Virus record (IMG/VR): IMGVR_UViG_3300047160_035982
Coordinates: 13 to 64,012 of that record
Length of the DNA: 64,000 bases
Source of the DNA: a virus
Reading direction: 5' to 3' (one strand)
Part shown: positions 1-64,000 of the stretch, in pieces
Layout: the number at the start of each line of letters is the position of its first letter
How positions within the stretch are numbered: the stretch's first letter is position 1
Notes under the pieces: model-generated
Database searches by the model: none
Seen by the model: only the letters and a program-made list of their open reading frames with translations
What the model was told of the DNA's origin: nothing
Made by a program: the position numbers and the translations under genes

Positions 1-1893
1 GTCTACAAAGGAGGCCCGAGTCTCCCCTTCGGGCGCTGCAGCCGTTTCGGGCTTCGCTTCCTCGAAGTCTTGCGGAGTCGGGATCGTCGCCTCGACGCAG
101 AACGCGCCCGTCACACGGATGATGCCGCCTATGATTTCCGGTCGATCTACTAGTACTTCTTCTTCCGGCGGTTCGTTGTTTGCGATGCTCTTCAGCGTTA
201 CATGTGGGACGATCCCGCCAACTTCTTCGCCTTTCTTGTTCTGCTTGCGCTTGTAGACAAACCCGGCCGCCGGTCCTCGCGTTTCCTCTTTCAATTCGTA
301 CCAGGGAAAGGTGGCCGTTAGGAGCCGCTGGCGAGCGAGGGCGAGCGGTACCCGGCTGGTGTCGACGGTGATCCAGCGGCGGCCCCATTGCTCCGCGACG
401 TAGGCAGTTGTGCCGCTGCCGCAGGTGGGATCTAGTACGAGATCGCCGGGGTCGGTGGTCATGGATAGACACCGCTCTATCACTTTGGCCACCGTCTGTA
501 CGACGTAAAGCTTATCGACCATGAAGCTGCTGCTCGTGTCAGTCCAGAAGTTTGCCAACCCAAAGACTGGAAAGTCGGAGAGGTAGCGCTTGTAGTACAA
601 ACCGGAGCCCGATGCAATGAGCCTCCCAGCTTGAGCCAATCGCGACATTCCTTCTTGATGTGTCTTCCAAAAATTGCGACCGGGCGTGTACTTCTTGCCC
701 TCAAACTCAAACTCGTACGAGCCAGGAGGCCTCTGCGAAGTGAGGTTGTCCATGCTGAACACCCGCCAGCCCATTGGGATGAGGCTTGGGTTGTCGCGTT
801 CGGCTCTGGTCATACGCCTCCATGTCTTGGCGTCTGGGCTCTCAATGCAGGTGTAATTGGACGCCCCCTCGTTACCAACTTCCTTGTCAAGGTAGAGCTG
901 GCGGTACTTGATGCGCTCCCGATCTTTCGCATACCAGAGAATAAAGTCGCAGACGGTCGGCAGCAGCTCCTGTGTGCTGCCGGCTGTTTTTGCAAACGAG
1001 ATTATCGCCGCGCAATTGTCGGCGCCGAAGACCTCGTCCATCAACTCGCGTACATGGTGCAGGTTCTCGTCGCTGATCTGCACGAACACGCTTCCCGTTG
1101 GCGCCAGTAGGTCTCGTGCGAGCAGGAGACGGTCGCGCAGATACGTTAAATAAGAATGTAGTCCAAGCTCCCAGGTGTCCCGGTAGGCCTGCACCATTTC
1201 GGGCTCACGGGTCATGTCGCCATCGTCATTGTGGCTGACGTCGCGCTTGCGGACAAAGGGCTGAAAGTTCGACCCGAACTTAACCCCATAAGGCGGGTCC
1301 ATGTAGATCATCTGCACTTGGCCACCCAGGCCCTCGTAGTGCAAAAGAGAGTTCATCACTACCAACGAGTCACCCAAAATCATCCGGTTCACCCACTTGT
1401 CCGGGTACTCGTAGGCCTTCAGCACTTGGTCGATGACGGAGTGCTGGGGATCACCGAAAAGCTCGAACATCGTTTGTTGCTTATCGCGCTCGTGCGCGCC
1501 GAGGGTTTCGATGATTGCTTTCGTGGAAAGTCGCTCGTGGACGAACAACGGCAGGGTGGGCACATCGAAAGAGAGCCGCTCGGCCTTCCCGGCCCAGTTC
1601 AAAAACGGCTTGCTGAGCGCCTTGAGCTGCTCCGCGGCGCGCTTCGCTTCCTCCAGCGACTTGGCTTCGAGGATCTGGCGGATCGCCACCTCACCCTGCT
1701 CGCGCCCGGGATTCTGCCCGTCCCATTCCAGTATCGGCGAGAGCGACGAATCGTACCGATAGGTAGCGGGAGGCTTTTTCTTTTTGAACTGGGCCTGCGT
1801 GCCTACGTCCGGCCGCATTGGGTTCGTAGATTCTGGGTGCTTGTAGTTCTCAGCGCGCTGCGTTGACCTAGATACTCGCTTTCCTGGTGCCAT
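1..1893 (-). CDS. Site-specific adenine DNA methyltransferase, type III Mod-like (3' end beyond the left edge)
   Basis: Translated by hand from ATG at 1893: open to position 1. Contains IYMDPPYG (motif IV) and VLDPTCGSGTT (motif I, SAM binding). Absent from the ORF track because its stop is outside the window. Confidence 0.9.
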   Translation of the reverse strand, partial: MAPGKRVSRSTQRAENYKHPESTNPMRPDVGTQAQFKKKKPPATYRYDSSLSPILEWDGQNPGREQGEVAIRQILEAKSLEEAKRAAEQLKALSKPFLNWAGKAERLSFDVPTLPLFVHERLSTKAIIETLGAHERDKQQTMFELFGDPQHSVIDQVLKAYEYPDKWVNRMILGDSLVVMNSLLHYEGLGGQVQMIYMDPPYGVKFGSNFQPFVRKRDVSHNDDGDMTREPEMVQAYRDTWELGLHSYLTYLRDRLLLARDLLAPTGSVFVQISDENLHHVRELMDEVFGADNCAAIISFAKTAGSTQELLPTVCDFILWYAKDRERIKYRQLYLDKEVGNEGASNYTCIESPDAKTWRRMTRAERDNPSLIPMGWRVFSMDNLTSQRPPGSYEFEFEGKKYTPGRNFWKTHQEGMSRLAQAGRLIASGSGLYYKRYLSDFPVFGLANFWTDTSSSFMVDKLYVVQTVAKVIERCLSMTTDPGDLVLDPTCGSGTTAYVAEQWGRRWITVDTSRVPLALARQRLLTATFPWYELKEETRGPAAGFVYKRKQNKKGEEVGGIVPHVTLKSIANNEPPEEEVLVDRPEIIGGIIRVTGAFCVEATIPTPQDFEEAKPETAAAPEGETRASFVD

Positions 1894-2124
1894 AACCTTT
1901 CTGGTTATCGTTGCTGATATTACTTTGGCGACAATTAGAACAAAATCCGGGCTGAAACGTCAACCCGCGGTCCTTTCTTTCGAATTCGTGAACACTATTT
2001 CCCGAAAAACGCTATGCCATTGCCGATTTTCGCCCTTCCAAAACATCAGTTCAGGACGACCGCGGAATCCCGCAACGGGAATCGTATAAACATAAATGGA
2101 TAGCAGCTTTGACTTCGAGGCTTA

Positions 2125-2319
2125 TCAACTAGTGCCGATCAGTTTCAGGATCTTTCGCGCCGTCGGCCATCGCACAAAGGTAACCTGCAAATGCCACCGT
2201 TCATCCCAGTTGGGTGAAACGGTCATCAGCAACAGGCCTTTGTGCTCAACGCTCTGGATTTTAGCCAATGGCCTCAAGAGCTCGCGCTGTTCCGGCGTCA
2301 GCTCAAATTGAACGATCAC
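2125..2319 (-). CDS. Hypothetical protein
   Basis: 64-aa ORF overlapping the stop of the upstream lysin-like gene (ATGA coupling). Confidence 0.45.
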   Translation of the reverse strand: MIVQFELTPEQRELLRPLAKIQSVEHKGLLLMTVSPNWDERWHLQVTFVRWPTARKILKLIGTS

Positions 2320-3131
2320 ACCAGCTCCTTCTGTACAACGTTGACCTTCACGCCCGCAGGCACGTCAATGGTGATCGTGACGACGGGCGGTTCACTTGGG
2401 CTAGGCGATGGTTCAAGTGGCGCCGTGACCGGCTCGAATTGATCCCACTCAATCTGCGGCAGGATAAGCTTGGCACTGGCGAACCCGCCCCAATGATCAA
2501 AAAGCCGGTAAGCCTCGGCCGCGAGATCCTCATGCAACTGCGGCCACGGGCCAAGCGCGCTGCCCGGAAAGTAAATCGTCGCGATTACCTCCTCGCTCGT
2601 TCCGCCCCGCTTCGGATCGTTGCTCAGGCCCAGTAACTCGGCTAGCCGCATTGATCCCTCACCGATCTGGTTCGAAGGCCCGATGTCAGCGTAGACGGCC
2701 CAGGTCTGCATCCCGGTCTTGTTGTTGAACATCATAGCCACATCGCCCAGTTGCTGCGCTTTGTGAAATTGCGGCTTTAGGGGTAGAACCAAGAACGGAA
2801 CCTTCGCGCTATTGACGTAGCGCAACGGATCACTGATCGCCAGCACGATATTCTCCAGCGCCGTGTTTGAAACGTAAAAGCCCGGAGCCTCATCGTTGAC
2901 GGTCTGGATGTAAGGAAGGCCCTTACCGTTGGTAGCGATACCCCACCAGTTGCCGGGTGAACCAGCGTTAGCCAGATAATCGAGCCCCGGTGGCGAACCA
3001 CTTGGGTGATAGCACATCGGATGACCGTCCGCGTCAATCGCGAGGCGGCTGGTCCAAGCCAGCGCCCACGGCTTTTCATCCAACCGCATGATGTAGTTGG
3101 ACCCAAAACTGACCACTGCGCTTCTGCTCAT
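2316..3131 (-). CDS. GH75 (chitosanase-like) glycoside hydrolase, putative endolysin
   Basis: Motifs IDADG, YVNSAKVPFLVLP, LGDVAMM, YADIGPSNQIGEGS typical of GH75; lysis position; start re-called at ATG 3131 coupled to the upstream stop. Confidence 0.7.
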   Translation of the reverse strand: MSRSAVVSFGSNYIMRLDEKPWALAWTSRLAIDADGHPMCYHPSGSPPGLDYLANAGSPGNWWGIATNGKGLPYIQTVNDEAPGFYVSNTALENIVLAISDPLRYVNSAKVPFLVLPLKPQFHKAQQLGDVAMMFNNKTGMQTWAVYADIGPSNQIGEGSMRLAELLGLSNDPKRGGTSEEVIATIYFPGSALGPWPQLHEDLAAEAYRLFDHWGGFASAKLILPQIEWDQFEPVTAPLEPSPSPSEPPVVTITIDVPAGVKVNVVQKELV

Positions 3132-3451
3132 TTGCTCAGCTTCTCCTCGATTCGTTGGATCTGCGCAGCCATCTGCCGCTGCCGTTCGGTCGCCACCGAA
3201 ACATCGCTCTGGGTTGCTGCCGGGGTCCGCGCACCGAAGAGGTTTCGGACGCCGGCGATCAGGGCGATCCCGGTGAGCAGCACCAGCTCGTCCAACGGCC
3301 CGCTCAAGCCCTTCTCCTTGCCCATGATCCAGATGTCGTAACAGGAAACCCCGATGGCGATAATCCCCGCCAGGGGTTCCCGCCACCAGTGCACGGGATC
3401 ACCGTTGATAGGCTTGGGGTGGTCTAGTTGCTGCTGTTCCGGGTTGTCCAT
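3128..3451 (-). CDS. Putative holin
   Basis: 107 aa, two hydrophobic segments (LAGIIAIGVSCYDIWIM; LVLLTGIALIAGV), charged C-terminus, directly upstream of the lysin candidate. Confidence 0.55.
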   Translation of the reverse strand: MDNPEQQQLDHPKPINGDPVHWWREPLAGIIAIGVSCYDIWIMGKEKGLSGPLDELVLLTGIALIAGVRNLFGARTPAATQSDVSVATERQRQMAAQIQRIEEKLSK

Positions 3452-3719
3452 TGTTACTGGCCTCCGGTGGCGGTGGCGGCGGCAGTTCGGGCAGACGCTG
3501 GTCCAGCTCCTCAAGGAAAGCGTCGGAGATGTCCCAGGCCTTTTTGACCGGCTCGCCCTCGATCACCAGCCGCATCGCGACCTCCAGGCGGATCGAGTCG
3601 CGGGTCAGCGCGTTGGAGCTGCGGCCCTCGCTGAAGACCTGCGTTGCGGTGATGATGTAAGGCCGTTCGGGCTTACGGCTTGCTTTGCGAGGCCCAGGCT
3701 TTGGCGTAGTCGCTTTCAC
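3399..3719 (-). CDS. Hypothetical protein
   Basis: 106-aa ORF in the late operon, Pro-rich C-terminus. Confidence 0.45.
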   Translation of the reverse strand: MKATTPKPGPRKASRKPERPYIITATQVFSEGRSSNALTRDSIRLEVAMRLVIEGEPVKKAWDISDAFLEELDQRLPELPPPPPPEASNNGQPGTAATRPPQAYQR

Positions 3720-3912
3720 AGGCTGCTTTGGCTGCGTCGATCCCGTCGTGTTCGCCCCCGATGGGCTTGGTCATCGGGTTGCCGTTCTCGTCCAGAAAAG
3801 TCACGGTGGCCGCGTACTTGTCTGGAGCATTGGAGAAGGGGAAAATCTTGTAGTAATTCCCCGTCGTGCCTCGGGCCGCGAAGCGCGGCTCCTGATTCCA
3901 TTGTAGTGCCAT
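3673..3912 (-). CDS. Small phage protein, paralog family (copy 1 of 3)
   Basis: MALQW...DAAKAACE pattern shared with 11517-11837 and 16637-16957; follows a tail fibre gene. Confidence 0.55.
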   Translation of the reverse strand: MALQWNQEPRFAARGTTGNYYKIFPFSNAPDKYAATVTFLDENGNPMTKPIGGEHDGIDAAKAACESDYAKAWASQSKP

Positions 3913-3919
3913 AGGGTTT

Positions 3920-5101
3920 CTAGTTGCTCCTGATGATGTAATTGACGGCCAGATACGGTTGCATGTTGTTATGCGGCTGGTTACCGCCAGCCCCGTCCAG
4001 GCCGATATTGGATTGGGATGGGTTGATGGAAATGTTGGCATTGGCGGCATACAGGATCATGCCGGTCGCCGCGTAATAAGTCCCGCTCATCGGGTAGTCC
4101 CAGTACCGGATGCCGATGAACAGGCCGGATGCCGATTGATAGCCTTCCGGCGTCGAGTTCATCGGATGATTGTGCAGCGGGTCGGCCAGACCGTGACCGT
4201 GCGGGGTCTGTGCTACCACATGGGAGTGACCGTAATCAAGCACGGTATGGCCGTGCCAGGGCATCTCGCCCCAGGCCAGAACGTGCTGCTCCTCGCCCGC
4301 CTGCAGCCCCAGCCATTTGCTCGGGCTGACCCCGACCAGTGTGCGGTTCCGGCAGTCGGGCAGCGCGAGGTTGTTGGCGTCTCCCCCGTAAAAGTTACCG
4401 ACCACCGCCGCCAGGGCCGGATACTGGGCCTTCGGGTACCACGCCCCGTTGCAGACCAGCCAGCCCGGTGGCACGGCCCAATCGGGACCGGCATAGGGCA
4501 TCATGGCCCCGACCGGTACCGCCGTCTGGGAGGACACCCGGATCGTGTCCGCGTCCTCCGTCACCGTGGTCGCGCCCACCCCCGAGATCCGCTTCAGGCG
4601 GAACTGGTTCCCCAGGCGGTTGGCGAACACGCCCGCGCCCTGGCCGATGTTGACCAGCTCCATGTCGGCATTGAAAACAGCCGTGACGTTCTCGGTCGTG
4701 CCGATAGCCACCGCGATCTGCAGGGTATGCTCATTTCGGGAACCGCCGCCCATCTCGGGGCTGATCGGATCGGGCGGGCCTTCGGCGATGGAGACGGCGT
4801 ACAGTGCTTCCGGCTCGCTGCCCACGGTCGCAAACACGCCGATCTCGTTCAGGAAAAACTCCTGCGGGATGGAGCCCAGCGGGATCACGGTCGTGATCGT
4901 CACCTGCCCGATAGCGGTACGGGCCACGCCGACAATCGGGCTGTTCATAACCGGGTCTAGGAGCGCGGTCAGCTCGGGGATTTCTCCCCAGGTCGGCTGG
5001 CCCTGCCCGAGGCCGATCCGGGTGAACGTCACCAGTAATCCGGTCTGCCCCTTGGCGATGATGTCCCGGCCCCCGTCCGTCAGTCTTTGCCTGTAACTCA
5101 T
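3920..5101 (-). CDS. Tail fibre protein with tail-collar domain
   Basis: N-terminal baseplate-anchor region, collar motif VPVGAMMPYAG...WLVCNG...LPDCRNR, HxH repeats, C-terminal HNNMQPYLAVNYII. Confidence 0.85.
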   Translation of the reverse strand: MSYRQRLTDGGRDIIAKGQTGLLVTFTRIGLGQGQPTWGEIPELTALLDPVMNSPIVGVARTAIGQVTITTVIPLGSIPQEFFLNEIGVFATVGSEPEALYAVSIAEGPPDPISPEMGGGSRNEHTLQIAVAIGTTENVTAVFNADMELVNIGQGAGVFANRLGNQFRLKRISGVGATTVTEDADTIRVSSQTAVPVGAMMPYAGPDWAVPPGWLVCNGAWYPKAQYPALAAVVGNFYGGDANNLALPDCRNRTLVGVSPSKWLGLQAGEEQHVLAWGEMPWHGHTVLDYGHSHVVAQTPHGHGLADPLHNHPMNSTPEGYQSASGLFIGIRYWDYPMSGTYYAATGMILYAANANISINPSQSNIGLDGAGGNQPHNNMQPYLAVNYIIRSN

Positions 5102-6513
5102 GTCTTGATGATGTAGTTCACGCCCAAGGAGGGTTGAAGTAAGCTGAACCCACGGCTTTCGCCGACCCCTGAAGTCGTCCTGCCGGGATTATCGACCCAC
5201 CCGGTATAGCCGCCCAGGTTCCCGGCGTCGTGCAGGCCGCAGCCGCGCACGTCGGTGTTGCCGCTGGCCCAGTTGGCCGCGATGACGATCCCGGTATAGG
5301 CCGGATAATCCTGCGTCATCGGACCCTCGAAGACCTCTACGCTCGGGACCGCCCCAGGCTGCAGTGAGCGCGGCCAGCTGTTCTGCCAGTGGCTGTGCTG
5401 CGGATCGGCTAGACCGTGACCGTGCCAGAAGGAGGCCGCATGGAGGTGGCCGGGATCGCCGTGGTTGTGGTTCCCGGTTACAATCGTACCGTGGTTATGC
5501 TGGATGTCGACCGCGTGCGCGTGCCAGGGCAGGTTCTCGACCACCAGCTGCATGTTGCGCACGCCCTGCCGCTCGCCCAATTGCAGGCCCCAGCTCGGCT
5601 CGTCGTTGAGCGCGCCCGCTCCGACCAGCGTGCGCCCCTGCGCATCCGGCAGGTTGAAAGTGGTCACCCCGTCACCCGGCCCGAACCGCGTGCCGCAGAC
5701 CGCGAACAGGCCTGGAAAATCGGTGCGGCTGACGGCCCGCCCGTCTGCCATCAGGTAGCCGAAAGGCGGGTCCACGCCCACGAAGGGCAGCAGGGTTCCG
5801 GTCACGACCACGCCCGCGCCCTGCCCGCCCGTGGAGCCGCCCGTGCCGTTCTCGGTCCCAGCCGTAATGGAAAAATCAATGTGGTCGAGCTGCTCGTCGA
5901 TATTGAGCTTAAGCAGGCCGGGTTGCGGGATCAGCCTGCGGTAGCGCATCCGGTTGGCGATCCGCTCCTTGAATAATCCGGCCGGATGCCAGACCCCCGG
6001 CTGATCGGTGTCCTCGCCGATGTTCTCGCCGGTTAGGTAAACCTCGGCCAGGATCACCACCACCTCGACGTGTGCAGCCTTGGAGATCAGTACCTGGACC
6101 TCGATGGTGTGGATGACCACGGTCGCCTCGCCCTTGGCCGGGATGTAGTCTGGGCCTTCCTCGCCCGTGTTATTGATGGAGTAAAGGATCGGCGGGCCTT
6201 CGGTTGACCCTTCCGGCAGCGGCGTCAGCGTGACCCACAGCCCGATCTCCCGCAGGAAGAATCCCGTCTCGACGTCGCTGGAGCGCAGCGCCCCGGTGAT
6301 GATCACCTTGCCCTCGCCCGCAGGCCGGTAGTCGATGATGGGAATATCCATCACGTGGTTGATCAGGTCCGTGCGCTCGGCCAGATCCTCGCCTGGGGTC
6401 ATCTCGCCTGAGCCAACGCTCATCCGCATGAACTTCAGGCGCTGACCGGCCAGGGCGTCGGCCAGGGCGTCCCAGCCGCCGTTGGTTAGTTGTTGATTCG
6501 GATAGCTTGCCAT
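5098..6513 (-). CDS. Tail fibre protein with tail-collar domain
   Basis: N-terminal anchor region, collar GTLLPFVG...YLMADGRAVSRTDF...FNLPDAQGR, HxH repeats, QPSLGVNYIIK. Confidence 0.85.
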   Translation of the reverse strand: MASYPNQQLTNGGWDALADALAGQRLKFMRMSVGSGEMTPGEDLAERTDLINHVMDIPIIDYRPAGEGKVIITGALRSSDVETGFFLREIGLWVTLTPLPEGSTEGPPILYSINNTGEEGPDYIPAKGEATVVIHTIEVQVLISKAAHVEVVVILAEVYLTGENIGEDTDQPGVWHPAGLFKERIANRMRYRRLIPQPGLLKLNIDEQLDHIDFSITAGTENGTGGSTGGQGAGVVVTGTLLPFVGVDPPFGYLMADGRAVSRTDFPGLFAVCGTRFGPGDGVTTFNLPDAQGRTLVGAGALNDEPSWGLQLGERQGVRNMQLVVENLPWHAHAVDIQHNHGTIVTGNHNHGDPGHLHAASFWHGHGLADPQHSHWQNSWPRSLQPGAVPSVEVFEGPMTQDYPAYTGIVIAANWASGNTDVRGCGLHDAGNLGGYTGWVDNPGRTTSGVGESRGFSLLQPSLGVNYIIKT

Positions 6514-6517
6514 CGGT

Positions 6518-7201
6518 TTACTCGATTAAGGATGGGGCGAATATGGTGATCGTTCGCAGGTGGCGGATCGCGACCCCGACAAAGATGTTCTCGTCTGTGC
6601 TCAGGGTCGGGCGGTCCATCAGGTAGACCGTGGTCCTGATCCGCTTAACCGTGATGGAGGCCTCGTACAATTCCATCGCGGTCGGCTTGGCGATGACGAA
6701 GGATTCCATCCAGCGGCTTCTGGGCTTCATCGAGTTGATCGCCGCGACTACCCGGCGCAGGACCATCGGGTCGGAGGAGGAGGTGCCCGTCAGCACCTTG
6801 AAGCGGTAGGCGTCATGCCAGTCGGCGTGCGGCTTTGGGTTGTACTCGAACCACTCGATCACCCGGCCTTCCTTGAAGACGGTCTGTAGGATCTCTTCCA
6901 CGGCCCATTTGGTGCCCTTGTAGATGTGCCATTCCAGGCTCTTGCGGACCAGCGTTCGCCGCAGCTCCAGCGGCATGTCGGGCTCGTAAAAATCGACATG
7001 AAGCTGCCACGCCAGCAGGTCAATCAGATCGGAGTTAACGATCTTATGGAGATTCGGCAGGATGACGCATTCGTCGATGGCGTCGATGACTTCGCGGGCC
7101 TGCCGGTCCCAGGCATGACAGATCGCATCCGCCTTGGGGTCGTAGGCGACGCTCGGGGTGGTGATGTCGATCAGGTCAACGTCTTTACGGGATTGGCTCA
7201 C
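6518..7201 (-). CDS. Phage tail protein I (P2 gpI-like)
   Basis: LIDLLAWQLHVD...HIYKGTKWAVE motif; position after baseplate J. Confidence 0.85.
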   Translation of the reverse strand: MSQSRKDVDLIDITTPSVAYDPKADAICHAWDRQAREVIDAIDECVILPNLHKIVNSDLIDLLAWQLHVDFYEPDMPLELRRTLVRKSLEWHIYKGTKWAVEEILQTVFKEGRVIEWFEYNPKPHADWHDAYRFKVLTGTSSSDPMVLRRVVAAINSMKPRSRWMESFVIAKPTAMELYEASITVKRIRTTVYLMDRPTLSTDENIFVGVAIRHLRTITIFAPSLIE

Positions 7202-8522
7202 CTTCCAGGCCTCCTGATGGGATTGTGTACTCGTCCTCGAAGCCGCCGAAATTGATGATTGGGTCGCCCCGGAGGTGCGCCACCTGATTGAAGGCCAGCG
7301 GCGTAAAGGGCGGACTGGGCCGTACCAGCGGCACTTGCGGCATCGGCGGAAGGTCTTCGGGCCTGATTATCTGCCCCGGCTCGATAGGCGGCATGGCAGG
7401 CGGCACCCAGCCTTCCTCGGGCGCACGGACCGCCACCCGCTTGACCCCGGCCTCCTGAATCCAGCGGATCAGCTGGGTCGGGATAATGTCGCGCCCGACC
7501 TTGGTCCGCTGCCAGAACAGCCAGCGGTCAACGGCCCGCCGCACGTTGGACAGGATCTCGGAGGCGACCGTCATCCGGCTGCGCCACAGCCAGACGGTCA
7601 GCTGCAGCTCAAACTCGACCACTTGCGGCAACTGGGCAAAGACGTAATCGGTCAGCGGCCTGCGCCGATCCTGGCTGCATATCTCCAGCACGTCCTGCAG
7701 AATTGCCGGGGTAGGCAGCTCGCCGTCACGCATCAAGGGGAAAAGGTGCACCTCGCCCGCGATCTCGGGCGCGGAATGAACCGCGCAGTCGATAATGTCC
7801 GGGTGCGCCGTCTTGGCCCAGAACTCGTAGGCCAGTTCCGGCCCGCACGTCGAGAAGGATTCCGGCACCAGCCGCAGGCGGTCCCGGTAATGCTCGTCAT
7901 CTTCCCGACCAGCGCCCCCGGTGGTCGGCTCGATGTTGCTGACCGTGACCGCGAAAGGCTGGTTCCAATCCACCAGGGCGCTGATCGCCCCGATAGGGAT
8001 ATTGTTGAACTCGGTGCCCATCTCGGTCGAGTGCGCCGGGATGTCCACGGCGATCTGGCCGGAAGGGATCGAATCCGCCCGCGTGGTGTGGAAGATGATC
8101 TCGCCGTTGGAGGTCACCCGCGTGTCGACCGGGATCATGGCGGTGAAGGGCAACGGCGCCGTCAGGGTGAATCGCAGGATAGTGTCGGCGAAGGCCCCTT
8201 TGAGCCGTTTCGCCCGATCCCCGTAGAGCGCCCCCAGGTTATCCAGGTAATCCCCTCGGGAATACTTGAGGAGATTCATTTTCCCGGTGAAGTCGATGTC
8301 TACCCGGTCGTGAACGATCCAGTAAATCCCGGTCAAAAGCAGCAGCCGGGTCGGGTCGGCAGGCCCCAGTATCTTGCCGATCCCGGTCAGCGCCTGGAAC
8401 CGGAGCTGGTAATCGGTTAGCGCCTCGTCACGGATCAGGGTCGGGTCCTTCTTGGCGAAATCGACGTGCGGGATGAAATCCCAGTTGAACCCAGGCTCTG
8501 CTAATACTGTGCCGTTCGCCAT
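7185..8522 (-). CDS. Baseplate J/gp47 family protein
   Basis: YLDNLGALYG, GGAGREDDEHYRDRL, RRPLTDYV motifs. Confidence 0.9.
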   Translation of the reverse strand: MANGTVLAEPGFNWDFIPHVDFAKKDPTLIRDEALTDYQLRFQALTGIGKILGPADPTRLLLLTGIYWIVHDRVDIDFTGKMNLLKYSRGDYLDNLGALYGDRAKRLKGAFADTILRFTLTAPLPFTAMIPVDTRVTSNGEIIFHTTRADSIPSGQIAVDIPAHSTEMGTEFNNIPIGAISALVDWNQPFAVTVSNIEPTTGGAGREDDEHYRDRLRLVPESFSTCGPELAYEFWAKTAHPDIIDCAVHSAPEIAGEVHLFPLMRDGELPTPAILQDVLEICSQDRRRPLTDYVFAQLPQVVEFELQLTVWLWRSRMTVASEILSNVRRAVDRWLFWQRTKVGRDIIPTQLIRWIQEAGVKRVAVRAPEEGWVPPAMPPIEPGQIIRPEDLPPMPQVPLVRPSPPFTPLAFNQVAHLRGDPIINFGGFEDEYTIPSGGLEGEPIP

Positions 8523-8524
8523 GT

Positions 8525-8968
8525 TTAGAATATCGGGTTAAAGGGATCACTCGGGTCGAAGGCCCGCGTGGTCTGGTAGCGGGTCTTGGTGCCGAAGATG
8601 ACCGGGTTGACCTTGAGGGAAAGGACCGGGATCAGGTGCCCGTCGACCGCCTCCATAGCGTCACCGCCGTAATTCAGCTCAACTACTTCGGCCCTCGGCT
8701 CAAACTGGTACAGGGCGTCGATAATCTCGACGATGACGCCTTGGGCGATGTTCTGCGGCAGATCAATGATCTCGCCGCTCACCCCCAGCAGCCGGTCCAG
8801 CGGCACCGTGAAAAGCGGTGTGGTCAGGAGCATCTTGACGTTCTGGAAAATCTCCTTGAAGGAGATGGCCCCGAAATCGACCTCCACAAAGGATTCCATC
8901 GAAAGCGGCTGGCCGTTCTCGTCGGTGAATTGCAGCCGCCAGTTTGCACCCAGGCCCTTGGAGATCAT
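8525..8968 (-). CDS. Baseplate wedge protein (gpW/gp25-like)
   Basis: IFQNVKMLLTTPLFTVPLDRLLG...FEPRAEV. Confidence 0.75.
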   Translation of the reverse strand: MISKGLGANWRLQFTDENGQPLSMESFVEVDFGAISFKEIFQNVKMLLTTPLFTVPLDRLLGVSGEIIDLPQNIAQGVIVEIIDALYQFEPRAEVVELNYGGDAMEAVDGHLIPVLSLKVNPVIFGTKTRYQTTRAFDPSDPFNPIF

Positions 8969-9411
8969 ATCGCGGCTCCTCCTATCCCCGGCAGGTTCTC
9001 GGCGGCAAACGGCATGTACTCCTCGAAGTCCACGTCCAGCTCGACCGCGATCAGCCGCCCTCCCGGCAACCAGTGCTTGTGGCTTTCACTTAAGGACTTG
9101 ATGATGAACAGGCACGGCGGCGGACCCATCGGCCTGAAGCCGACAATCAGCGGTGCCGCCATCGCGCTCATGTGCATGGCGTGGAACTCGGCCAGGATAC
9201 GGTTGGGATCGCCGCACCATACCGAGTTCAGGCTCATCCGCAGACTGATCTCGACCAGATCATTCCCGGCCCATTCGGTCAGCGGCTTGTTCATGTGGAT
9301 CATGTGCTTGGCGAACCGCCCCTTGTAAGCCCGCTTGATCTCGTAGAAGGTGCGGATCGCGCCCAGGCCGCGCCCGAAAAAGATTGGTCCGAATAGTCCT
9401 TCCAGCGCCAT
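8965..9411 (-). CDS. Phage tail protein GpU-like
   Basis: KPLTEWAG...ISL, C-terminal VELDVDFEEY; synteny. Confidence 0.75.
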   Translation of the reverse strand: MALEGLFGPIFFGRGLGAIRTFYEIKRAYKGRFAKHMIHMNKPLTEWAGNDLVEISLRMSLNSVWCGDPNRILAEFHAMHMSAMAAPLIVGFRPMGPPPCLFIIKSLSESHKHWLPGGRLIAVELDVDFEEYMPFAAENLPGIGGAAI

Positions 9412-9412
9412 G

Positions 9413-9745
9413 TCATTCCTCGAAGTGCGCGTCCCATTTCCCCTCGTTGATCAGGATCGTGACCTTCTTGAGCTTGGGCAGCTCCAGGTTCTCGAAGACC
9501 TCATAGCGTTTGCCGTACTGCACCCGCAGATCCCATTGCGCTCCGGTGGCCCCGTTGCCGAAGACGGTCAGGCTTTCAGAGGTCTGCAGCGGTTTGCCGT
9601 GCAGGTAATCCTTGCCCCAGGCCTCCTGGGAGTGAGGCTTGATCCAGAGCTTGGTGAACGTCTGGCCCGAATCGTCGGTCAGGATGAAATGGAACAGGCT
9701 AACCCGAGCCAGGGCGGTCGCCATGAAGACGCTAGTTATGGTCAT
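9413..9745 (-). CDS. Hypothetical exported protein inserted in the baseplate module
   Basis: GGAGG RBS before ATG 9745; hydrophobic N-terminus; not a standard baseplate gene. Confidence 0.5.
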   Translation of the reverse strand: MTITSVFMATALARVSLFHFILTDDSGQTFTKLWIKPHSQEAWGKDYLHGKPLQTSESLTVFGNGATGAQWDLRVQYGKRYEVFENLELPKLKKVTILINEGKWDAHFEE

Positions 9746-10298
9746 ATCCCCTCCCGCTCTCATGAAGCCGCTGATCTGTATGGATCTCCTCGGTGGCGTC
9801 GATCCGGCCTTCCACCCGCAGGTTGCCTCGGATAGTGACGTTACCGACCAGGATGATGGTGTCGGCCTGAATGGTGACCGGAGCGCCCGCCTTCATGTTC
9901 ATCGCCCCTTTCAGATCCCAGTCCAGCTGGCCCGTCGCGGCGTTCATGCTCATCGTTGAGCCATCATCGTAGACCGTATAATCGAGGTTCGGATCGGTGA
10001 CCGGAGGCGGGTCACTGGTCGTGTAGTAGGTGCCCAGGATGATGCCGTCCGCCGTGCCGTTGGGCAGTTTCAGGACTACGCAGTTGGCCCCCTTGCGCGG
10101 CATCTGAAAGCTGCGCTTACCGGTCGTTCCGGCCTGCATCACCGGCATCTGCTTGGTGATGTAGTCGCCCTGATCGGGCCGGATCACGCGGGCGTTGGCG
10201 GCGGTATCGTCGTTCTCGCGGTCGGCGATCCGCCCGATGAAGATCGCGTTGTGATAGCGATTGTCGTAGCCGGTCTTGTTGGTGTCTCCCAAAATCAT
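9732..10298 (-). CDS. Baseplate assembly protein V / spike
   Basis: OB-fold N-terminus (IGRIAD...ARV, VVLKLPNG...GIILG) and beta-helix C-terminus. Confidence 0.85.
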   Translation of the reverse strand: MILGDTNKTGYDNRYHNAIFIGRIADRENDDTAANARVIRPDQGDYITKQMPVMQAGTTGKRSFQMPRKGANCVVLKLPNGTADGIILGTYYTTSDPPPVTDPNLDYTVYDDGSTMSMNAATGQLDWDLKGAMNMKAGAPVTIQADTIILVGNVTIRGNLRVEGRIDATEEIHTDQRLHESGRGYDHN

Positions 10299-10302
10299 GA
10301 TG

Positions 10303-11520
10303 CTAGTATCCTTCCAGAACTTTGCGGGCCGTTAGCTCGGTGTTGTAGTCCTCGGTCCCGAGCTTGTGCGTGACCTCCTCGATGAAATATTTGGCGTCGA
10401 ACTGGCCGCATCCCTCCAAGAGGAACGTCTGGCCTGCGGCCACCAGCGGGTTGCCGATCCCCAGGCTCATCTTCTCGCCCTTCTGTTTCTCCTTGTTCTT
10501 TTCCCTGAGTTTACCCTTGGCCTTGCGCATCGCGGCCTTCTTGCCCTTGGCCCCCTTGCCCTTGTTCTTGCTGGGAGCCGCCGAGGGCGGCGTCCAGTCG
10601 CTGATCACCGGGTCGGCCCCCTCGCGCACGCTGGCCGCGTAAGCCAGCACGAACGCCTCCCCGTCGCCCCCGTCGCGCGGCTCGTCCAGCTCGTAGTCCG
10701 GGTTCTCACAGAGGTTAATGGTGTCATCGATCACGTCCCGGTCATTGGCCGTGAACGTCTCCTTGGTCAGCCGACCCGTCTCCGGGTTCATGTAGGAGCA
10801 GCAGCATTCCTTGGCCGTATCGGTCAGCTTGGTGGTGAACTTGGCGCTCCTGAGCCGGTAACATGGGATGTCGTTCCGGCTGGGTGCCTGGTCGCCGTAA
10901 GCCAGGATAAACTTGGGCGGGCGCTTCTCATAGTCGGCCTCGTCGAAGACCACGATCTTGTCCCGGCTGATCTTCATCTTCAGGCTGGCGTCACCCGTCC
11001 GCTTCTTCAGGAACTCCAGATCACTCTCCTCGGTCTGATCGACCCGCTTATAGATCGGGTTAACGCTCGATTCGTACTGGACCGTCATCCCGCCGTCCGC
11101 CGCCATCTTCTCAGCGATGGCCTTGAGGTTAGTCGACTCGAAACCCTTGGTCTTCTTCGTTCCCTTGACCTTCGCGCTAGGCGGGATCGGATTGGCCTTA
11201 ATAGAGAGAGTGTGCTCGGGCAGGCTGAACTCCACTTGGTCGATGTAGAAGCTGCCGCAGTCCAGCAGCAGCGGGGCGGCGTTCGGGGAAAACCAGCGTT
11301 CGCAGCGGATTGCCACGTCGATCTTAGCGCCCTTCTCAGGCATCCAGTCAGTAATCCAGCGCCGGTCGGGATCGGCCAGCTTGAGCTGAATGTCGTCGGC
11401 CTTGTCGCCCGAAACGCTGTCCTTGTATGAAAGCTCAAGGAAGTAGGGTTCCAACTGGACCGAGTAATCCTGGCCGTTGACGCTCACCACCTGATGCGCT
11501 GCTCTAACTTGTCCGATCAT
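10303..11520 (-). CDS. Late control D / baseplate hub protein
   Basis: LSYKDSVSGDKADDIQLKL, QTEESDLEFL, LGIGNPLVAAG motifs. Confidence 0.85.
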   Translation of the reverse strand: MIGQVRAAHQVVSVNGQDYSVQLEPYFLELSYKDSVSGDKADDIQLKLADPDRRWITDWMPEKGAKIDVAIRCERWFSPNAAPLLLDCGSFYIDQVEFSLPEHTLSIKANPIPPSAKVKGTKKTKGFESTNLKAIAEKMAADGGMTVQYESSVNPIYKRVDQTEESDLEFLKKRTGDASLKMKISRDKIVVFDEADYEKRPPKFILAYGDQAPSRNDIPCYRLRSAKFTTKLTDTAKECCCSYMNPETGRLTKETFTANDRDVIDDTINLCENPDYELDEPRDGGDGEAFVLAYAASVREGADPVISDWTPPSAAPSKNKGKGAKGKKAAMRKAKGKLREKNKEKQKGEKMSLGIGNPLVAAGQTFLLEGCGQFDAKYFIEEVTHKLGTEDYNTELTARKVLEGY

Positions 11521-11837
11521 CTGGGCGCTTTATAGTTCTTGGGGATGTAGGGATCATCCACGGGTTCACAGGTCCGCAGGTTCTTTAAAAACTCCTGCCG
11601 CGAAGTGGCCGGCGTGGCCAGATAAGCCGCAAAGAAGCCTTCCGCCGCAGCCTTAGCCTCATCGACTGTATCGTAGGCCAGCCCGTGGCCGACCGGGATG
11701 GTTTCGACATGACCCTGTTGTCCCAGGTAACCCATGTGGACCGTGTACCCAGGCCCATGCACAATCGGGCCGACCCGGATGAAGTACCCATCCTGATTGG
11801 CGTAAAACTCCTCCGTCTGTTTCCATTCGATGCTCAT
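11517..11837 (-). CDS. Small phage protein, paralog family (copy 2 of 3)
   Basis: MSIEW...DEAKAAAE; coupled to the stop of the collagen-like fibre gene. Confidence 0.55.
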
Positions 11838-13144
11838 GTTCTGATGATAAAGGTAACTCCCGCCCACGGCGGCATGTTGTCGTGCGCCTCGTTGTTGCCC
11901 TGCGCATTGGTTCCCGGCGATTGCGCGTCCGTACTTCGGAGGTGCCAGTTGGGATTCTGATCGCTCACCCAGTTGGTCCAGCCCCCGAAATTCCCGGCAT
12001 CCCAACGCCCGGTCCCGGCAGCGTGCAGACCGGTACCAGCGCCGTGCGTGGAGTTGACCCCGGCCCAGTTGGCGTTCCCCCACATCTGCGCGTCCTGCGC
12101 CATCCAGCCGCCGTTACCTCCCGGCACATAGCCGAAATAGGTTCCCAGCGTGTGGGCGTGATGGCCGTCGTTAACCCCGTGCGCGTGACCGGGATCGCCG
12201 TGTCCGTGGCCTGGGTCGCCGTGGTTGTGGTTGTTTAACCCGATAGCGTGGGTGTGATTGAAATCGTAGCCGTGCGTGTGGCTGTTGACCGTGTGCCAGT
12301 GCCAGGGCATCTGACCTGCGGAGAGCACCACAGATTCCGCCCCGCCCGTCGCGCCCAGCGCCCTGGCAGTCAAGCCTGCCCCTGCACCCGTGCTTGCCCC
12401 CAGGAGGGTGCGCCCTCGGAGATCCGGCACATTGAAGTGGGTTTCGTCGCCGCCCCAGGTCGAACCCAGCACCTGCGACAGCTCGGGAAACTCGTCACGC
12501 GGGTAGCTGGCCCCATTGCAGAACAGGAAATACTCGGGCAGGGCGGTCTGCTGACCGGCAAACGGCAGAATCGCCCCGGTCGGGACACCCAGAACCGGGA
12601 CATACAAAAGGCCATCGGTACCAAGCCTCGCCGCGTTAAAAGGGTCGGCGCTGATCTCGGTCGGCCCTTCCGGCCCGCGAGCCCCGGTCAATCCCTGCGG
12701 GCCGCGCATGTGGCCGATGAACATCCAGGCCTCGCCGTCCCAGCTGAAGGAATCCCCGGTATCATCCACGGTATAAGCGTCGCCTACCTGCAAGTCCGCG
12801 GTCGGCAGATCGCCCTCGGTCGGCACCGTACCCAGAAACCGCAGGCCGTGACCCGGTTCGCCCTGCTCGCCCTGCTGGCCGGGAGGCCCAGCCGCCCCAG
12901 GCAAACCGGGTAAACCCTGGTCGCCGGGATCGCCCTTGTCGCCTTTCTCGCCGCGCTCACCGGCAATCCCTGGATCGCCCGTTCGGCCCTGCTCACCGGG
13001 AGGACCGATCGGGCCGCGCTCACCGGGAATCCCCTGAATCCCCTGCTCACCCGGGACGCCCTGCGGGCCGACCTCTCCGGGTAACCCCGGCAAACCAGGG
13101 TCGCCCTTCGGGCCTTTGATGTTGCCGATAAACTCAGTTCTCAT
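11834..13144 (-). CDS. Collagen-like tail fibre with tail-collar domain
   Basis: Long Gly-X-Y run, collar [11 protein letters not shown]...FNVPDLRGR, HxH repeats, HDNMPPW; start re-called at ATG 13144. Confidence 0.85.
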
Positions 13145-13520
13145 ACCGGAACACGTCGCCAGAGATCGAGTTGAGGAAGAAGTCGCCGATCTGCACGTCA
13201 AACGGCCAGCCTGGGTCCATCCAGCCCGTGTACCAGCGGGTGGCCCTGGTCGGCACAGGCTCGGCTCCGATCACGCTCTGCCCCGGCACCAGTTCCAGCC
13301 GCGCCCGTTTCCAGGGCACCAGCTGAACCTCCTCGACCGGATCGACATCGGGAATCCGCAGCTTGATCCCGGCAGAAAAAATCATCACGTTGCGCAACGC
13401 CCAGTCGGCCTCCATCAGCCGGTTGCACAAAAGCTCCCGGCCTCGGCGCATCCCGTACATCTTGAGCGCGATCACGTCGAAGTAATCCCCCTGGGTCGTG
13501 ATGTAGGAGCGGTCACCCAT
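13134..13520 (-). CDS. Tail protein X (LysM-like)
   Basis: [18 protein letters not shown]...[12 protein letters not shown], downstream of the tape measure. Confidence 0.8.
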
Positions 13521-16058
13521 TTAAGCCTCGAAGCTCAGCCTCCTTTCCTGATCCTGCGCGGCGTTCATCTGGGAAAGGAACTCTTCGGCCATTGACGCCA
13601 GCCGATTCTGCAGCGCGTCGATCACGTTCATGTCGGCGTTGCCGTTGATCGTGATGTTGGGCGCGAAATTCATGGTGGAAAGCTTTTGCATGGCCTGCCC
13701 CAGATTGCGGGCCGCGCCCACCGTTCCTCCCCCGCCGATAGCCTTGGCGGCATAGGAAAGCAGCCCCTCGGAACGCGGACCGCTCCGCAGCGGAATTACC
13801 GCCTCGGGACCGCGTTCGGCCAGGGTGGAAAGCATCGGGGTCGAAGCAATGCGGCCAAACTGGGATGAGGCTGGCTGACCGCCGCCAAACCGGCTCTTCA
13901 CTCCTTCCCACGCTGACTTGGCCCCGCCGATCAGGTCAGGCATCCTGAAAGAGGAGATCGCCCCAACCAGACCGTCCCAAGCTCGCTTGACCGCCTCGAT
14001 TGCGGCCAGGAACGCGCCCCGGATCGCTTGGTCGATAGTGGTCAGTGCGGACCCGATAGTGGTTGCCCCGGCAGTAAACGCCCCGGTCAGCCCATCCCAG
14101 GCTTGCCGAATAGTACCGATAGGGTCGGCCATCGCGCTGGTGAGCGCCGAACCGATAGCCTGAAGGGAAGGACCGATTACCGGCACGTTCTGAAGCGCGT
14201 TCCAGAGCGCGGTGAGCTGATCCATCGCCCCGGTGAAAACCCCCTGGAAAGCGTCCTGTATGGCCTGAAGCTTCGGACCCAGGACCGGCACATCCTTGAG
14301 CGCGGCCCACAGCTGCTCGATGTTCTCGGTCTTCATCGCGGCCCAGAGCCCCTGCATGATCGGGCCGATATTGGTAACCGTATTTCTGAAATCGTCTTCC
14401 AGGCCTTTCAGGACGGGGTCGATGACCGGCACCTCCTTGAGCTTGCCCCAGGTTTCCCCGATCACCCGGATGGACTCTCTGGCCCGCGTCATCAGGTCGT
14501 TAAACCCTCTCTCGACCGCCTGCAGTTCAGGCCCGATGACCGGCACCTCCTTCAGCTTGGCCCAGGCCTCCTCGATAGACTTGGACTTGAAGACCTGCTC
14601 CAGTCCTTTCCAGGCCTCCTGAAATACGGGCAGCATCCCTTTGACCGCGTTCTCGATGTCTTGCAGCATCGGCCCGATGACCGGCATCGCCTTGAGGGTG
14701 TTCCAAAATTCCAGGGTGGCCTTGCTGACCGCTTCCCAGTTCTGGATCAGGAGCACGATACCGGCGATGAGCGCGGCGATCCCGACCGTAACCAAGGTCA
14801 GCGGACTCATGACCAGGGCCAGCACCGCCATCCCGGCATTGAAGATCGCGACTGCCGCGGAAATAACGCCGAACGCCGCCGCCAGCGAAACCAGGGTCGG
14901 CACCAGCCAGCTGGCTTTATCGCCGACCCATTTAAGGGCCGCTGCCAGCGCGTTAATGGTCGCGACCAATGCGTCGCTGATTACGCTCTTCAAATCCTTG
15001 CCCGCCCCGAAGATTCCCTCGAAAGCTTTCTGGAACTCGGGGCCGACCTTAGCCGACATCTCGCTCCAGGCCTTCGACAAACCCGCGAACGCCTCCGCGC
15101 CCGGTCCCTTAAACCACTTGGAAACGTCATTGAGCATCGGCACCACGGCGGTTCTGGCAAATCCGGCCATGTCGCCCATCGCCCCGGCGATCCCCCGGAA
15201 CACATCCTTGGCGATAGGCTGCAGGGCCGGGATCACCTCGTTCCAGAACTCGGCCATCTTGGCCTGGACCGGCAGCATGTCGCGGGAAAGGGTGGAGGCG
15301 AAATCGGCGATGTTGCGGTTCATGACCGCGACCTTGCCCTCGTCGGTCTTGGCCAGCCGCTCCATGTTGCCCGCGTAATTCCGGACCATATCGGTCAGGT
15401 ATTTCTGGCGCTGAGCGGGCATCTTGAGCGCCTTCCACTCCTTGGCGTTGGTCTTGTCGATTAGGATTCCGTACTCAGCCAGCCCCCGGACGGGGCCTCC
15501 GCGCAAAGCCCGGCCCCAGGCGGTGGCCAGTTTCTGGGCATCCTCGGTCGTCGCCCGCGTACCCTTAAAGGTCGCCAGGACATCGTTAAGGATCGGCAGG
15601 GTCTGCTTGATCGCGGCGGGCGTGACCTTGGTCGTCGCCAGCGAGGCGATCATGTTGTTATAGACGCCTCGCGAATAAATGCCCTGCTCGGAGAGAGCCG
15701 CTCCTTGAGCTTTCAGCTCCTCCGTCAGCTGGGCGGCATACCTCGGGCCTTGTTTGGCGACCTGGGATTGAGAGAGTAGCGCCCCCTCAATCTGCCGGGT
15801 AACCTGCAGCGATTGCTCGGCCCGGTCCCGCGCATCGGCGAACATCCGGCCCAGCACGTTGGCCGCGCCGAACGCAGCCAGCGCCCCGGTCAACGCGCCG
15901 AAACGCCCGACCATCCCCATGATGCCGCGCCCGACCGCCATCGCGCCCGTCCGCAGCCGGGTCAGGCCAGCCTGGGCCTGGGCCATGACGCCACGGAACG
16001 AACCGAGGAGCCGCGCCCCGATCCAGAATTCCGCCCGGTAATTTCTCTGCGAAGCCAT
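13521..16058 (-). CDS. Tape measure protein
   Basis: 845 aa, Ala/Gly-rich, periodic aromatic residues and LKEVPVIGP-like repeats; follows the tail chaperone. Confidence 0.88.
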   Translation of the reverse strand: MASQRNYRAEFWIGARLLGSFRGVMAQAQAGLTRLRTGAMAVGRGIMGMVGRFGALTGALAAFGAANVLGRMFADARDRAEQSLQVTRQIEGALLSQSQVAKQGPRYAAQLTEELKAQGAALSEQGIYSRGVYNNMIASLATTKVTPAAIKQTLPILNDVLATFKGTRATTEDAQKLATAWGRALRGGPVRGLAEYGILIDKTNAKEWKALKMPAQRQKYLTDMVRNYAGNMERLAKTDEGKVAVMNRNIADFASTLSRDMLPVQAKMAEFWNEVIPALQPIAKDVFRGIAGAMGDMAGFARTAVVPMLNDVSKWFKGPGAEAFAGLSKAWSEMSAKVGPEFQKAFEGIFGAGKDLKSVISDALVATINALAAALKWVGDKASWLVPTLVSLAAAFGVISAAVAIFNAGMAVLALVMSPLTLVTVGIAALIAGIVLLIQNWEAVSKATLEFWNTLKAMPVIGPMLQDIENAVKGMLPVFQEAWKGLEQVFKSKSIEEAWAKLKEVPVIGPELQAVERGFNDLMTRARESIRVIGETWGKLKEVPVIDPVLKGLEDDFRNTVTNIGPIMQGLWAAMKTENIEQLWAALKDVPVLGPKLQAIQDAFQGVFTGAMDQLTALWNALQNVPVIGPSLQAIGSALTSAMADPIGTIRQAWDGLTGAFTAGATTIGSALTTIDQAIRGAFLAAIEAVKRAWDGLVGAISSFRMPDLIGGAKSAWEGVKSRFGGGQPASSQFGRIASTPMLSTLAERGPEAVIPLRSGPRSEGLLSYAAKAIGGGGTVGAARNLGQAMQKLSTMNFAPNITINGNADMNVIDALQNRLASMAEEFLSQMNAAQDQERRLSFEA

Positions 16059-16063
16059 AGGTG

Positions 16064-16294
16064 TCAGTGTGCATGGGCCTGCCGCCGAACACGTTCCTGC
16101 TCGGCCTCCAACGCCTCACGCTCTTCCTCAAGTTGTTCGGAGAGTTCAATTGCCCAGAGCGCCAGGGTTCGTACCGGCAGCTCCATCCAGAAGTCTATTC
16201 CGCCTCCGCTCGAACGGGCCATCCGCAGGACCACGCCCCGGAGCGCCCCGGTTACGGATTCTCCTCTTCCGACGAGCTGCCACAGGCTTTTACC
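16064..16294 (-). CDS. Putative -1 frameshift extension of the tail assembly chaperone (GT/E'-like)
   Basis: -1 frame open from G-GTA-AAA (16294-16288) to TGA at 16066-16064: KSLWQLV...DFWMELPVRTLALWAIELSEQLEEE... Confidence 0.55.
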   Translation of the reverse strand, partial: GKSLWQLVGRGESVTGALRGVVLRMARSSGGGIDFWMELPVRTLALWAIELSEQLEEEREALEAEQERVRRQAHAH

Positions 16295-16662
16295 ACTTCG
16301 AGCCGTAACTTGACGTAATAGCGCCGGGGCATCTTCATGAAGAGGCCCAGCGGAGCATCGGACAAATGGGCCATCACCAGCTTGTAATAAAGATGCTTCG
16401 TTTCGGGCAATGGGTAGCCCTCGTTTTTGTCGGCCTTGTAGAGCCGGGTGAAATCACGGTCGAGCCGGTCGAAATCCTTCCCGTTCATCTTCTCGAAATC
16501 GAGGATAACCGTCTTGTACGTTTGCCCGTCATAGTCGATGGGCGGGTCAAAGGTCACCCGCAGCGGAAGCATCGGCGGATCGATCTTCAGATCCCGGTAC
16601 TCCTGCGGCGGGGCTTCCTTCTTGACTACTTCAAGTTCAGCTACTGCGTTGTCCTGCTGCAT
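16252..16662 (-). CDS. Tail assembly chaperone
   Basis: PIDYDGQTYKTVILDFEKMNGKD; between tube and tape measure; start re-called at ATG 16662. Confidence 0.75.
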   Translation of the reverse strand: MQQDNAVAELEVVKKEAPPQEYRDLKIDPPMLPLRVTFDPPIDYDGQTYKTVILDFEKMNGKDFDRLDRDFTRLYKADKNEGYPLPETKHLYYKLVMAHLSDAPLGLFMKMPRRYYVKLRLEVVKACGSSSEEENP

Positions 16663-16957
16663 AAGCTTTTTGTTCGATCGACATCGGAGGCCAGGGTTGC
16701 GACCCTTCCGGTATATCCGGCCCGTGCTGGTCGTAATCGTCCTGGCACGCCCGCTGGGCGAGGTTGAGGTTGTTAAATGCGCCGAGGGAATAGGCGAAGG
16801 CTCCCAGCCCACCGGAAGCGGGCGACGGCTTGTAGGCCACCGCCTCAAAGTTGATGAGCTGTCCGTGAGCCGGATAAAAAACCAGATACTGGAAATGCCG
16901 GTCCAAGATGGACTGGGAGGCAATCCTCGGGTCGTCGGTCCAGGGGAGATTAGCCAT
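16637..16957 (-). CDS. Small phage protein, paralog family (copy 3 of 3)
   Basis: MANLPW...LNLAQRACQDDY; inserted between tube and chaperone. Confidence 0.5.
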   Translation of the reverse strand: MANLPWTDDPRIASQSILDRHFQYLVFYPAHGQLINFEAVAYKPSPASGGLGAFAYSLGAFNNLNLAQRACQDDYDQHGPDIPEGSQPWPPMSIEQKAYAAGQRSS

Positions 16958-16959
16958 GC

Positions 16960-17493
16960 TTACATCCCGATCAGCTGCCGGATACGGCCACCCACATCGC
17001 GGACGGCGTTGCCATCCCACCACCGGCAGACGGCGTTCTCCTTGTGCACCTCCAGCATGATCTGGTCATCGCGCAGGATGCGGATGCCGATCAGCTCGAA
17101 CTCGGTGACCGCCGCGCCTTTGACCCCGACCCCAAGGGTGCCCAGAGCGAAGGATTTCGGGGCGCAGTGCATGATGTAGCGCCAGCCGACATGGATAATC
17201 GAGTTGTCGCCCGTGTCGTCATACTGAAGCGCGGCCCAGGCATCCAGGGTGGTCTTGTCCTGAAAGGTCGCGGCCACCGCGTCCTCGACCGGCGTGTGCC
17301 AGTTGAGGGTGACGGAGGCGGGCGCGAAATGGCACTGGACCGGCATGTCGATCTCGCCGAAGACCCCAGCTCCGCGCACGGCATCGGTGATGTTGGCAAG
17401 GGTCGGCAGGGTGACATCGGCCAGCCCGATCAGGCGGCGACCGGGACCCTGAAAGATATTGTAGTTGGTAACGTGGTTGGGGATTCTGGGCAT
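16960..17493 (-). CDS. Tail tube protein (P2 FII-like)
   Basis: IGLADVTLP...GAGVFGEIDMP; follows the sheath. Confidence 0.88.
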   Translation of the reverse strand: MPRIPNHVTNYNIFQGPGRRLIGLADVTLPTLANITDAVRGAGVFGEIDMPVQCHFAPASVTLNWHTPVEDAVAATFQDKTTLDAWAALQYDDTGDNSIIHVGWRYIMHCAPKSFALGTLGVGVKGAAVTEFELIGIRILRDDQIMLEVHKENAVCRWWDGNAVRDVGGRIRQLIGM

Positions 17494-17505
17494 GGTGGCC
17501 TCCTC

Positions 17506-19014
17506 TTATGCGGCAATCGCCTCCTCCACCGGTTCCTCGAAGAGAGCGTTCAAGTACGGAATCCAGTATTCGATCCTGAACTCAAGCCACTCAGCCGGCG
17601 TGGGAACGGCGATGAAAACGTGGAAAACATAGTGGCCATTGAGCAGCTCGGTTGCCGGGTTCTCCGAGTGCAGGAACTCGATCCGCGCACCTAAAAGCGC
17701 CCCCTCGTTCTGGATGCCGTCCAGCCACAGCTGGATCGAGGTGACAATCGAATCGATCAGGCGGCGGTTGCCGGGATCGTCAACCTTCTGCCAGATGGTC
17801 AGCACGATGGTGTTGCCGACAAAATCAAAGGTGCGCCTGACCGGGATGAACATGTCCTTCACGTCGGTCACATCGGGGAAACAGGCCGTGCGGTTGCCCC
17901 AGCTTTTCCAGCCGCCGATCCAGTTGATCGCGGTCACGATCCCGTGCGAGTTGAGGTAATTGGCGTCGAAGAGGTTCAGGTTGATTTCCTCGCCGTCTTC
18001 ACGCAGGAGCGCGTTCATCCGCAGGTTCTTGTTCGACGGGCTGAAGTACGGGATGGACCGTCCGCGCCATACGTCGGTGTGCTGCATCAGCGGGCCTTGC
18101 TGCGAGCAGAAGTTGTAGACTTTGCGCTGCGTCTGGCCCAGCAGCGCAGGTTTGCCGAACAGACAGGTCTGGCGCGGGAAGACCATGTTGTTGCGGTTCT
18201 TAAAGAGCGGGGCGTCCTGGGCCACCTTCGCCACGTCGGTATCGATGGATACCAGACAGGTGCAGGCAAAGCAGCCGTTGATGTTCTCGCTCTTGGCGTT
18301 GGCGACGGAAGCCACAATGGGATCCTTGTCGAACTTCGGGATGACGATAATCCCCGGCACTTTGCGGTGGATCGGGAACACTTCCTCGATGACCTCCAGG
18401 CCGGTGCGCTCGCCCGTGTTGATGTCGATCCCACCGATCACGTCGGCGCTCGTCATCAGCTCGGCGTGTGGTTCCCTGCCGCTCACCCAGATCGAAGAGG
18501 TGTCGGATGGGATCAGCCCGGTGGAAAGCCGGGTAATGACCCAGGTGCCAGCCTTGGACAACGAAAGGGTGTAGTCCACGCCTTCCTCCAGGGCCTGCGG
18601 GGCAGATTCCATCGCCCTGACCTGGACCGTCCAGGCCAGCAGCTCCTTCTGAGTATCGACCTCGCCGTCAACCAGGGTGAACTCGGTCGCGGGCATTACG
18701 GTCGAATTCTCCTGCGGGTCCCAGACCGGGATGTAGACCACCGGGAACATGGCGAACTGGACGAAGAGCGAATCCATGTGCTCGCAGATCGTGTACTTCT
18801 CCCAGTCATCCGAGTAGCCCAGTTCCCTGACGGCCTCGGGATAATTGTTGTACAGCCGCGCCTTGTTGACGAAATCGCGACCGTTCTTGCGGAGGTGCAG
18901 AGGCGCAGCGCCGAACACGACGTTGAGGCCAACGTCGGCCCTGCGGGGCGCGAGGATGGAAGTCGGCACGTCGCTCCAGCTGACGCCGTGCGGGAAAGGA
19001 CCAAGGTATGGCAT
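17506..19014 (-). CDS. Tail sheath protein
   Basis: HGVSWSDVPT, SPSNK, SWGNRTACFP, FIPVRRTFDFV, PTPAEWLEF motifs. Confidence 0.92.
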   Translation of the reverse strand: MPYLGPFPHGVSWSDVPTSILAPRRADVGLNVVFGAAPLHLRKNGRDFVNKARLYNNYPEAVRELGYSDDWEKYTICEHMDSLFVQFAMFPVVYIPVWDPQENSTVMPATEFTLVDGEVDTQKELLAWTVQVRAMESAPQALEEGVDYTLSLSKAGTWVITRLSTGLIPSDTSSIWVSGREPHAELMTSADVIGGIDINTGERTGLEVIEEVFPIHRKVPGIIVIPKFDKDPIVASVANAKSENINGCFACTCLVSIDTDVAKVAQDAPLFKNRNNMVFPRQTCLFGKPALLGQTQRKVYNFCSQQGPLMQHTDVWRGRSIPYFSPSNKNLRMNALLREDGEEINLNLFDANYLNSHGIVTAINWIGGWKSWGNRTACFPDVTDVKDMFIPVRRTFDFVGNTIVLTIWQKVDDPGNRRLIDSIVTSIQLWLDGIQNEGALLGARIEFLHSENPATELLNGHYVFHVFIAVPTPAEWLEFRIEYWIPYLNALFEEPVEEAIAA

Positions 19015-19027
19015 AGATGTTCCTTCT

Positions 19028-19405
19028 CTAGTTGGTGACCGGGTAACGGTCGAAACGGGTGCCGAGCTGCCGGACGGTCACGGATTCCCTGGCTCCAGGC
19101 CGAACCTTCTCCAGCCACTTCTCGATCTCGGTATAGAAAGCGTTGAACTTGCCGGTCGTGCCGCGCCGGTTCCGGGCGATGTCGAAATCCAGCTGACGCT
19201 GTACCTCGGCGCTCTTGCCGACCGCCACGAATAGCTCGCCGATGGACGGGCATTCGGCGATGGCCGCAGCGAACCCCGGATAAATCCCGTTCTTGAAAAT
19301 GGTGCCGAACTGCAGCCCGATATGCGGGATATTCGGCCCGAGGTACTGGGTCTGGCCGACAAACTTGCTTTTGATTCTCTCGATCTTCTCTTCTTGCTCG
19401 CTCAT
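19028..19405 (-). CDS. Hypothetical virion-module protein
   Basis: 125-aa ORF upstream of the sheath (YLGPNIPHIGL). Confidence 0.55.
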   Translation of the reverse strand: MSEQEEKIERIKSKFVGQTQYLGPNIPHIGLQFGTIFKNGIYPGFAAAIAECPSIGELFVAVGKSAEVQRQLDFDIARNRRGTTGKFNAFYTEIEKWLEKVRPGARESVTVRQLGTRFDRYPVTN

Positions 19406-19695
19406 GCTTGTGCCTCCTCTTCCGGCTTCAATGATTCCTCCAGCTCCTCGAGTCGCGCCTCCAGCCGGTTAACGCGCTGGATAAGCCTGCGGCTCCAGCG
19501 CCAGGCCACCGCTGTCGGGCCGTTCTCGCGCCAGTGATAGTAAGGGTTGATGACTCCCCAGCCGGGCCGGTATCGCTCACCGTAAAGCTCCAGCAGTTTC
19601 TCCTCGCACTCGACCGTGGGCGCGACATCCATCTCAGTGAAGCCTCGAGCCTGACCGTGGGTGGTGTGCGCCAGAAAGATGTTCACGTTCATCAT
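19402..19695 (-). CDS. Hypothetical protein
   Basis: 97-aa coupled ORF. Confidence 0.45.
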   Translation of the reverse strand: MMNVNIFLAHTTHGQARGFTEMDVAPTVECEEKLLELYGERYRPGWGVINPYYHWRENGPTAVAWRWSRRLIQRVNRLEARLEELEESLKPEEEAQA

Positions 19696-20318
19696 GTTCT
19701 CCTTGCCGGGTGCCGCCCCTCGAAGACCTGATAACCTTCGGGCAGGCCGTTGTTGGTGATGCGGGGCGCGGCCACCTGCATAGACCAGTTGGTCGTCATC
19801 TCGGCCAGATAATGCGGGAAGGTCGCGGCCTCGATCAGCTTCCAGTTGACGGGCAGGATAATCGGGAAGGAGCGGGCGATTGCGTCCTGCCCGCTTGCCG
19901 CCAGCTCGTAGCCGACCATCTCGGTCAGGATCAAAAGATCATGCAGCCCGTGGCCTTCGGGCGACTCGTCGTAGACGTTGAACATCAGGCGCACGGTGCA
20001 CTGGGACTGGTTGTCGGTCGTCGCCAGCTCGGGCGTCTTGTGGATCACCCCGCTAACCGCCTGGACCACGACGGCGGGCGCGTCAGGCGAAAGCTTGTCC
20101 AGGTCGATCTCGCCGGTCACGGTACGCGGGATCATGCCGCGTTCGACCCTCGGCGGGGCTTTCAGGTAAAGGGATTGCGCCCGCTCCTGCGGGTCGAAGC
20201 TCACCTCGTCGGGCTGGCCCAGGTTCAGCGTGGGGTTATCCATCCGCAGGTTGCGGAGCAGCCCCCGGATAAATTTGACCAGGGCTACCTCCAGAAAGTA
20301 TGCGCCTCGCACGTTCAT
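19692..20318 (-). CDS. Putative tail completion/terminator protein
   Basis: 208-aa coupled ORF at the position of the tail terminator; call from synteny only. Confidence 0.45.
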   Translation of the reverse strand: MNVRGAYFLEVALVKFIRGLLRNLRMDNPTLNLGQPDEVSFDPQERAQSLYLKAPPRVERGMIPRTVTGEIDLDKLSPDAPAVVVQAVSGVIHKTPELATTDNQSQCTVRLMFNVYDESPEGHGLHDLLILTEMVGYELAASGQDAIARSFPIILPVNWKLIEAATFPHYLAEMTTNWSMQVAAPRITNNGLPEGYQVFEGRHPARRT

Positions 20319-20869
20319 GCGCTTGCCAGCACCCTCCTGAGTTCGTGGTCCATCCGCTTGTCCAGCACGTCCCCCATCCGCTTGTTGACGGCAGGCCCGA
20401 CCGCGGGCTGGCTCGCCATGATCGGAGGAGAAATCGTGTGCAGCTCGTTGATCGGGTTCCGGCCCGCCCCGGCTTGCCGGATAAAGACCCCGACGTGGCC
20501 CGACTGCATCTGGGCGACGAACGCCCCCGGCATTGTGCCGCCACCGCCGACCTTGACCTGCGCGAAGACGGGCTTCTTCTGCTTGCGGGTCTGCACCCCC
20601 TTGGGGTTCAGCTTCATATCGTAAAGCTTGAGCATACCGGGATGCTCGACGGACGCCGTGCCGTTCATGCCCTCCATCTGCAGCCGCACATTGATCAGGC
20701 CCGCCTTGACCACGTAGGCCTTGCGCACCTCGCGCTTGATCTCCGTGCGCCCCAATTCCAGCGCCCGCCAGACCGCAGGCCGCACCGCCTTGGGCACACC
20801 GTCTTTAATGTGCCCGATGGCCTTGGTCAGGCGGGCCAGCTGCGTTGCGTTGACCTGGATTCCGATCAT
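20315..20869 (-). CDS. Minor tail protein Z-like (neck/tail completion)
   Basis: Basic, AFVAQMQSGHVGVFIR...TISPPIM; start re-called at ATG 20869. Confidence 0.7.
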   Translation of the reverse strand: MIGIQVNATQLARLTKAIGHIKDGVPKAVRPAVWRALELGRTEIKREVRKAYVVKAGLINVRLQMEGMNGTASVEHPGMLKLYDMKLNPKGVQTRKQKKPVFAQVKVGGGGTMPGAFVAQMQSGHVGVFIRQAGAGRNPINELHTISPPIMASQPAVGPAVNKRMGDVLDKRMDHELRRVLASA

Positions 20870-21240
20870 TAGTTCTTCCCGTAGCGGGCCGGATGCGACC
20901 GGGTGCCGAAAAGGTTCATCACATAAATCCCCTCCTCGTCCGTGCAGGAGATGACCTCGTATGGACTGTTGGCGGGCGAATAAATCAGCTCGCCCGCGAC
21001 CGGCATCCGGGGCAAAAGCCACGCCTGGATATAGCAGACCACGTCGCCCTGAAAGACGCCCATGTTCTTGACCACGGGCATCTGCTTGGCGGCTTCCCGG
21101 TCCCAGACGCACGGGGCGTAGAAAACAGCAAAGCCGCTGGCGCCGTCCGCGATGCGAAACTCCCGACACTCCCCCATCTCGCGGGGATTGACGTGAACGG
21201 CGGTATCCCGCCGCAGGGCCAGTTTGAAGGCAGGGATCAT
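20869..21240 (-). CDS. Head-tail joining protein (FII-like)
   Basis: 123 aa, beta-rich; synteny after the capsid gene. Confidence 0.55.
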   Translation of the reverse strand: MIPAFKLALRRDTAVHVNPREMGECREFRIADGASGFAVFYAPCVWDREAAKQMPVVKNMGVFQGDVVCYIQAWLLPRMPVAGELIYSPANSPYEVISCTDEEGIYVMNLFGTRSHPARYGKN

Positions 21241-22574
21241 GCGCTAGGCGGCGGCTGTTCGTGTCTCCTCGAGCGATGATGTTCAGTGCCACCGCCTCCA
21301 CCGGCCTGCGGAACTGCGGCCTTCTGGCCTCCGGTGTCGGCTGGCTTGTCGCTCCTGACGATGTCTTCCTGAAACTCCTTGTAGGTTTGCTGCTCGGTCG
21401 AGGGCGCGTTGTAGGGATACTCGGTGCGCCGAATCACGTTGCCGTCCGGAGGCGGCGGGGTGAAGACCGGCACCTGATTGGTAGTGTCAACCGGCCCGAG
21501 CGGCTCGATGATGCGGAAGCCCAGAACGTCAAAGGGCATCGGCAGCGGCAACGAGGTCAGCCGGTAGAACATATGGTTGTGCTCCTCATCGCCGTAGACA
21601 AACGGCACACGGGCCTGGGTGTAGGTCACGAAGCGCCCGGTGCGCTCGTCCTCCAGTTGGGTGTATGCGCCGTAGATGATCCGGTTCTGGATCGTGGTCG
21701 AAGCCAACAGGACCAAGTTAGCGGGCAGCATGGGAAAGAGGTTCCCCACGTCGTCCTCAAACCACTCAGCATAGGTGTAGAGCTGCAGGCCGGGTAGCTG
21801 TCCGAAGATGGTCACGGCCGGATCGACGATCTGCGGGATCAGGGTGCCCATCTCGAACCGGCGATTGTTGAGCAGGTCGTAGACCTTCTGGTTGCGGGTG
21901 AACACGTTCGCGGCCTCGGTACCGAAAAGCGCCACGTTGGGGTTGACCCCGGAAAGGCGGACCATATTGAGCCGTGCCGTCTCGATGTCGAGCATCGGGT
22001 CACTGTTGGGCTGGTTCCACTGGATGGCGGGCGTCTCCCGGTTAGTGACCGGGCCAGCCGCGCTCTCCATGTAGTTGATGACCATCCGGTAACCGTCATC
22101 GGCGGTCACGATGATTGCGCCGTTGATCATGACCTCACGGCACATCCATTCCTCGCGGCGGCTGATCGCTTCGTCACAGAACACGGCGTCCTCGGCCATC
22201 AGCTCGGCGGCACGGTCAGCGGCGGTACGGCCCGAATAGATCGATTCACCCATCATCCGCATCTCGGCCTCGATGGCCCGCAGGTTGCGGACCGGGGCCA
22301 CGCGGGGTGCCTGATAAAACCTTGTTTCCCATCCTTTGCGCTCCATCGCTTTTCCCCCGATGAGCGGAGCAACGAACGGGGCCATCTGTCTGCGCCCGCG
22401 CCGGAAATCAAACTCCACCAAAGCGGTCGGAGGAAAGCGGCGGTCTTGGAAAAACGTGTCCCGCAGAAAGGTGTGGATCAGCGGGCCTTCGTCGAAGGGC
22501 TCCAGCAGCGTCCGCACATCGTAGATGTTCGGGTGCGGGTACTCGGTATAGAGCGGATTGACTTGAGTCGGCAT
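21237..22574 (-). CDS. Major capsid protein (lambda E family)
   Basis: FLRDTFF, EFDFRRGRRQMAPFV, ISRREEWMCREVM motifs; preceded by a decoration gene. Confidence 0.9.
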   Translation of the reverse strand: MPTQVNPLYTEYPHPNIYDVRTLLEPFDEGPLIHTFLRDTFFQDRRFPPTALVEFDFRRGRRQMAPFVAPLIGGKAMERKGWETRFYQAPRVAPVRNLRAIEAEMRMMGESIYSGRTAADRAAELMAEDAVFCDEAISRREEWMCREVMINGAIIVTADDGYRMVINYMESAAGPVTNRETPAIQWNQPNSDPMLDIETARLNMVRLSGVNPNVALFGTEAANVFTRNQKVYDLLNNRRFEMGTLIPQIVDPAVTIFGQLPGLQLYTYAEWFEDDVGNLFPMLPANLVLLASTTIQNRIIYGAYTQLEDERTGRFVTYTQARVPFVYGDEEHNHMFYRLTSLPLPMPFDVLGFRIIEPLGPVDTTNQVPVFTPPPPDGNVIRRTEYPYNAPSTEQQTYKEFQEDIVRSDKPADTGGQKAAVPQAGGGGGTEHHRSRRHEQPPPSA

Positions 22575-22607
22575 AAAAAAAAATCCCTTGTCTTAGGGGC
22601 CCTCCGG

Positions 22608-22988
22608 TTACGGGTCGATGGTTTTGCGCAGGAAGATGCCGATCTCGCGCAGGCGCAGCCGCGCAGCCGGTGAAAGCTGGGGCGGTTCCACGCCGGGTAC
22701 GGCATCGGCATAGTGGACGTGCTCGAGCGCCATCGCGCCGTGCACGGCAATCGTGCAGCTCTTTTCCTCGAACCACGGGTCGCGCACGATCACCCCGTAA
22801 AGCTCGGCGTCGTCTGCGGCGGTCGCCGGTTCCACGCCGGTAAAGTCAGCGTTCATCTTGACCAGAAAGCCGATCCGCATCTGCTCGATGGTCTGGGCTC
22901 CGTCGATGAACGACCAGTGCTCCATCACGTATGGATGGGCATCGTCAGCCAGGATCGGGGTCCACGGTTTCGTTTCGCCAATGATCAT
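22608..22988 (-). CDS. Head decoration protein (lambda D-like)
   Basis: 126 aa between protease and capsid; ends LRLREIGIFL. Confidence 0.7.
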   Translation of the reverse strand: MIIGETKPWTPILADDAHPYVMEHWSFIDGAQTIEQMRIGFLVKMNADFTGVEPATAADDAELYGVIVRDPWFEEKSCTIAVHGAMALEHVHYADAVPGVEPPQLSPAARLRLREIGIFLRKTIDP

Positions 22989-23026
22989 AAGTTCTCTCCT
23001 GCTTTTTGAGCTTTTGAGTCAAAGAC

Positions 23027-24211
23027 TCAATTTGTCGTTGCCTTCCGCATCCCGTTGAACCGGCCCGCCCTGGCTTGCGCCTTGGCTTTAAGCATGGCCC
23101 CGAACTCCTCGCGCTTGACGCCGTGAATGCTCCCCTTGGAGCCTGTCGGGGCGTTGGTAGCCCGCACCGCGTTAAGCGCCTGGGCATCGGCCATGCGTGC
23201 GGCTTGCTGGCCCGCGTTCTCGTCCATTACTTCCCAGCACTGGGCGACAATGTCCTCAACGCTCGATCCGTCCTGAATCGCTTCGGCCACGATCTCAGTG
23301 GTGAGCGGGTGCAGGAATTTGGCCAGCGCCGTCACGCGCTTGCGCTCTGCAGCCACGCCGCGCTCGAACTCGTTGGCAGGCGGCTTGGGTTCGGGTGGCG
23401 CGGGAGGCGGCTGCGGCTGCGGTTGCGGTTTAGCTGGTTTGGGAGGTTCCGGTGGAGGTTCAGGCTGATCCACCGGCGCTGCTGATGCTGTCGCTGCGGT
23501 TGTCATGGTTGCTTTCTTTGTGGGTTTCTTCACCGGAGGAAACGCCGGGACGTTGTGGTAGGCACTGACATCGTGAGTCACGCCGTCAAAGATGACCTTG
23601 CCGGGTCCGGCTGAAAAAGGGCCATCGGCGCTGGCGGTGGCCTTGACCACACTACGGACCTCATCGGCAAAACCTTTCTCGACCGCATCCTCAGCGGTGA
23701 ACCAAGTCTCGGCGTTCATCAGGTCGCGAATCTCGTCACGGGGCAGGCCGGTTTTCTTGGCATAGACGTTGATCATCGATTCGCCGATGGTGCGCAGGGT
23801 GCCTGCGGTATGGTCCATCTCTTCAGCTGTGCCGATGGCGATTGCCCTCGGGGCATGAATCATCATGTTGGCGTTGGACCGGATGTAGACCTTGTGCCCG
23901 ACCATCGCGATCAGGCTAGCCGCGCTGGCCGCAAGGCCATCGACGTAAATCACCTTTTCGCTCCGGTGATCGGCCAGCCGCGAATAAATCGCTTGCGCCT
24001 CAGAGACTGAACCGCCAGGAGAATTGATATGGATGTCCAGCCGTTTGACACTTGTGGGCAGCTTGGCAAGGTCGCGGGCGAAGGTCTGGGCGGCGGTTTC
24101 GCCCATGTCATCAAACGCGCCAATAGGCGAATAGATGAGTAGCTCGGCCACCACGGGCGGGTCTTCGGCCTGGGCTTGCGCACGGAACTGGTAGAAGGGC
24201 TCGTCGTTCAT
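23027..24211 (-). CDS. ClpP-type head maturation protease with scaffold-like C-terminus
   Basis: INSPGGSV, DGLAASAAS, MMIHAP, ETWFTAEDAVEKGFAD. Confidence 0.92.
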   Translation of the reverse strand: MNDEPFYQFRAQAQAEDPPVVAELLIYSPIGAFDDMGETAAQTFARDLAKLPTSVKRLDIHINSPGGSVSEAQAIYSRLADHRSEKVIYVDGLAASAASLIAMVGHKVYIRSNANMMIHAPRAIAIGTAEEMDHTAGTLRTIGESMINVYAKKTGLPRDEIRDLMNAETWFTAEDAVEKGFADEVRSVVKATASADGPFSAGPGKVIFDGVTHDVSAYHNVPAFPPVKKPTKKATMTTAATASAAPVDQPEPPPEPPKPAKPQPQPQPPPAPPEPKPPANEFERGVAAERKRVTALAKFLHPLTTEIVAEAIQDGSSVEDIVAQCWEVMDENAGQQAARMADAQALNAVRATNAPTGSKGSIHGVKREEFGAMLKAKAQARAGRFNGMRKATTN

Positions 24212-26079
24212 CGGATGAATACTCCGGATAGGCCGCTGGCCAGCGTGGCGCGGCGATAGGCCTTGCTCTTGAAGTAGGCACCGGGCACCGGAGGCGGTGC
24301 GTTAGGGGCGGGTGCGCCCCGGCTGGGCGGGGTCGTCTGCGGCTGGGCGCTGGGTGCGCCTCCAATCCCGGCCCCGGCTCCGCTCGGGCGGTAAGGCGGA
24401 TAGTAAAGATCGACTTCCTCGAATTCATCCCGTTCGACGGCCTGCTGGGCGATGTTGTCCCGGTAGTTCGACCCGTTCATCTCAAAGCTCTCCCGCTCAA
24501 CGGTGGAGTAACCGCACTTGACCCGCAGATCGGCGGCGACCACCTCGCGGTTCGGGTCAAGGCTCCCGGCGCTCGCGCCCGTCCAGACGCAGCCGAGCAT
24601 GGCGCGGCGGACGTAGGGATCATCCCAGCCGCCCCGGAACCGCTCGATGCGGCCCAGGCTGATAGCGTCGGCCAGCCACTCCTCGTAGATCGGCTGGCAC
24701 CACTGATCGATCATCAGCGCCCGATACTTCCGCACCCGTTTCCAGAACTCCAGTATCGCGGCACGGCTCGCCGAGTAGGAAGCGGTGAACTGCTTGAGCA
24801 GCACCTCGTAGGGAATCCCCAGCGCGGCACCCAGAATCTTGGCCATCGCAATGATGAAGGATTCGAAGGTTGTCGGCGGTTGGGTCGGGCTCGCAAACGA
24901 CAAACCGTGGCCCGGTTTCATGAGGTTGACGATCCCCGGCCCCAGCTGAACGTTGTAAGGGTTCATGTCGAAGATCTCCCGCTTCTGCTGCTCGGTCAGC
25001 AGCGAATCGAGGATCTCAGCGCTAGGAAACTGGCTGGTGATGAAGGCGGTGAAATAGGATTGGATCACCGCTGCCACGACGGTGGAATCGATGTAGCGCC
25101 CGCCCTGTTTCAAAAGTTCCAGCACAATCGCCAGGAGCGGCACGCCCCGCCGCTGCTCCGGTCGCCACGGGCGGAACATCATCAGCATGTTGCGCCTGCC
25201 GGTCACCTCGCCGTAGGGTTTGACCCGCACCGTCTCATACGGACCCCAGCCGCCCAACCGGGTGGTCTGTCGGCCCATGCGTGAAAGCGGATGCTGATTG
25301 GCGATATGGTAGGCGATCAGCTCGCCCTCCTCGCTCATCTCAACCCCGTTGAACACGGTATGGCGTCCCTCGATCAAGGCCTCCTCGTCCTCAAAGGAAA
25401 GGTCAAGGTCTTCAAAGATCCCGGCTGGCGCATAGCCGTTGCCGTTCAGCCAGCCGCCGTTGCCGTTGTAGCCGTAACCGGAATAGGCGGACGGGTCGCG
25501 GACCCGGTCGCTTTCGAGGATGCGAATCCGCAAGTCAAAAAGAGTTCCGGCCCGTGGCCGCAGCGGAAGCAGTGTCGGAGTATCGCCACTTAGCAGCATG
25601 GTCTGCAACGCCAAGCTCTGTTGCTCGTAGAAGGAAAGCCGTCCCTCGAAATCGCTCTCGCGGGGGTCGCCCGCCCACCAGTCAAACTTGGTCCCGATCT
25701 CCTGATTCAAGGCGGATGTCTCATCGGCGCTCATGCCCAGCAGCTCGCCGTCTACGCTCGGCGCTGGAATCAGCCCTTCGCCGATCACGGCGGTATCGAG
25801 GGTTTCGATGGCGGCGGCTCCGAACGGGATACCCATGAAGGCGTCCCGCGAGCGTTCGCGCAAAACCTGGATGTTTTCCCCGATGTCGGTATCGGCATCG
25901 CCGCCGCGCCAGAGCCAGCCGATCATCGAGTTCTTGGTCTGGTTCGCGCCGTAATTCGAATAGCCGGTGGCCCAGACCGGCTTGGCCCGTCCGTCGATCA
26001 GGACGCCGCCATCCGAACTTAAGATGGTGCCTTTGGCAAACTGCTCTGGAATTCGGCTAGACATCGCGTAAGACGGCAC
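24208..26079 (-). CDS. Portal protein, lambda family
   Basis: LRERSRD, RPEQRRGVP, YSASRAAILEFW motifs. Confidence 0.92.
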   Translation of the reverse strand: MPSYAMSSRIPEQFAKGTILSSDGGVLIDGRAKPVWATGYSNYGANQTKNSMIGWLWRGGDADTDIGENIQVLRERSRDAFMGIPFGAAAIETLDTAVIGEGLIPAPSVDGELLGMSADETSALNQEIGTKFDWWAGDPRESDFEGRLSFYEQQSLALQTMLLSGDTPTLLPLRPRAGTLFDLRIRILESDRVRDPSAYSGYGYNGNGGWLNGNGYAPAGIFEDLDLSFEDEEALIEGRHTVFNGVEMSEEGELIAYHIANQHPLSRMGRQTTRLGGWGPYETVRVKPYGEVTGRRNMLMMFRPWRPEQRRGVPLLAIVLELLKQGGRYIDSTVVAAVIQSYFTAFITSQFPSAEILDSLLTEQQKREIFDMNPYNVQLGPGIVNLMKPGHGLSFASPTQPPTTFESFIIAMAKILGAALGIPYEVLLKQFTASYSASRAAILEFWKRVRKYRALMIDQWCQPIYEEWLADAISLGRIERFRGGWDDPYVRRAMLGCVWTGASAGSLDPNREVVAADLRVKCGYSTVERESFEMNGSNYRDNIAQQAVERDEFEEVDLYYPPYRPSGAGAGIGGAPSAQPQTTPPSRGAPAPNAPPPVPGAYFKSKAYRRATLASGLSGVFIR

Positions 26080-26407
26080 GGACCATCATGTCGCTGCCCA
26101 GCAGCTCGGCGGGCGGCATCGGGAGAGAGTTGGGGCAGAGCAGCCAAACGCGCCGGGTCCACATCTCAAAAGCGTCTTTGGAGTCCTGCCATGCCTTGTA
26201 GGCGATGTTGCGTGTGCCGGTCTGATAGCTGCGCCAGTAGGCCATGCTCAGTTGAGACTCGGCAGCAGCGGCCAACCGCAGATTGTACCGAGCCCATTCG
26301 CAGGTCCACGGCTCGAAACCGCCATCGTCGCCAATCGGTCCGCACGGACACGGGTTAGCCGGGTCACACGGGTTGGCTGGTAGCATGTATAAAAAGAACC
26401 ACACCAC
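26057..26407 (-). CDS. Head-tail adaptor (gpW-like)
   Basis: YQTGTRNIAY motif, immediately upstream of the portal. Confidence 0.55.
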   Translation of the reverse strand: MVWFFLYMLPANPCDPANPCPCGPIGDDGGFEPWTCEWARYNLRLAAAAESQLSMAYWRSYQTGTRNIAYKAWQDSKDAFEMWTRRVWLLCPNSLPMPPAELLGSDMMVRAVLRDV

Positions 26408-26427
26408 CCGTAGAATTTTCTAGTGAC

Positions 26428-26700
26428 ATGAAAAAAAGCGTGCTAATCAAGTTTCCCGAGGTGAAACACGGTGGCAAACGCCAGGGGGCAGGTCACAAAC
26501 CGTGCGATTCTGTCCGCCTTGAGTTCTCGATCCCGCGCCCGATCTATAACGAACTGGCTCGCCGGGAAGCCGTGAGCGGCATCTACCGAACCCGGATCGC
26601 CGCCACGATTTTGTGCGAAGAATTGATCGGCGGGATCGTTGATCGTGAGCTATCCTTTTACGGCAGGGTAGACAAGAGGCCTAAGTCACTACGCTCATAA
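26428..26700 (+). CDS. Small DNA-binding protein (GGxRxGAG motif, ribbon-helix-helix-like)
   Basis: KHGGKRQGAGHKP followed by strand-helix-helix; 3' end overlaps the tRNA. Confidence 0.45.
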   Translation: MKKSVLIKFPEVKHGGKRQGAGHKPCDSVRLEFSIPRPIYNELARREAVSGIYRTRIAATILCEELIGGIVDRELSFYGRVDKRPKSLRS

Positions 26701-26735
26701 CGTAGAAATCGAGAGTTCGAATCCCTCCCCTGCAA
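26662..26735 (+). tRNA. tRNA with CAT anticodon (Met or Ile2), CCA not encoded
   Basis: Folded by hand: acceptor GGCAGGG/CCCTGCA (G1:A72 mismatch), D-stem GAC/GTC, anticodon stem CTACG/CGTAG with loop CTCATAA, T-arm GAGAG-TTCGAAT-CCCTC (one mismatch), discriminator A. Confidence 0.75.
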
Positions 26736-26784
26736 TGCAACTGCAGTACAACCGCAGTACAAATGCTGAAGCCCCGTAGATTCG

Positions 26785-26970
26785 TTGCATCCGATGGCGA
26801 AGCACCTCGGGCAATCTGTCCGGGTGCCCGATGGACGGACGGGTATGCTTATCGCGTTCCGCGCAGAGATTGACCGGGCCGTAGTACAGTTCCTCAAGGA
26901 CGGCTGGTACCGACCCGAACCCTTTGTGCTTTCAGAGCTGCGTCCCACTGAGGAGCCGGAGAAACAATGA
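26785..26970 (+). CDS. Hypothetical protein
   Basis: 61-aa ORF downstream of the tRNA on the same strand. Confidence 0.4.
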   Translation: MHPMAKHLGQSVRVPDGRTGMLIAFRAEIDRAVVQFLKDGWYRPEPFVLSELRPTEEPEKQ

Positions 26971-27178
26971 ACATCGCGCCAGCTTACAGCCCCGAGTACG
27001 ATCATCTCGCCGGGTGTCGCGTTTACCTCAACGGCCAGGGAATCCGTAGGGATTTCCAGGGTGAGCCAGCAGACAGGACGCTTGCCGGACGGAATCATTC
27101 GAGTCCAAAAAGCGGGGTTTTCCGAGGGGCGCGAATGGAACTCTTCTCGGTTAGACCTGATAATCGGGCTGTTTGCGT

Positions 27179-27631
27179 TCAGTCTCCCGCCATACTCATG
27201 AGATTGATGCCGGTAATCTTTCCCTCCGCGTTGAAGCCCAACAGAAGGCTGGCTGCATCGCCGCGCGGAAAGACAAGCTTCACCACGTAGAATGTCTGCT
27301 CCCCGATCGTGCGGGTCTGCAGAACTTGAGCACCCGAGGGCGACGCGCCGTAATCGTACTTCTTGAGGTACTGCGACATCGCCTGCACCGCGTCATCCGT
27401 CAGCTGCGCACTGTAGTCGGCGGCCAATTGCGTACGATCGATCTGACCCGTTCGCATCTTGGCAAACCATTCAAGCGCAAGGGTCTTGACGCTGTTCTCT
27501 GTCGGAACGCTGGTCGGCGGCGGGGACCCGGCAAGCGCAGTCGCGACGCTGCCTGTCAACAACGCAGCGACCAACCCAATCACAACGAGGATCCTTGTCT
27601 GCGATATTTTGGGATTACAATCCGTTATCAC
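27179..27631 (-). CDS. Exported hypothetical protein
   Basis: Signal-like segment ILVVIGLVAALLTGSVATALA; directly downstream of the sulfatase. Confidence 0.6.
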   Translation of the reverse strand: MITDCNPKISQTRILVVIGLVAALLTGSVATALAGSPPPTSVPTENSVKTLALEWFAKMRTGQIDRTQLAADYSAQLTDDAVQAMSQYLKKYDYGASPSGAQVLQTRTIGEQTFYVVKLVFPRGDAASLLLGFNAEGKITGINLMSMAGD

Positions 27632-27700
27632 GATTTGTGGGGGTGGGATGAGGGGCGTACGATTCCCGTACGCCCCTTCGTCCTGTGGTTGGAGCCGCGA

Positions 27701-29389
27701 CTAGCCGCCGCCACCACCGATATGGATACGGTCGATCTGGTCCTTCAGCAACGGCACCGGGTTATCCGGGTGTTGCAAGTTCGGAACCAGGTCGGTCGAC
27801 GCACCACCAACATAGCGCATGATGCTCGGATACTTGATGATCGACTTGTCGAAGTCGATAATAACCGGGTAGATCAGCGACAGTACCCAACCGTTGTCCT
27901 CACCCGCGTACTTCCCGGGCGAAGCGCTCAGCACGCGGTAGGGTGCGGCCCCATTGAAGACCATGTCGTACTTCTCGTACGGGTCCATGGTCAGGTTGTA
28001 CAGGGCGCCAATTGAGCCCAGGTTCGCTTCTGAGCCGAGCCAGGAGTCCTTTGCCGTCAAGAGGTATTTCCAGGCTATGTGCACCCAGGGTTCCTTTGGA
28101 TCCCCGCCGATGTCGGCTCGTGCGCCGTTGAAGTTCTCACCATCGATATAAATCCACCCATTGCGCGCCGAGTGTTGTGCCTGCCCCAGGATGTAGGCGC
28201 TGTTGTCGATGCTGTCGAAGTAGATCCCCTTGCCATCGTTGCCGACCCAATCGTGGGGCGGCGGTGTCAGACCGACCATCGCGGCAAGCGTCGCCCAGCA
28301 GTCAATGTGGGACATCATTTCGTAGTACGTCACGCCAGCCGGGATGTGATTTGGCCACCACATGATCCCCGGGCAGCGCCAGCCTCCTTCGAACGGGGAT
28401 CCCTTTTCACCGCGGAACGGTATGGTTCCGGCATCGGGATAGGCATCCAGCCAGGCGCCGTTGTCGGCCGTCACGATAACGATCGTATCGGGTGCCTCCG
28501 CACGGATGGTATCCATGATCTTACCAATGTCGGCATCCATTTCCATGAGGGAATCCGAGTAGTCGCCGAGGTGTGATCTGCCTCTGAATGCCGGCGCCGC
28601 ATTGGTCGGGTTGTGCATCTTAATGAAGTTGATATCCAAGAAGAACGGCTTAGCGCTCTTCGCGTGGTCCTTGATGTAGGCGACCGCCGAGTCAGTCTGG
28701 CGAATGTCAAAGTCCGCAAGCGTGTCGTAGGTGATTGTGCCAACCATCTTGGCAGGCTGACCGGCGGTTCCTTCCCACTCGCCCAGGTTCACGATGTCGT
28801 CGTACATCTTATTGTATTCCGGGTTGTATGAGGGGAACCAGGGATGAAACCACTTAGAGGTGTCGTTGTAGGAATAGACGCCCGCATAGTAGGCGGCAAA
28901 ATGTTTCATCTCGTCGAAGCCATGCTCAATCGGATAGGCATCGGGCTTGTCGCCAAGATGCCATTTGCCCGAGAAGTAGGTCGTGTAGCCGTTTTTTTGG
29001 AAGAATTCGGCGATCGTCGGTGTCTCCTTCCGAAGGCGGTTTTCGTCGCCCGGGGCAACCACGATCGAGAGCGCCGAACGGATCGGAATACGCCCCGTCA
29101 TGAACGAGGCACGGCCGGCGGTGCAGCTTGCCTGGCCGTACCAGCAGGTGAAGACGGCACCCTCCTTGGCGATGCGATCGACATTCGGTGTCGGATGCCC
29201 GAGGCCGGCGCCTCCACCCGAATAGCAACCGAAATCGTTCCATCCGGTGTCGTCGGTCATTAACATTACGATGTTGGGTCTCTTGTCCGCCGCCCGTGCC
29301 GGGTAGATTGCGGACAGAATAGCAGCAGAAGCCGCCAGGGCTGTCACAAGGGACAGACCGCAACTGAGTATTTTTGGTTTATGTTTCAT
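27701..29389 (-). CDS. Arylsulfatase (formylglycine-dependent), exported
   Basis: RPNIVMLMTDD, CTAGR (CxAxR) signature, GKWHLG, ADNG, GEKGSPFEGGWRCP; signal peptide; start re-called at ATG 29389. Confidence 0.92.
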   Translation of the reverse strand: MKHKPKILSCGLSLVTALAASAAILSAIYPARAADKRPNIVMLMTDDTGWNDFGCYSGGGAGLGHPTPNVDRIAKEGAVFTCWYGQASCTAGRASFMTGRIPIRSALSIVVAPGDENRLRKETPTIAEFFQKNGYTTYFSGKWHLGDKPDAYPIEHGFDEMKHFAAYYAGVYSYNDTSKWFHPWFPSYNPEYNKMYDDIVNLGEWEGTAGQPAKMVGTITYDTLADFDIRQTDSAVAYIKDHAKSAKPFFLDINFIKMHNPTNAAPAFRGRSHLGDYSDSLMEMDADIGKIMDTIRAEAPDTIVIVTADNGAWLDAYPDAGTIPFRGEKGSPFEGGWRCPGIMWWPNHIPAGVTYYEMMSHIDCWATLAAMVGLTPPPHDWVGNDGKGIYFDSIDNSAYILGQAQHSARNGWIYIDGENFNGARADIGGDPKEPWVHIAWKYLLTAKDSWLGSEANLGSIGALYNLTMDPYEKYDMVFNGAAPYRVLSASPGKYAGEDNGWVLSLIYPVIIDFDKSIIKYPSIMRYVGGASTDLVPNLQHPDNPVPLLKDQIDRIHIGGGGG

Positions 29390-29767
29390 GATGCTGGGGG
29401 TATGTAGTTTTGGGCTCAGGCCCACTCCGTCCAAGACGGACAACGCGAACTGCTTTGTAATACGCCACAAAGCTTCATTGTACTTACGCTACAAAGCTGC
29501 TTCGTGCGAGCGAGTGTCGTCAAGTTGTACCTTAGCTCAATTTAAAGGGCCTGCTCCCCTTCGACACGCACCGAGTATCAGCTCGACTTGGCACGGCCTT
29601 TGGAAACACAGTGGCCAGTCTTTGCGCAGTCTAAACTTATTTCCGATCACTAGAGTAATTAAAACTCCAGCACCCAATGCAAGATGATCGGCTTTTTATG
29701 CCAGCCTGGTTTGACGCGAACCAGATCCGATTGTAACTGTGGGTGGGTTTATATTTCATTATCATCG

Positions 29768-29799
29768 ACTTGGGCAAGCCCCATAAGGCTTGCCCAAGT
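29768..29799. terminator. Perfect 13-bp hairpin, possible terminator
   Basis: ACTTGGGCAAGCC-N6-GGCTTGCCCAAGT; no clear U-tract. Confidence 0.4.
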
Positions 29800-29945
29800 T
29801 CGTTCAATGCTTCGTTTGATGCAGTGAGCCTCTAGATCACCTCCGATATCTGATCGGTTGTGCCGACGTGCACGTGCCCCGGATGTTCGACTGGGTAGTC
29901 GAGCGCTGGAAGAATGAGCACCCGGGATTTTTCGATGAACAACCC

Positions 29946-30051
29946 AAAGCGCAATTCGCAACCGGGCCGTACCTCGCGTCAGATGACACGGGGCAGGCCC
30001 CGAAACCGTAACCCGGTTCAGAAGCCCCCACCGCCGACCCCCAGTCGCATC
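29946..30051 (-). repeat. Long inverted repeat, copy 1 (partner at 33144-33261)
   Basis: 72-nt core 29946-30017 matches the reverse complement of 33190-33261 at 66/72; looser similarity extends to the terL stop codon. Confidence 0.85.
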
Positions 30052-32032
30052 ACGAAACCGGCCGGTTGATCGCTCCGAAGCCTCTAGGCCGAGCAGGCGG
30101 TGGCGATGAGGAGGGCGGTGGCGTCGCTGCTGGCGTGGTGAATACCGAGCCTTGAGCGCCGTAAGGCGACGGTTGCACGACCTCACCCGTCCGGGCGGCT
30201 TCGGCCTCAGAGTAAATGTCGCGTGCCATCTGATCGAGCCGGATACCGGTCCACGGCAGGCTCAACGCTGCCAGATTGTACACCCGCAGATCGAACGGCT
30301 CGTTGCGCTGGGAGAGGCGCTTGATCCAGATGTAGGTACGAAACCCGTGCCTTGATTTCACAATCCGCTGCTCGGCAGTCAGGCCTCGGAAGTATTCCTC
30401 GTCGTACCCCCGCGCCGGTTCGCCGTTGGCTAAGGCTGGGAAATGGCAGTAGCCAGGTCCTGGCTTGGCGACCATCAGGCGCCTGATGATTTCTTCTTTG
30501 CCGGTATCAACCCCCAACGTAATCAGGTGCGCACGGTTGCTCTTGGTCAAGATCCCGGCTGACTTGATCAGCGGTTTGCCCATCCCGCCCTCGCCACGAA
30601 CCGAGATGGCGCGGGGCTGGCGCGGTTTGGTGTAAGCATAGACGTGATCGGACGCGAAGTTGGAATCGACCGGCATCCGGCGCACCCGCATCTTTTTTTG
30701 GTCCGCGCAAACGAACAAGCGCTTGAACACGGCAACGTCGAGCAGCTCCCAGACCTCGGGCTCGCGTGGGTTGCCGTCCAGAATCCCGTACTCGATCCCC
30801 CACGATTCTCTGCCCCGACCCCAGCCGACCACCTCATAGTTGAGCTGGTTGTCGCCAACGTCTACGGCTGCGGTCAACACCAGCACGCCGTCCGGCACCT
30901 CGGCGTCGTACACTTCCCGGCGCTCGGCATAGAGATCGACCTCGACCTTCTGGCCCTTGTCCTCATGCAGGATGCCCAGCCGCGTGTTCCGGAAAGCTTT
31001 CAAGGGCTCGATGTCGCCCTCCTCGTTGGCTTGCGCTGCGCTCACAAATTCTTCGACCAGCTCTTCCCACTCGATCCAGGGCGAGTACAGCCCGCTTAAG
31101 AAAAAGCCTCGGGTCTTGACCGTCCGGTTACGTGAATCGATCGGGCGATGCGGACGCCATTCGCCGTAGGCGCTCATCGCTAGCCAGACGTATTTCTCGG
31201 CAAAGTGGTTACAGGCCACGCAACGGTGGCAAAGATCGCTGAACCTGATCCGGTCCCAGTTCAAGATCTGGAACTCGTTACAGTGCGTGCAGGGCAAGTA
31301 CCAGTGTTCCTGCGTGCTCATCTTCATCTCGCGCTCGATGTGGCTGATGCCAGCGATACCGGGGCTCGACACGATAACGATCTTGCGGTTCCAGAATGCG
31401 CTGGTGCGTGCGATAGCCAGCCGGATCGGGTTGCCTTCCGTTCCCGCGCTCCGCGGATAACGGTCAACGTCATCCAACAGGACCACCCGGACCGGCCGTC
31501 CCGAAAGGCTCGCCGCTGAGTTGGCTCCACCGATCTGCACGTAGCCGCCTCGGAACGCTTTCCGATAAATCGTGTTAGATGAGTCGCGGGACGCGGGCTC
31601 GGCGATTCGCCCCCGAAGTCTTGGGCTGTCCCGTAGCATCGGGGCCAGCCGGTCTGTCGAAAAGGCGCTGGCCAGTTCTAAGGTCGGTTGTACGACCAGA
31701 ATCGGACACGGATCCTGATCGATATAGTAGCCAATCGGGTTCAGGATCGCGCAATCGGTTGCCCCAACCTGGGCAGCTTTCTGGATCACGACACGCGGAG
31801 TCAGCGGATCAGAGATTGCGTCCATGATCTCTTTCTCGTACTGCGCCTTTGCCGTTACCCACGCGCCCGTCTCGGCGCTCGATTCCGGAGAGAGTATCCG
31901 ATAGGCGTCGCTCCATTCCGAGAGCGGCATACGGGACGGAGGGCGCAGGAGCCCGGAGATTCGCTTGAACAGATCAGAGGTGTTGAAGAAGGAAGCGCGA
32001 ACCTCACACCTCTCCGGTGCCTGCCTGGGCAT
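30050..32032 (-). CDS. terL: Terminase large subunit (GpA family)
   Basis: QKAAQVGAT, VVLLDDVDRYP, IVIVSSP, LTAAVDV, NEPFDLRVY; start re-called at ATG 32032. Confidence 0.92.
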   Translation of the reverse strand: MPRQAPERCEVRASFFNTSDLFKRISGLLRPPSRMPLSEWSDAYRILSPESSAETGAWVTAKAQYEKEIMDAISDPLTPRVVIQKAAQVGATDCAILNPIGYYIDQDPCPILVVQPTLELASAFSTDRLAPMLRDSPRLRGRIAEPASRDSSNTIYRKAFRGGYVQIGGANSAASLSGRPVRVVLLDDVDRYPRSAGTEGNPIRLAIARTSAFWNRKIVIVSSPGIAGISHIEREMKMSTQEHWYLPCTHCNEFQILNWDRIRFSDLCHRCVACNHFAEKYVWLAMSAYGEWRPHRPIDSRNRTVKTRGFFLSGLYSPWIEWEELVEEFVSAAQANEEGDIEPLKAFRNTRLGILHEDKGQKVEVDLYAERREVYDAEVPDGVLVLTAAVDVGDNQLNYEVVGWGRGRESWGIEYGILDGNPREPEVWELLDVAVFKRLFVCADQKKMRVRRMPVDSNFASDHVYAYTKPRQPRAISVRGEGGMGKPLIKSAGILTKSNRAHLITLGVDTGKEEIIRRLMVAKPGPGYCHFPALANGEPARGYDEEYFRGLTAEQRIVKSRHGFRTYIWIKRLSQRNEPFDLRVYNLAALSLPWTGIRLDQMARDIYSEAEAARTGEVVQPSPYGAQGSVFTTPAATPPPSSSPPPARPRGFGAINRPVS

Positions 32033-32621
32033 CGTTCCAATCCTCCTCGTGGTCCTGCGGGTGCTCCCCGTTGCCGTTGCCGTTCGGCAGACCGGCATCA
32101 ACGCTCGCTAGGTATTGCTCGTTCTGTTCCGCGAAATCAGCCGGGTTATACTCGGCCAGCTCTTTTAGCGCCTGCTCAATCTCGCCGTACAGCAGCGCGT
32201 AGATTTCTTGGAACGCGGTCTTGCCCAGCAACAGTCGCGTGGTTCGCGCCGGGATTGCCAACAACCTGCTCTTGACCGCAGTCAACATCGCGCACATCAA
32301 AAACTCCACGTCTTGGCTCCGGTGCAACTGACGTTTGTAAAGCCGAAGCTTCAGCGCGGACATCTCGGCCTCGTGCGCCATTTTCTGGTTCCGAAGCTGG
32401 GCGTAAGCTTTCCCCTCTGCGTCATCGAGCCGTGCGGCTTCCCGTAAATACTGGCAGTAGGCACGGACATTGGTCACTAAATCGTACCGGCCTTTGATCG
32501 GCACCCCGTGCTCATCGATCCAGCGGACCAGGACGCCGGCTGCGGTCAGCCGGAAAACGTGCCGGACCGTGATATCAAACAGGACCGAAAGCTGGTCAGC
32601 AGTGGCGACATTTGTGGCCAT
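32004..32621 (-). CDS. terS: Terminase small subunit (Nu1-like)
   Basis: N-terminal wHTH-like region, GRYDLVTNVRAYCQYLR, coiled coil; directly upstream of terL. Confidence 0.85.
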   Translation of the reverse strand: MATNVATADQLSVLFDITVRHVFRLTAAGVLVRWIDEHGVPIKGRYDLVTNVRAYCQYLREAARLDDAEGKAYAQLRNQKMAHEAEMSALKLRLYKRQLHRSQDVEFLMCAMLTAVKSRLLAIPARTTRLLLGKTAFQEIYALLYGEIEQALKELAEYNPADFAEQNEQYLASVDAGLPNGNGNGEHPQDHEEDWNDAQAGTGEV

Positions 32622-32666
32622 TGTGGGTCAAAACTGCGGTGACATGGCGTTTGGCGATTTTAATTC

Positions 32667-32927
32667 CTAACGAATCTTGGGTGCTGTCTCCGCCCGCTGT
32701 CGTTTTGGCCTTGGGAAGAACCTAAACCGGGGGACAAAAAATTTTTCGGGCGGCGAATGGCTGGGTGGCGAAAGGCGTTTTGTTTTGCTTTGGCAAAGCA
32801 TTAGTTGCGGCTTGAGATCCTCAAGCCAGCAATCGTCATCGCAGCGCGTTGGCAGCTTGCCTTTCAGCCAATCGAACATGCGACTAACATCGAGGGAACT
32901 TTCAGCGATGATTACATGAGGTTTCAT
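32667..32927 (-). CDS. Hypothetical protein
   Basis: 86-aa coupled ORF. Confidence 0.35.
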   Translation of the reverse strand: MKPHVIIAESSLDVSRMFDWLKGKLPTRCDDDCWLEDLKPQLMLCQSKTKRLSPPSHSPPEKFFVPRFRFFPRPKRQRAETAPKIR

Positions 32928-33115
32928 CGTCTCCTCTTCCTCGCTCTTGCTTGTGCTGCACGCCGGGTAGTGAACGCAGCCCCGACCGCCATCGAACGCG
33001 CCTTGGCTTTGGAGTAACCGCGTGCGCGGAAATCGCGATAGAACGTTCTGACGTTTTTGTGGAACGCTTCCTTACTTGCGCTTTTGATGTAGGGCATAAG
33101 CACTCCTGCCCCCAC
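32924..33115 (-). CDS. Small, very basic phage protein
   Basis: MPYIKSASKEAFHKNVR...AVGAAF, R/K-rich. Confidence 0.55.
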   Translation of the reverse strand: MGAGVLMPYIKSASKEAFHKNVRTFYRDFRARGYSKAKARSMAVGAAFTTRRAAQARARKRRR

Positions 33116-33143
33116 CCACCCCTCACCCCTACCCGGTACCCCG

Positions 33144-33261
33144 GATGCGACCGGGGGTAGGAGGTGGGGGTTGGGGCTGGGGCCTCGGGACCGGGTTACG
33201 GGTCCGGGGCCTGCCCCGCATCATTTGACGCGAGGTACGGCCCGGTTGCGAATTGGGCTTT
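33144..33261 (+). repeat. Long inverted repeat, copy 2 (includes a G-rich insert)
   Basis: See copy 1; G-runs at 33153-57, 33166-70, 33173-76, 33179-82. Confidence 0.85.
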
Positions 33262-33269
33262 ACCGACAT

Positions 33270-33539
33270 TTACCGTCTCCGTTTGCGAAGCCCGGAGACT
33301 TCGATGGACGGCCACTTGCGATGCACGGCTCGCCTGACGGCGGTTTTCTCGGCGGGGCTGCCGTGTTGAGCAACCCTGGTCAATGCGTTCCTCGCCCGCC
33401 CGAGTGTATCGATCGGGTAGCGACCTTTAACTCCCTTTGGTGTATCCCTGTTAGGCGGCAGCGCGAAGCTGCTGCGTGCTAACCGCTTTCGTCTGGCTGC
33501 GGTTAACTCTGGTGAACGGGCACGGGCTCGACGCCTCAT
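33270..33539 (-). CDS. Small basic phage protein
   Basis: LTAARRKRLARSSFALP...YPIDT...ARNALTRVAQHGSPAEK, a pattern recalled from phage hypothetical proteins. Confidence 0.6.
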   Translation of the reverse strand: MRRRARARSPELTAARRKRLARSSFALPPNRDTPKGVKGRYPIDTLGRARNALTRVAQHGSPAEKTAVRRAVHRKWPSIEVSGLRKRRR

Positions 33540-33612
33540 TTCCTAACGTTGCTCCTTTCTGGGTTAACCCGAGTGGCAGAATGCGTCCTAATGCGGGAAC
33601 GGTCAAGCCGTT

Positions 33613-33819
33613 CTACGTAGAACACTGGTCGTGTTCGATAGTCTCCTCGTCCATCAGGATGTCGTGCGCGACGCTGAACAGTGCGCCTACCATCTGACGG
33701 ACGGTCAACTGATGCTCATGCCGTTGTACCACCACCATCAGATCAGTGATGAAGGCGGTTTCCTGCCCCATCATCTGAACAATGTTAGCGCTGCTTTGCT
33801 GCTTCTGCTTCTTGCTCAT
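33613..33819 (-). CDS. Hypothetical protein
   Basis: 68-aa coupled ORF. Confidence 0.4.
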   Translation of the reverse strand: MSKKQKQQSSANIVQMMGQETAFITDLMVVVQRHEHQLTVRQMVGALFSVAHDILMDEETIEHDQCST

Positions 33820-34472
33820 CGGTTCAAAAGGAGTGCGTAGTTGCGGTCACCTAACCGGTAAGCCTTTACCGCACGGGAGAGCTTGGAGAGGATTCGGCGC
33901 AGGCCCTCAGCGGAGAGGTCGAAATCGATAATGTGCTCTGCTGGAATACCGAGCCGCAAGCCGTAACTGATGCCTGGACGCGGCGTGATAAAGATGAACT
34001 GCCAGCCGCGTGCCTGAGCGTCAGCAATCATTCCGATGACCTCGTTCAAGCTGTATTTACTTGAGGAGTTCTCAAACCCATCGGTGAAGATGGCAACCAG
34101 CACACGGGCGTTAACGCCTCCCCCATGTCCGATCTGATGGATCATCGCGCCGATGCCGTCTAGGAGCGCAGTGTTACCCTCCGGGGAATAGTTGCCGTGA
34201 TCGAGTCTAGCTACCTGACTGATCGGCACATCATCGGCCAGCGTTTTAACCAAATGATTGAACAGGTTCAGGCTGGCGCTAACGTTCGGCGCGGTCTGTT
34301 CAGCCAAGACGGCGTTAAAACAACGGATGAGTTCAGCCGAGAGGTCGTGCATCGAAGCTGAGCGATCAATGACAAAACCCAATCTCAGCGGGAGCGAGAG
34401 ATCAACCTCGGACCCTGATTGCAGGTTCTGAACATCCGACGATTTAGGTATTTTTTTGCTTTTAACTGCCAT
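33816..34472 (-). CDS. von Willebrand factor A domain protein
   Basis: Complete MIDAS: DRSASM, TALLDG, IFTDGFENSS; start re-called at ATG 34472. Confidence 0.8.
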   Translation of the reverse strand: MAVKSKKIPKSSDVQNLQSGSEVDLSLPLRLGFVIDRSASMHDLSAELIRCFNAVLAEQTAPNVSASLNLFNHLVKTLADDVPISQVARLDHGNYSPEGNTALLDGIGAMIHQIGHGGGVNARVLVAIFTDGFENSSSKYSLNEVIGMIADAQARGWQFIFITPRPGISYGLRLGIPAEHIIDFDLSAEGLRRILSKLSRAVKAYRLGDRNYALLLNR

Positions 34473-34526
34473 AGTTAGTTTTCCACAAGTTGTTAGTTCA
34501 CGTGGAAAAAGTGCGTGGACGTGGAC

Positions 34527-34648
34527 TAAGTGTGTGAGGGAGGGAAACTCTATCCCTATATTCCTTTCCACTAGTCCACACACACCTTATAGGGTGTGGA
34601 CTGGTGGAAAGGAATAGGGGGATAGATTTCCCCCAACGCACACACTTA
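34527..34648. other. Long imperfect palindrome, putative replication origin
   Basis: Arms ~55 nt incl. TATTCCTTTCCACTAGTCCACAC / GTGTGGACTGGTGGAAAGGAATA (1 mismatch); directly downstream of the primase-helicase gene. Confidence 0.55.
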
Positions 34649-34667
34649 AGTTGTCTTTCCACACCTT

Positions 34668-36653
34668 TTACTTTTTCTGAACGTACTTGATTCGGTTCTC
34701 AGTGGTTTCGATCAGGCGATCGTTACCAAGGAGGATTTGAAAGATTTCATAGGCGCGTGACTTTGCGCAGAACGCCCGCCCGTTCGAACCGGGCTTAGTC
34801 AGCCGGTCCATAAACTCGGCCTTTGGAATCACCTCAAGGAGAGTGAGGAATTTCAGCGCGACCTCCGGATCGATGTATTTGTTTTGGGCCTGGGCCTGAG
34901 CGGATTTGCGGGCTGCTTTGAGATCGGCCGGGTCCAGCGTATCATCCCTGAAAAAGAGCGGGTACTGCCACCGGATCGCGAACGGCTTGACCGGCTCATG
35001 GTTGCGGACGTAGGGCTCGATGGAAAAACAGTCTGCGGTTGCCAGCGGTGTGATAGGAAAGAGCGTGTCAGGGTCACGCTGGAACACGCCCGACCCGCTG
35101 GCCCGATCAATGGCCTCCTTGTTAGCCTGATTCCCTTTGGAATAATGATGGCTTGAGGCATTGGCGCCTTCCACCAGCTCGACGATCTCTTCCAGTTGAT
35201 CCAGCACGGTCTGCACGTCGCCGGTATGCAGCTCGTTGCCGCGCCCCATCAGTTTGTAGAGCGGATCATTCAGGATCAGCGGGTGCGCCAGGACTTTGCA
35301 CTCCTCGATCAGGGCGAGCTTGAACGCGGCCCAGCGGTCGGGCTCATAGAGCCGCGCACCGCGCAGATGCCAGACCGTGAAGAGCTCCGGCACCGGGATA
35401 TGGTGCGCTGCGGCCACCTCGCGAACCCGCATTTCGAAGAACGGCCGTGGGATCTCAAGGTTGAGGTAAATGACCGGCGTCTGAACGGTCTTGAAGCCCC
35501 ACCAGGGAAGTCCTGCCGCAACACTGATCCCCAGGTCGATCAGTACCCAGCTCTTGGAACTTTTGCTGCCGCCCGCCAACTGGAATTTCTCGCCGCGTGA
35601 AAGCAGCCCTTCGATGATCACGGGTGGCAACGGGAGCCGGGTGCGCTGAATGTCTTTACCCATGATCAATGGCGGTGGGAAATTTGAGCGGTAAACCCGA
35701 GCCGCGAAGAACGCTTCGACGATGCGAACCGGGCCCTCGGGCGTTTGGAGCCATTCGTTAACGTCATGGTGGTCGGGCGGTACGATGATCCACTTGAAGC
35801 AATGCACGACTTTGAGCGCTTCCAGCCATGCGCGGCCCGGTTCATCGTTCTGACCGACCGCGTAAAGCTCGCCCGTGAACGTGAGCTGCCCGACCAGCGC
35901 GGCGTTACCCGCGCCCCTAGTGGTGACGCCGGCGATTCTTTCGCCATTGTGGATCCCCATTGTGTCCAAGACACCGAACAGATCCCACTGGCTTTCGCTG
36001 CCGATGACCCAGGTGGCATCGGTGAGATCGCCGACGACCAACGGGGTTAGCGACATCCCCAGGCTTTTGAGCGTCGGGATAAACTGCCACTTGTTTTTGT
36101 CGAGCCGTTTGTGGATCGCAACGATCTCGCCCCTCGCGTTCTTGACCGGGATCACCCAGCATGGGCCGGATCTTCCAATGTAGCGCTCGTCAGCCAGCCA
36201 CTGGCAAAAGGCCAGCGAGTAACCGCGCCACGCGACCAGCTCCTCCAGCTGTTTCGCGCCCGGTTTATAGTCGCGATCCCAGTCGATCACGATTGCTTGC
36301 GTGTTGGGCTGCGATGAATTTGGCCGATACTGATGCGCCGGGTTCGGCCCGGTGCCGTTCCAGATCGGTACGCCCAAGGCGCGACCGATCGCCTCGGCGG
36401 CACCCGCCAGATCGAGCCCTAGCGCCGCTACGAGCGCATCCAAGAACGAACCGCTCTGCTGTGTGGCAAAATCGATGAACACCCCGGCCTTCTCGCCCTC
36501 CAGCTCGAATTTGAGCGATTCACCCGGGTCACCTCTCAGGTTGCCGATCAGCCATTCATGGCCGACACGTTTCCCAGCCGGGAAAAAGTGTCTGCACAGC
36601 AATTCGGGCCGCTCACGGATAAGCCGGTGCACGATGCCCCAGTCAATCCGCAT
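34668..36653 (-). CDS. Primase-helicase (C-terminal RepA-like/AAA_25 helicase)
   Basis: N-terminal FFPAGKRVGHEWLIG, Toprim-like ESQWD, Walker A AGGSKSSKS, ILNDPLYKL, HHYSKG, RASGSG. Confidence 0.8.
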   Translation of the reverse strand: MRIDWGIVHRLIRERPELLCRHFFPAGKRVGHEWLIGNLRGDPGESLKFELEGEKAGVFIDFATQQSGSFLDALVAALGLDLAGAAEAIGRALGVPIWNGTGPNPAHQYRPNSSQPNTQAIVIDWDRDYKPGAKQLEELVAWRGYSLAFCQWLADERYIGRSGPCWVIPVKNARGEIVAIHKRLDKNKWQFIPTLKSLGMSLTPLVVGDLTDATWVIGSESQWDLFGVLDTMGIHNGERIAGVTTRGAGNAALVGQLTFTGELYAVGQNDEPGRAWLEALKVVHCFKWIIVPPDHHDVNEWLQTPEGPVRIVEAFFAARVYRSNFPPPLIMGKDIQRTRLPLPPVIIEGLLSRGEKFQLAGGSKSSKSWVLIDLGISVAAGLPWWGFKTVQTPVIYLNLEIPRPFFEMRVREVAAAHHIPVPELFTVWHLRGARLYEPDRWAAFKLALIEECKVLAHPLILNDPLYKLMGRGNELHTGDVQTVLDQLEEIVELVEGANASSHHYSKGNQANKEAIDRASGSGVFQRDPDTLFPITPLATADCFSIEPYVRNHEPVKPFAIRWQYPLFFRDDTLDPADLKAARKSAQAQAQNKYIDPEVALKFLTLLEVIPKAEFMDRLTKPGSNGRAFCAKSRAYEIFQILLGNDRLIETTENRIKYVQKK

Positions 36654-36681
36654 AGTTTCAGACTCCGTTCGTTTTAACTTT

Positions 36682-37014
36682 CTATTGGTCTAAAAAATTC
36701 TCGATCTCCTCCAGCAGACTCGGGAACTTGGTCCCGTTCTCGCGCATGTCGTGCGACAGCCAGCGGAGGTAGGATGGCGGGATGTCCTTGAACTCTTTGC
36801 CCTTGTGTTTTCCGAACGGCATCGTGCACAGCCCGTAATCTGGTGCCCAATACTCAGGTGGTCGCTGACCGTTCTCGCCGAAAATCTGCTCCAGGGTCAG
36901 GCCCTCTTTGCGCCACTGCTCGACTACCATCCTAGCGGCGTTAGCGATCTCACCGGGCTGCGCTGCCGGGTCAAGTGCCAGGCGCATCAGTTTCTGTTGC
37001 TGCTCGGTCAACAT
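36682..37014 (-). CDS. DUF3820/QSregVF_b-like small protein
   Basis: MPFGKHKGKEFKDIPPSYLRWL. Confidence 0.65.
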   Translation of the reverse strand: MLTEQQQKLMRLALDPAAQPGEIANAARMVVEQWRKEGLTLEQIFGENGQRPPEYWAPDYGLCTMPFGKHKGKEFKDIPPSYLRWLSHDMRENGTKFPSLLEEIENFLDQ

Positions 37015-37292
37015 GCTGCTTCAAGCGTGTCCGGCGCTTGCCCAGTCTTACCAATTTGCGGTTCTGCTCCTTCCTAATCTTGGCAAGTAGCCGGAAGGCG
37101 CGTGCCCATTTGAATCTCATAAGATTGTCCAGTGTAGATCCCAACGCCGACAACAGTGGAGCACCTGGGCCAGCGTCAGGTGCCGCAGCCGTTTCCAGAT
37201 CGGCGCGTAGCGCTTGACCCGGTAGGTGGCGCCGTCGAACACGATGCCGCCGCAGGAGGTCGGCGTTTCAATTCGAAGCAGGATTTCACGTT

Positions 37293-38018
37293 TCACCAGA
37301 AGACCAGTTCATCCTCTGCCGTAGCTCCTTCATCTTCGGCCTGCGGTTGCGCCACTTTGGGTTCACCCTCGTCAGGGTTAGCGGCGAAGAGCCCGAACCG
37401 TTCCGCGATGCTCCAGGTAAGGAAAAGATCCTTTTCCAGATAGGCCCGAGCTGCGGCTTTATCCGCGTAGAGCAGTTGGGCGAACCCGGCCCCGGAACCG
37501 TCCTTGTTGCCCAGCCCCAGAAACCGGGCCAGCCGGTCAAGGCTGATCAGTTCCTTCTCGTAAGCGCACAAGCGCCAAACTTGAGCCAGATCAATAAAGT
37601 TGCTGGACAGGTAACGCCCGTTGACCAGCCAGCGCGGCGGCTGAATTCCCAGCGCCCAGGCCCGACGCACCACAAACGGGAGATCGAACTGGGCGATGTT
37701 AAAGCCGATCCACCAGCCGGCGTTGTCATGACAGAAGTAATCGAACAGGGACCGGATCAGCTTTTCTTCCTCGCTGAAATCCACCCGCAAATCCCGCTTG
37801 TTCGGACCCAGGATGCCGACCGCCGCGACCCGGCCGGTGAGCGGACTCAACGCGGCCCGCTCATAACAACGGTTCTCGTGCTCGCGCCTCTTGGCCTCGA
37901 TCTTCTCGGGATCCTTGAGGTTGCCAAGCTTGACAGCCTCACCCAGATCCATCTCAGCGAGCTGGTCGTCCGGCAGCGGGACTGTCTCGATATCGAAAAC
38001 GTAAAAATTCGGTGTCAT
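37293..38018 (-). CDS. DEDD 3'-5' exonuclease (PolB-exo-like)
   Basis: VFDIET, GFNIAQFDLPF, YLEKDL. Confidence 0.85.
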   Translation of the reverse strand: MTPNFYVFDIETVPLPDDQLAEMDLGEAVKLGNLKDPEKIEAKRREHENRCYERAALSPLTGRVAAVGILGPNKRDLRVDFSEEEKLIRSLFDYFCHDNAGWWIGFNIAQFDLPFVVRRAWALGIQPPRWLVNGRYLSSNFIDLAQVWRLCAYEKELISLDRLARFLGLGNKDGSGAGFAQLLYADKAAARAYLEKDLFLTWSIAERFGLFAANPDEGEPKVAQPQAEDEGATAEDELVFW

Positions 38019-38021
38019 TGG

Positions 38022-38489
38022 CTAGAACGGGATGTCATCGGGTTCGATGTCCGGTCCGGCCTTGACGATGGCCCTGGTCGTGCCGTCCGCGTTTTTCCAA
38101 ATGTAATAGGCGACCTTGTTAACAGGTTTGCCCGCCAGCCTTCCCATCTGCGCTGTTTCTACCTTGAGCATCAACTCCCCACGCGCACCGACCAGATGAC
38201 CTTTTGACAGATCCGCCCGTTCACCCGATTTCGGGTTGCGCCCGATACATTTGAGAAATGAGGCGATGTTGTCGTAGGGTCCGGCCTTACCGATCCCGGC
38301 GCTCGGGTTATCGTAGAGCGGCACTTTCTCCGGCCCGACCGCAAGTTTGACCGGCAGCACGGTGTTGCCATTGCGCGACGTGTACGGCTCGCTGATGACA
38401 TCAGTGACTTGGAACGGGTACTGGCCCTCGGGCAACGGTCCGAAGGTGGGCTGAACAGGTTCATGATAAACGTAGTCAGTTTGATCCAT
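38022..38489 (-). CDS. Putative single-stranded DNA-binding protein (DUF669-like)
   Basis: PLPEGQYPFQVTD; acidic tail EPDDIPF; follows Sak4-like gene. Confidence 0.75.
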   Translation of the reverse strand: MDQTDYVYHEPVQPTFGPLPEGQYPFQVTDVISEPYTSRNGNTVLPVKLAVGPEKVPLYDNPSAGIGKAGPYDNIASFLKCIGRNPKSGERADLSKGHLVGARGELMLKVETAQMGRLAGKPVNKVAYYIWKNADGTTRAIVKAGPDIEPDDIPF

Positions 38490-39294
38490 TTTTTGGTTCC
38501 TCGGGTTTAGGGGTTTCCTCGGTGGGATTTAAGTCGTAAAAAGTGCGGATGGCCTTAGCCAGGGGTGCCCATTCCAGCGGCATCTCGAATGGGAGGCTGA
38601 ACCGGTTCTTGGCTTCCAGAAACGCGGGCCGGAACTCGGTATACATCACCCGCGTTCCATCGGTAAGCGCACGGACTTCCTTGGTTTTCTTGTCGCGGAT
38701 CAGGTCGGTCCTGAACGTGCAGAACAGCATCAGGTCGACCGCCTCCCGAATGACGCCAGCAGCTTTTTCGTTGATCTTGAGCTGGTAGCGGTCATAGCCG
38801 CTGGCCTGATTCGGGTCTTGAAACGTCTTAACGGCGACGTGGCCGGTTAAGAGCACGTGATACCTGGGCACCAACACGGTCGCCAGCTCGTGCAGGATAG
38901 AGCGCCAGATCTCCATCGCCCGCACATAGCCCAGGCCGTAGCCGCCCCCGTAATCGCCAATCGATTCCACCTTGCCCTCGTAACAGACCTGTCGCCAGAT
39001 CAAATCTTCGAGCGCATCCACGGTGTCGAGCACGATGGTTTTAAACGGGTGTTTTTCGGTTGAGAGTCCGCGGAGCTGGGCCAGAAAATCAGCCAGCGTC
39101 TGCGCCTTTGGGAAGCGGGACACGGGCAACTGATACGTGCCGCTTTCCAGCCCGAGAAAGACCGGCGAGGGTGCCTTGCTTGCCAGGGTGGTTTTGCCGA
39201 CTCCCGGCAGGCCTGAAATTAAAGCGTAGATGGGCCGGATAATTTTGCCGTTGGTGATCCCGGCCAAAGCCCCGGTTAGTTGGGGTTTATCCAT
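38476..39294 (-). CDS. Sak4-like ATPase/recombinase (AAA_24)
   Basis: GLPGVGKTT, TIVLDTVD, LLTGHVAVK, EAKNRFSLP. Confidence 0.85.
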   Translation of the reverse strand: MDKPQLTGALAGITNGKIIRPIYALISGLPGVGKTTLASKAPSPVFLGLESGTYQLPVSRFPKAQTLADFLAQLRGLSTEKHPFKTIVLDTVDALEDLIWRQVCYEGKVESIGDYGGGYGLGYVRAMEIWRSILHELATVLVPRYHVLLTGHVAVKTFQDPNQASGYDRYQLKINEKAAGVIREAVDLMLFCTFRTDLIRDKKTKEVRALTDGTRVMYTEFRPAFLEAKNRFSLPFEMPLEWAPLAKAIRTFYDLNPTEETPKPEEPKNGSN

Positions 39295-39317
39295 GAGAAA
39301 AGCAGTGCCTTTCCTTG

Positions 39318-39578
39318 TTAAGTTGTTTTAGCCTTCGAGCGTGACAGCGCCCGCAGTGAGCGGGTCGTGTCGTGACTGGTGCGTTCAAACCGGCGCAAGG
39401 CCGTTTTCGCTTTGAGAGGATCGACCAAGGTGATGCGCCCGATCTTGATCGAGGGAATGATTCGCGCCCTGACCCAGCGGTCGACCGTATCGGGGCAAAC
39501 GCCGAACTCGGTCCTGAAGAATACGACGTAGTCCTTCCGGCGCATGAGACGTTCGCCCACAGCCTGCTCCGTTTGCAT
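39318..39578 (-). CDS. Excisionase-like HTH protein
   Basis: GVCPDTVDRWVRARIIPSIKIGRITLVD. Confidence 0.65.
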   Translation of the reverse strand: MQTEQAVGERLMRRKDYVVFFRTEFGVCPDTVDRWVRARIIPSIKIGRITLVDPLKAKTALRRFERTSHDTTRSLRALSRSKAKTT

Positions 39579-39707
39579 AGGCGAACGGTTACACCCTATT
39601 TTGTGCGCTCTTTTCTAAAGCGAAAAAAGCCCCCCAGGAGAAATGGGGGCTGAAAACGAAAGATCCCGCGCTCGAGAAAAAATTTTTAAAACGAATGTTG
39701 ACAGCTT

Positions 39708-40370
39708 TTAGTCGGCTTCCTTTTCCTCGTGACCAGCAACGTCATTGATGAACTGATCATTGCGGATAATCGGCTGCTGGTAATTGTTGCGGAGCTGCCG
39801 GTAAGCGGCCTCAAGAACTTTACGCCCCACGTCCCCGGAAGCTAGGCTCTTCTCTATTTCCTGGGGCGGAAGTCCGAAGGCTTTTTCGACGGCTCCATCT
39901 GGGAGGCCGAGAACTTTTTCAATCCAGTCGGCGCGGTCGCCCTTCTTCAGATGAAACACCCCTTCGACAACGTCTGGAACGCCATTGTGATCATTATCGA
40001 TTGTCAGGCTAAGGAGTCCAGCCAGGAGCAACGCGGCCACCAATAACCTAGTAACCATCCTGATCCAGACTTTCCTTTCATCGGCACTGAGCTGGACCTC
40101 GACACCAAGCTCTTTTGCTTCGCGTTTCACCGCTCGAAGCACCGCGCCGATTTCATCGATCGGATATCGATGTTGATGAGTGCGGGCGTCGATCAGAGTT
40201 GATCCCCCGAAGACCCACCGCAGATCAATTAGCTGCCTAATTCGCCGCTTGCGGCTTCCATGTTTAACACGTGGGACCTCCCCCACCTGCGGAGCAAGCT
40301 CTTTCTTAGGCATTTTATCTCCCGATTGTGAGTAACTTCGGGATGCGCTTACTAACAAATTCGTTGCCAA
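39708..40370 (-). CDS. Hypothetical membrane-anchored protein
   Basis: Hydrophobic LLVAALLLAGLLSLTI followed by DNDHNGVPD; start uncertain. Confidence 0.4.
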   Translation of the reverse strand: MATNLLVSASRSYSQSGDKMPKKELAPQVGEVPRVKHGSRKRRIRQLIDLRWVFGGSTLIDARTHQHRYPIDEIGAVLRAVKREAKELGVEVQLSADERKVWIRMVTRLLVAALLLAGLLSLTIDNDHNGVPDVVEGVFHLKKGDRADWIEKVLGLPDGAVEKAFGLPPQEIEKSLASGDVGRKVLEAAYRQLRNNYQQPIIRNDQFINDVAGHEEKEAD

Positions 40371-40836
40371 ACGTTTGCTAGTAAGCTAGAAGAGAAGTAG
40401 TTCACACCCCAAAGTGTGAATAAGTTGTGAACAGCTGTATTAACAACTGGCGGTTGAGAGCAGTCCCTCTCAGCCGCTTTTCCTTTTCCCCCAGTGCCGT
40501 TGCACGCTTCACGACGAATCCATGTTCCAGAGGGTTTCCTAATGTTAGAGATGGCATTCTGCCTGCTTGTCAGGTTACGTCCTGATATAGGCTATTTATC
40601 CGTGGCTAACACTTAGGTGTTGGAATTGCAAACGCAAGTAAAAAGAGTGCAAAAACCAGAATGTATCGATCACGAAATGCACGACAAGCGGTCCCGCAAA
40701 CCGCTACGGCAAGGGCAGAAATTCTGAAAATTTGGCGGGCCTTTTCCTAGGAAAACGGGTAACCTTTTTCGGAGGAAAGAGGGGCAGTGGAGGGAAGCCT
40801 TCTATCGGAAATCATGCAAACGGATTGTGAAACTTC

Positions 40837-41169
40837 ATGCTCAAAAATTCAGCTCTGGTTACCGGGCTACCTGCCCAAAAGCCCGAACCAACTTTACCGG
40901 CGACACTGGACGCTGATCTATCGCGAACGTTGGCGAGCGGCCGGTGCGCTCTTGTGCGCTTTACAAGACGCTCAACGCAACTCATGGACGAGGACGACAA
41001 CCTCAACGAGTCCTACAAGTGGCTCAGGGATTGGTTACGCAGTGCAGGCCTTATCATTGGCGATGGTCCAGGCCAAATCAAAGCGGAGTACCACCAGGAG
41101 AAGGTCCATCACCGGAGGCAAGTGGGCACGATTGTTGAGATCACATACCTCAGCGCGGGAACACTCTAA
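40837..41169 (+). CDS. RusA-like endonuclease, catalytic C-terminal part (overlapped by 40787-41173 carrying a RusA-like N-terminus)
   Basis: MDEDDNLNESYKWLRDWLRSAGLIIGD resembles the DxDNxxKxxxDxL..G...D core. Confidence 0.55.
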   Translation: MLKNSALVTGLPAQKPEPTLPATLDADLSRTLASGRCALVRFTRRSTQLMDEDDNLNESYKWLRDWLRSAGLIIGDGPGQIKAEYHQEKVHHRRQVGTIVEITYLSAGTL

Positions 41170-41439
41170 ATGAACAATGGAGAGATGCGCGGCTTCCCAA
41201 CCTTGAAATTTCAGTTCGCGAAAACGATGCCGGACATCCCGCATTTTTACGTGGTGCGGAGCCCGGACAACGAGGCTGATTACGTCAAGCTGTTCACGCT
41301 GATCGGCGAGCAAGGCGTCTGGGGAGAGTTCCAGGGCCGACGCTATCAGTACCTTTACCTGGGCGGCTGGAAGTATTGGCGCATGACTGATCACCTCAAA
41401 TTCAGCCGGATAATCAACCGGGCAAAAGCGGGGCAATGA
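41170..41439 (+). CDS. Conserved hypothetical phage protein
   Basis: FAKTMPDIPHFYVVR...YLYLGGWKYWRM...IINRA; coupled to the next gene. Confidence 0.6.
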   Translation: MNNGEMRGFPTLKFQFAKTMPDIPHFYVVRSPDNEADYVKLFTLIGEQGVWGEFQGRRYQYLYLGGWKYWRMTDHLKFSRIINRAKAGQ

Positions 41440-42554
41440 AGAACGAGAATTACCTCGCAACTAACGTTTTCGAGGAGGCCATCAACCGGATCAATTTTGT
41501 CTATGACAATTGCGACGACGTAATTGTCTCGATGAGCGGCGGGAAAGACTCAACCGTCGTCTTTCAGCTCTCAATGCGGATCGCCACGGAGCGCAGGCGC
41601 CTCCCGCTCAAGGTCTACTGGCTGGATCAGGAAGCCGAATGGCAGGCGACCGGCGATTACATGCGGGGCGTCATGTACCGGCCTGACGTGCTGCCTTTCT
41701 GGTTCCAGATCCCGTTCCGGCTCACCAACAGCCTGTCGTTCAAGGACAATTACCTGCACTGTTGGGACCCAAATGAGCGTGAGAAATGGATTCGGGAACA
41801 GGACCCAATCTCGATCAAGGAGAACCCGACTCATTTCGACCGCTTCCATGACGTGATCACGCACCTGCCTTCCTACTGTGATTGCGCCGACAAAACCCAC
41901 GTCGCTGTGCTGGTCGGGATGCGGATTCAGGAGAGCTTGGTCCGGCGCATGGGGATCGGCTTTGCCAAGAGCCAGTTCAAGGGCATCACGTGGTGCCGGA
42001 AGCCGGTCGCTAACACTCGCGTTTTCTGGCCCATTTACGATTTTCATGATACCGACATCTGGACCGCGATCGGTAGCAACGGCTGGCCCTACAACCGGAT
42101 CTATGACTACATGTACGCTTGCGGCTCGCATATGCGCGTGTCTGCGCTGATCCACGAAACCGCTTGGTCCCACATCCGCGACCTGCACGAGTTCGAGCCG
42201 CAGATCTACGACCGGTTCCTGCTCAGAGTGAACGGCGTCAATTGCTTCGATCATTTCGACGATGAAGTCATGCCGCGGACGCTCCCGCCCTATTTCAAAG
42301 ACTGGCAGGAGTACCGGGATTACCTGTTAGAGAATTTGATCGAGCCCGAGCACCACGAACGGTTCCGGAACCGATGGAAAAAGCAGCACGGAACCGTCTG
42401 GTACAAAAATCACGTCAAAGAGGTTATGGTGAACGACACGGACGGCACGCTCAACCAGAACGCCCGCAGCCGGATCAAAAAAGAGGCGCGGAAAAACGCC
42501 GGGTACTACCGGGCCAAAGACGAGAAAGCTTTTGCGGAGTTTATCAAACAATGA
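41436..42554 (+). CDS. PAPS-reductase-like PP-loop protein (IbrA/YbdN family)
   Basis: SMSGGKDS PP-loop, WLDQEAEW, LVGMRIQES, FWPIYDF, MRVSALIHE. Confidence 0.85.
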   Translation: MKNENYLATNVFEEAINRINFVYDNCDDVIVSMSGGKDSTVVFQLSMRIATERRRLPLKVYWLDQEAEWQATGDYMRGVMYRPDVLPFWFQIPFRLTNSLSFKDNYLHCWDPNEREKWIREQDPISIKENPTHFDRFHDVITHLPSYCDCADKTHVAVLVGMRIQESLVRRMGIGFAKSQFKGITWCRKPVANTRVFWPIYDFHDTDIWTAIGSNGWPYNRIYDYMYACGSHMRVSALIHETAWSHIRDLHEFEPQIYDRFLLRVNGVNCFDHFDDEVMPRTLPPYFKDWQEYRDYLLENLIEPEHHERFRNRWKKQHGTVWYKNHVKEVMVNDTDGTLNQNARSRIKKEARKNAGYYRAKDEKAFAEFIKQ

Positions 42555-42723
42555 TCAGAAGCTTCTACCGGACACGGTTCTTGATCGCCCTGGTCAACGG
42601 CGTTCCGCTTCTGAGCGCCCTAGTGGCCAGTCTGCCGATCCCGCCCGCCGTGGACACCTCTTGCATGTTCGCTTTGATGGACGCTGGATTCAGCCGCCGC
42701 GTCAGGTTTCTGAAGAACTAACC

Positions 42724-43365
42724 ATGAACGAGCATAATCCAGTCTCAAACGTCCGCTGGGTACCGATAGAAAAGGTGCACGCCAACGATTACAACCCGAA
42801 CTCAGTGGCCTTGAACGAGCTGCGGCTGCTTTATGTCTCGATTCGCCACGACGGGTACACCATGCCCATCGTCACCGTGCACGACCCAAAGCGCGACCGC
42901 TACATCATCGTCGACGGCTTCCACCGTTACATGATCATGAAGCGCTACCGGGACATTTACGAACTCAACCAGGGCCATATTCCGGTGGTGGTGATTGACA
43001 AGGACGTCAATGACCGGATGGCCTCCACGATCCGGCACAACCGGGCTCGGGGGAAGCACGCCATTGCGGGCATGAGCCAGTTGATCTTTGAGATGTTAGC
43101 TAACGGGTGGACCGACGCCCGCGTCTGCGATGAGCTGGGCCTTGAGAAGGAAGAGTTTATCCGGCTCAAGCACATCACCGGGTACGCCAAGTTTTTCGAG
43201 CATGGCAAGTACAGTCAGGCGCGGATGACCACCAAACAGATCGAGGAAAAGCTCAAGTTTGAGCAGAGCAAAACAAATGAACTGGAACAAGGACGACACT
43301 CTAAAAGCAGATCAAACCGGGCATCCGGTGCTGTGGAGCGAAACGCTCGCAACACTCGGGTATAA
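42724..43365 (+). CDS. ParB/Srx-like protein (IbrB/YbdM family)
   Basis: NDYNPNSV, GYTMPIV, IVDGFHRY, MASTIRHNRARGKH. Confidence 0.88.
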   Translation: MNEHNPVSNVRWVPIEKVHANDYNPNSVALNELRLLYVSIRHDGYTMPIVTVHDPKRDRYIIVDGFHRYMIMKRYRDIYELNQGHIPVVVIDKDVNDRMASTIRHNRARGKHAIAGMSQLIFEMLANGWTDARVCDELGLEKEEFIRLKHITGYAKFFEHGKYSQARMTTKQIEEKLKFEQSKTNELEQGRHSKSRSNRASGAVERNARNTRV

Positions 43366-43813
43366 CGTGACCTACCCGCAGTTGGACCCGGTTTGGTTCT
43401 TCGAATTCTGGGGCGATTGGAAGAGCACGAGACGCCTCAAAACCTTTGGCCACAAAGACCCCAAAGATAAGACCTCACCGCATTTTCTCTGCACCCGAGG
43501 CGGTACGGTGATGCACACCGATCCGGGGTTCGTCCGCTATGCGCTCCAGATCCAGCTTTACAACGACGGCTTCGTTGTCCACGGCCTGGAAGACGACCTC
43601 GACCTGATGCCGCTCTTCAATCCGGGGCTGGTCATTCTGCTGGATACGTGGTCGCCGCATCAGGTGAGCCGGGATCGCCGGCTGGGCAAGGCTGGCCCAA
43701 ACAAGCTCCTCATCGGGATCGACTTCCTGCACCGGCCTGATATCGACACGGAGCTACCAAAGCTGGTGGAGCACATTCCAACCCTGACTTTACCGACCAA
43801 TGGAGATCGTTAA
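43277..43813 (+). CDS. Possible Fe(II)/2-oxoglutarate dioxygenase (cupin fold)
   Basis: HTD...H pattern (MHTDPG ... TWSPHQV) in a beta-rich sequence. Confidence 0.45.
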   Translation: MNWNKDDTLKADQTGHPVLWSETLATLGYNVTYPQLDPVWFFEFWGDWKSTRRLKTFGHKDPKDKTSPHFLCTRGGTVMHTDPGFVRYALQIQLYNDGFVVHGLEDDLDLMPLFNPGLVILLDTWSPHQVSRDRRLGKAGPNKLLIGIDFLHRPDIDTELPKLVEHIPTLTLPTNGDR

Positions 43814-44327
43814 GGAGATCAAGCTGGTGCCGGTCATGGAGATCCGGCCATACCATCGCAACGTGCGAATCCACGAGAAGACCGTCGAGGAGCTGGTCAA
43901 GGTGATCCCGTACGTAGGGTTCAACGTTCCCCTGCTCCTTACCCGCTCGAACGTCATCGTTAAAGGACACGCTCGGTGGAAGGCCGCAATCCAGTTGGGC
44001 CTGGAGCGCGTGCCGTGCGTTTACACCGATTCCGATGAGGAGCTGATCAAGCTCGACCGGCTGACCGATAACAAGATTCAGGAGTTGTCAGACTGGGATG
44101 ACGAGATGCTGCCCTCGGAGCTGGCCAGCCTGAACCTAGATTTCGAATTTGACCTGAGCGCACTGGGCTTCAACCTCAGCCTGCCGTCGGCCATCGAGAC
44201 AGAGAAACTTGAGTCGGAATCCATCACCGACGAGGACGTGCGCAAGACCGTGCCGATGAACATGGACGAGTACGAAAAGGTGATCTGTTCCAAGTGCGGC
44301 AACCAGATGTTCATCAAGAAGGAATGA
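43800..44327 (+). CDS. ParB N-terminal domain protein with C-terminal CxxC
   Basis: IRPYHRNVRIH...GFNVPLLL...IVKGHARWKAA; CSKCG. Confidence 0.8.
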   Translation: MEIVKEIKLVPVMEIRPYHRNVRIHEKTVEELVKVIPYVGFNVPLLLTRSNVIVKGHARWKAAIQLGLERVPCVYTDSDEELIKLDRLTDNKIQELSDWDDEMLPSELASLNLDFEFDLSALGFNLSLPSAIETEKLESESITDEDVRKTVPMNMDEYEKVICSKCGNQMFIKKE

Positions 44328-44521
44328 GCACGACCAAAATCTATCTCGGCGACGCGCTCTACGCGGAAATCGATGGCAACATTATCCTTCTGACAACCGA
44401 AACCGAGGGCATCGCGACTAACAAGATTTACTTAGAGCCGGAGGTCCAGCAGGCGCTCTGGGATTACATCGAGTGGCTCAAACACCATAAGCAGCAGGGC
44501 GATGAGAGTAGACCTGAATGA
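44324..44521 (+). CDS. Hypothetical phage protein
   Basis: KIYLGDALYA...NKIYLEPEV; coupled. Confidence 0.5.
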   Translation: MSTTKIYLGDALYAEIDGNIILLTTETEGIATNKIYLEPEVQQALWDYIEWLKHHKQQGDESRPE

Positions 44522-44732
44522 AACCGAGGTGGCGTATCTGTTTAAGCTCTTGGAGGCTGGCCGACAGTATTATGGGTTGTTAGCCGGGAACGGCAAATGT
44601 TCTGAATCAAACCGTCGAATGTACGGTCTGGTGGAGGGCTTGAGACGGAAGCTTGAAAAGTGCCAAGAAGTGACCGCAAAGGGGAGAAGCGGACCTCGGC
44701 GGATCTCATTTAGCTCCCCCCCCGACCTTTGG

Positions 44733-44930
44733 CTAGGCCTGTTCGGCCTCCTTCTCCTTGGCCCATCGGGCGTTAGCGGCTGCGCGGGCCTGCTCTGGGC
44801 TGCGTGCCTTGAGCTGGCCCCGCGCCTTTCTACCGGCAAGTGAGGCGGTGAACGCTTTAACCTTCGCGACGTTCATCTTTTTGAGCAGCTCATCCTCGTC
44901 AAGGTTTTGTCTGCAATGCGGACATCTCAT
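44733..44930 (-). CDS. Small basic protein with CxxC
   Basis: MRCPHC...; preceded by an operator-containing promoter. Confidence 0.5.
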   Translation of the reverse strand: MRCPHCRQNLDEDELLKKMNVAKVKAFTASLAGRKARGQLKARSPEQARAAANARWAKEKEAEQA

Positions 44931-44936
44931 GGTCTT

Positions 44937-44965
44937 AACATACGCAACAGTTGCGAAAAAGTCGA
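44937..44965 (-). promoter_or_regulatory. Sigma70-like promoter with operator CGCAACWGTTGCG in the spacer
   Basis: TCGACT-N17-TATGTT; operator 44943-44955. Confidence 0.6.
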
Positions 44966-45002
44966 GCCGGGTTTTTAGGCCCGGCTCAGCGGTTAGTGGG
45001 GG

Positions 45003-45383
45003 TTACTCGTTGTTTCGCCTTTCGGCTTCCGCCAGCGCTGCTTCCAGATTGTCGAACTTGGCTAGCAGGATGAACTTCTTTTCCCCTGCCAACTTGATTT
45101 CGAGCGTGAACTCCGCTCCCTGGCGCTTCGGGTTTCCGACGGCGAACTTTCCATTTTTGCCCTCGGCGTACCGCCAGCCGTTCTTGTGCGCGGCAAACTC
45201 CAAGTTACCGGCCCGGTTGACCTCTGGTGCCCCGGCCTTCGCGGCCTTGGCCTTTTTCGCGGCCTTCGCGGCCTTGGGAGCTTTCGGGGCCTTCACCTTT
45301 TTGGCCCTCTTGGGCTCGGCTGCGGCTGGCATCTCGACCACTTCCGGGTTCTCCACTGCGTTGTTCATTTCGTTGTTTCCCAT
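45003..45383 (-). CDS. Lys/Ala-rich (histone H1-like tail) protein
   Basis: AKKVKAPKAPKAAKAAKKAKAAKAG. Confidence 0.6.
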   Translation of the reverse strand: MGNNEMNNAVENPEVVEMPAAAEPKRAKKVKAPKAPKAAKAAKKAKAAKAGAPEVNRAGNLEFAAHKNGWRYAEGKNGKFAVGNPKRQGAEFTLEIKLAGEKKFILLAKFDNLEAALAEAERRNNE

Positions 45384-45431
45384 TTTGGTTGTCCTTCGAT
45401 TTGTTAGGGTTAGTTGTTTTTAACTGTCGCT

Positions 45432-45460
45432 ACCATAGCGCAACTGTTGCGCATTGTCAA
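45432..45460 (-). promoter_or_regulatory. Sigma70-like promoter with operator
   Basis: TTGACA-N17-TATGGT; operator 45439-45451. Confidence 0.75.
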
Positions 45461-45507
45461 GTGGGTAAAAGTTAGTTTCTTGTTAGAAAACGTTAGGTGG
45501 ACTGCTC

Positions 45508-45535
45508 TTGACATTGCGCAACTGTTGCGTATAAT
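45508..45535 (+). promoter_or_regulatory. Consensus sigma70 promoter with operator
   Basis: TTGACA-N16-TATAAT; operator 45517-45529. Confidence 0.8.
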
Positions 45536-45558
45536 AGCACCTTTACTAACAAAGATGC

Positions 45559-45587
45559 CTGACCAGTGCGCAATTGTTGCGTATAGT
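45559..45587 (+). promoter_or_regulatory. Sigma70-like promoter with variant operator
   Basis: CTGACC-N17-TATAGT; CGCAATTGTTGCG 45569-45581. Confidence 0.6.
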
Positions 45588-45870
45588 TAGAGACATGGAG
45601 AACATGAAAAGACTAACCAAAATTACCATCGCTCACAAAAGCGACGATCCCGAAAAGGAGATCGAACTAATGGATCGACTGGACGCGGTCTTCGGCGAAG
45701 ACCCGGAATATCTCGGCCCCATCCAAATCGGACGGCATGGTCGGGACTACCGGGAGATTATCTACCACGTCTCCCCCATCCATAATCAGGAGCAGGTTAT
45801 CTCCATCGCCCTCCGCATCTACGGCCTGGACCTCTACGAAGTGAAATGTGAGGACCACAATGAAAACTGA
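45574..45870 (+). CDS. Hypothetical protein
   Basis: ORF downstream of the tandem promoters; real start probably ATG 45595 or 45604. Confidence 0.5.
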   Translation: MLRIVRDMENMKRLTKITIAHKSDDPEKEIELMDRLDAVFGEDPEYLGPIQIGRHGRDYREIIYHVSPIHNQEQVISIALRIYGLDLYEVKCEDHNEN

Positions 45871-45988
45871 ACGCTTCGCGGACGTGCCCGACACCCGCTG
45901 GATCGTTTTCAAGATGGAGCGCTACGAGCTTTCCCGAGATGGTGGTGTTCCGCTTGCGGGACACCGAAGGGTTTAGGCTCAAGTTCGT

Positions 45989-47155
45989 TCATGCTGTTTT
46001 GAATGCGACAACCTTCCCGTCCTCAGTTGGCCTAATTCCGAAGTAAGCCAAAGCTTCCTCTTTCGGGACGCCGGCGAGATAGTGACGCCCGAGCATCATC
46101 ACGCCCAGGTGCCCCATTCTCAGCGAGGTCAACGGCACGTCATCGTACATCGCGACGTGGTAGCTGGCAAAGGAATGCCGCATCCCGTCCTGAATCCACT
46201 TGGACCCGGCGATCTTGTTGGCGCTGACACGAACATCGCGGAGCTGCTTGTTGGTGAAGGGAAGCACCTTGCCTTCCACCTTACCGCCGCGATCCCGGTA
46301 CGCCATGAGCCACGCCATCGCGTTTTCAGGGATTTCAACTTGGCGTCCGCGCCGTCCGCCCTTGGCGACCTTGGCCCGGATGTTCAGCCTGGCGCGAGCC
46401 CAGTCAACCGCGCTCCACTCAAGCGCTCCCATCTCACCTTCGGGCCGGACACCGCAGAAGAATCCAAGCGTGAAGTACGGCACGAGGTTCAGCTCATACT
46501 CGAGCGCGTACTGCAGATATTTGCTGACCGTGCTTACCGGGTAGATCTCGACCTCACGCGGTGCGCCCGTGTCGGGCATGTCGAGCCGATCGATCGGGTT
46601 CTTGCCAGCCGCCAGAAACTCTTTGCGGATGGCGTAATTGAAGATGGCCCGCAGGTGACGCATGTGCTGGGCGCGGGTGGTTTCAGGGATCAGTCGCAGG
46701 ATCTCCCAGAAGGCGTCACTGCTCACGTCCTGAATCTGCTCATCTCCAAGAGGCGTGAATTTGCTCTTGGTGCCGCGCAGGCTCCTCCAGTACTTGGTAT
46801 CCGGCTTGGCCGCAACCTCGATGTAAGCGTCGCAGGCCTCGGCAAAGGTGCGCTCTGGCAGGCGGTCGGCCTGAGCCCGTAGGAAGAACCGGACAGCCTC
46901 CAGCACGTTGAAGCCGTTACCGGCCTCGTCCAAGAGCTGCTTGGCGTGAAGGAAATCGCGGGACTCGCTCCCGCTCAACGTGGCGATGACTTCGCGGGCC
47001 TCGGGCGTGCCGCGCTCGAATTCAAGCAGCGCGGCCTGCGCTTCCTCCTTGGTCGCGTAGTAGCGCCGGACAGGTTTACCCAAACCCGTGAGGCGTGGTG
47101 GAAGCCAGAATCCCCACGGCTTGGGTCGTCCCGGTGTTTTAGAGATTGTAATCAC
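45989..47155 (-). CDS. int: Tyrosine integrase (prophage)
   Basis: GVRPEGE (R), MRHSFASY (RH), RMGH, RHY (Y); adjacent to the att site. Confidence 0.92.
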   Translation of the reverse strand: MITISKTPGRPKPWGFWLPPRLTGLGKPVRRYYATKEEAQAALLEFERGTPEAREVIATLSGSESRDFLHAKQLLDEAGNGFNVLEAVRFFLRAQADRLPERTFAEACDAYIEVAAKPDTKYWRSLRGTKSKFTPLGDEQIQDVSSDAFWEILRLIPETTRAQHMRHLRAIFNYAIRKEFLAAGKNPIDRLDMPDTGAPREVEIYPVSTVSKYLQYALEYELNLVPYFTLGFFCGVRPEGEMGALEWSAVDWARARLNIRAKVAKGGRRGRQVEIPENAMAWLMAYRDRGGKVEGKVLPFTNKQLRDVRVSANKIAGSKWIQDGMRHSFASYHVAMYDDVPLTSLRMGHLGVMMLGRHYLAGVPKEEALAYFGIRPTEDGKVVAFKTA

Positions 47156-47160
47156 GGCGA

Positions 47161-47189
47161 AGTATAGCGCAACTGTTGCGGATTGACAA
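47161..47189 (-). promoter_or_regulatory. Integrase promoter with operator
   Basis: TTGTCA-N17-TATACT; operator 47168-47180. Confidence 0.7.
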
Positions 47190-47354
47190 CCCCATGTTAT
47201 AAATTTGTTACAATTTTCTGTAATAACTTTATTACAGCGGGTGGGCTGCCTGTAAGAATTTGTAATATTCTAATGTCTGCGGGGCCGGACACAACCTGAT
47301 TTCTCAGGACTCTCCACGAGGGAAATGGCTTTTTCCCTAGGCGCGGGCGGCTGT

Positions 47355-47412
47355 CTCGAAATCAGGCGTACGGGTAACCGTACCGTGGGTTCGAATCCCA
47401 CCCCTTCCGCCA
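47355..47412 (+). pseudogene. 3' half of tRNA-Ser(CGA): prophage attR and satellite attL
   Basis: CTCGAAA loop, TCAGG, long variable arm CGTACGGGTAACCGTACC, T-arm GTGGG-TTCGAAT-CCCAC, CCCTTCCG-CCA; no acceptor 5' strand or D-arm upstream. Confidence 0.85.
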
Positions 47413-47464
47413 GTCGTTGGAGGTGAACGACTTACGACGAATCACTCGATGAAAAGCCACTCGC

Positions 47465-47485
47465 TACATAACAGGATACATAACA
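47465..47485 (+). promoter_or_regulatory. Putative integrase arm-type sites (left)
   Basis: TACATAACA twice, 12 nt apart; mirrored by TACAGAAC twice, 12 nt apart, at 63381-63400. Confidence 0.55.
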
Positions 47486-47949
47486 AGAATCCTGGAAAGC
47501 GTCTGAACTAACTTTCGAACGGTCAGGAAAAGAGACGGGCAGGTCGGGGAAAACATAACAAAAACCCGAGCCTGCCGCGTCAGCACACGCACACAATAAC
47601 GATACGACTCGAGACAGTAACACAGTCGAATTCTGCCTCTGGGTCAAAAACAAACGCGCTTAGGATCGTCCCAGGTGCGTTTTGATAGAGCGAGCGCTAT
47701 GTCGCTATTGCCCGAAAAGCTCGCATCAGCAGACACGAAAGAAACGCGCCTCGGATACGCACATGCACGGATTGTTTCGCCCTCAAGCGAGCTTGAGACA
47801 CACTATGCTGCTGAAACAATCAGAAACAGCTCGCCCGGCAAAACCTGCAAATACGCACCGAGGCGCTCGCTCGTAATGTAACACGAAAAAGCGTTCACTG
47901 CACAAAGTCCTATCGACGAGGGACTTATCCAGCGTTATTTTGAGCGATC

Positions 47950-49101
47950 ATGCACGACCGATATTCCGATACGCTCGACCACCCGAGGACTCTGCTGCCG
48001 ACGACTCAACTGCCCGATTTCAGCCGTAATTTCGCAGAGCTCGAGAAGCGTTGTAAACGCCCCTATTCGATCCTCAAGGTTGTCCGCGCCCTTTCGGACA
48101 AGCCGTCGCGCTTAGAAGGTTTCGAGGCTGAAGTCGACCAAGAGCTGAAGTCGTTGAACCCACGGCGCAGCGTAGATGGAATATTGATCCCGCTCGAGGC
48201 ATTAGCAGTATCGCGCCGTGACTTGACGACAGGCGTGCTGCCAGTGATCCAAACGACAATTTCACCAGATGAGCCTATCCCGTTTCTGCGGGTGAAATCT
48301 GTCTGCGCCCGTTGCGGAGCGACGCTGCTCGACGGGTTGACTGGCGGCAATATTTCACTGCCTAGAGCTTATGCGACTGCAGGTGCTGGGTGGTACGGCG
48401 AGGTCGGTCCGGTCCCGAGCGCTGACCAGTCTCTCGATAACATTACACTTTCGCCGAAACTGATCGCTGGCTCGACGATCGTCTCGAATCAATTACTCGC
48501 GCAAAGCTCGCTCGATATCGAGAGATTTGTTACCCGCGATATCAGCGACGCAATCGCGGTCGCGGTCGACCAGGCTGCGCTCTACGGCGCAGGCTCGGCG
48601 ACGGTGCCAAAGGGGATCATGAGCTACGCGGCAAACGGCGCAGGCAACTACAGCTACGGGCTGCGATCCGCTAGTCAGTCTTTTGGCGGAGCGGCAACTT
48701 GGGCTGCTGTCTTGAGCTTCGAAAAAACGCTCGAAGACGGGCGAATCCAGAACGATGGCACTTTCACCTTTGTTTCGACATCAGCAACGCGCACAAAATG
48801 GCAGCAAATCGCCAAGGTCGCGACTTACCCCGAGTTTCTATGGCAACAGCGCGACGACGAGTTGGACGGTCGCGTAAACGGCCGGCGCGCAGTTTCGAGC
48901 GCGCAAATCAGCGGCGACATCGTGCTCTGCGGAAAATTCTCTGAAATGATTCTTGCGAACTGGTTAGGAGTCGAACTTTTAGTGAACACGTACAGCCGCG
49001 CGATCAACGCTGAGACCGTGATCCTTGCCACGATGCTGTGCGACGTCGGGATTAGATATCCATTAGCGTTCTGCGCATCACTGGACTCAGGGGCTCAGTA
49101 A
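47950..49101 (+). CDS. HK97-fold major capsid protein (satellite)
   Basis: GATLLDGLTG.NISLPR, WYGE, ITLSPKLIAG...SNQLLAQSSLDIE, AVDQAALYG. Confidence 0.88.
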   Translation: MHDRYSDTLDHPRTLLPTTQLPDFSRNFAELEKRCKRPYSILKVVRALSDKPSRLEGFEAEVDQELKSLNPRRSVDGILIPLEALAVSRRDLTTGVLPVIQTTISPDEPIPFLRVKSVCARCGATLLDGLTGGNISLPRAYATAGAGWYGEVGPVPSADQSLDNITLSPKLIAGSTIVSNQLLAQSSLDIERFVTRDISDAIAVAVDQAALYGAGSATVPKGIMSYAANGAGNYSYGLRSASQSFGGAATWAAVLSFEKTLEDGRIQNDGTFTFVSTSATRTKWQQIAKVATYPEFLWQQRDDELDGRVNGRRAVSSAQISGDIVLCGKFSEMILANWLGVELLVNTYSRAINAETVILATMLCDVGIRYPLAFCASLDSGAQ

Positions 49102-49108
49102 GATCTTA

Positions 49109-49240
49109 GGAAAAACGAAAAGGCCAGCTTTTACACTGACCTTTTCTCCATGCATTGCCTCGCCAGACCGCGCCCAGCCATACCACGCCAAAGCGAGCCT
49201 TGCCGTGACGTCTTCAATATCGACTCGTTTGAATCACGCT
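49109..49240 (-). ncRNA. Orphan (NN-GGY)10 pentamer tract with flanking hairpins (putative guide D)
   Basis: Ten RCC-NN pentamers at 49157-49206; hairpin 49117-49146 whose loop CCAGCTTTTACACTGA resembles 58021-58037. Confidence 0.75.
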
Positions 49241-49414
49241 TAAAGCAAAAAAGAAGCCCAGGCATTGGCACTCGCCAAGCTGGGCCTCGGACGTGACTCG
49301 TCTCAATTAGAGACATACTGGCGCTTGACCGTGAGAGAAGGCGCATGTCATCATTGCGTCTTCTCATGAACGTGACCCACCTCAGAGCTGCCCTCAGAGC
49401 CGCTGCAACGAGAG

Positions 49415-50260
49415 ATGGTCACGCCAAACGGCGAAGGTAACCAGCAGCATTTCGACAACGCACGCCTCGAGGCAGTTATCGCTCGCTTTCAGCGCAATGG
49501 CGATGCGTCGAGTTTGAACGAAATCGTTCAACTGAGTCAGCAACGCGCATTGACGCTGATAAGATTCAACGGCACGACCTCTTACGGCACAGAGAGCGAG
49601 CTGCTCAGCGATATTAACTACAAACTGCTGCGCTCAGTTAGGAAGTTCGACCCGTCGAAAGGTAGCGCGTTTACGTTTATCTCGGCCGTGATCACGAGCA
49701 CGCTTAAAACGTCAGTCACGGTCACGCGCAAGAATTGGCTGCGAAACTGCGAACTCAGCGACGAACTAGTGAACTCGCTGCACACGAACGAAATCGATCA
49801 CTCGACTGCAGACGATCTCACGCATCGCATCAAGAGCGAAGCGAAAACAATGTTGACTGATCAGATCGAGATCGAGGCGCAACGCTGGTTTGTTGAGAGT
49901 TTTTGTCAGGAAGGATTCGCTTATCGCCGACATCATTGCAGCGACGCATGCATGGGCGTTTTCCAATTGAGTCATGCGCGGTCGAGAGAATTGTACGATT
50001 TGACGATGCTCGAAGTTAGACGGGCGTTGTACGACGACGTCAAGCGACGTCAGCAGATCGCCCCTGGCAGATTGCTCGGCACGCGCAGCGCTTGGGTCAC
50101 GCAGTATGCCGCGCTCTTGAGCGCTGACGAATTCACGAAGTTTTATTTTCTGATGAAAAATCTTGCGCCGTACTTGCTGCTGATGATCGCCGACCCGTCA
50201 AAGACCAATAATCATCGCAGAGATAGGAATCAACAATCGGTCGCCAAACGCTCGAATTGA
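49415..50260 (+). CDS. Sigma-70 region 2-like protein
   Basis: ELLSDINYKLLRSVRKFDPSKGSAFTFISAVI. Confidence 0.6.
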   Translation: MVTPNGEGNQQHFDNARLEAVIARFQRNGDASSLNEIVQLSQQRALTLIRFNGTTSYGTESELLSDINYKLLRSVRKFDPSKGSAFTFISAVITSTLKTSVTVTRKNWLRNCELSDELVNSLHTNEIDHSTADDLTHRIKSEAKTMLTDQIEIEAQRWFVESFCQEGFAYRRHHCSDACMGVFQLSHARSRELYDLTMLEVRRALYDDVKRRQQIAPGRLLGTRSAWVTQYAALLSADEFTKFYFLMKNLAPYLLLMIADPSKTNNHRRDRNQQSVAKRSN

Positions 50261-50392
50261 TCTTGTACGGCGATCCTGCCGCAACGCCACTGTTTCAATA
50301 AGTTGCGCTCGACCGCGTATAATTTCGAAGTTTTCGCGCGAAAACTTTATCTTTGCTTTGAACGATTTTGATCATCGTCACTCTTGGAGAGA

Positions 50393-50986
50393 TTATTTTT
50401 TGAACGATTTGCATACCTCTTCGGTCGACTGAACTTTCGCGCGTCTCTTCGGCTTGCTCTTGCGCACGTTCTTTATCGCGACTGCGTCCTCGGCCGCTTC
50501 CCCGTTGCCGTTCTTCTCACTATTGCGCCTGAGCCGCGTCTGACTGCGAGCAACGTTATCGAGAATAATTGGAATGCTGCTCAATTCTCGCAACAAATCA
50601 TCCTGCTCGGAGCGATCCAGTTTCGAAACCCGTATCCGAGACACGACCGCGTCAGCCAACGCTGCGAATGCTGACGAGAGCGCCGAGCGATTCAAGACGC
50701 TCGCTTCGACGATGCTGTTTTCAAGCTCAAGCTTTCGCCGAATCTCGCGCTGAGTCCCGAGCTTCTCGACGTGCATCGAGCCAAAGATTGCTTGGCAGAT
50801 CTGCTCGGTCGTATAGCAAAACGCCGCATCAGGCTCAGCGCCGTCTTTGACGAGATTCTTGCGCAACGTATGTGGAGCTAGCTTGAATTCGATTGCTGCG
50901 CGATCGACCGACCATTTCAGGGGATCTGGTGGGACGTTGCATCGCACAGCATGGCGCATTCGAAGATGGTCGTCAGATTCACACAC
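50393..50986 (-). CDS. Terminase small subunit-like protein (Nu1/DUF1441-like)
   Basis: WSVDRAAIEF..APHTLRK wHTH-like region, YTTEQICQAIFG, RRKLELEN coiled coil; start uncertain. Confidence 0.6.
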   Translation of the reverse strand: MCESDDHLRMRHAVRCNVPPDPLKWSVDRAAIEFKLAPHTLRKNLVKDGAEPDAAFCYTTEQICQAIFGSMHVEKLGTQREIRRKLELENSIVEASVLNRSALSSAFAALADAVVSRIRVSKLDRSEQDDLLRELSSIPIILDNVARSQTRLRRNSEKNGNGEAAEDAVAIKNVRKSKPKRRAKVQSTEEVCKSFKK

Positions 50987-51188
50987 TATCGCAACTGAAA
51001 ACGTCTAGAGCGAAGTCGATCAGCCGCTCGGTGCTTGCGCTACGATCGACTGAGACGCGTCCTGATCGGCGAGACGTCTGATCCACCAGCTTTACGCACT
51101 CGCTCATCTGCCAACGCAAAGATAAAATGTTGGGTCGCGTCCAATATTGGCTTTATTAATTCAAGAGAGTGACGTATGCATAAGTAGA

Positions 51189-51602
51189 ATGAAAAACTTT
51201 TCAGACCATTGGCTCCATAACCACGACGTTGCACATAAGCATAAAGTCAACCTTGATTTTAACTGTCCTCATTGCGGGCAGACTGTCTATGAGACCTTTT
51301 TCCCGATAGACGAATACAATCCTGAGTCCTTTTCTTATTACTTCTGTGGCTGTGCTAACATCAGCTTTTCTGAACCGCAGAAAATGACCAAAAAACGCTG
51401 GCTGGAACTATACCCACAATCACGCGAAGAGATGGAGCCCCTCGACTTCAACTGCCCCGTTTGCAACCAGCCTGTTTACGGAACCATGATGTGGGCGGAC
51501 CTTTATCATTTCGATTGCGGCTGCGGCTACATCAACACCGAAAACGCGATCATGACTCCTGAACGATGGGCCAAAACGACTAAACATAAACTCGAAGACT
51601 AA
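51189..51602 (+). CDS. Protein with two tandem Cys-rich (zinc-ribbon-like) repeats
   Basis: DFNCPHCGQTVY...CGC...MTKKRW and DFNCPVCNQPVY...CGC...MTPERW. Confidence 0.6.
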   Translation: MKNFSDHWLHNHDVAHKHKVNLDFNCPHCGQTVYETFFPIDEYNPESFSYYFCGCANISFSEPQKMTKKRWLELYPQSREEMEPLDFNCPVCNQPVYGTMMWADLYHFDCGCGYINTENAIMTPERWAKTTKHKLED

Positions 51603-51834
51603 AGACCGAAACGCGCTTTCGGCGCGTCAGTGCGTGATGCGCACTCTGACGATGGTCGTCAGCCAACTCTCAACACAGAAAAACGAACATGATAATCTTG
51701 CTCTATTTACTGCTGCTCGCGCTCGCAGTGAGAGCTTTGCGCTCGGCCAGCACGCCGATAGGCTGCCTGAGCTGGGTCGTGCTGTTCGCGATCATCTTTA
51801 TGTTTCTAAGCACACGATTTTTTCATCCAGCACT

Positions 51835-52008
51835 ATGAAAGGCGGACCACGCAAGGGAGCAGGTCGACCACGCGGAGCGGACAAGCGGACAGTCACGATC
51901 AAGCTCGCAGTCGAGGTGATCGATCTGCTTCACGAGCTGCCAAAAGGCTCGATGTCTGCGTTCGTCGAGCGAGCGTTGCTGCGCGAATTTAAGCGAACGA
52001 TAAAGTAA
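51835..52008 (+). CDS. Small ribbon-helix-helix-like DNA-binding protein
   Basis: GGPRKGAGRP...VTIKLAVEVIDLL...MSAFVERAL. Confidence 0.55.
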   Translation: MKGGPRKGAGRPRGADKRTVTIKLAVEVIDLLHELPKGSMSAFVERALLREFKRTIK

Positions 52009-52831
52009 ACCACGAGCTCCGGCGTTCTCCGCAAATCCGAGTGATGTTGATTCAACTTCACTTAACTTGACGCATCGAAGGTCTCTCTGCCCTCGCTCGC
52101 CTGCTTGCGAGTACATCGACGCGCGCAGCGCAGCGAGCACCTCCCCAGAATTTCATATAATCGAGTAAAATAGGTCGCAATCCATTCCATATCAGCTATT
52201 TACACTTAAAGCATTGTACGAATTTTTGGCGGTCAGCCCATCGCCGCGATCGGAGCGCTCGCCGTGCCTACCCCCTTGGAGAGGACCCAGGATTCTACGG
52301 GGCGAAAGAAAATCTCGAAATTGCTATAGCTCTCGCATCACGCGAGGGTGCGTCACTGGTGTGATCACGCTCAAAGCAATCTCGATCGGTCGCGCTCACT
52401 ATGCGCGCCAACGTGCGCATCTCGACGCCACAAGCGTTTTGATTGCTGAGCAGTATGGACACAGTGCAAAGAAAATCTGCCGCGCTCTGGCGTGATCTGC
52501 ATGTCGATGTCGGGCGACATATCTCTGAGGTCGTGATCATCGATTACAGGATTGCGAGATCGCGAACATTCAGATCCTGAAAAACGTGCTGCTCGCTTGC
52601 TTGCTGACAGTGGAGTTGGAACGTCGCAACTGTTGGCACGACATGTAAGAAAATCGAAGGCGAGATCAGCTCATCGTACATATTTTATGTACGATGATCA
52701 ATCGCAGCATCTCTTAATCGAACACGGATCTAGAGGGGTTAAGAACCGTAGGAATCATGTCGTCGCGAACGACGTTATCGAATCTTCGATCAGCGAGAGA
52801 ATTCGACAAGTTCACTGCCAGCCCCTCATCG

Positions 52832-53146
52832 TTAATCAAGATAGGGCGTCAGCAGACGCTCTTTCTCTAAAGCTTCGAACCATTGCTGGATTTCCGAGCA
52901 ATTACTCGCGAGGAATATCGCTCTTTGCAGTTTGATGCCCCACAGTCGTTTCTGTTCCGAGTCATCCACCCATTCAAATGTGCTGCATTTGTCAGGGTCG
53001 TAAATGTACTGCTCTATGGTATTGAGGACTTCGTCATCATAATCCGACTCTATCTTGGACTCGTCGATATAGCCGCCCTTAATCAATTCGCTAGCAAGTT
53101 CATCTTTCGTCATGCGCCTATACATCAATCGGCTGCGCGCAAACAT
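52832..53146 (-). CDS. Hypothetical acidic protein
   Basis: 104-aa ORF. Confidence 0.35.
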   Translation of the reverse strand: MFARSRLMYRRMTKDELASELIKGGYIDESKIESDYDDEVLNTIEQYIYDPDKCSTFEWVDDSEQKRLWGIKLQRAIFLASNCSEIQQWFEALEKERLLTPYLD

Positions 53147-53392
53147 CCAGTAGAATCTTCGATCAGAGCGCGAAAAGCTTATTTCAAATGCAAACTATCA
53201 AATCGTTTGTCGCCGTCGACGAGGTGAATGCTTGCTGAGATGCGTCGCTGTCTGTTTTCCTGACGGCGCGTCTCGCGTTTTTGACGGCGTTCCTGCTGAC
53301 GTTCTCGCCGTTCAAGTTCCTTGAATCTGTAAGGTCGAGCCATAGTATAACACTGCGTAGAGCTTGACTATTTCGCGTGTGAGACGTTTTGA

Positions 53393-53707
53393 TTGTTAAG
53401 AGCTCCTAATTATATCGTCTCTGCAGTTGTGAAAAGATTAGAGTTTCCTTTTACGCGCAATGGGTTCACGCACGAGCTGATCGAGCGCAACGACATGATC
53501 TGTCTCGTGAAACGCTCGAAACGTGAGCATTCGCATTATGAGGTCGTGCGGCTGCGCATTGAAAAAGACAAAGAACGCTTTGGGAAGTTCTATCCTGAAC
53601 ACGAGAGGTATCCGAGCGACGAAGACTGGGGCTCATATGGATTCACGTATCCTGCGGCTGATCTTGCCGAGGCTCAGAAGCGGTTAGGAGAAATTGCTGA
53701 CCATTAG
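53393..53707 (+). CDS. Hypothetical phage protein
   Basis: YEVV...ERYPSDEDWGSYGFTY. Confidence 0.5.
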   Translation: MLRAPNYIVSAVVKRLEFPFTRNGFTHELIERNDMICLVKRSKREHSHYEVVRLRIEKDKERFGKFYPEHERYPSDEDWGSYGFTYPAADLAEAQKRLGEIADH

Positions 53708-53731
53708 CGATTGTTGTAACCTGTTGATTCA

Positions 53732-54016
53732 ATGACTCCAGCTCAATCGGCGCACAGTAAAATAAGATTCCTCATCAAGACCGGACGCCTCGAACGAAAA
53801 CCATGTGTGAAGTGTGGAAAACCTCATGGGCATGCCCACCATCGTGACTATTCAAAACCCTACGAGATCGAATGGCTTTGCGCTTCTTGTCACAGAAAAT
53901 GGCACAACGCTCAACTAACTGAAGAGCGACACGAAGCACTCAACGCAAAATGTAGATCTAAGAAGCGTCCAAAACCTGAACGACCTGAAGTTCTGAATTT
54001 GTGGGCTCTGGGGTGA
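53732..54016 (+). CDS. HNH-like zinc-binding protein
   Basis: CVKCG...HAHHRDYSKP...WLCASCHRKWH. Confidence 0.7.
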   Translation: MTPAQSAHSKIRFLIKTGRLERKPCVKCGKPHGHAHHRDYSKPYEIEWLCASCHRKWHNAQLTEERHEALNAKCRSKKRPKPERPEVLNLWALG

Positions 54017-54326
54017 ATGTTTGCATTATGCAATCATTACACGCAAGAACACGTAAAAACGACAAGCGTACTCGCTTTGTAAGTCATTGATAATCAGCGC
54101 AGTTTCTATGGGCTATAACCGATAGATTTTCCTTTAACGGGAACGGTTTTTCAGGTGAATCAAACCGCGCCCAAATCGAATCCTAGCGCGATTACCGAGC
54201 ATACCGAAGCAAGCAATGGCATGACTGCGACCAGTCGCGTCGATCGTTTGGGCCGAATCCTGACGCGATTACAGGTGGGCCGATTTTCAATGGATTTTAG
54301 ACGTCAGAGGCTGTCTTTTCTTCATG

Positions 54327-54671
54327 TCAGTTGATTCCCGCTTTACTGACGTAGACAACTGATTTCGCAAGCTTGGCGTTTGCAACGTCGCGACCGAATT
54401 TCGCCTCGACTTTAAAATCGTCACCTATCTTTCTGATCGTGAAAACCCAATCTTTTTCAATAACTAGATTAAACGCCTCGGTGTAAATGGCGCGCGCCGC
54501 AGAATCATCAAGGGATTCCATCTTTGAGCGGCAGCACAAATCGACAGCTTCAGCGATGACGTTTGATGTTCGATCGTCAACGGCGCTTGAATCACCGGCA
54601 GATAATTCAATAATCAGCTGGCTTAAAATAATCGTGATCCGAGCGCGATCTGTTTCAGATAATCGTTTCAT
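54327..54671 (-). CDS. Hypothetical protein
   Basis: 114-aa ORF downstream of the origin. Confidence 0.4.
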   Translation of the reverse strand: MKRLSETDRARITIILSQLIIELSAGDSSAVDDRTSNVIAEAVDLCCRSKMESLDDSAARAIYTEAFNLVIEKDWVFTIRKIGDDFKVEAKFGRDVANAKLAKSVVYVSKAGIN

Positions 54672-54726
54672 AGGTACTTAGGTTTTCTCATAAGGTTGCG
54701 TGCCAGCATCAGTCTGCATTGCGTTT

Positions 54727-54920
54727 AGTCTGTACTGACGTTTAGTCCGTACTAGTACAGACTGGCTTTAGTGACGACTGTTCTTTAGTTTAGTCTGTAC
54801 TACGAATACTAACTAGATTCCCCCGTAAGGGGGATCTAGTATTCGCAGTATAGACTGAACTCATGTCGTCACGTACACGCACAGTCAGCAGTCAGTACAG
54901 ACTGGATGTCAGTACAGACT
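54727..54920. repeat. Iteron array with central palindrome, putative satellite origin
   Basis: Seven AGTCTGTACT-like decamers (54727, 54744, 54792 forward; 54754, 54847, 54894, 54911 reverse) around ACTAGATTCCCC-CGTAA-GGGGGATCTAGT. Confidence 0.75.
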
Positions 54921-54948
54921 GGCAAGCTGGAAATAAGAAAAAGAGCGC

Positions 54949-56205
54949 TCACTCGTCGTCGGCAGGTTCGCGCACAGTCGGCAGGTGATAGAGAGCGAAC
55001 GCGCCACCTTCAGGGTTTTTCGCTTCGGACCGAAGCAGCCGCCTCGCAAAAGTCATTTCTTTTATAGCGGCGAATGTCCAGTCGCGACCTTTATTGAGTT
55101 CTTTTTTCACAAGTTCACACAGACTTTCTCGCGAATATTTCTGCGTTGGTTTTATGAGTTTCAGGATTCGTTCGTACGGGACAAATTTCGATTGCCCAGC
55201 GCCCCCTTCTTGCTTGCCGATGCGTTTCTCACGCTTTTCATTCGCTGCGTCTGCTTTGTCTGATTCGCAAAGCAGCCACAGCCAATCGCCGTTGTCATCG
55301 ACTGAGCGGCGCAGATGAATACGGTCTTCGGTCCAGCCGAGTTCGTGAAACCCTTTACCGCCGCAGAGACAGAACACGTCATCGTCGACGGGCAGAAGCA
55401 GAATGTTTCCACGGCAAGCGTTCGTGATCGACGCCATCCCAGCGCCCGCGTACTGAATCTCGTAGATCGTCTGGTCGTTAGGATTCTTCCCACTCGGTTT
55501 CGGCGGGTGATGAATAACAAGACCGCCGCAGTTGAGCCTGCGCAGAACCGACGGGAACCGCGCACGGATGAAATCGTTAAGGCTCGGCTCGTCGTAAACG
55601 CCCTTGCTGAGGAACGAGGTCAGCGGGTTGACACAAATAACGTCGGGTTTGAAAACTGCAGCGTGACGCCCTATTTCAGCGATTGCCGCAGAGTCTTGAA
55701 CACCCTGCAGCGTCACGACAGCCGTGTTGGCATCGACCATCGCCCGTTGCTCAGCAGTGAGATTAAGCCGACGGCAGAGATGCCCGATGCGGATCAGCTT
55801 GTTCTCTGAATCTTCAGCTTGAAAGAAGATAGTCCGCAACGGCCGCGGGATCTTGATCGAGAAACACATCTCGCCCATCGCCCAATACACTGATAATTGA
55901 GCTGCGAGCGTACTTTTGCCGGCGTAGCTTGCGCCGACGAGAACAACGAAATTTTCTGGTTCGAGAAACCCGCTGCCCATCAGGAACTTTGTGACATCGA
56001 CTTCAAGGTCCGAGTAATAGATCCACGACCGCATCGGCAACAGCGGCTTTTCATGTTGCTGCTCGCCGTTCGCGAACGGATCTGGTTCTTCAGTTTCACG
56101 CTCGGGCTCTTGCGCGTAGTAAGGGTTACCTTGTCGTGACGACGACTGAGCAGATGACTTTGATTTGGATTCGCATTCATGAAATTCATGGGCTGATGGC
56201 TCCAT
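54949..56205 (-). CDS. RepA-like (AAA_25) helicase
   Basis: VGASYAGKST Walker A, FFQAED, VIHHPPKP, YAGAG; AAGGAGG RBS before ATG 56205. Confidence 0.82.
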   Translation of the reverse strand: MEPSAHEFHECESKSKSSAQSSSRQGNPYYAQEPERETEEPDPFANGEQQHEKPLLPMRSWIYYSDLEVDVTKFLMGSGFLEPENFVVLVGASYAGKSTLAAQLSVYWAMGEMCFSIKIPRPLRTIFFQAEDSENKLIRIGHLCRRLNLTAEQRAMVDANTAVVTLQGVQDSAAIAEIGRHAAVFKPDVICVNPLTSFLSKGVYDEPSLNDFIRARFPSVLRRLNCGGLVIHHPPKPSGKNPNDQTIYEIQYAGAGMASITNACRGNILLLPVDDDVFCLCGGKGFHELGWTEDRIHLRRSVDDNGDWLWLLCESDKADAANEKREKRIGKQEGGAGQSKFVPYERILKLIKPTQKYSRESLCELVKKELNKGRDWTFAAIKEMTFARRLLRSEAKNPEGGAFALYHLPTVREPADDE

Positions 56206-57235
56206 CTGCTTCCTCCTTGATAGGCTCGGGTCGAAGCGCCTCGTCAGGCGCGACATAGTAGATCGTCTGACGGTTACCGTTGTCGCGGATACCGCCAGGC
56301 AGTCTGACGTATTGGTTAAGGTCAAAAACTTGTGAATCAGCGCCAAGGCGCACAGCTCGGCACATGAAATTACGTGATTGTTTTTCAGTCTTTTCAAAGA
56401 CACGCCACCACGCATGCAGACTTTTCCCGCCGCTTGAGACGACGAGGACAAGCGGCATCAACTTTGCATTTGCAAGCTCGACGATCGCAGCCGCGCAAGC
56501 GTCAGCGACCGAGACACCTGACTGCTCCCATGCTGTGATGATTGGCTTCCATGCGGTCTCGGTCTTGCCATCACGCGCATACGGGGCGATGTCGAACTCG
56601 GTCACGAGATAGCATCTGCGGCCTACACTGGCCTTGGCATGTTCGCTTTTCTTCCCTTCTTGCGTCAGCCCGTAAACTGAGAGCATTGGGTTCGGGAGGA
56701 TAAATTGATACTTTGCTAAATGACCACGCCAGACCTCACGTCGGCGCGTAGCAAATTTGTAAGCAAATTTCGCAACGCATAGCAGCGGGTTCGCAGGGAA
56801 AAGGATGTCGATAGTCTGCTCGCAATGATCATCCGCGTCCTCGAAACGCAGCGGCGAACGTTCCCAGAGGTCGTATAACCCTGGCCCGTGTTTTCCTAAC
56901 AGATAGACGTGACCTGTATCAGGCGCAGGCCAAGCAGGTTCAGGCGATGCAGCTCTGATGATCGCACTCGCTGGACTCTGCGCATTGATCGGGGCAGTCT
57001 TCTTTTCAGCAGCAGCGACTGCGCCCTTGATTTCGCGCTGTGTGACAGTGCGCCCAACACGGCGCGTCGTTTGATAGAGCATCTCGATCTTAGCCGCTGT
57101 CGAGTACCCCGCCTCGTGCAGCAGACACGCGGTCACGAACAGCCATTGGTGCACGCCCGAGCCAGCTGTTGGAGGAGTCGCCAACGCATTCAGAGCGCGA
57201 GCTGAAACCTTATCAATAGCTGAATCAGCGCTCAT
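56186..57235 (-). CDS. RepB-like/AEP-type primase
   Basis: LVTEFD, VSSGGKSLHAWW, YVRLPGGIR; coupled to the helicase. Confidence 0.7.
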   Translation of the reverse strand: MSADSAIDKVSARALNALATPPTAGSGVHQWLFVTACLLHEAGYSTAAKIEMLYQTTRRVGRTVTQREIKGAVAAAEKKTAPINAQSPASAIIRAASPEPAWPAPDTGHVYLLGKHGPGLYDLWERSPLRFEDADDHCEQTIDILFPANPLLCVAKFAYKFATRRREVWRGHLAKYQFILPNPMLSVYGLTQEGKKSEHAKASVGRRCYLVTEFDIAPYARDGKTETAWKPIITAWEQSGVSVADACAAAIVELANAKLMPLVLVVSSGGKSLHAWWRVFEKTEKQSRNFMCRAVRLGADSQVFDLNQYVRLPGGIRDNGNRQTIYYVAPDEALRPEPIKEEADGAISP

Positions 57236-57633
57236 TTTCGCAGTCCTTGATTGAGCACAATCTCCATCGCTCGGCGCAGATTGAAGCTCAGGTTGTCGCA
57301 CTCTTCCAACGCCCATCGTATATAGTTAGGCGGCAGCTCGCCGACGCTTCGACCTTTATACTTACCGAAATTGACGAGGTAACCCCTAGCGGCTTCGAGT
57401 TGTCTGAGCGCAAAAGTTCTCTGCGCGAACGCAGCGACGACCTGCTCTGCACTCACGCCGCGTTGGCGCCATGACCGCACAAGCATAACTGCTGCATTGT
57501 CGACCTCGCCTTGATGCGCCGCAGAATTGAGACCTAGCGTTAGCAATTTTTGCTCAACGTCGGTGAACACGGGCCCGTCGGGCGAGACAACTTCTCGCTT
57601 GAAAATCAGATGGTCTTCGACAAAACTGAACAT
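57232..57633 (-). CDS. DUF3820/QSregVF_b-like protein (homolog of 36682-37014)
   Basis: FGKYKGRSVGELPPNYIRW; N-terminus also similar. Confidence 0.7.
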   Translation of the reverse strand: MFSFVEDHLIFKREVVSPDGPVFTDVEQKLLTLGLNSAAHQGEVDNAAVMLVRSWRQRGVSAEQVVAAFAQRTFALRQLEAARGYLVNFGKYKGRSVGELPPNYIRWALEECDNLSFNLRRAMEIVLNQGLRK

Positions 57634-57748
57634 GTTATTGTGTTGTTAAAAAACTGAACTCTCGATTTACCTCTCGACGTTTAGTGCCTTTTGCCCGCCC
57701 TGGCTCGTTACCTCGGCGGGCTCTTTTTTGTGATTATCCTCCGTGCGG

Positions 57749-57940
57749 TTATTTCGGTTTGATTTCGAGCCGCTCCAACGCAGCAACGACCTTCTCGGGG
57801 TTATATAAAAACGTGCGGCGATCGACTTTTACGGCGGGGATCAACCCTGTACGCCGCAGCGTTCTGATCTTGCGCGGCGTGAGTGGGACAACTGATCGAA
57901 GCGATTCTTCGTCAACCAGAGAACATAAAGCGTTCAGCAT
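57749..57940 (-). CDS. Excisionase-like HTH protein
   Basis: IRTLRRTGLIPAVKVDRRTFLYNPEKVVAAL. Confidence 0.6.
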   Translation of the reverse strand: MLNALCSLVDEESLRSVVPLTPRKIRTLRRTGLIPAVKVDRRTFLYNPEKVVAALERLEIKPK

Positions 57941-58007
57941 ATGTCATGAAATACTTCACGAGATCGTTGAGACTCGTCAGCGACGCGTACGCACTTGTTA
58001 GGACCCC

Positions 58008-58373
58008 AGAATGCCGCCGACCAGCTTGTTAAACTGATCGGCGGACTTCCATGCCAACGCCTTGCCTTGCCCGACCACCCCAGGCCTCACCCGGCCTCAC
58101 CTTGCCCGGAATGCCGCTGTCTGCTGAACAAGCCAAACAGCGGACTTCCATGCCATGCCTCGCCTTACCGGGCCGGACCCCGCCGCGCCACACCTGGCCG
58201 CGCCAAGCCGTACACTGCCCTGCCTTGCCGCGGAATGCCGCCCACTCTTTGCGAATGAGCGGACTTCCATGCTTTGCCTTGCCCGACCACGCCGCGCCAA
58301 AACGCGCCAAGCCCAACCTGGGCGTGCCTCGCCGGGGAATGCTGCCGACTCTTCCTTTAATCGGCAGATTTCC
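58008..58373 (-). ncRNA. Array of three (NN-GGY)n pentamer tracts separated by four conserved hairpins (putative guide RNA array)
   Basis: Tracts A 58053-58107, B 58152-58231 (16 pentamers), C 58271-58335 (13 pentamers); hairpins 58008-58050, 58108-58149, 58232-58268, 58336-58373. Confidence 0.88.
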
Positions 58374-58384
58374 ACAGCCTGACT

Positions 58385-59095
58385 TCACGCGTTCACTAAC
58401 TTTTGACGTTTCATCCATTGAGTTAAAGCCTGCTCAAGTTTCAGTAATGCCTCGACTGTGTCGTCGTCATCAGCCTCGATGTAATCGTCAGTAAGCAGGA
58501 TTGTTAGATCATCAGCCAACTTAATAACCTTTTGTCCACTGAGCGAGCGTTGGCGTTCGTCGATTGCTTTCACTTCTTTTTTGATCCACTGCTCATCCTT
58601 GCTCTGCATCTTGATCTGCAGCGGTTCAACTAGAGGCGCTTTTAAAACAACAGGTTTGACTGCGTCCGAGTCACTCCACACGCCGCGTTCACTAATAGCT
58701 TTCTCGAATTCAGAAACCGGGATGCGCACGATCTTGGCAATCTCCTCTGAAGAAAACTTCATGCGGGTTAACTGCATCGCTGCACTAAGCTTTTCCTGAT
58801 AGCTGAGGCCGTGACCGTGTGTGGCGTTGTCTTTAACGGCTAAAGGGAACCATTGTGTTTCGAGCTCTTTGGTTACGATTGCAGCGATCCGCGGCAACTT
58901 CCTTCGTCGGTGCGCCTCGTATCGGTGACGGCCTCCGATAATCACATAACGATCATCGCGTTTACCAACGAGAATCGGTGGCAAAACATCGCCTACGCGC
59001 AAGGCATCGAGCAGCGACTCGATGTGTCTCCAACTAACTTGATTGCGCGGATAGATCGTCTCATCAATCAAAATTCGGTCGATGCTGATATACAT
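58385..59095 (-). CDS. ParB/Srx N-terminal domain protein
   Basis: IYPRNQVS...LPPILV...YVIIGGRHRYEAH...NATHGHGLS. Confidence 0.8.
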   Translation of the reverse strand: MYISIDRILIDETIYPRNQVSWRHIESLLDALRVGDVLPPILVGKRDDRYVIIGGRHRYEAHRRRKLPRIAAIVTKELETQWFPLAVKDNATHGHGLSYQEKLSAAMQLTRMKFSSEEIAKIVRIPVSEFEKAISERGVWSDSDAVKPVVLKAPLVEPLQIKMQSKDEQWIKKEVKAIDERQRSLSGQKVIKLADDLTILLTDDYIEADDDDTVEALLKLEQALTQWMKRQKLVNA

Positions 59096-59098
59096 AGG

Positions 59099-59743
59099 TC
59101 AGGCTGCCTTTCTCTTTTTAGATTTCTTTTCTTCAAGAATCGTCGGCTCTGAATCGAAACCGACAATCTCGGGTTCAGGAATAAAAGCTTCTTCGCGCTG
59201 CGGCAACAACTCGAAGCGTTTTAGGTAATACTGCCCAAATGGGCCTTTCTTCTCTGGTCGAAAATCGCAGACGCCATTGAGCACTCCTGCAGTTTTGATT
59301 ATTTGCGGCCCAAATTTCTGCATGATGGGGATCGGAATCCATTCATCGCGGAAGTGCAGCTCAAACGTCACCTCCCACGGCCAGATCTTCGGTCGGCTAT
59401 GTGGCACGCGATTTTTCTGAATGACGACTGAGCGCGTATCGATCTTGTACTCTGTCGTGTTCAACGAAACGAATTCTGGCGTGATCGCGACACAACCGAT
59501 CATCGCTGTCGACATTTTCAACTTGCCGACTTTATAGTTGCCAGCAGCCTTAATGAAAGACCGGTAGAACGCTACCCCAGGAATCGCCAACGAGGATTTG
59601 TCGTCGGTCCAGTATAAGCGCTTTCTTGCTTCCTCAGCTGGATCGTAACTGACTTGCTTAACGCTCGTCTCACTGTTCATCGAGCTGATGTTATTCAATA
59701 AAGCGGGGGTCAACCCGCAAACTGTAATTTTGATTTGTCTCAT
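59099..59743 (-). CDS. RAMP/Cas7-like RRM protein (Vipr-like effector)
   Basis: ITVCGLTPALL (beta1), LAIPGVAFYRSFIKAA (IPG-helix), RPKIWPWEVTFEL, Gly-rich loop AGVLNGVCDFRPEKKGPFGQY. Confidence 0.75.
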   Translation of the reverse strand: MRQIKITVCGLTPALLNNISSMNSETSVKQVSYDPAEEARKRLYWTDDKSSLAIPGVAFYRSFIKAAGNYKVGKLKMSTAMIGCVAITPEFVSLNTTEYKIDTRSVVIQKNRVPHSRPKIWPWEVTFELHFRDEWIPIPIMQKFGPQIIKTAGVLNGVCDFRPEKKGPFGQYYLKRFELLPQREEAFIPEPEIVGFDSEPTILEEKKSKKRKAA

Positions 59744-59768
59744 AGATAATTAACCGCGTTTTGTCAGA

Positions 59769-60527
59769 TTAATTGCTTTTATCCCCGAGTGCTCCCTTCG
59801 CTATCGTGACTCGACTACCAGCCGCATCACCTGCATGGTAAGCGCTCGAGTCGGAGAAAAACTCCTCACGCCGCGCTTTATGCGTAATATTTATGTTTCT
59901 GGCCTCGAATGCCTTCCTAACAATATCCTCTTTCACAACGACAATCGCCCGACAATTATTGTCGGCAGCTTCGTTCTGCGCCGCCTTCATGGTGTAGAGC
60001 CGAGTTGATATTCTCTCGACCATTCCCCGCATGAAATTGGCGCGTGCCGTTCCAGGCGATGAAATTGAGTCCTTGCGGTGTGCATTCCAATACAAGTGCC
60101 ACTCAGTATCCATCGCGTTGCGCAAGATGTCGGTTAGATACGTTGCGACCTGTACATCAGTGGCTAGCCCGAAGTAGACTAACAATACGCCACGATGATC
60201 GTGGAGCCGCTGATACCAGTGGCGTGTGTCAGTGTAATCGGCGATTGCACCCGCGACATGTAAGACCTCATGCGCACGCACTCTGCCTATCGTCATCGCA
60301 TCCGTCTCGCAGACATCCGAAGGTGTTGAGATCGATTCAAGTTCCGAAAGACTCAGACCGTACTTCGTCATTAATTTCGAAGCCAATTCAGCGGCTGCTA
60401 ATGCTTCGCCCTCGGTACAGCCGCGCTCTTTCGTTTTTGCAAGTAACGCTGAGATCTTGTCGAGCAACGCGGCTCGTTTATCGGCAGATTGCCCTTGATC
60501 AGAGCTTCGCGTATCTTTCGTTCGCAT
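59769..60527 (-). CDS. DUF2786-domain protein
   Basis: LLDKISALLAK...EGEALAAAELASKLMTKYGLS. Confidence 0.8.
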   Translation of the reverse strand: MRTKDTRSSDQGQSADKRAALLDKISALLAKTKERGCTEGEALAAAELASKLMTKYGLSLSELESISTPSDVCETDAMTIGRVRAHEVLHVAGAIADYTDTRHWYQRLHDHRGVLLVYFGLATDVQVATYLTDILRNAMDTEWHLYWNAHRKDSISSPGTARANFMRGMVERISTRLYTMKAAQNEAADNNCRAIVVVKEDIVRKAFEARNINITHKARREEFFSDSSAYHAGDAAGSRVTIAKGALGDKSN

Positions 60528-60584
60528 ATTCAGTTGATTAATTCTCGCTCGCGGTTGATTGCAGTCGGCCCGAGCGGTTTGTTG

Positions 60585-61250
60585 TTAATCGTTAGATTCA
60601 AGGACGTCATCTTTAAGGCCCTTGTAGTGGTGGAACAGATGCAGGACCATAGCCGTCGCAAGATAACGGCAGGCTTTAGGATTTTGGTCTTTCTTGATTT
60701 TCTCCCAGCCAAAATAAACAAGTTTGTTGGCCTCGTTTTCCGTGATGCCGTATTTGGCTTGCTCGACTTCTGATTTCACTTGCTTCCGTAAAGGGGGAGT
60801 CGAAGAATCAGGGGGCTTGTTTTCCGGGGGTTTGCCAGTGTCTGGGATTCCTTCTTCGTCGTTACTGGGAATCTCAGATTCAGGGTTCAAACTTGACGCA
60901 GGCGTCAAGTTTGATGGGGCTGTCGAATCTGACTCAAGTTTGCTATTGTGACCCATGATCTCTGCTATGAATCGGGCTTGATGCTCTTGCAGCAGTGGAT
61001 CATCGCGTCGTTTATAGACGCGCATATAACGGGCGATCGTCCGATAACTGAGTTCGGGGATATTCTTTTCGACCCAAGGCATCCATGATCCATGAGGCAG
61101 TCCGTGTTTGACACGGGTCATGATCTCTCCAGCTTCGATCATGCGCTCGATCATGATTTTACCCATGCCGATGAGCTGATGATGAATCGTCTTTATCTGG
61201 TCGGCTTCTTCGCGAAAAAGCGGCTCTGATTGATCCGAAGGCGTTATCAC
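60585..61250 (-). CDS. DUF3102-domain protein
   Basis: MIEAGEIMTRVKHGLPHGSWMPWV...RTIARYM. Confidence 0.75.
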   Translation of the reverse strand: MITPSDQSEPLFREEADQIKTIHHQLIGMGKIMIERMIEAGEIMTRVKHGLPHGSWMPWVEKNIPELSYRTIARYMRVYKRRDDPLLQEHQARFIAEIMGHNSKLESDSTAPSNLTPASSLNPESEIPSNDEEGIPDTGKPPENKPPDSSTPPLRKQVKSEVEQAKYGITENEANKLVYFGWEKIKKDQNPKACRYLATAMVLHLFHHYKGLKDDVLESND

Positions 61251-61489
61251 TTCGACGCCTCCGCAGATTGCGCATAGCGACTGCCGCCGGGTAGAAAGCT
61301 ACGGATATAGGCGTCAAGGCTAGCGAGGTTGACGAGCCAAACGCCCTTCGTTGCCCCGGGTTTCTTGATATGCGAGCCGAGGATGTCACCGCGCACGACA
61401 GCGCGAAAGAGTTCTGGGCGACTTATACCAGAACCCGCAGAGGCGCGGGCAAGTCGATCCCATTCGAGACCGGTTAGTTCCTTTTTCAT
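61247..61489 (-). CDS. AlpA/excisionase-like DNA-binding protein
   Basis: GISRPELFRAV...KGVWLVNLASLDAYI. Confidence 0.6.
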   Translation of the reverse strand: MKKELTGLEWDRLARASAGSGISRPELFRAVVRGDILGSHIKKPGATKGVWLVNLASLDAYIRSFLPGGSRYAQSAEASK

Positions 61490-61613
61490 AGTGGAACTAA
61501 CTGTCGCATGAGAAAATCAGCGGAATAAGTGACCTCGTAAAAAAATTGTATGTCACCCTATCCCGCTATGAATTGGGTGACGTCGCGAGAAAGTTAGGAG
61601 TCACCCTATCAAG

Positions 61614-62213
61614 TCATGTAATCTTCGATCGACGAGTGGCGTTGCGCAGTTTTGACAGCCCAGCTTTTTTGAAGAGACGCGCCCATTCGGATGATGTCTT
61701 TGGAATTCGTAAGCCGGCTTGCTCGAAAATCTCGACTGCTCTCTTGCGCACTTCCTTCTTGAGCGGCCAATCGTTCTCGTCGTCACCTTTGCACAAGTCA
61801 CGAAAAGCAATCATCACGACGCGCACGCCGTGCATGTCAGGTTCTGGGGATTGAGCGAGTCTGACAGTGTCAATCAACGCTCGCAGGATTTCGTCTTCCT
61901 TATAAAACACGGCAGCAAGGATCAGCTCTTTGAAATCTGCAATGAATACGCGGTCATCGCATGACGGATGCGTATTTGTTATTCTGAACCACGGGGCGAA
62001 TTCCGGGTTTTGTTTCGCGTATTGTCGCCACCTTTGTAATTCCTGCCAGATCTCGGTCCGAAAGACGAATTTCGTATCCGTGTATCGTTTGACCGCTTGC
62101 AAAAATTCCCGTGGATAGTTTTTCCCGACATCGGTCATTTGATGTCGCAGTAAGGAGTAACGACCCCAAAGCGACCTCGGCAAATCATGCGAAGAGTATT
62201 CGTCGTCGCTCAC
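61614..62213 (-). CDS. Hypothetical protein
   Basis: 199-aa ORF coupled to the integrase stop. Confidence 0.5.
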   Translation of the reverse strand: MSDDEYSSHDLPRSLWGRYSLLRHQMTDVGKNYPREFLQAVKRYTDTKFVFRTEIWQELQRWRQYAKQNPEFAPWFRITNTHPSCDDRVFIADFKELILAAVFYKEDEILRALIDTVRLAQSPEPDMHGVRVVMIAFRDLCKGDDENDWPLKKEVRKRAVEIFEQAGLRIPKTSSEWARLFKKAGLSKLRNATRRSKIT

Positions 62214-63376
62214 TGTTGCCCCTCCAATTTCGGCAAGCGCGGGATGAGCTGCGTTGCTGCTTTGATCGATTCGAGGTCTTCGTGGATGTAGCGATCGACG
62301 GCACCGCCAGCGGCGTGGTTCGTAACTCTGCGCGTGATCTCGCGAAGCGACGCTTGGTTGAACACGTTACTCGCTGCGGTATGGCGAAAACTGTGAAACG
62401 AGAGCGCTCGCACAGCTCGCCCTTTACCCGTGTTGCCTTGACGCAGCAGACGCTTTTCGATTCCTGCCTTATCGAGCAGCTCGACAAAACATATCGAAAG
62501 ACCGTGTGCGCCCTTAATGCCTTTATTCGCCAAAGTGGGAAACACCGGCGCGTCAGGATCGTCGGGCACGGGGCGACTGCTCAACCAATCGAGAAAGTCA
62601 GGGTGCAGACCGAGACACGCCTTCGCATTTGTCTTTTGCTCGCGGAATGTGACGATCGAGTTCGCGACATCGAGGTTCGACCATTTGAGACTCTTGCAAT
62701 CACCGAGCCGCGCCCCGGTGCCGTACGCGAACAAGATCAGCCCTTGCCAATCCGAGTCGGCGATCGAGAGCAGAGCGGCGATTTGATCTCCCGTGAATGT
62801 CTCTTTCGCAAGCGGCTCGCTCTTTTCGGGCGTTGTCGCCATGACAGGGTTGAAACGAAGTTTGCCGATCTTTCGCGCTTTCTCGAAGGGCGCCGACAGG
62901 TACTTGCGGATCAGTTTGTTGATCGTCGCTGACGATCGCCCTTCTTTACGCAAGAGTCGGACGAACCCTTCGATGTCTGCGGTCGTGATCGATTCGAGCC
63001 GACGCGTTGCCCCGCGTTCACCGAGATAAGCAATGAACTCGTCGACCGCTTGCCCGTAAGCTTCGAACGTCGATGCAGCGATTTGCCCCTCTTTCGAGTC
63101 GAGCCATTCGCGCAACCAGTCCTTTACGCTGACGTATCCGATCGTCGCTGCGCCGATGCGTGCGAGCGTCTCGTTCAGGATTTGCAGAACTCGATCGTGC
63201 GACAACTCGACGTTTACAGCAGCGTCCTCGGCGGCCTGCCACGCTTCGGTGATGATCTTCGCCTTGTTTTTGTCACGAGTTTTGGTTGAACGCCAGACAC
63301 GTCGACCGTCAGCGAGGCGCAGAGCGGCGTACCAGACACCTTTCGGCGAACGCGGATTACGATGAACAGAAGCCAT
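62210..63376 (-). CDS. int: Tyrosine integrase (satellite)
   Basis: TGARLGD (R), SFHSFRHT (HxxR), VTNH, DRYIH (Y); adjacent to attR. Confidence 0.92.
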   Translation of the reverse strand: MASVHRNPRSPKGVWYAALRLADGRRVWRSTKTRDKNKAKIITEAWQAAEDAAVNVELSHDRVLQILNETLARIGAATIGYVSVKDWLREWLDSKEGQIAASTFEAYGQAVDEFIAYLGERGATRRLESITTADIEGFVRLLRKEGRSSATINKLIRKYLSAPFEKARKIGKLRFNPVMATTPEKSEPLAKETFTGDQIAALLSIADSDWQGLILFAYGTGARLGDCKSLKWSNLDVANSIVTFREQKTNAKACLGLHPDFLDWLSSRPVPDDPDAPVFPTLANKGIKGAHGLSICFVELLDKAGIEKRLLRQGNTGKGRAVRALSFHSFRHTAASNVFNQASLREITRRVTNHAAGGAVDRYIHEDLESIKAATQLIPRLPKLEGQQ

Positions 63377-63476
63377 GAACTACAGAACGACATACAGAAC
63401 AAAAACTTTAAATACAGTTTGTTCCAGAACATCCAACTCGCTCGCGGATAGGTACTTACGAGAGAGCAAAAACGTT

Positions 63477-63503
63477 CCGTGGGTTCGAATCCCACCCCTT
63501 CCG
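63477..63503 (+). repeat. attR of the satellite (27-bp tRNA-Ser 3' duplicate)
   Basis: Identical to 47383-47409. Confidence 0.93.
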
Positions 63504-64000
63504 TTGGTTCTGGTAAAGGATCGGACCCCGGCATCCCCAACCGCTCCAGTTCGCGCAAGATGAGCAAAGTGGATTGGAATTGCGGTAAAAAGCGCTGATC
63601 CCGCCTTCCACAGATTCCCCAAAAGAAAAGGACTCCGCCCTGGTCCACTCTTAAAAGCCAAGGCGGAGCCTTTAGTGGCAGGTCACAGGAATCCCTCTGA
63701 AAGATCCCGCGACGATAAGGTTTCGTTTTGCGTTCCGTGGACGGATGTAAAGAATCAACCTTAGGAACCGACCACGCTCTTCCTCTTTCTGCTCCCGGGT
63801 GGCATCTGCTTCGAAGTCAGAAGGCCAAAGCAATCGGGAACTTTCAGCGCTCAGCCATCAGATATTCTCTTCCTCCGTTCCTTAATCCGGAAGGAAGAGC
63901 GTTACCCATTCGAAGTATTAGCCGGTAAGCAGACCGTCGCCTCTTTCTGTTCGCTCTCATAAGTCCAATAATTCTATCCGCCCGAGTGGCTCGGGAAGGC

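What the first reader, a model, noticed from the sequence alone, without database searches (positions are those of the whole stretch)
58259..58864. Guide C decodes to the adjacent ParB-like gene
Seen: C matches codons CTC GAA ACA CAA TGG TTC CCT TTA GCC GTT AAA GAC AAC (58864-58826) at 9/13 dinucleotides, 18/20 nt over the first ten. It is sense to the mRNA, whereas B and D are antisense to the capsid mRNA, which favours a dsDNA target over an mRNA target. Inference: autoregulation of the operon, or attack on the same operon in rival elements.
Basis: partly seen in the sequence, partly recalled or inferred. Interest (0 to 1): 0.85.

Follow-up and report, generated by a model that had tools for sequence, protein, structure and literature searches.

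The report
VIPR guide aimed at sibling vap gene
The "guide" is a real guide RNA of a recently described phage RNA-guided DNA-silencing system (VIPR), and its near-match to the neighbouring ParB-like gene is not chance: it most likely marks a weapon aimed at closely related rival elements, from which the element's own gene copy has mutated away.

Summary
Read by the published VIPR code (vrRNA GGY-NN units; DNA target NN-x), the 12 clean units of tract C (58333-58274, minus strand) match the adjacent ParB-like gene at 58861-58827. The match is 20/24 informative bases (9/12 dinucleotides), in frame, with the skipped base on the wobble position. It is the best site for this guide in the whole window (shuffle p about 0.0007; 0.013 if a 13th unit is included).

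The locus is a VIPR system, already described in three 2026 preprints. The 214-aa gene has a RAMP/Cas7 fold and is homologous to SUSP1 Vipr (hhalign 99.9%). GGYNN arrays lie next to its homologues, on the same strand, in about 90 of 120 loci found by the DNA pattern alone.

Two of the three units that mismatch the element's own gene (GC = Ala, CG = Arg) equal the family consensus. A third, matching unit (TT = Leu) is specific to the element's own subclade. The cognate target is therefore an inferred sibling or ancestral allele, ETQWFALAVR[KN]N. I found no such allele in any collection.

Guide B shows the same pattern, and sibling capsid alleles carrying all three "missing" residues do exist. 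Attack on rivals is favoured; autoregulation is neither supported nor excluded. The scan has noted such arrays on DNA of at least 44 other genomes.

The parts
59099..59743 (-). vipr: 214-aa stand-alone RAMP/Cas7-like protein (Vipr)
   Evidence: AF2 pLDDT 92.5. Foldseek top hits are Csm3, Cmr4 and type VII Cas7, E about 1e-6. hhalign of its family profile against SUSP1 Vipr gives 99.9%, E 3e-32. Homologues adjoin GGYNN arrays in about 90 of 120 pattern-found loci.
58385..59095 (-). vap-type accessory gene: 236-aa ParB_N-domain protein. It carries the site matched by guide C.
   Evidence: Pfam ParB_N 3.7e-7 and PHROG ParB-like. It is conserved directly after vipr in L006, L007, L009, L130, L132, L134 and L135. 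It is unrelated to SUSP1 Vap1.
58827..58861 (-). Near-cognate site of guide C inside vap (codons E78-N89, motif ETQWFPLAVKDN).
   Evidence: 20/24 informative bases, frame 0, wobble skipped. The homologous site is the top hit in all seven vap homologues.
58334..58378 (-). Leader hairpin at the start of the array (variant of the tail hairpin)
   Evidence: Inverted repeat I4. Fold -25.3 kcal/mol, z -4.5.
58274..58333 (-). vrRNA 1 guide tract ('guide C'): 12 pentamers, 10 exact GGY-NN plus GCCCA and GTTTT
58230..58273 (-). 3' tail of vrRNA 1: AGCAT junction plus hairpin GGAAGUCCGC..GCGGCAUUCC with a 2x2 internal loop
   Evidence: The stem interior covaries between copies. C-A mismatches on the plus strand become G-U on the minus strand, read directly from the sequence.
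58150..58229 (-). vrRNA 2 guide tract ('guide B'), 16 units
   Evidence: Near-cognate site in the capsid gene at 48719-48673: 23/32, p 0.003-0.006.
58107..58149 (-). 3' tail hairpin of vrRNA 2
   Evidence: Inverted repeat I5; fold.
58057..58106 (-). vrRNA 3 guide tract ('guide A'), 10 units. No site above chance in the window.
58005..58056 (-). 3' tail hairpin of vrRNA 3
   Evidence: Inverted repeat I3; fold z -3.0.
49155..49204 (-). Orphan (solo) vrRNA tract behind the capsid gene, 10 units, followed by a hairpin plus U-run
   Evidence: Best site 15/20 at 48920, p about 0.3.

Best explanation
The locus is a VIPR system carried by an integrase-bearing, capsid-encoding satellite-like element. 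Its parts are vipr (59743-59099), a ParB_N-type accessory gene (59095-58385) and a co-transcribed array of three vrRNAs, each a run of GGY-NN units closed by a hairpin tail.

By published mechanism, Vipr protomers polymerise on the vrRNA, bury each GGY and present each NN. The filament binds dsDNA whose sequence follows NN-x, and this blocks transcription.

Guide C (vrRNA 1) is cognate to the codons of the most conserved box of the ParB-like vap gene, in an allele inferred as E-T-Q-W-F-A-L-A-V-R-[K/N]-N. That allele matches the state I infer, by informal parsimony, for a stem or sibling of this element's own lineage. Binding there in a rival would block the rival's vap and, where the array lies downstream as it does here and in L130, its vrRNAs as well. 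That would disarm a competing sibling element.

The element's own copy has changed three codons within the footprint (Ala to Pro, Arg to Lys, and position 89). This puts four mismatched bases in the tail-proximal half of the guide, where R-loop formation starts, so self-silencing is probably avoided.

Shown:
- the anatomy of the locus
- homology to Vipr
- the statistical reality and the reading register of the match
- the coincidence of the mismatched units with family consensus

Inferred:
- that a rival carrying the cognate allele exists now
- that the self site is not bound
- the roadblock consequence
For: VIPR identity:
- RAMP fold.
- hhalign to SUSP1 Vipr 99.9%, E 3e-32.
- A GGYNN x9 DNA pattern alone retrieved 120 or more viral loci. 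About 90 carry a homologue next to the array, with the array on the homologue's strand in all but two.
- Unit composition over 432 tracts is G .97, G .96, Y .98, then variable NN.

The match is real:
- p about 0.0007.
- Period 3 beats periods 2, 4, 5 and 6.
- It is in frame with the wobble base skipped.

The target is a sibling or ancestral allele:
- In 7 of 7 vap homologues the guide's best site is the homologous codons.
- Units 6 (GC) and 10 (CG) mismatch own Pro and Lys but equal the family's Ala and Arg.
- Unit 7 (TT, Leu) occurs only in the own + L130 clade, which is sister with 100/98 support. Unit 2 (AC, Thr) occurs only in the own gene.
- Two of three mismatched units hitting the consensus has a chance of roughly 0.01 (my estimate: about 1/15 per unit).

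Parallel case:
- Guide B's three fully mismatched codons (Ala to Pro, Ala to Asn/Lys, Ser to Leu) occur together in existing sibling capsid alleles..GGP.TWANVLLF.

Precedent:
- vrRNAs aimed at rival VIPR loci match self less well than non-self.
- R-loops grow 3' to 5' from the tail.
Against: - No contig with the inferred cognate allele was found. I searched IMG/VR, JGI metagenome contigs, GTDB genomes and four soil runs, which hold only the identical allele where they cover the site (X1 and X4).
- The best non-self sites known (L007 and L132 vap, 19/24 = 0.79) score no better than self (0.83).
- Self identity is above the 0.8 cut-off used in the papers. No mismatch-tolerance data are published, so self-binding cannot be ruled out.
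- Unit 11 (AA) matches neither the own gene nor any known allele.
- Two units of the tract (GCC, GTT) depart from GGY.
- Expression of the array was not shown. No RNA run holds the locus.
Confidence: 0.55

Rival explanations
1. Obsolete guide. Guide C once matched a sibling or ancestral vap allele that is now rare or extinct. It persists in the array without a present target, and the near-self match is only a historical trace.
For: No cognate allele was found in any collection searched. Two units are degenerate (GCC, GTT). The sister array in L130 is visibly degenerate and shares no guide with this one.
Against: Ten of 12 units are intact GGY. The tail hairpin is intact and stable. This vap clade is very thinly sampled: about 10 homologues among 5.8 billion proteins. 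Absence from the databases is therefore weak evidence.
Confidence: 0.2
2. Autoregulation. The Vipr-vrRNA 1 filament binds the imperfect site in its own vap gene. This throttles transcription of the 3' part of vap and of the downstream array, giving negative feedback on the system's own dose.
For: Self identity of 0.83 exceeds the 0.8 cut-off used to call natural targets. The site lies upstream of the array in the same transcription unit. Such a high self score is exceptional: 1 of 293 tracts in other VIPR loci reaches 0.8, and that tract has only 10 units.
Against: The mismatches are non-random. They fall where the own gene departs from the family consensus, which is what escape predicts, not maintenance of a site. 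Three of the six bases in the three tail-proximal units are mismatched, and that is where unwinding starts (inference). The published surveys found no self-targets. Guide B shows the same near-self pattern in an unrelated gene (the capsid gene), where feedback makes little sense.
Confidence: 0.15
3. Chance resemblance. The guide's true target lies elsewhere, in an unsampled phage or host, and the ParB hit is a coincidence found after testing several decodings.
For: With 13 units, p rises to 0.013. Short gapped guides often reach 0.75-0.85 somewhere in tens of kb. Pattern searches return many random 20-22/24 hits.
Against: The period-3 rule is not post hoc: it is the published code. With it, p is 0.0007 window-wide. 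The site is in frame. Independently, the mismatched units equal the family consensus at the homologous codons.
Confidence: 0.1

Closest known systems
VIPR systems, type II exemplars: Escherichia phage SUSP1 and a Pseudomonas fulva prophage (bioRxiv 10.64898/2026.04.26.720920 and 10.64898/2026.04.26.720927)
   Same: Homologous Vipr protein. vrRNAs of 10-16 GGY-NN units with a structured 3' tail, in an array downstream of vipr-vap, plus a solo vrRNA elsewhere. NN-x targets in wobble register on either DNA strand.
   Different: The accessory gene is a 236-aa ParB_N protein, unrelated to SUSP1 Vap1. 'ParB' does not occur in the main text of the two preprints I term-searched for it. The tail is a simple hairpin with a 2x2 internal loop rather than the SUSP1 pseudoknot. 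Vipr has Asn where most homologues have the His of the PLLxH motif. The carrier is itself a capsid-encoding satellite-like element. Its VIPR type (I-VII) could not be assigned from the text available.
vrRNAs that target rival VIPR loci (vipr gene or vrRNAs) in SUSP1-family phages (bioRxiv 10.64898/2026.10.15.759431)
   Same: The guide is aimed at a component of the VIPR operon of relatives. The self-match is expected to be lower than the match to the rival, which avoids autoimmunity.
   Different: Here the footprint is in the accessory (vap) gene, not in vipr or a vrRNA. The guide sits in a VIPR-positive element. The rival allele has not been observed, and the self score (0.83) is above the authors' calling threshold.
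Type III / VII CRISPR Cas7 backbones (Csm3, Cmr4)
   Same: RRM/RAMP fold with a G-rich loop and a thumb. The protein polymerises along a guide RNA with a fixed step.
   Different: The step is 5 nt with three bases sequestered, against 6 nt with one flipped. There is no Cas10, Cas11, Cas6, Cas1-2 or CRISPR repeats. The guide is noncontiguous, and the outcome is dsDNA binding and repression.
CRISPR self-targeting spacers tolerated through protospacer mutations
   Same: A guide whose best genomic match is a mutated copy in the same genome.
   Different: No acquisition machinery is known for VIPR. The mismatches here are non-synonymous codon changes, because synonymous changes are invisible to the code.

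Membership tests
VIPR (Viral Interference Programmable Repeat) | Stand-alone minimal RAMP protein (Vipr) homologous to published Vipr | tested here: met
   AF2 and Foldseek give Csm3, Cmr4 and type VII Cas7. hhalign of the 58-sequence family profile against SUSP1 Vipr (KT454805, 28474-29061) gives 99.9%, E 3e-32.
VIPR (Viral Interference Programmable Repeat) | vrRNA tracts of roughly 9-16 tandem GGY-NN pentamers with hypervariable NN | tested here: met
   Tracts of 12, 16 and 10 units, plus an orphan of 10. Family-wide composition is G .97, G .96, Y .98, then variable NN.
VIPR (Viral Interference Programmable Repeat) | Array adjacent to vipr and on the same strand | tested here: met
   The array sits downstream of vipr-vap on the minus strand. 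In about 90 homologous loci the arrays are on the vipr strand, with two exceptions.
VIPR (Viral Interference Programmable Repeat) | Conserved structured 3' tail after each tract | tested here: met
   A hairpin follows each tract, with interiors that differ in sequence yet stay paired. z is -2.6 to -4.5 for four of the five folded segments; the vrRNA 2 segment gave z -0.9. It is a hairpin, not the SUSP1-type pseudoknot.
VIPR (Viral Interference Programmable Repeat) | Accessory vap gene with a predicted DNA-interacting function next to vipr | tested here: met
   A ParB_N protein lies 3 nt after vipr. The pair is conserved in at least 8 loci, and homologues occur beside vipr in L029, L093, L104 and L126. 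Which vap class (1-6) it belongs to could not be determined. It is not vap1.
VIPR (Viral Interference Programmable Repeat) | Targets follow the 1-nt skip rule, mostly with the skip on codon position 3 | tested here: met
   Guides C and B have significant period-3 sites, both in wobble register. Across 275 tracts of other loci there was no enrichment of self-locus sites, as the papers also report.
VIPR (Viral Interference Programmable Repeat) | vrRNAs expressed, bound by Vipr, and repressing cognate dsDNA targets | not testable with these tools
   No RNA run holds the locus. The DNA runs hold only short contigs.
Canonical CRISPR-Cas | CRISPR repeat-spacer array and cas1/cas2 or effector modules | tested here: not met
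   No CRISPR RNA family reached threshold in the window. The neighbouring genes are ParB_N, DUF7168/DUF2786, DUF3102, integrase, HTH, primase and helicase.
ParB/Srx superfamily (for the vap gene) | ParB N-terminal domain with a GxxRxxA-type box | tested here: met
   Pfam PF02195 at 30.5 bits against a 26.3-bit cut-off. The GGRHRYEA box is visible in the translation. CTPase, nuclease or parS-binding activity was not tested.

The most novel reading that the evidence does not exclude
Guide C and the diverged vap allele form a cis-linked 'weapon plus resistant target' pair. The element silences the vap gene (and the downstream array) of any sibling that still carries the ancestral Ala/Arg box. Its own copy has become immune through non-synonymous changes in an otherwise conserved ParB box. 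If so, VIPR targeting drives amino-acid evolution of VIPR accessory proteins and marks kin from non-kin among satellites. A variant of this reading is that the residual 0.83 match also gives weak self-feedback.
Probability: 0.3. Interest if true: 0.65.

Novelty: new member of a known kind. Interest (0 to 1): 0.45.

Why it matters
VIPR was described only in 2026, and natural targets are known for a few clades. This locus adds four things:
- a VIPR carried by a capsid-encoding satellite
- a ParB_N-type accessory gene
- a vrRNA whose footprint lies in the accessory gene of its own family
- sequence evidence that the carrier's own copy escaped by codon changes, the only kind of change the wobble-skipping code can see

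If a rival allele is found, it would be a clear natural example of VIPR-driven protein evolution and of self/non-self discrimination without a PAM. The locus also supplies a ready-made pair of near-cognate and cognate sites for measuring mismatch tolerance. I found no mismatch-tolerance data in the three preprints.

Tried and rejected
- TRAP-like model. My first idea was that the GGY triplets are binding sites for a ring or filament protein and the NN are mere spacers. I dropped it after the RAMP fold result and the VIPR papers.
- Rfam. The only hit in the window is a tRNA; nothing at the array.
- Self-targeting as a family property. 275 and then 293 tracts of other loci show no enrichment of period-3 self-locus sites.
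- Reciprocal or cross targeting within the ParB-associated clade. Only guide C hits any vipr-vap operon.
- Search for the perfect allele:
  - The IMG/VR pattern scan gave 14 hits, all out of context. The best, in L137 and L146, lie antisense to an unannotated 657-aa ORF and score at the level expected from pre-selection.
  - Metagenome and GTDB pattern scans gave 24 hits. None is ParB-like. The 22/24 hit in L155 is not in wobble register with either overlapping ORF.
  - An IMG/VR scan with the ParB alignment found nothing.
- Soil runs. Four were laid on the locus and show only the identical allele where they cover the site.
- DNA of sibling capsid alleles. Four exact-protein look-ups failed, and IMG/VR holds only capsids of 33% identity or less. 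Guide B's sibling match is therefore shown at the protein level only.
- Relatives search. It is not available for a virus record.
- The first search for related loci with Vipr alone found nothing.

Full report
**Anatomy**

The region lies in an integrase-bearing element whose genes run on the minus strand:
- integrase, 63376-62210
- DUF3102 and DUF7168/DUF2786 genes
- a 214-aa gene, 59743-59099
- a ParB_N gene, 59095-58385
- a non-coding array, 58380-58005
- an HTH/AlpA-like gene, then primase-like and AAA_25 helicase-like genes

On the minus strand the array reads: leader hairpin, tract of 12 pentamers, hairpin, tract of 16, hairpin, tract of 10, hairpin. Each pentamer is GGY followed by two variable bases.

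The hairpins share the arms GGAAGUCCGC / GCGGCAUUCC with a 2x2 internal loop. Their interiors differ in sequence yet stay paired. The C-A mismatches seen on the plus strand become G-U pairs on the minus strand. Both facts point to an RNA made from the gene strand.

A fourth, solo tract lies behind the capsid gene at 49204-49155.

**What it is**

A scan of IMG/VR for nine consecutive GGYNN units returned at least 120 loci. An HMM built from homologues of the 214-aa protein found a relative in about 90 of them. The relative sits within a few hundred bases of the array, and the array is on its strand in all but two loci.

Over 432 tracts the unit composition is G 0.97, G 0.96, C/T 0.98, followed by two nearly free positions. 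Tract lengths are mostly 8-20 units.

An AlphaFold2 model from a 58-sequence alignment (pLDDT 92.5) matches Csm3, Cmr4 and type VII Cas7 chains at E about 1e-6, and Cmr6/RAMP models in AFDB.

Notes from this scan used the name 'VIPR', which led to three 2026 preprints. They describe Viral Interference Programmable Repeat systems as follows:
- Vipr is a minimal RAMP that polymerises on vrRNAs made of GGY/NN repeats with a structured 3' tail.
- It recognises dsDNA in which each NN is paired and one base is skipped, usually the codon wobble base.
- Targets occur on either strand, and no PAM is needed.
- The outcome is transcriptional repression.
- An adjacent accessory gene (vap) contributes.

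The family profile built here aligns with SUSP1 Vipr at 99.9% probability, E 3e-32. The locus is therefore a member of this known kind. Its accessory gene is a ParB_N protein unrelated to SUSP1 Vap1. The vipr-ParB pair is conserved in at least eight metagenomic loci.

**The observation**

The 12 units of tract C carry GA AC CA TG TT GC TT GC GT CG AA AA. The ParB-like gene at 58861-58827 reads GAA ACA CAA TGG TTC CCT TTA GCC GTT AAA GAC AAC. That is 20 of 24 informative bases, in frame, with the wobble base skipped.

Its counts are otherwise reproduced.

This is the guide's best site in the window. Target periods of 2, 4, 5 or 6 do worse. Against 3000 shuffles, p is 0.0007 (units) or 0.0003 (bases). 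With an extra 3' unit it is 0.013.

Guide B also has a significant site, in the capsid gene at 48719-48673: 23/32, p 0.003-0.006, also in wobble register. Guide A and the solo tract have none.

Such self scores are unusual. Among 293 tracts of other VIPR loci, only one (10 units) reaches 0.8 on its own contig. The papers report none.

**What the match means**

In all seven vap homologues for which I hold DNA, guide C's best site is the same homologous codons. They encode the most conserved box of the family, consensus E-x-Q-W-F-A-E-A-V-R-L-N.

The informative point is where the guide disagrees with its own gene:
- Unit 6 is GC (Ala). The own gene has CCT (Pro).
- Unit 10 is CG (Arg). The own gene has AAA (Lys).
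- Ala and Arg are the family consensus at those positions.
- Unit 7 (TT, Leu/Phe) matches the Leu found only in the own gene and its sister L130. The two group with 100/98 support.
- Unit 2 (AC, Thr) matches only the own gene.

The guide therefore spells E-T-Q-W-F-A-L-A-V-R-[K/N]-N. That is the state I infer, by informal parsimony over the tree and the alignment, for a stem or close sibling of this element's own lineage. Parsimony says the gene changed, not the guide.

L130 has also changed the same two codons (to Arg and Glu). Guide B repeats the pattern: its three fully mismatched codons (Ala to Pro, Ala to Asn/Lys, Ser to Leu) occur together in existing sibling capsid proteins..TFGGP.TWANVLLF...

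The papers already report three related facts. [quoted passage not shown]

**Mechanism proposed**

The Vipr-vrRNA 1 filament binds the vap box of sibling elements that keep the Ala/Arg allele, and blocks transcription there. In elements built like this one and L130, that also cuts off the downstream vrRNA array.

The carrier escapes because four informative bases differ, three of them in units 10-11 of 12. Published structures show unwinding starting at the tail and moving 3' to 5'. The idea that tail-proximal mismatches are the most protective is my inference; I found no mismatch data in the preprints.

**Limits**

The cognate allele was not found in any of these:
- IMG/VR
- metagenome contigs
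- GTDB genomes
- four soil runs, which hold the identical element at low depth

The clade is very thinly sampled, with about ten homologues. Self identity (0.83) exceeds the 0.8 cut-off the authors use, so weak self-binding (autoregulation) remains possible. An obsolete guide is also possible.

**Verdict**

The system is a new member of the known VIPR kind, with a ParB_N accessory gene. Rival targeting with self-escape is the best-supported reading (0.55). The alternatives are an obsolete guide (0.2), autoregulation (0.15) and chance (0.1).

Noticed in passing
window 48673-48719 (site) and 58150-58229 (guide B): Guide B matches the satellite's own HK97-type capsid gene at 23/32, with a core of 17/18, in wobble register. 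Its three fully mismatched codons are all present in sibling capsid alleles (..GGP.TWANVLLF..) of about 52-54% identical capsids from JGI and ENA metagenomes. Guide B therefore probably targets other members of this large capsid family.
   Followed up: partly
window 49155-49204 and 48892-48920: The solo vrRNA behind the capsid gene has its best site at 48920, scoring only 15/20 (p about 0.3). On its own this is not distinguishable from chance.
   Followed up: partly
L009:7326-7800: A distant vipr + ParB-like pair is followed by a 475-nt GGYNN array. Its units are separated by GAGGACRTGG / GGGACGAGG motifs instead of hairpins. It lies next to IS21-like transposase genes and a group II intron reverse transcriptase.
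   Followed up: no
loci (length histogram): Tract lengths are very uneven. Most have 8-20 units, but single uninterrupted runs of 54, 56 and 140 pentamers occur. These are far longer than the maximum of about 30 repeats mentioned in the cryo-EM preprint.
   Followed up: no
L021 and L080: These are the only two loci where the GGYNN tracts lie on the strand opposite to the Vipr homologue.
   Followed up: no
window 59690-59743 (Vipr N-terminus): In this ParB-associated subclade the conserved PLLxH motif reads ..ALLNN / ..YLMNN. The His aligned with the residue reported to contact G1 in P. fulva Vipr is replaced by Asn.
   Followed up: no
window 39875 (minus strand): A 10-unit guide of the unrelated locus L009 matches the neighbouring prophage region of this window at 17/20. 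Given 24 guides tested against 8 loci, this is probably chance.
   Followed up: no
window 57995-59743: Fragments identical to this locus occur in Logan contigs of soil metagenomes from 22 studies, so the element or its host is widespread in soils. Other contigs in the same runs carry the same hairpin with different tracts, that is, other arrays of this type.
   Followed up: partly
L130:1400-1938: The sister element's array has the same leader and tail hairpins. Many of its units are degenerate (GGA, AGC, TGC heads), and it shares no guide with this window. Guides therefore turn over much faster than the proteins.
   Followed up: partly

Follow-up and report, generated by a model that had tools for sequence, protein, structure and literature searches.

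Three guide-like tracts of pentamers lie between hairpins on the minus strand of a soil-borne viral element, from 58380 to 58005 of the window (the whole 64,000-nt stretch of DNA that was analysed). They raise the question of what such tracts read, and why the bases they pass over fall on the wobble position of codons. A preliminary description, made from the letters alone, had proposed that this gapped code effectively reads protein sequence, so that most synonymous changes cannot give escape and one guide can cover diverged relatives, and it had cautioned that diverged homologs are easiest to detect in exactly this phase. Our reading, to which we give a probability of about 0.88, is that these tracts and hairpins make up the vrRNA array of a VIPR (Viral Interference Programmable Repeat) system on a satellite- or prophage-like soil element, with its guides set in wobble register against rivals.

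VIPR was described in three 2026 preprints (10.64898/2026.04.26.720920, 10.64898/2026.04.26.720927, 10.64898/2026.10.15.759431) as a minimal RAMP protein (Vipr), an accessory gene (vap) and vrRNAs of 9-16 YNNGG units with a structured tail, the NN dinucleotides pairing with double-stranded DNA and one target base being skipped between them. The cryo-EM paper of this set shows structurally how a single base comes to be skipped, and a match of at least 80% of NN positions is the VIPR paper's target level, at which the published systems have no self-hits. Skip bases were reported to fall 'overwhelmingly' at the wobble position, so that synonymous escape is defeated (bioRxiv 10.64898/2026.04.26.720920, fig. 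S10 and Discussion). Another of the three puts this at its centre, with codon-periodic targets, an explicit argument on escape, position-2 bases that are invariant across 119 satellites, and vipr-targeting solo vrRNAs of which about 90% are wobble-aligned (10.64898/2026.10.15.759431). As these papers state the same wobble conclusion and the principle was already published for VIPR in 2026, the finding made here is a correct rediscovery. What the window contributes is a further, independent case from nature: a distant Vipr clade found in soil, a ParB_N accessory and guides directed at capsid genes.

Anatomy of the locus

The features are listed below in window coordinates, with the NN units of each guide tract in brackets.

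59099..59743, minus strand: vipr gene, 214 aa, RAMP/Cas7-like by profile, AF2 fold and phrog_4652, with no Pfam family
58385..59095, minus strand: vap accessory gene, 236 aa, with a ParB N-terminal domain (Pfam ParB_N, E 3.7e-7; PHROG ParB-like families), holding the guide C target
58827..58864, minus strand: near-self site of guide C, 21/26, vap codons 78-90, sense to the mRNA, skip base at codon position 3
58331..58380, minus strand: leader hairpin upstream of guide C, which aligns with the three tail hairpins
58271..58335, minus strand: guide C tract, 13 NN-GGY units (58335 to 58271: CC GA AC CA TG TT GC TT GC GT CG AA AA)
58230..58274, minus strand: tail hairpin after guide C, ATGGAAGTCCGC...GCGGCATTCC
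58152..58231, minus strand: guide B tract, 16 NN-GGY units (58231 to 58152: GC AA AG AG AC TT GC CA GT GC GG CC CC AA GA AT)
58106..58155, minus strand: tail hairpin after guide B
58059..58108, minus strand: guide A tract, 10 units (58108 to 58059: CG AA GA CG GA CT GT CG AA AA)
58007..58056, minus strand: tail hairpin after guide A
49157..49206, minus strand: solo guide D tract, 10 units, alone behind the capsid gene and convergent with it (49206 to 49157: AC AA TC TT GT AT TG GC CT GA)
47950..49101, plus strand: HK97-type major capsid gene (Pfam Phage_capsid, E 1.4e-32; phrog_617 major head protein), holding the near-self sites of guides B and D
48895..48923, minus strand: near-self site of guide D, 16/20, antisense to the capsid mRNA, skip base at codon position 3
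48676..48722, minus strand: near-self site of guide B, 23/32, antisense to the capsid mRNA, skip base at codon position 3

The array of guides C, B and A sits downstream of vipr and the ParB_N accessory gene on the same strand, and vap starts 3 nt after vipr. The tracts keep a strict 5-nt NN-GGY period and are set apart by four minus-strand hairpins that covary, their consensus (ATGGAAGTCCGC...GCGGCATTCC) having 14 pairs, of which 6 show compensatory double changes in an alignment of only four copies. The tail of guide D (49110-49156, minus strand) keeps the GCATGGA junction and then continues into a different hairpin and a T run (GAAAAGG...CCTTTTCGTTTTT), which from its sequence resembles an intrinsic terminator, placed right against the 3′ end of the capsid gene. 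Besides the capsid gene, the element carries two integrases and primase/helicase-like genes (Pfam, window), and a tRNA gene at 26662-26735 is the sole Rfam match in the window. The sequencing runs that contain parts of the locus are soil DNA only, with no RNA run among them.

A distant member of the VIPR family

An HMM of 16 database homologs of the window's Vipr matched PDB chain 36pp_D ('SUSP1 Vipr protein') over its full length at E 5.7e-16, with positions 1-173 aligned to chain residues 1-188, and the single sequence found SUSP1 Vipr as its sole PDB match at E 0.25. The AF2 model of Vipr (pLDDT 81) retrieved Csm3/Cas7 backbone subunits as the best Foldseek matches (probability 1.0, TM about 0.5). 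Like the type II VIPR systems of SUSP1 and of a Pseudomonas fulva prophage, the locus has a Vipr RAMP with profile homology to SUSP1 Vipr, predicted vrRNAs of 10-16 YNNGG units (13, 16 and 10 beside vipr, and a solo vrRNA of 10 away from the operon), a structured 3′ tail on each (four aligned covarying hairpins), and an adjacent accessory gene with a DNA-related function, here ParB_N. Its carrier is viral or proviral, its 1-nt skip falls at the wobble position, and its proposed targets lie in competing mobile elements and other VIPR systems.

Several traits set it apart from those systems. Its Vipr is distant from that of SUSP1, as the single-sequence E value indicates, and is 24% identical to the LESphi2 homolog; its accessory protein carries a ParB_N domain; its tail is read as a simple hairpin with a 2x2 internal loop, the SUSP1 tail being a pseudoknot; and it rides on a satellite-like carrier with an HK97 capsid of its own, two of its guides aiming at capsid genes. 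The neighbour gene in LESphi2, a Vipr-positive Pseudomonas phage, also differs from the window's ParB_N vap. Class 1 CRISPR-Cas backbones (Cas7/Csm3) share the RAMP fold, the protein filament on a guide RNA and the base-flipping thumb, but there every sixth base is flipped, whereas here the guide pairs 2 of 5 bases and 1 target base in 3 is skipped; the window also has no repeat-spacer array and no other cas genes. Class 1 CRISPR-Cas was rejected as an identity for the locus: there is no CRISPR-like array among the window's tandem and direct repeats, Rfam gives only the tRNA, and around vipr lie ParB_N, DUF2786/DUF7168 and replication genes instead of a cas operon.

Automatic calling over 103 loci, namely the window and its relatives from IMG/VR, metagenomes and other public assemblies, gave 251 NN-GGY tracts. 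All 247 tracts in the relatives' loci lie on the vipr strand, and the window's own 4 are likewise co-oriented. The locus is an uncharacterised new VIPR member, with a distant Vipr clade, a ParB_N accessory, capsid-directed guides and a satellite-like soil carrier. A ParB_N accessory gene stands beside vipr in only 9 of the 103 loci (L001, L002, L018, L019, L023-L026 and L029; the vipr-vap gene pair is also present in L002), and, judged from these sequences, the ParB_N vap is a trait of the closest sub-clade only. No tblastn match to vap was found among 50,697 cultured phage records, no Vipr protein was found in GTDB genomes, and the capsid protein had only two distant MAG matches there.

Guide matches within the window

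Both window strands were scanned with a 1-nt skip, scoring the NN pairs and passing over one target base between units, and significance was taken from 1000 unit-order shuffles per guide. Guide C matched best at 58864 to 58827 (21/26; runner-up 16; 0/1000 shuffles, P<0.001), guide B at 48722 to 48676 (23/32; runner-up 19; P=0.006) and guide D at 48923 to 48895 (16/20; runner-up 15; P=0.036 over the window, or 0.001 when confined to the capsid gene). As matches, these three exceed chance. Guide A had no outlier in the window, its top score of 15/20 not being significant by shuffling. When skip lengths were compared over 1.15 Mb (the window and the fetched loci, both strands), outliers arose with the 1-nt skip alone: guide B reached 28/32 with a 1-nt skip versus at most 22 with skips of 0, 2 or 3; the corresponding scores were 21 versus 19 for guide C and a marginal 16 versus 15 for guide D.

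Arithmetic from the ORF starts confirmed the preliminary description in placing the skipped base at codon position 3 in both capsid matches and in the ParB match. The skips of guide B fall at 48720, 48717 and so on, where (48720-47950) mod 3 = 2; those of guide D begin at 48921, where (48921-47950) mod 3 = 2; and those of guide C begin at 58862, where (59095-58862) mod 3 = 2. The guide C site in vap reads CTC GAA ACA CAA TGG TTC CCT TTA GCC GTT AAA GAC AA, that is, L E T Q W F P L A V K D N. A mismatch of guide B that had been described as a synonymous leucine change at codon position 1 is real as well: unit 4 (AG, in coding sense CTn) faces TTG at 48712-48714, both being Leu, and the capsid of L147, which fits guide B better, has CTG at this codon.

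The own-gene matches of guide C in vap (81%) and guide D in the capsid gene (80%) reach the VIPR paper's target level of at least 80%.

Fit of the guides to foreign homologs

Read in register, guide D gives the peptide S[SR]A[HQ][IM]T[KN][DE][FL]V, which at the protein level agrees at 10/10 residues with SSAQITNDFV in the capsid P0047 (77% identical) versus 7/10 with the own SSAQISGDIV, and by this comparison a P0047-type capsid is likely the true target of guide D. Across related contigs from four soil metagenomes, 4 of the 5 variable places in the guide D footprint are skip positions, and the fifth (48911 G>C, Ser to Thr) changes toward the guide.

Guide B encodes ..[FL]GGPAT[W]A[KN]VLL[FL], and the capsid clade at 50-55% identity has FGGP.TWANVLLF. 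Against the L147 capsid (about 54-55% amino acid identity), which is the only capsid of this clade compared with guide B as DNA, the match was 28/32, and 25/26 within units 2-14, again with the skipped base at codon position 3. Every top site of guide B listed in the 148-locus scan was a homologous capsid site. In all 44 of the capsid-homolog loci fetched, whose proteins share 29-55% identity, its best site was the homologous TFGG(A/P)ATWA motif at 20-28/32, and pairwise identity among the 39 distinct guide B capsid footprints was 0.82, 0.89 and 0.40 at codon positions 1, 2 and 3. This is what one would expect if the guide reads positions 1 and 2, is indifferent to wobble changes and covers relatives, and the three-part inference of the preliminary description is supported here, as wherever it could be put to a test. 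The TFGG(A/P)ATWA stretch (window 48676-48722; L103-L147) is among the most conserved of this HK97 capsid family.

Guide C encodes P[DE]T[HQ]W[FL]A[FL]AVR[KN][KN], in which residues of the own vap (LETQWFPLAVKDN) are mixed with those of its relatives (PE.QWFAEAVRLN) in a mosaic at a conserved place, the family motif being PE.QWFA.AVR.N, and its second-best DNA match (19/26) lies at the homologous codon in L023. The guides read conserved protein motifs and suit rivals better than self, which agrees with the prediction of the published model. Exact gapped patterns of the guide B core and of guides C, D and A each gave 0 matches in IMG/VR. For guide A, no target was found anywhere scanned (window, fetched loci and IMG/VR exact pattern), and none of guides A, B, C or D had a perfect-match target.

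Following the published mechanism, Vipr protomers would polymerise on each vrRNA and sequester every GGY, presenting the two variable bases of each pentamer, so that two target bases are paired and a third is flipped out. Such a complex is predicted to bind double-stranded DNA and thereby silence transcription. We infer this filament assembly, the binding and silencing of double-stranded DNA and the role in mobile-element competition by analogy with the characterised systems. Guides B and D would be aimed at conserved HK97-type capsid motifs of rival elements and guide C at a conserved motif in the ParB-like vap of rival VIPR systems, and at the homologous positions the own genes would give weaker echoes. 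Since the target is read with a period of three, an in-register guide reads only codon positions 1 and 2; synonymous mutation then offers no escape, and diverged homologs are still recognised, as wobble-skipping blinds the guides to most synonymous variation.

Origin of the register

The pooled NN dinucleotides of 188 relatives' tracts resemble sense codon positions 1-2 (r 0.80, KL 0.037; next model r 0.59), and a six-class mixture fitted to these tracts puts a weight of 0.95 on the class 'sense, skip = position 3'. Simulated true coding samples gave a mixture weight of 0.76, below that of the real guides. Since the real guides are more like codon positions 1-2 than simulated coding sequence is, an intrinsic preference or handle units may explain the signal, which hints at either a strong sense-strand bias in the clade or an intrinsic purine preference.

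One alternative is that the register was fixed at the birth of each guide, by in-frame copying or recombining of homologous coding sequence, own genes included, with the wobble alignment and the near-self matches as by-products. Guides B, C and D each echo one of the element's genes at the homologous site, guide C mixes own and foreign vap residues, and the codon-like composition of the relatives' tracts points the same way. We nevertheless consider it unlikely, as there is no known mechanism by which guides are acquired, B and D run antisense rather than sense, and the excess of the mixture weight over simulated coding leaves room for a purine preference or for handle units. A proposal in the same vein, and a rather improbable one, is that the wobble register and, in most relatives, the sense orientation were imprinted at guide making by in-frame copying from the coding sequence or mRNA of homologous genes, and not only kept by selection; if true, this would imply an unknown VIPR guide-acquisition route.

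Self-matches and possible autoregulation

With guides C and D matching own genes at 80% of NN positions or more, the sparing of self is an assumption, and these matches mean either that self is tolerated through specific mismatches or that there is some autoregulation. The fuller version of the latter, in which the own vap and capsid matches are the true targets and VIPR autoregulates the expression of its operon and of the capsid and is not directed at rivals, can point to the two scores at the published level. It is quite unlikely in our view, however: guide B suits a foreign capsid far better than the own one (28/32 versus 23/32), the guide D peptide is exact in a foreign capsid and agrees at only 7 of 10 residues in the own, and the published systems are free of self-hits at this level. 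Direction of the guides against rivals is the reading that we retain.

Ascertainment bias and a phase-neutral test

To quantify the bias, hypothetical guides were placed at every position and phase on homologs at about 50-55% amino acid identity (the L147 capsid; L002 and L023 vap) and scored at the aligned site in the window's gene. For 16-unit guides on the capsid with a threshold of 23, the probability of detection was 0.072, 0.010 and 0.243 for skips at codon positions 1, 2 and 3, and 0.75 of the detected guides were in phase 3; for 10 units with a threshold of 16 it was 0.052, 0.006 and 0.159, with 0.73 in phase 3. On vap, with 13 units and a threshold of 21, the values were 0, 0 and 0.230 for L002 and 0, 0 and 0.174 for L023, all detected guides being in phase 3 (1.0 in both cases). 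The caveat of the preliminary description was therefore correct and the effect is large, phase 3 being expected with a probability of 0.73-1.0 even if guides were uniform in phase. Under a uniform phase prior, the joint probability that all three own-gene matches are in phase 3 is about 0.55, versus a naive 1/27, so the window's own matches are compatible with the wobble rule but hardly test it. Even the chance matches of shuffled guides lean to phase 3 (37/93), because the NN composition of the guides resembles codon positions 1-2, and the L147 match carries part of the bias, as it was the near-self match that prompted the fetching of capsid loci. Since it is detection that selects phase 3, near-self echoes are no test of the phase rule, and this quantitative warning is one modest addition of this window.

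Pseudomonas phage LESphi2, which has three vrRNAs upstream of its Vipr homolog, provided a phase-neutral set. The exact 20-base gapped pattern of LESphi2 guide 1 matched 75 proviral contigs, and in those loci guide 2 matched at 21/22 and guide 3 at 20/24; the exact pattern of guide 2 gave 0 matches in IMG/VR because of its one mismatch. The three vrRNAs matched 75, 34 and 23 Pseudomonas provirus sites, and each of the three targets sits within a complete small ORF in its sense register; one of these ORFs resembles a ribbon-helix-helix regulator. Frames were assigned from the in-register translation and the phase of natural variation, as longest-ORF calls were spoiled by spurious antisense ORFs in this GC-rich DNA. 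Counting variable columns outside the footprints among distinct contexts, the skip register held 54 versus 24 and 22 in the other two, 33 versus 19 and 22, and 30 versus 21 and 15. The skipped base is thus wobble-aligned in 3/3 targets with no phase assumption (P=0.037 against one third, in a small sample), which points the same way as the published rule and lends the three-part inference a second line of evidence. The relatives' tracts contributed no more pairs: in an all-against-all search of 188 of the 202 unique guide tracts (at least 10 units; 103 loci) against 1.1 Mb of fetched loci, there was no excess over decoys (90 versus 65 and 100 for reversed or shuffled decoys, the window's B and C apart), and no further independent guide-target pair emerged.

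That there is no true phase preference, and that the alignment in the window is an ascertainment artefact in which only phase-3 guides echo in diverged homologs, is very improbable: the conditional probabilities of 0.75 and 0.73 (capsid) and 1.0 (vap) at the observed scores and the phase-3 lean of shuffled guides would accommodate it, but the phase-neutral LESphi2 searches found near-perfect targets that are all wobble-aligned, and the large published sets from other clades are 'overwhelmingly' wobble, or about 90% aligned.

Tract ends and solo tracts

Among the 202 unique tracts (L002-L102 and the window), the dinucleotides AA, GA and AG are strongly enriched at the tract end, making up the last unit in 144 and the second-last in 129, and the enrichment covers the last two or three units; the window's tracts end in AA AA, GA AT, AA AA and CT GA. 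The terminal units probably belong to the handle rather than the guide, in which case the NN-match percentages are deflated.

A solo NN-GGY tract lies within about 1.5 kb of the LESphi2 guide 1 target in 18 proviruses, namely L154 (minus strand from 7483) and 17 further Pseudomonas loci among L149-L223. No target at 80% or more was found for it in the 700 kb fetched. Its units are AA AT GT TT CG TT CT GT AG AC TT TT GT in 16 of these and a longer variant in 2, and by analogy such tracts may be solo or decoy vrRNAs like those of SUSP1 satellites.
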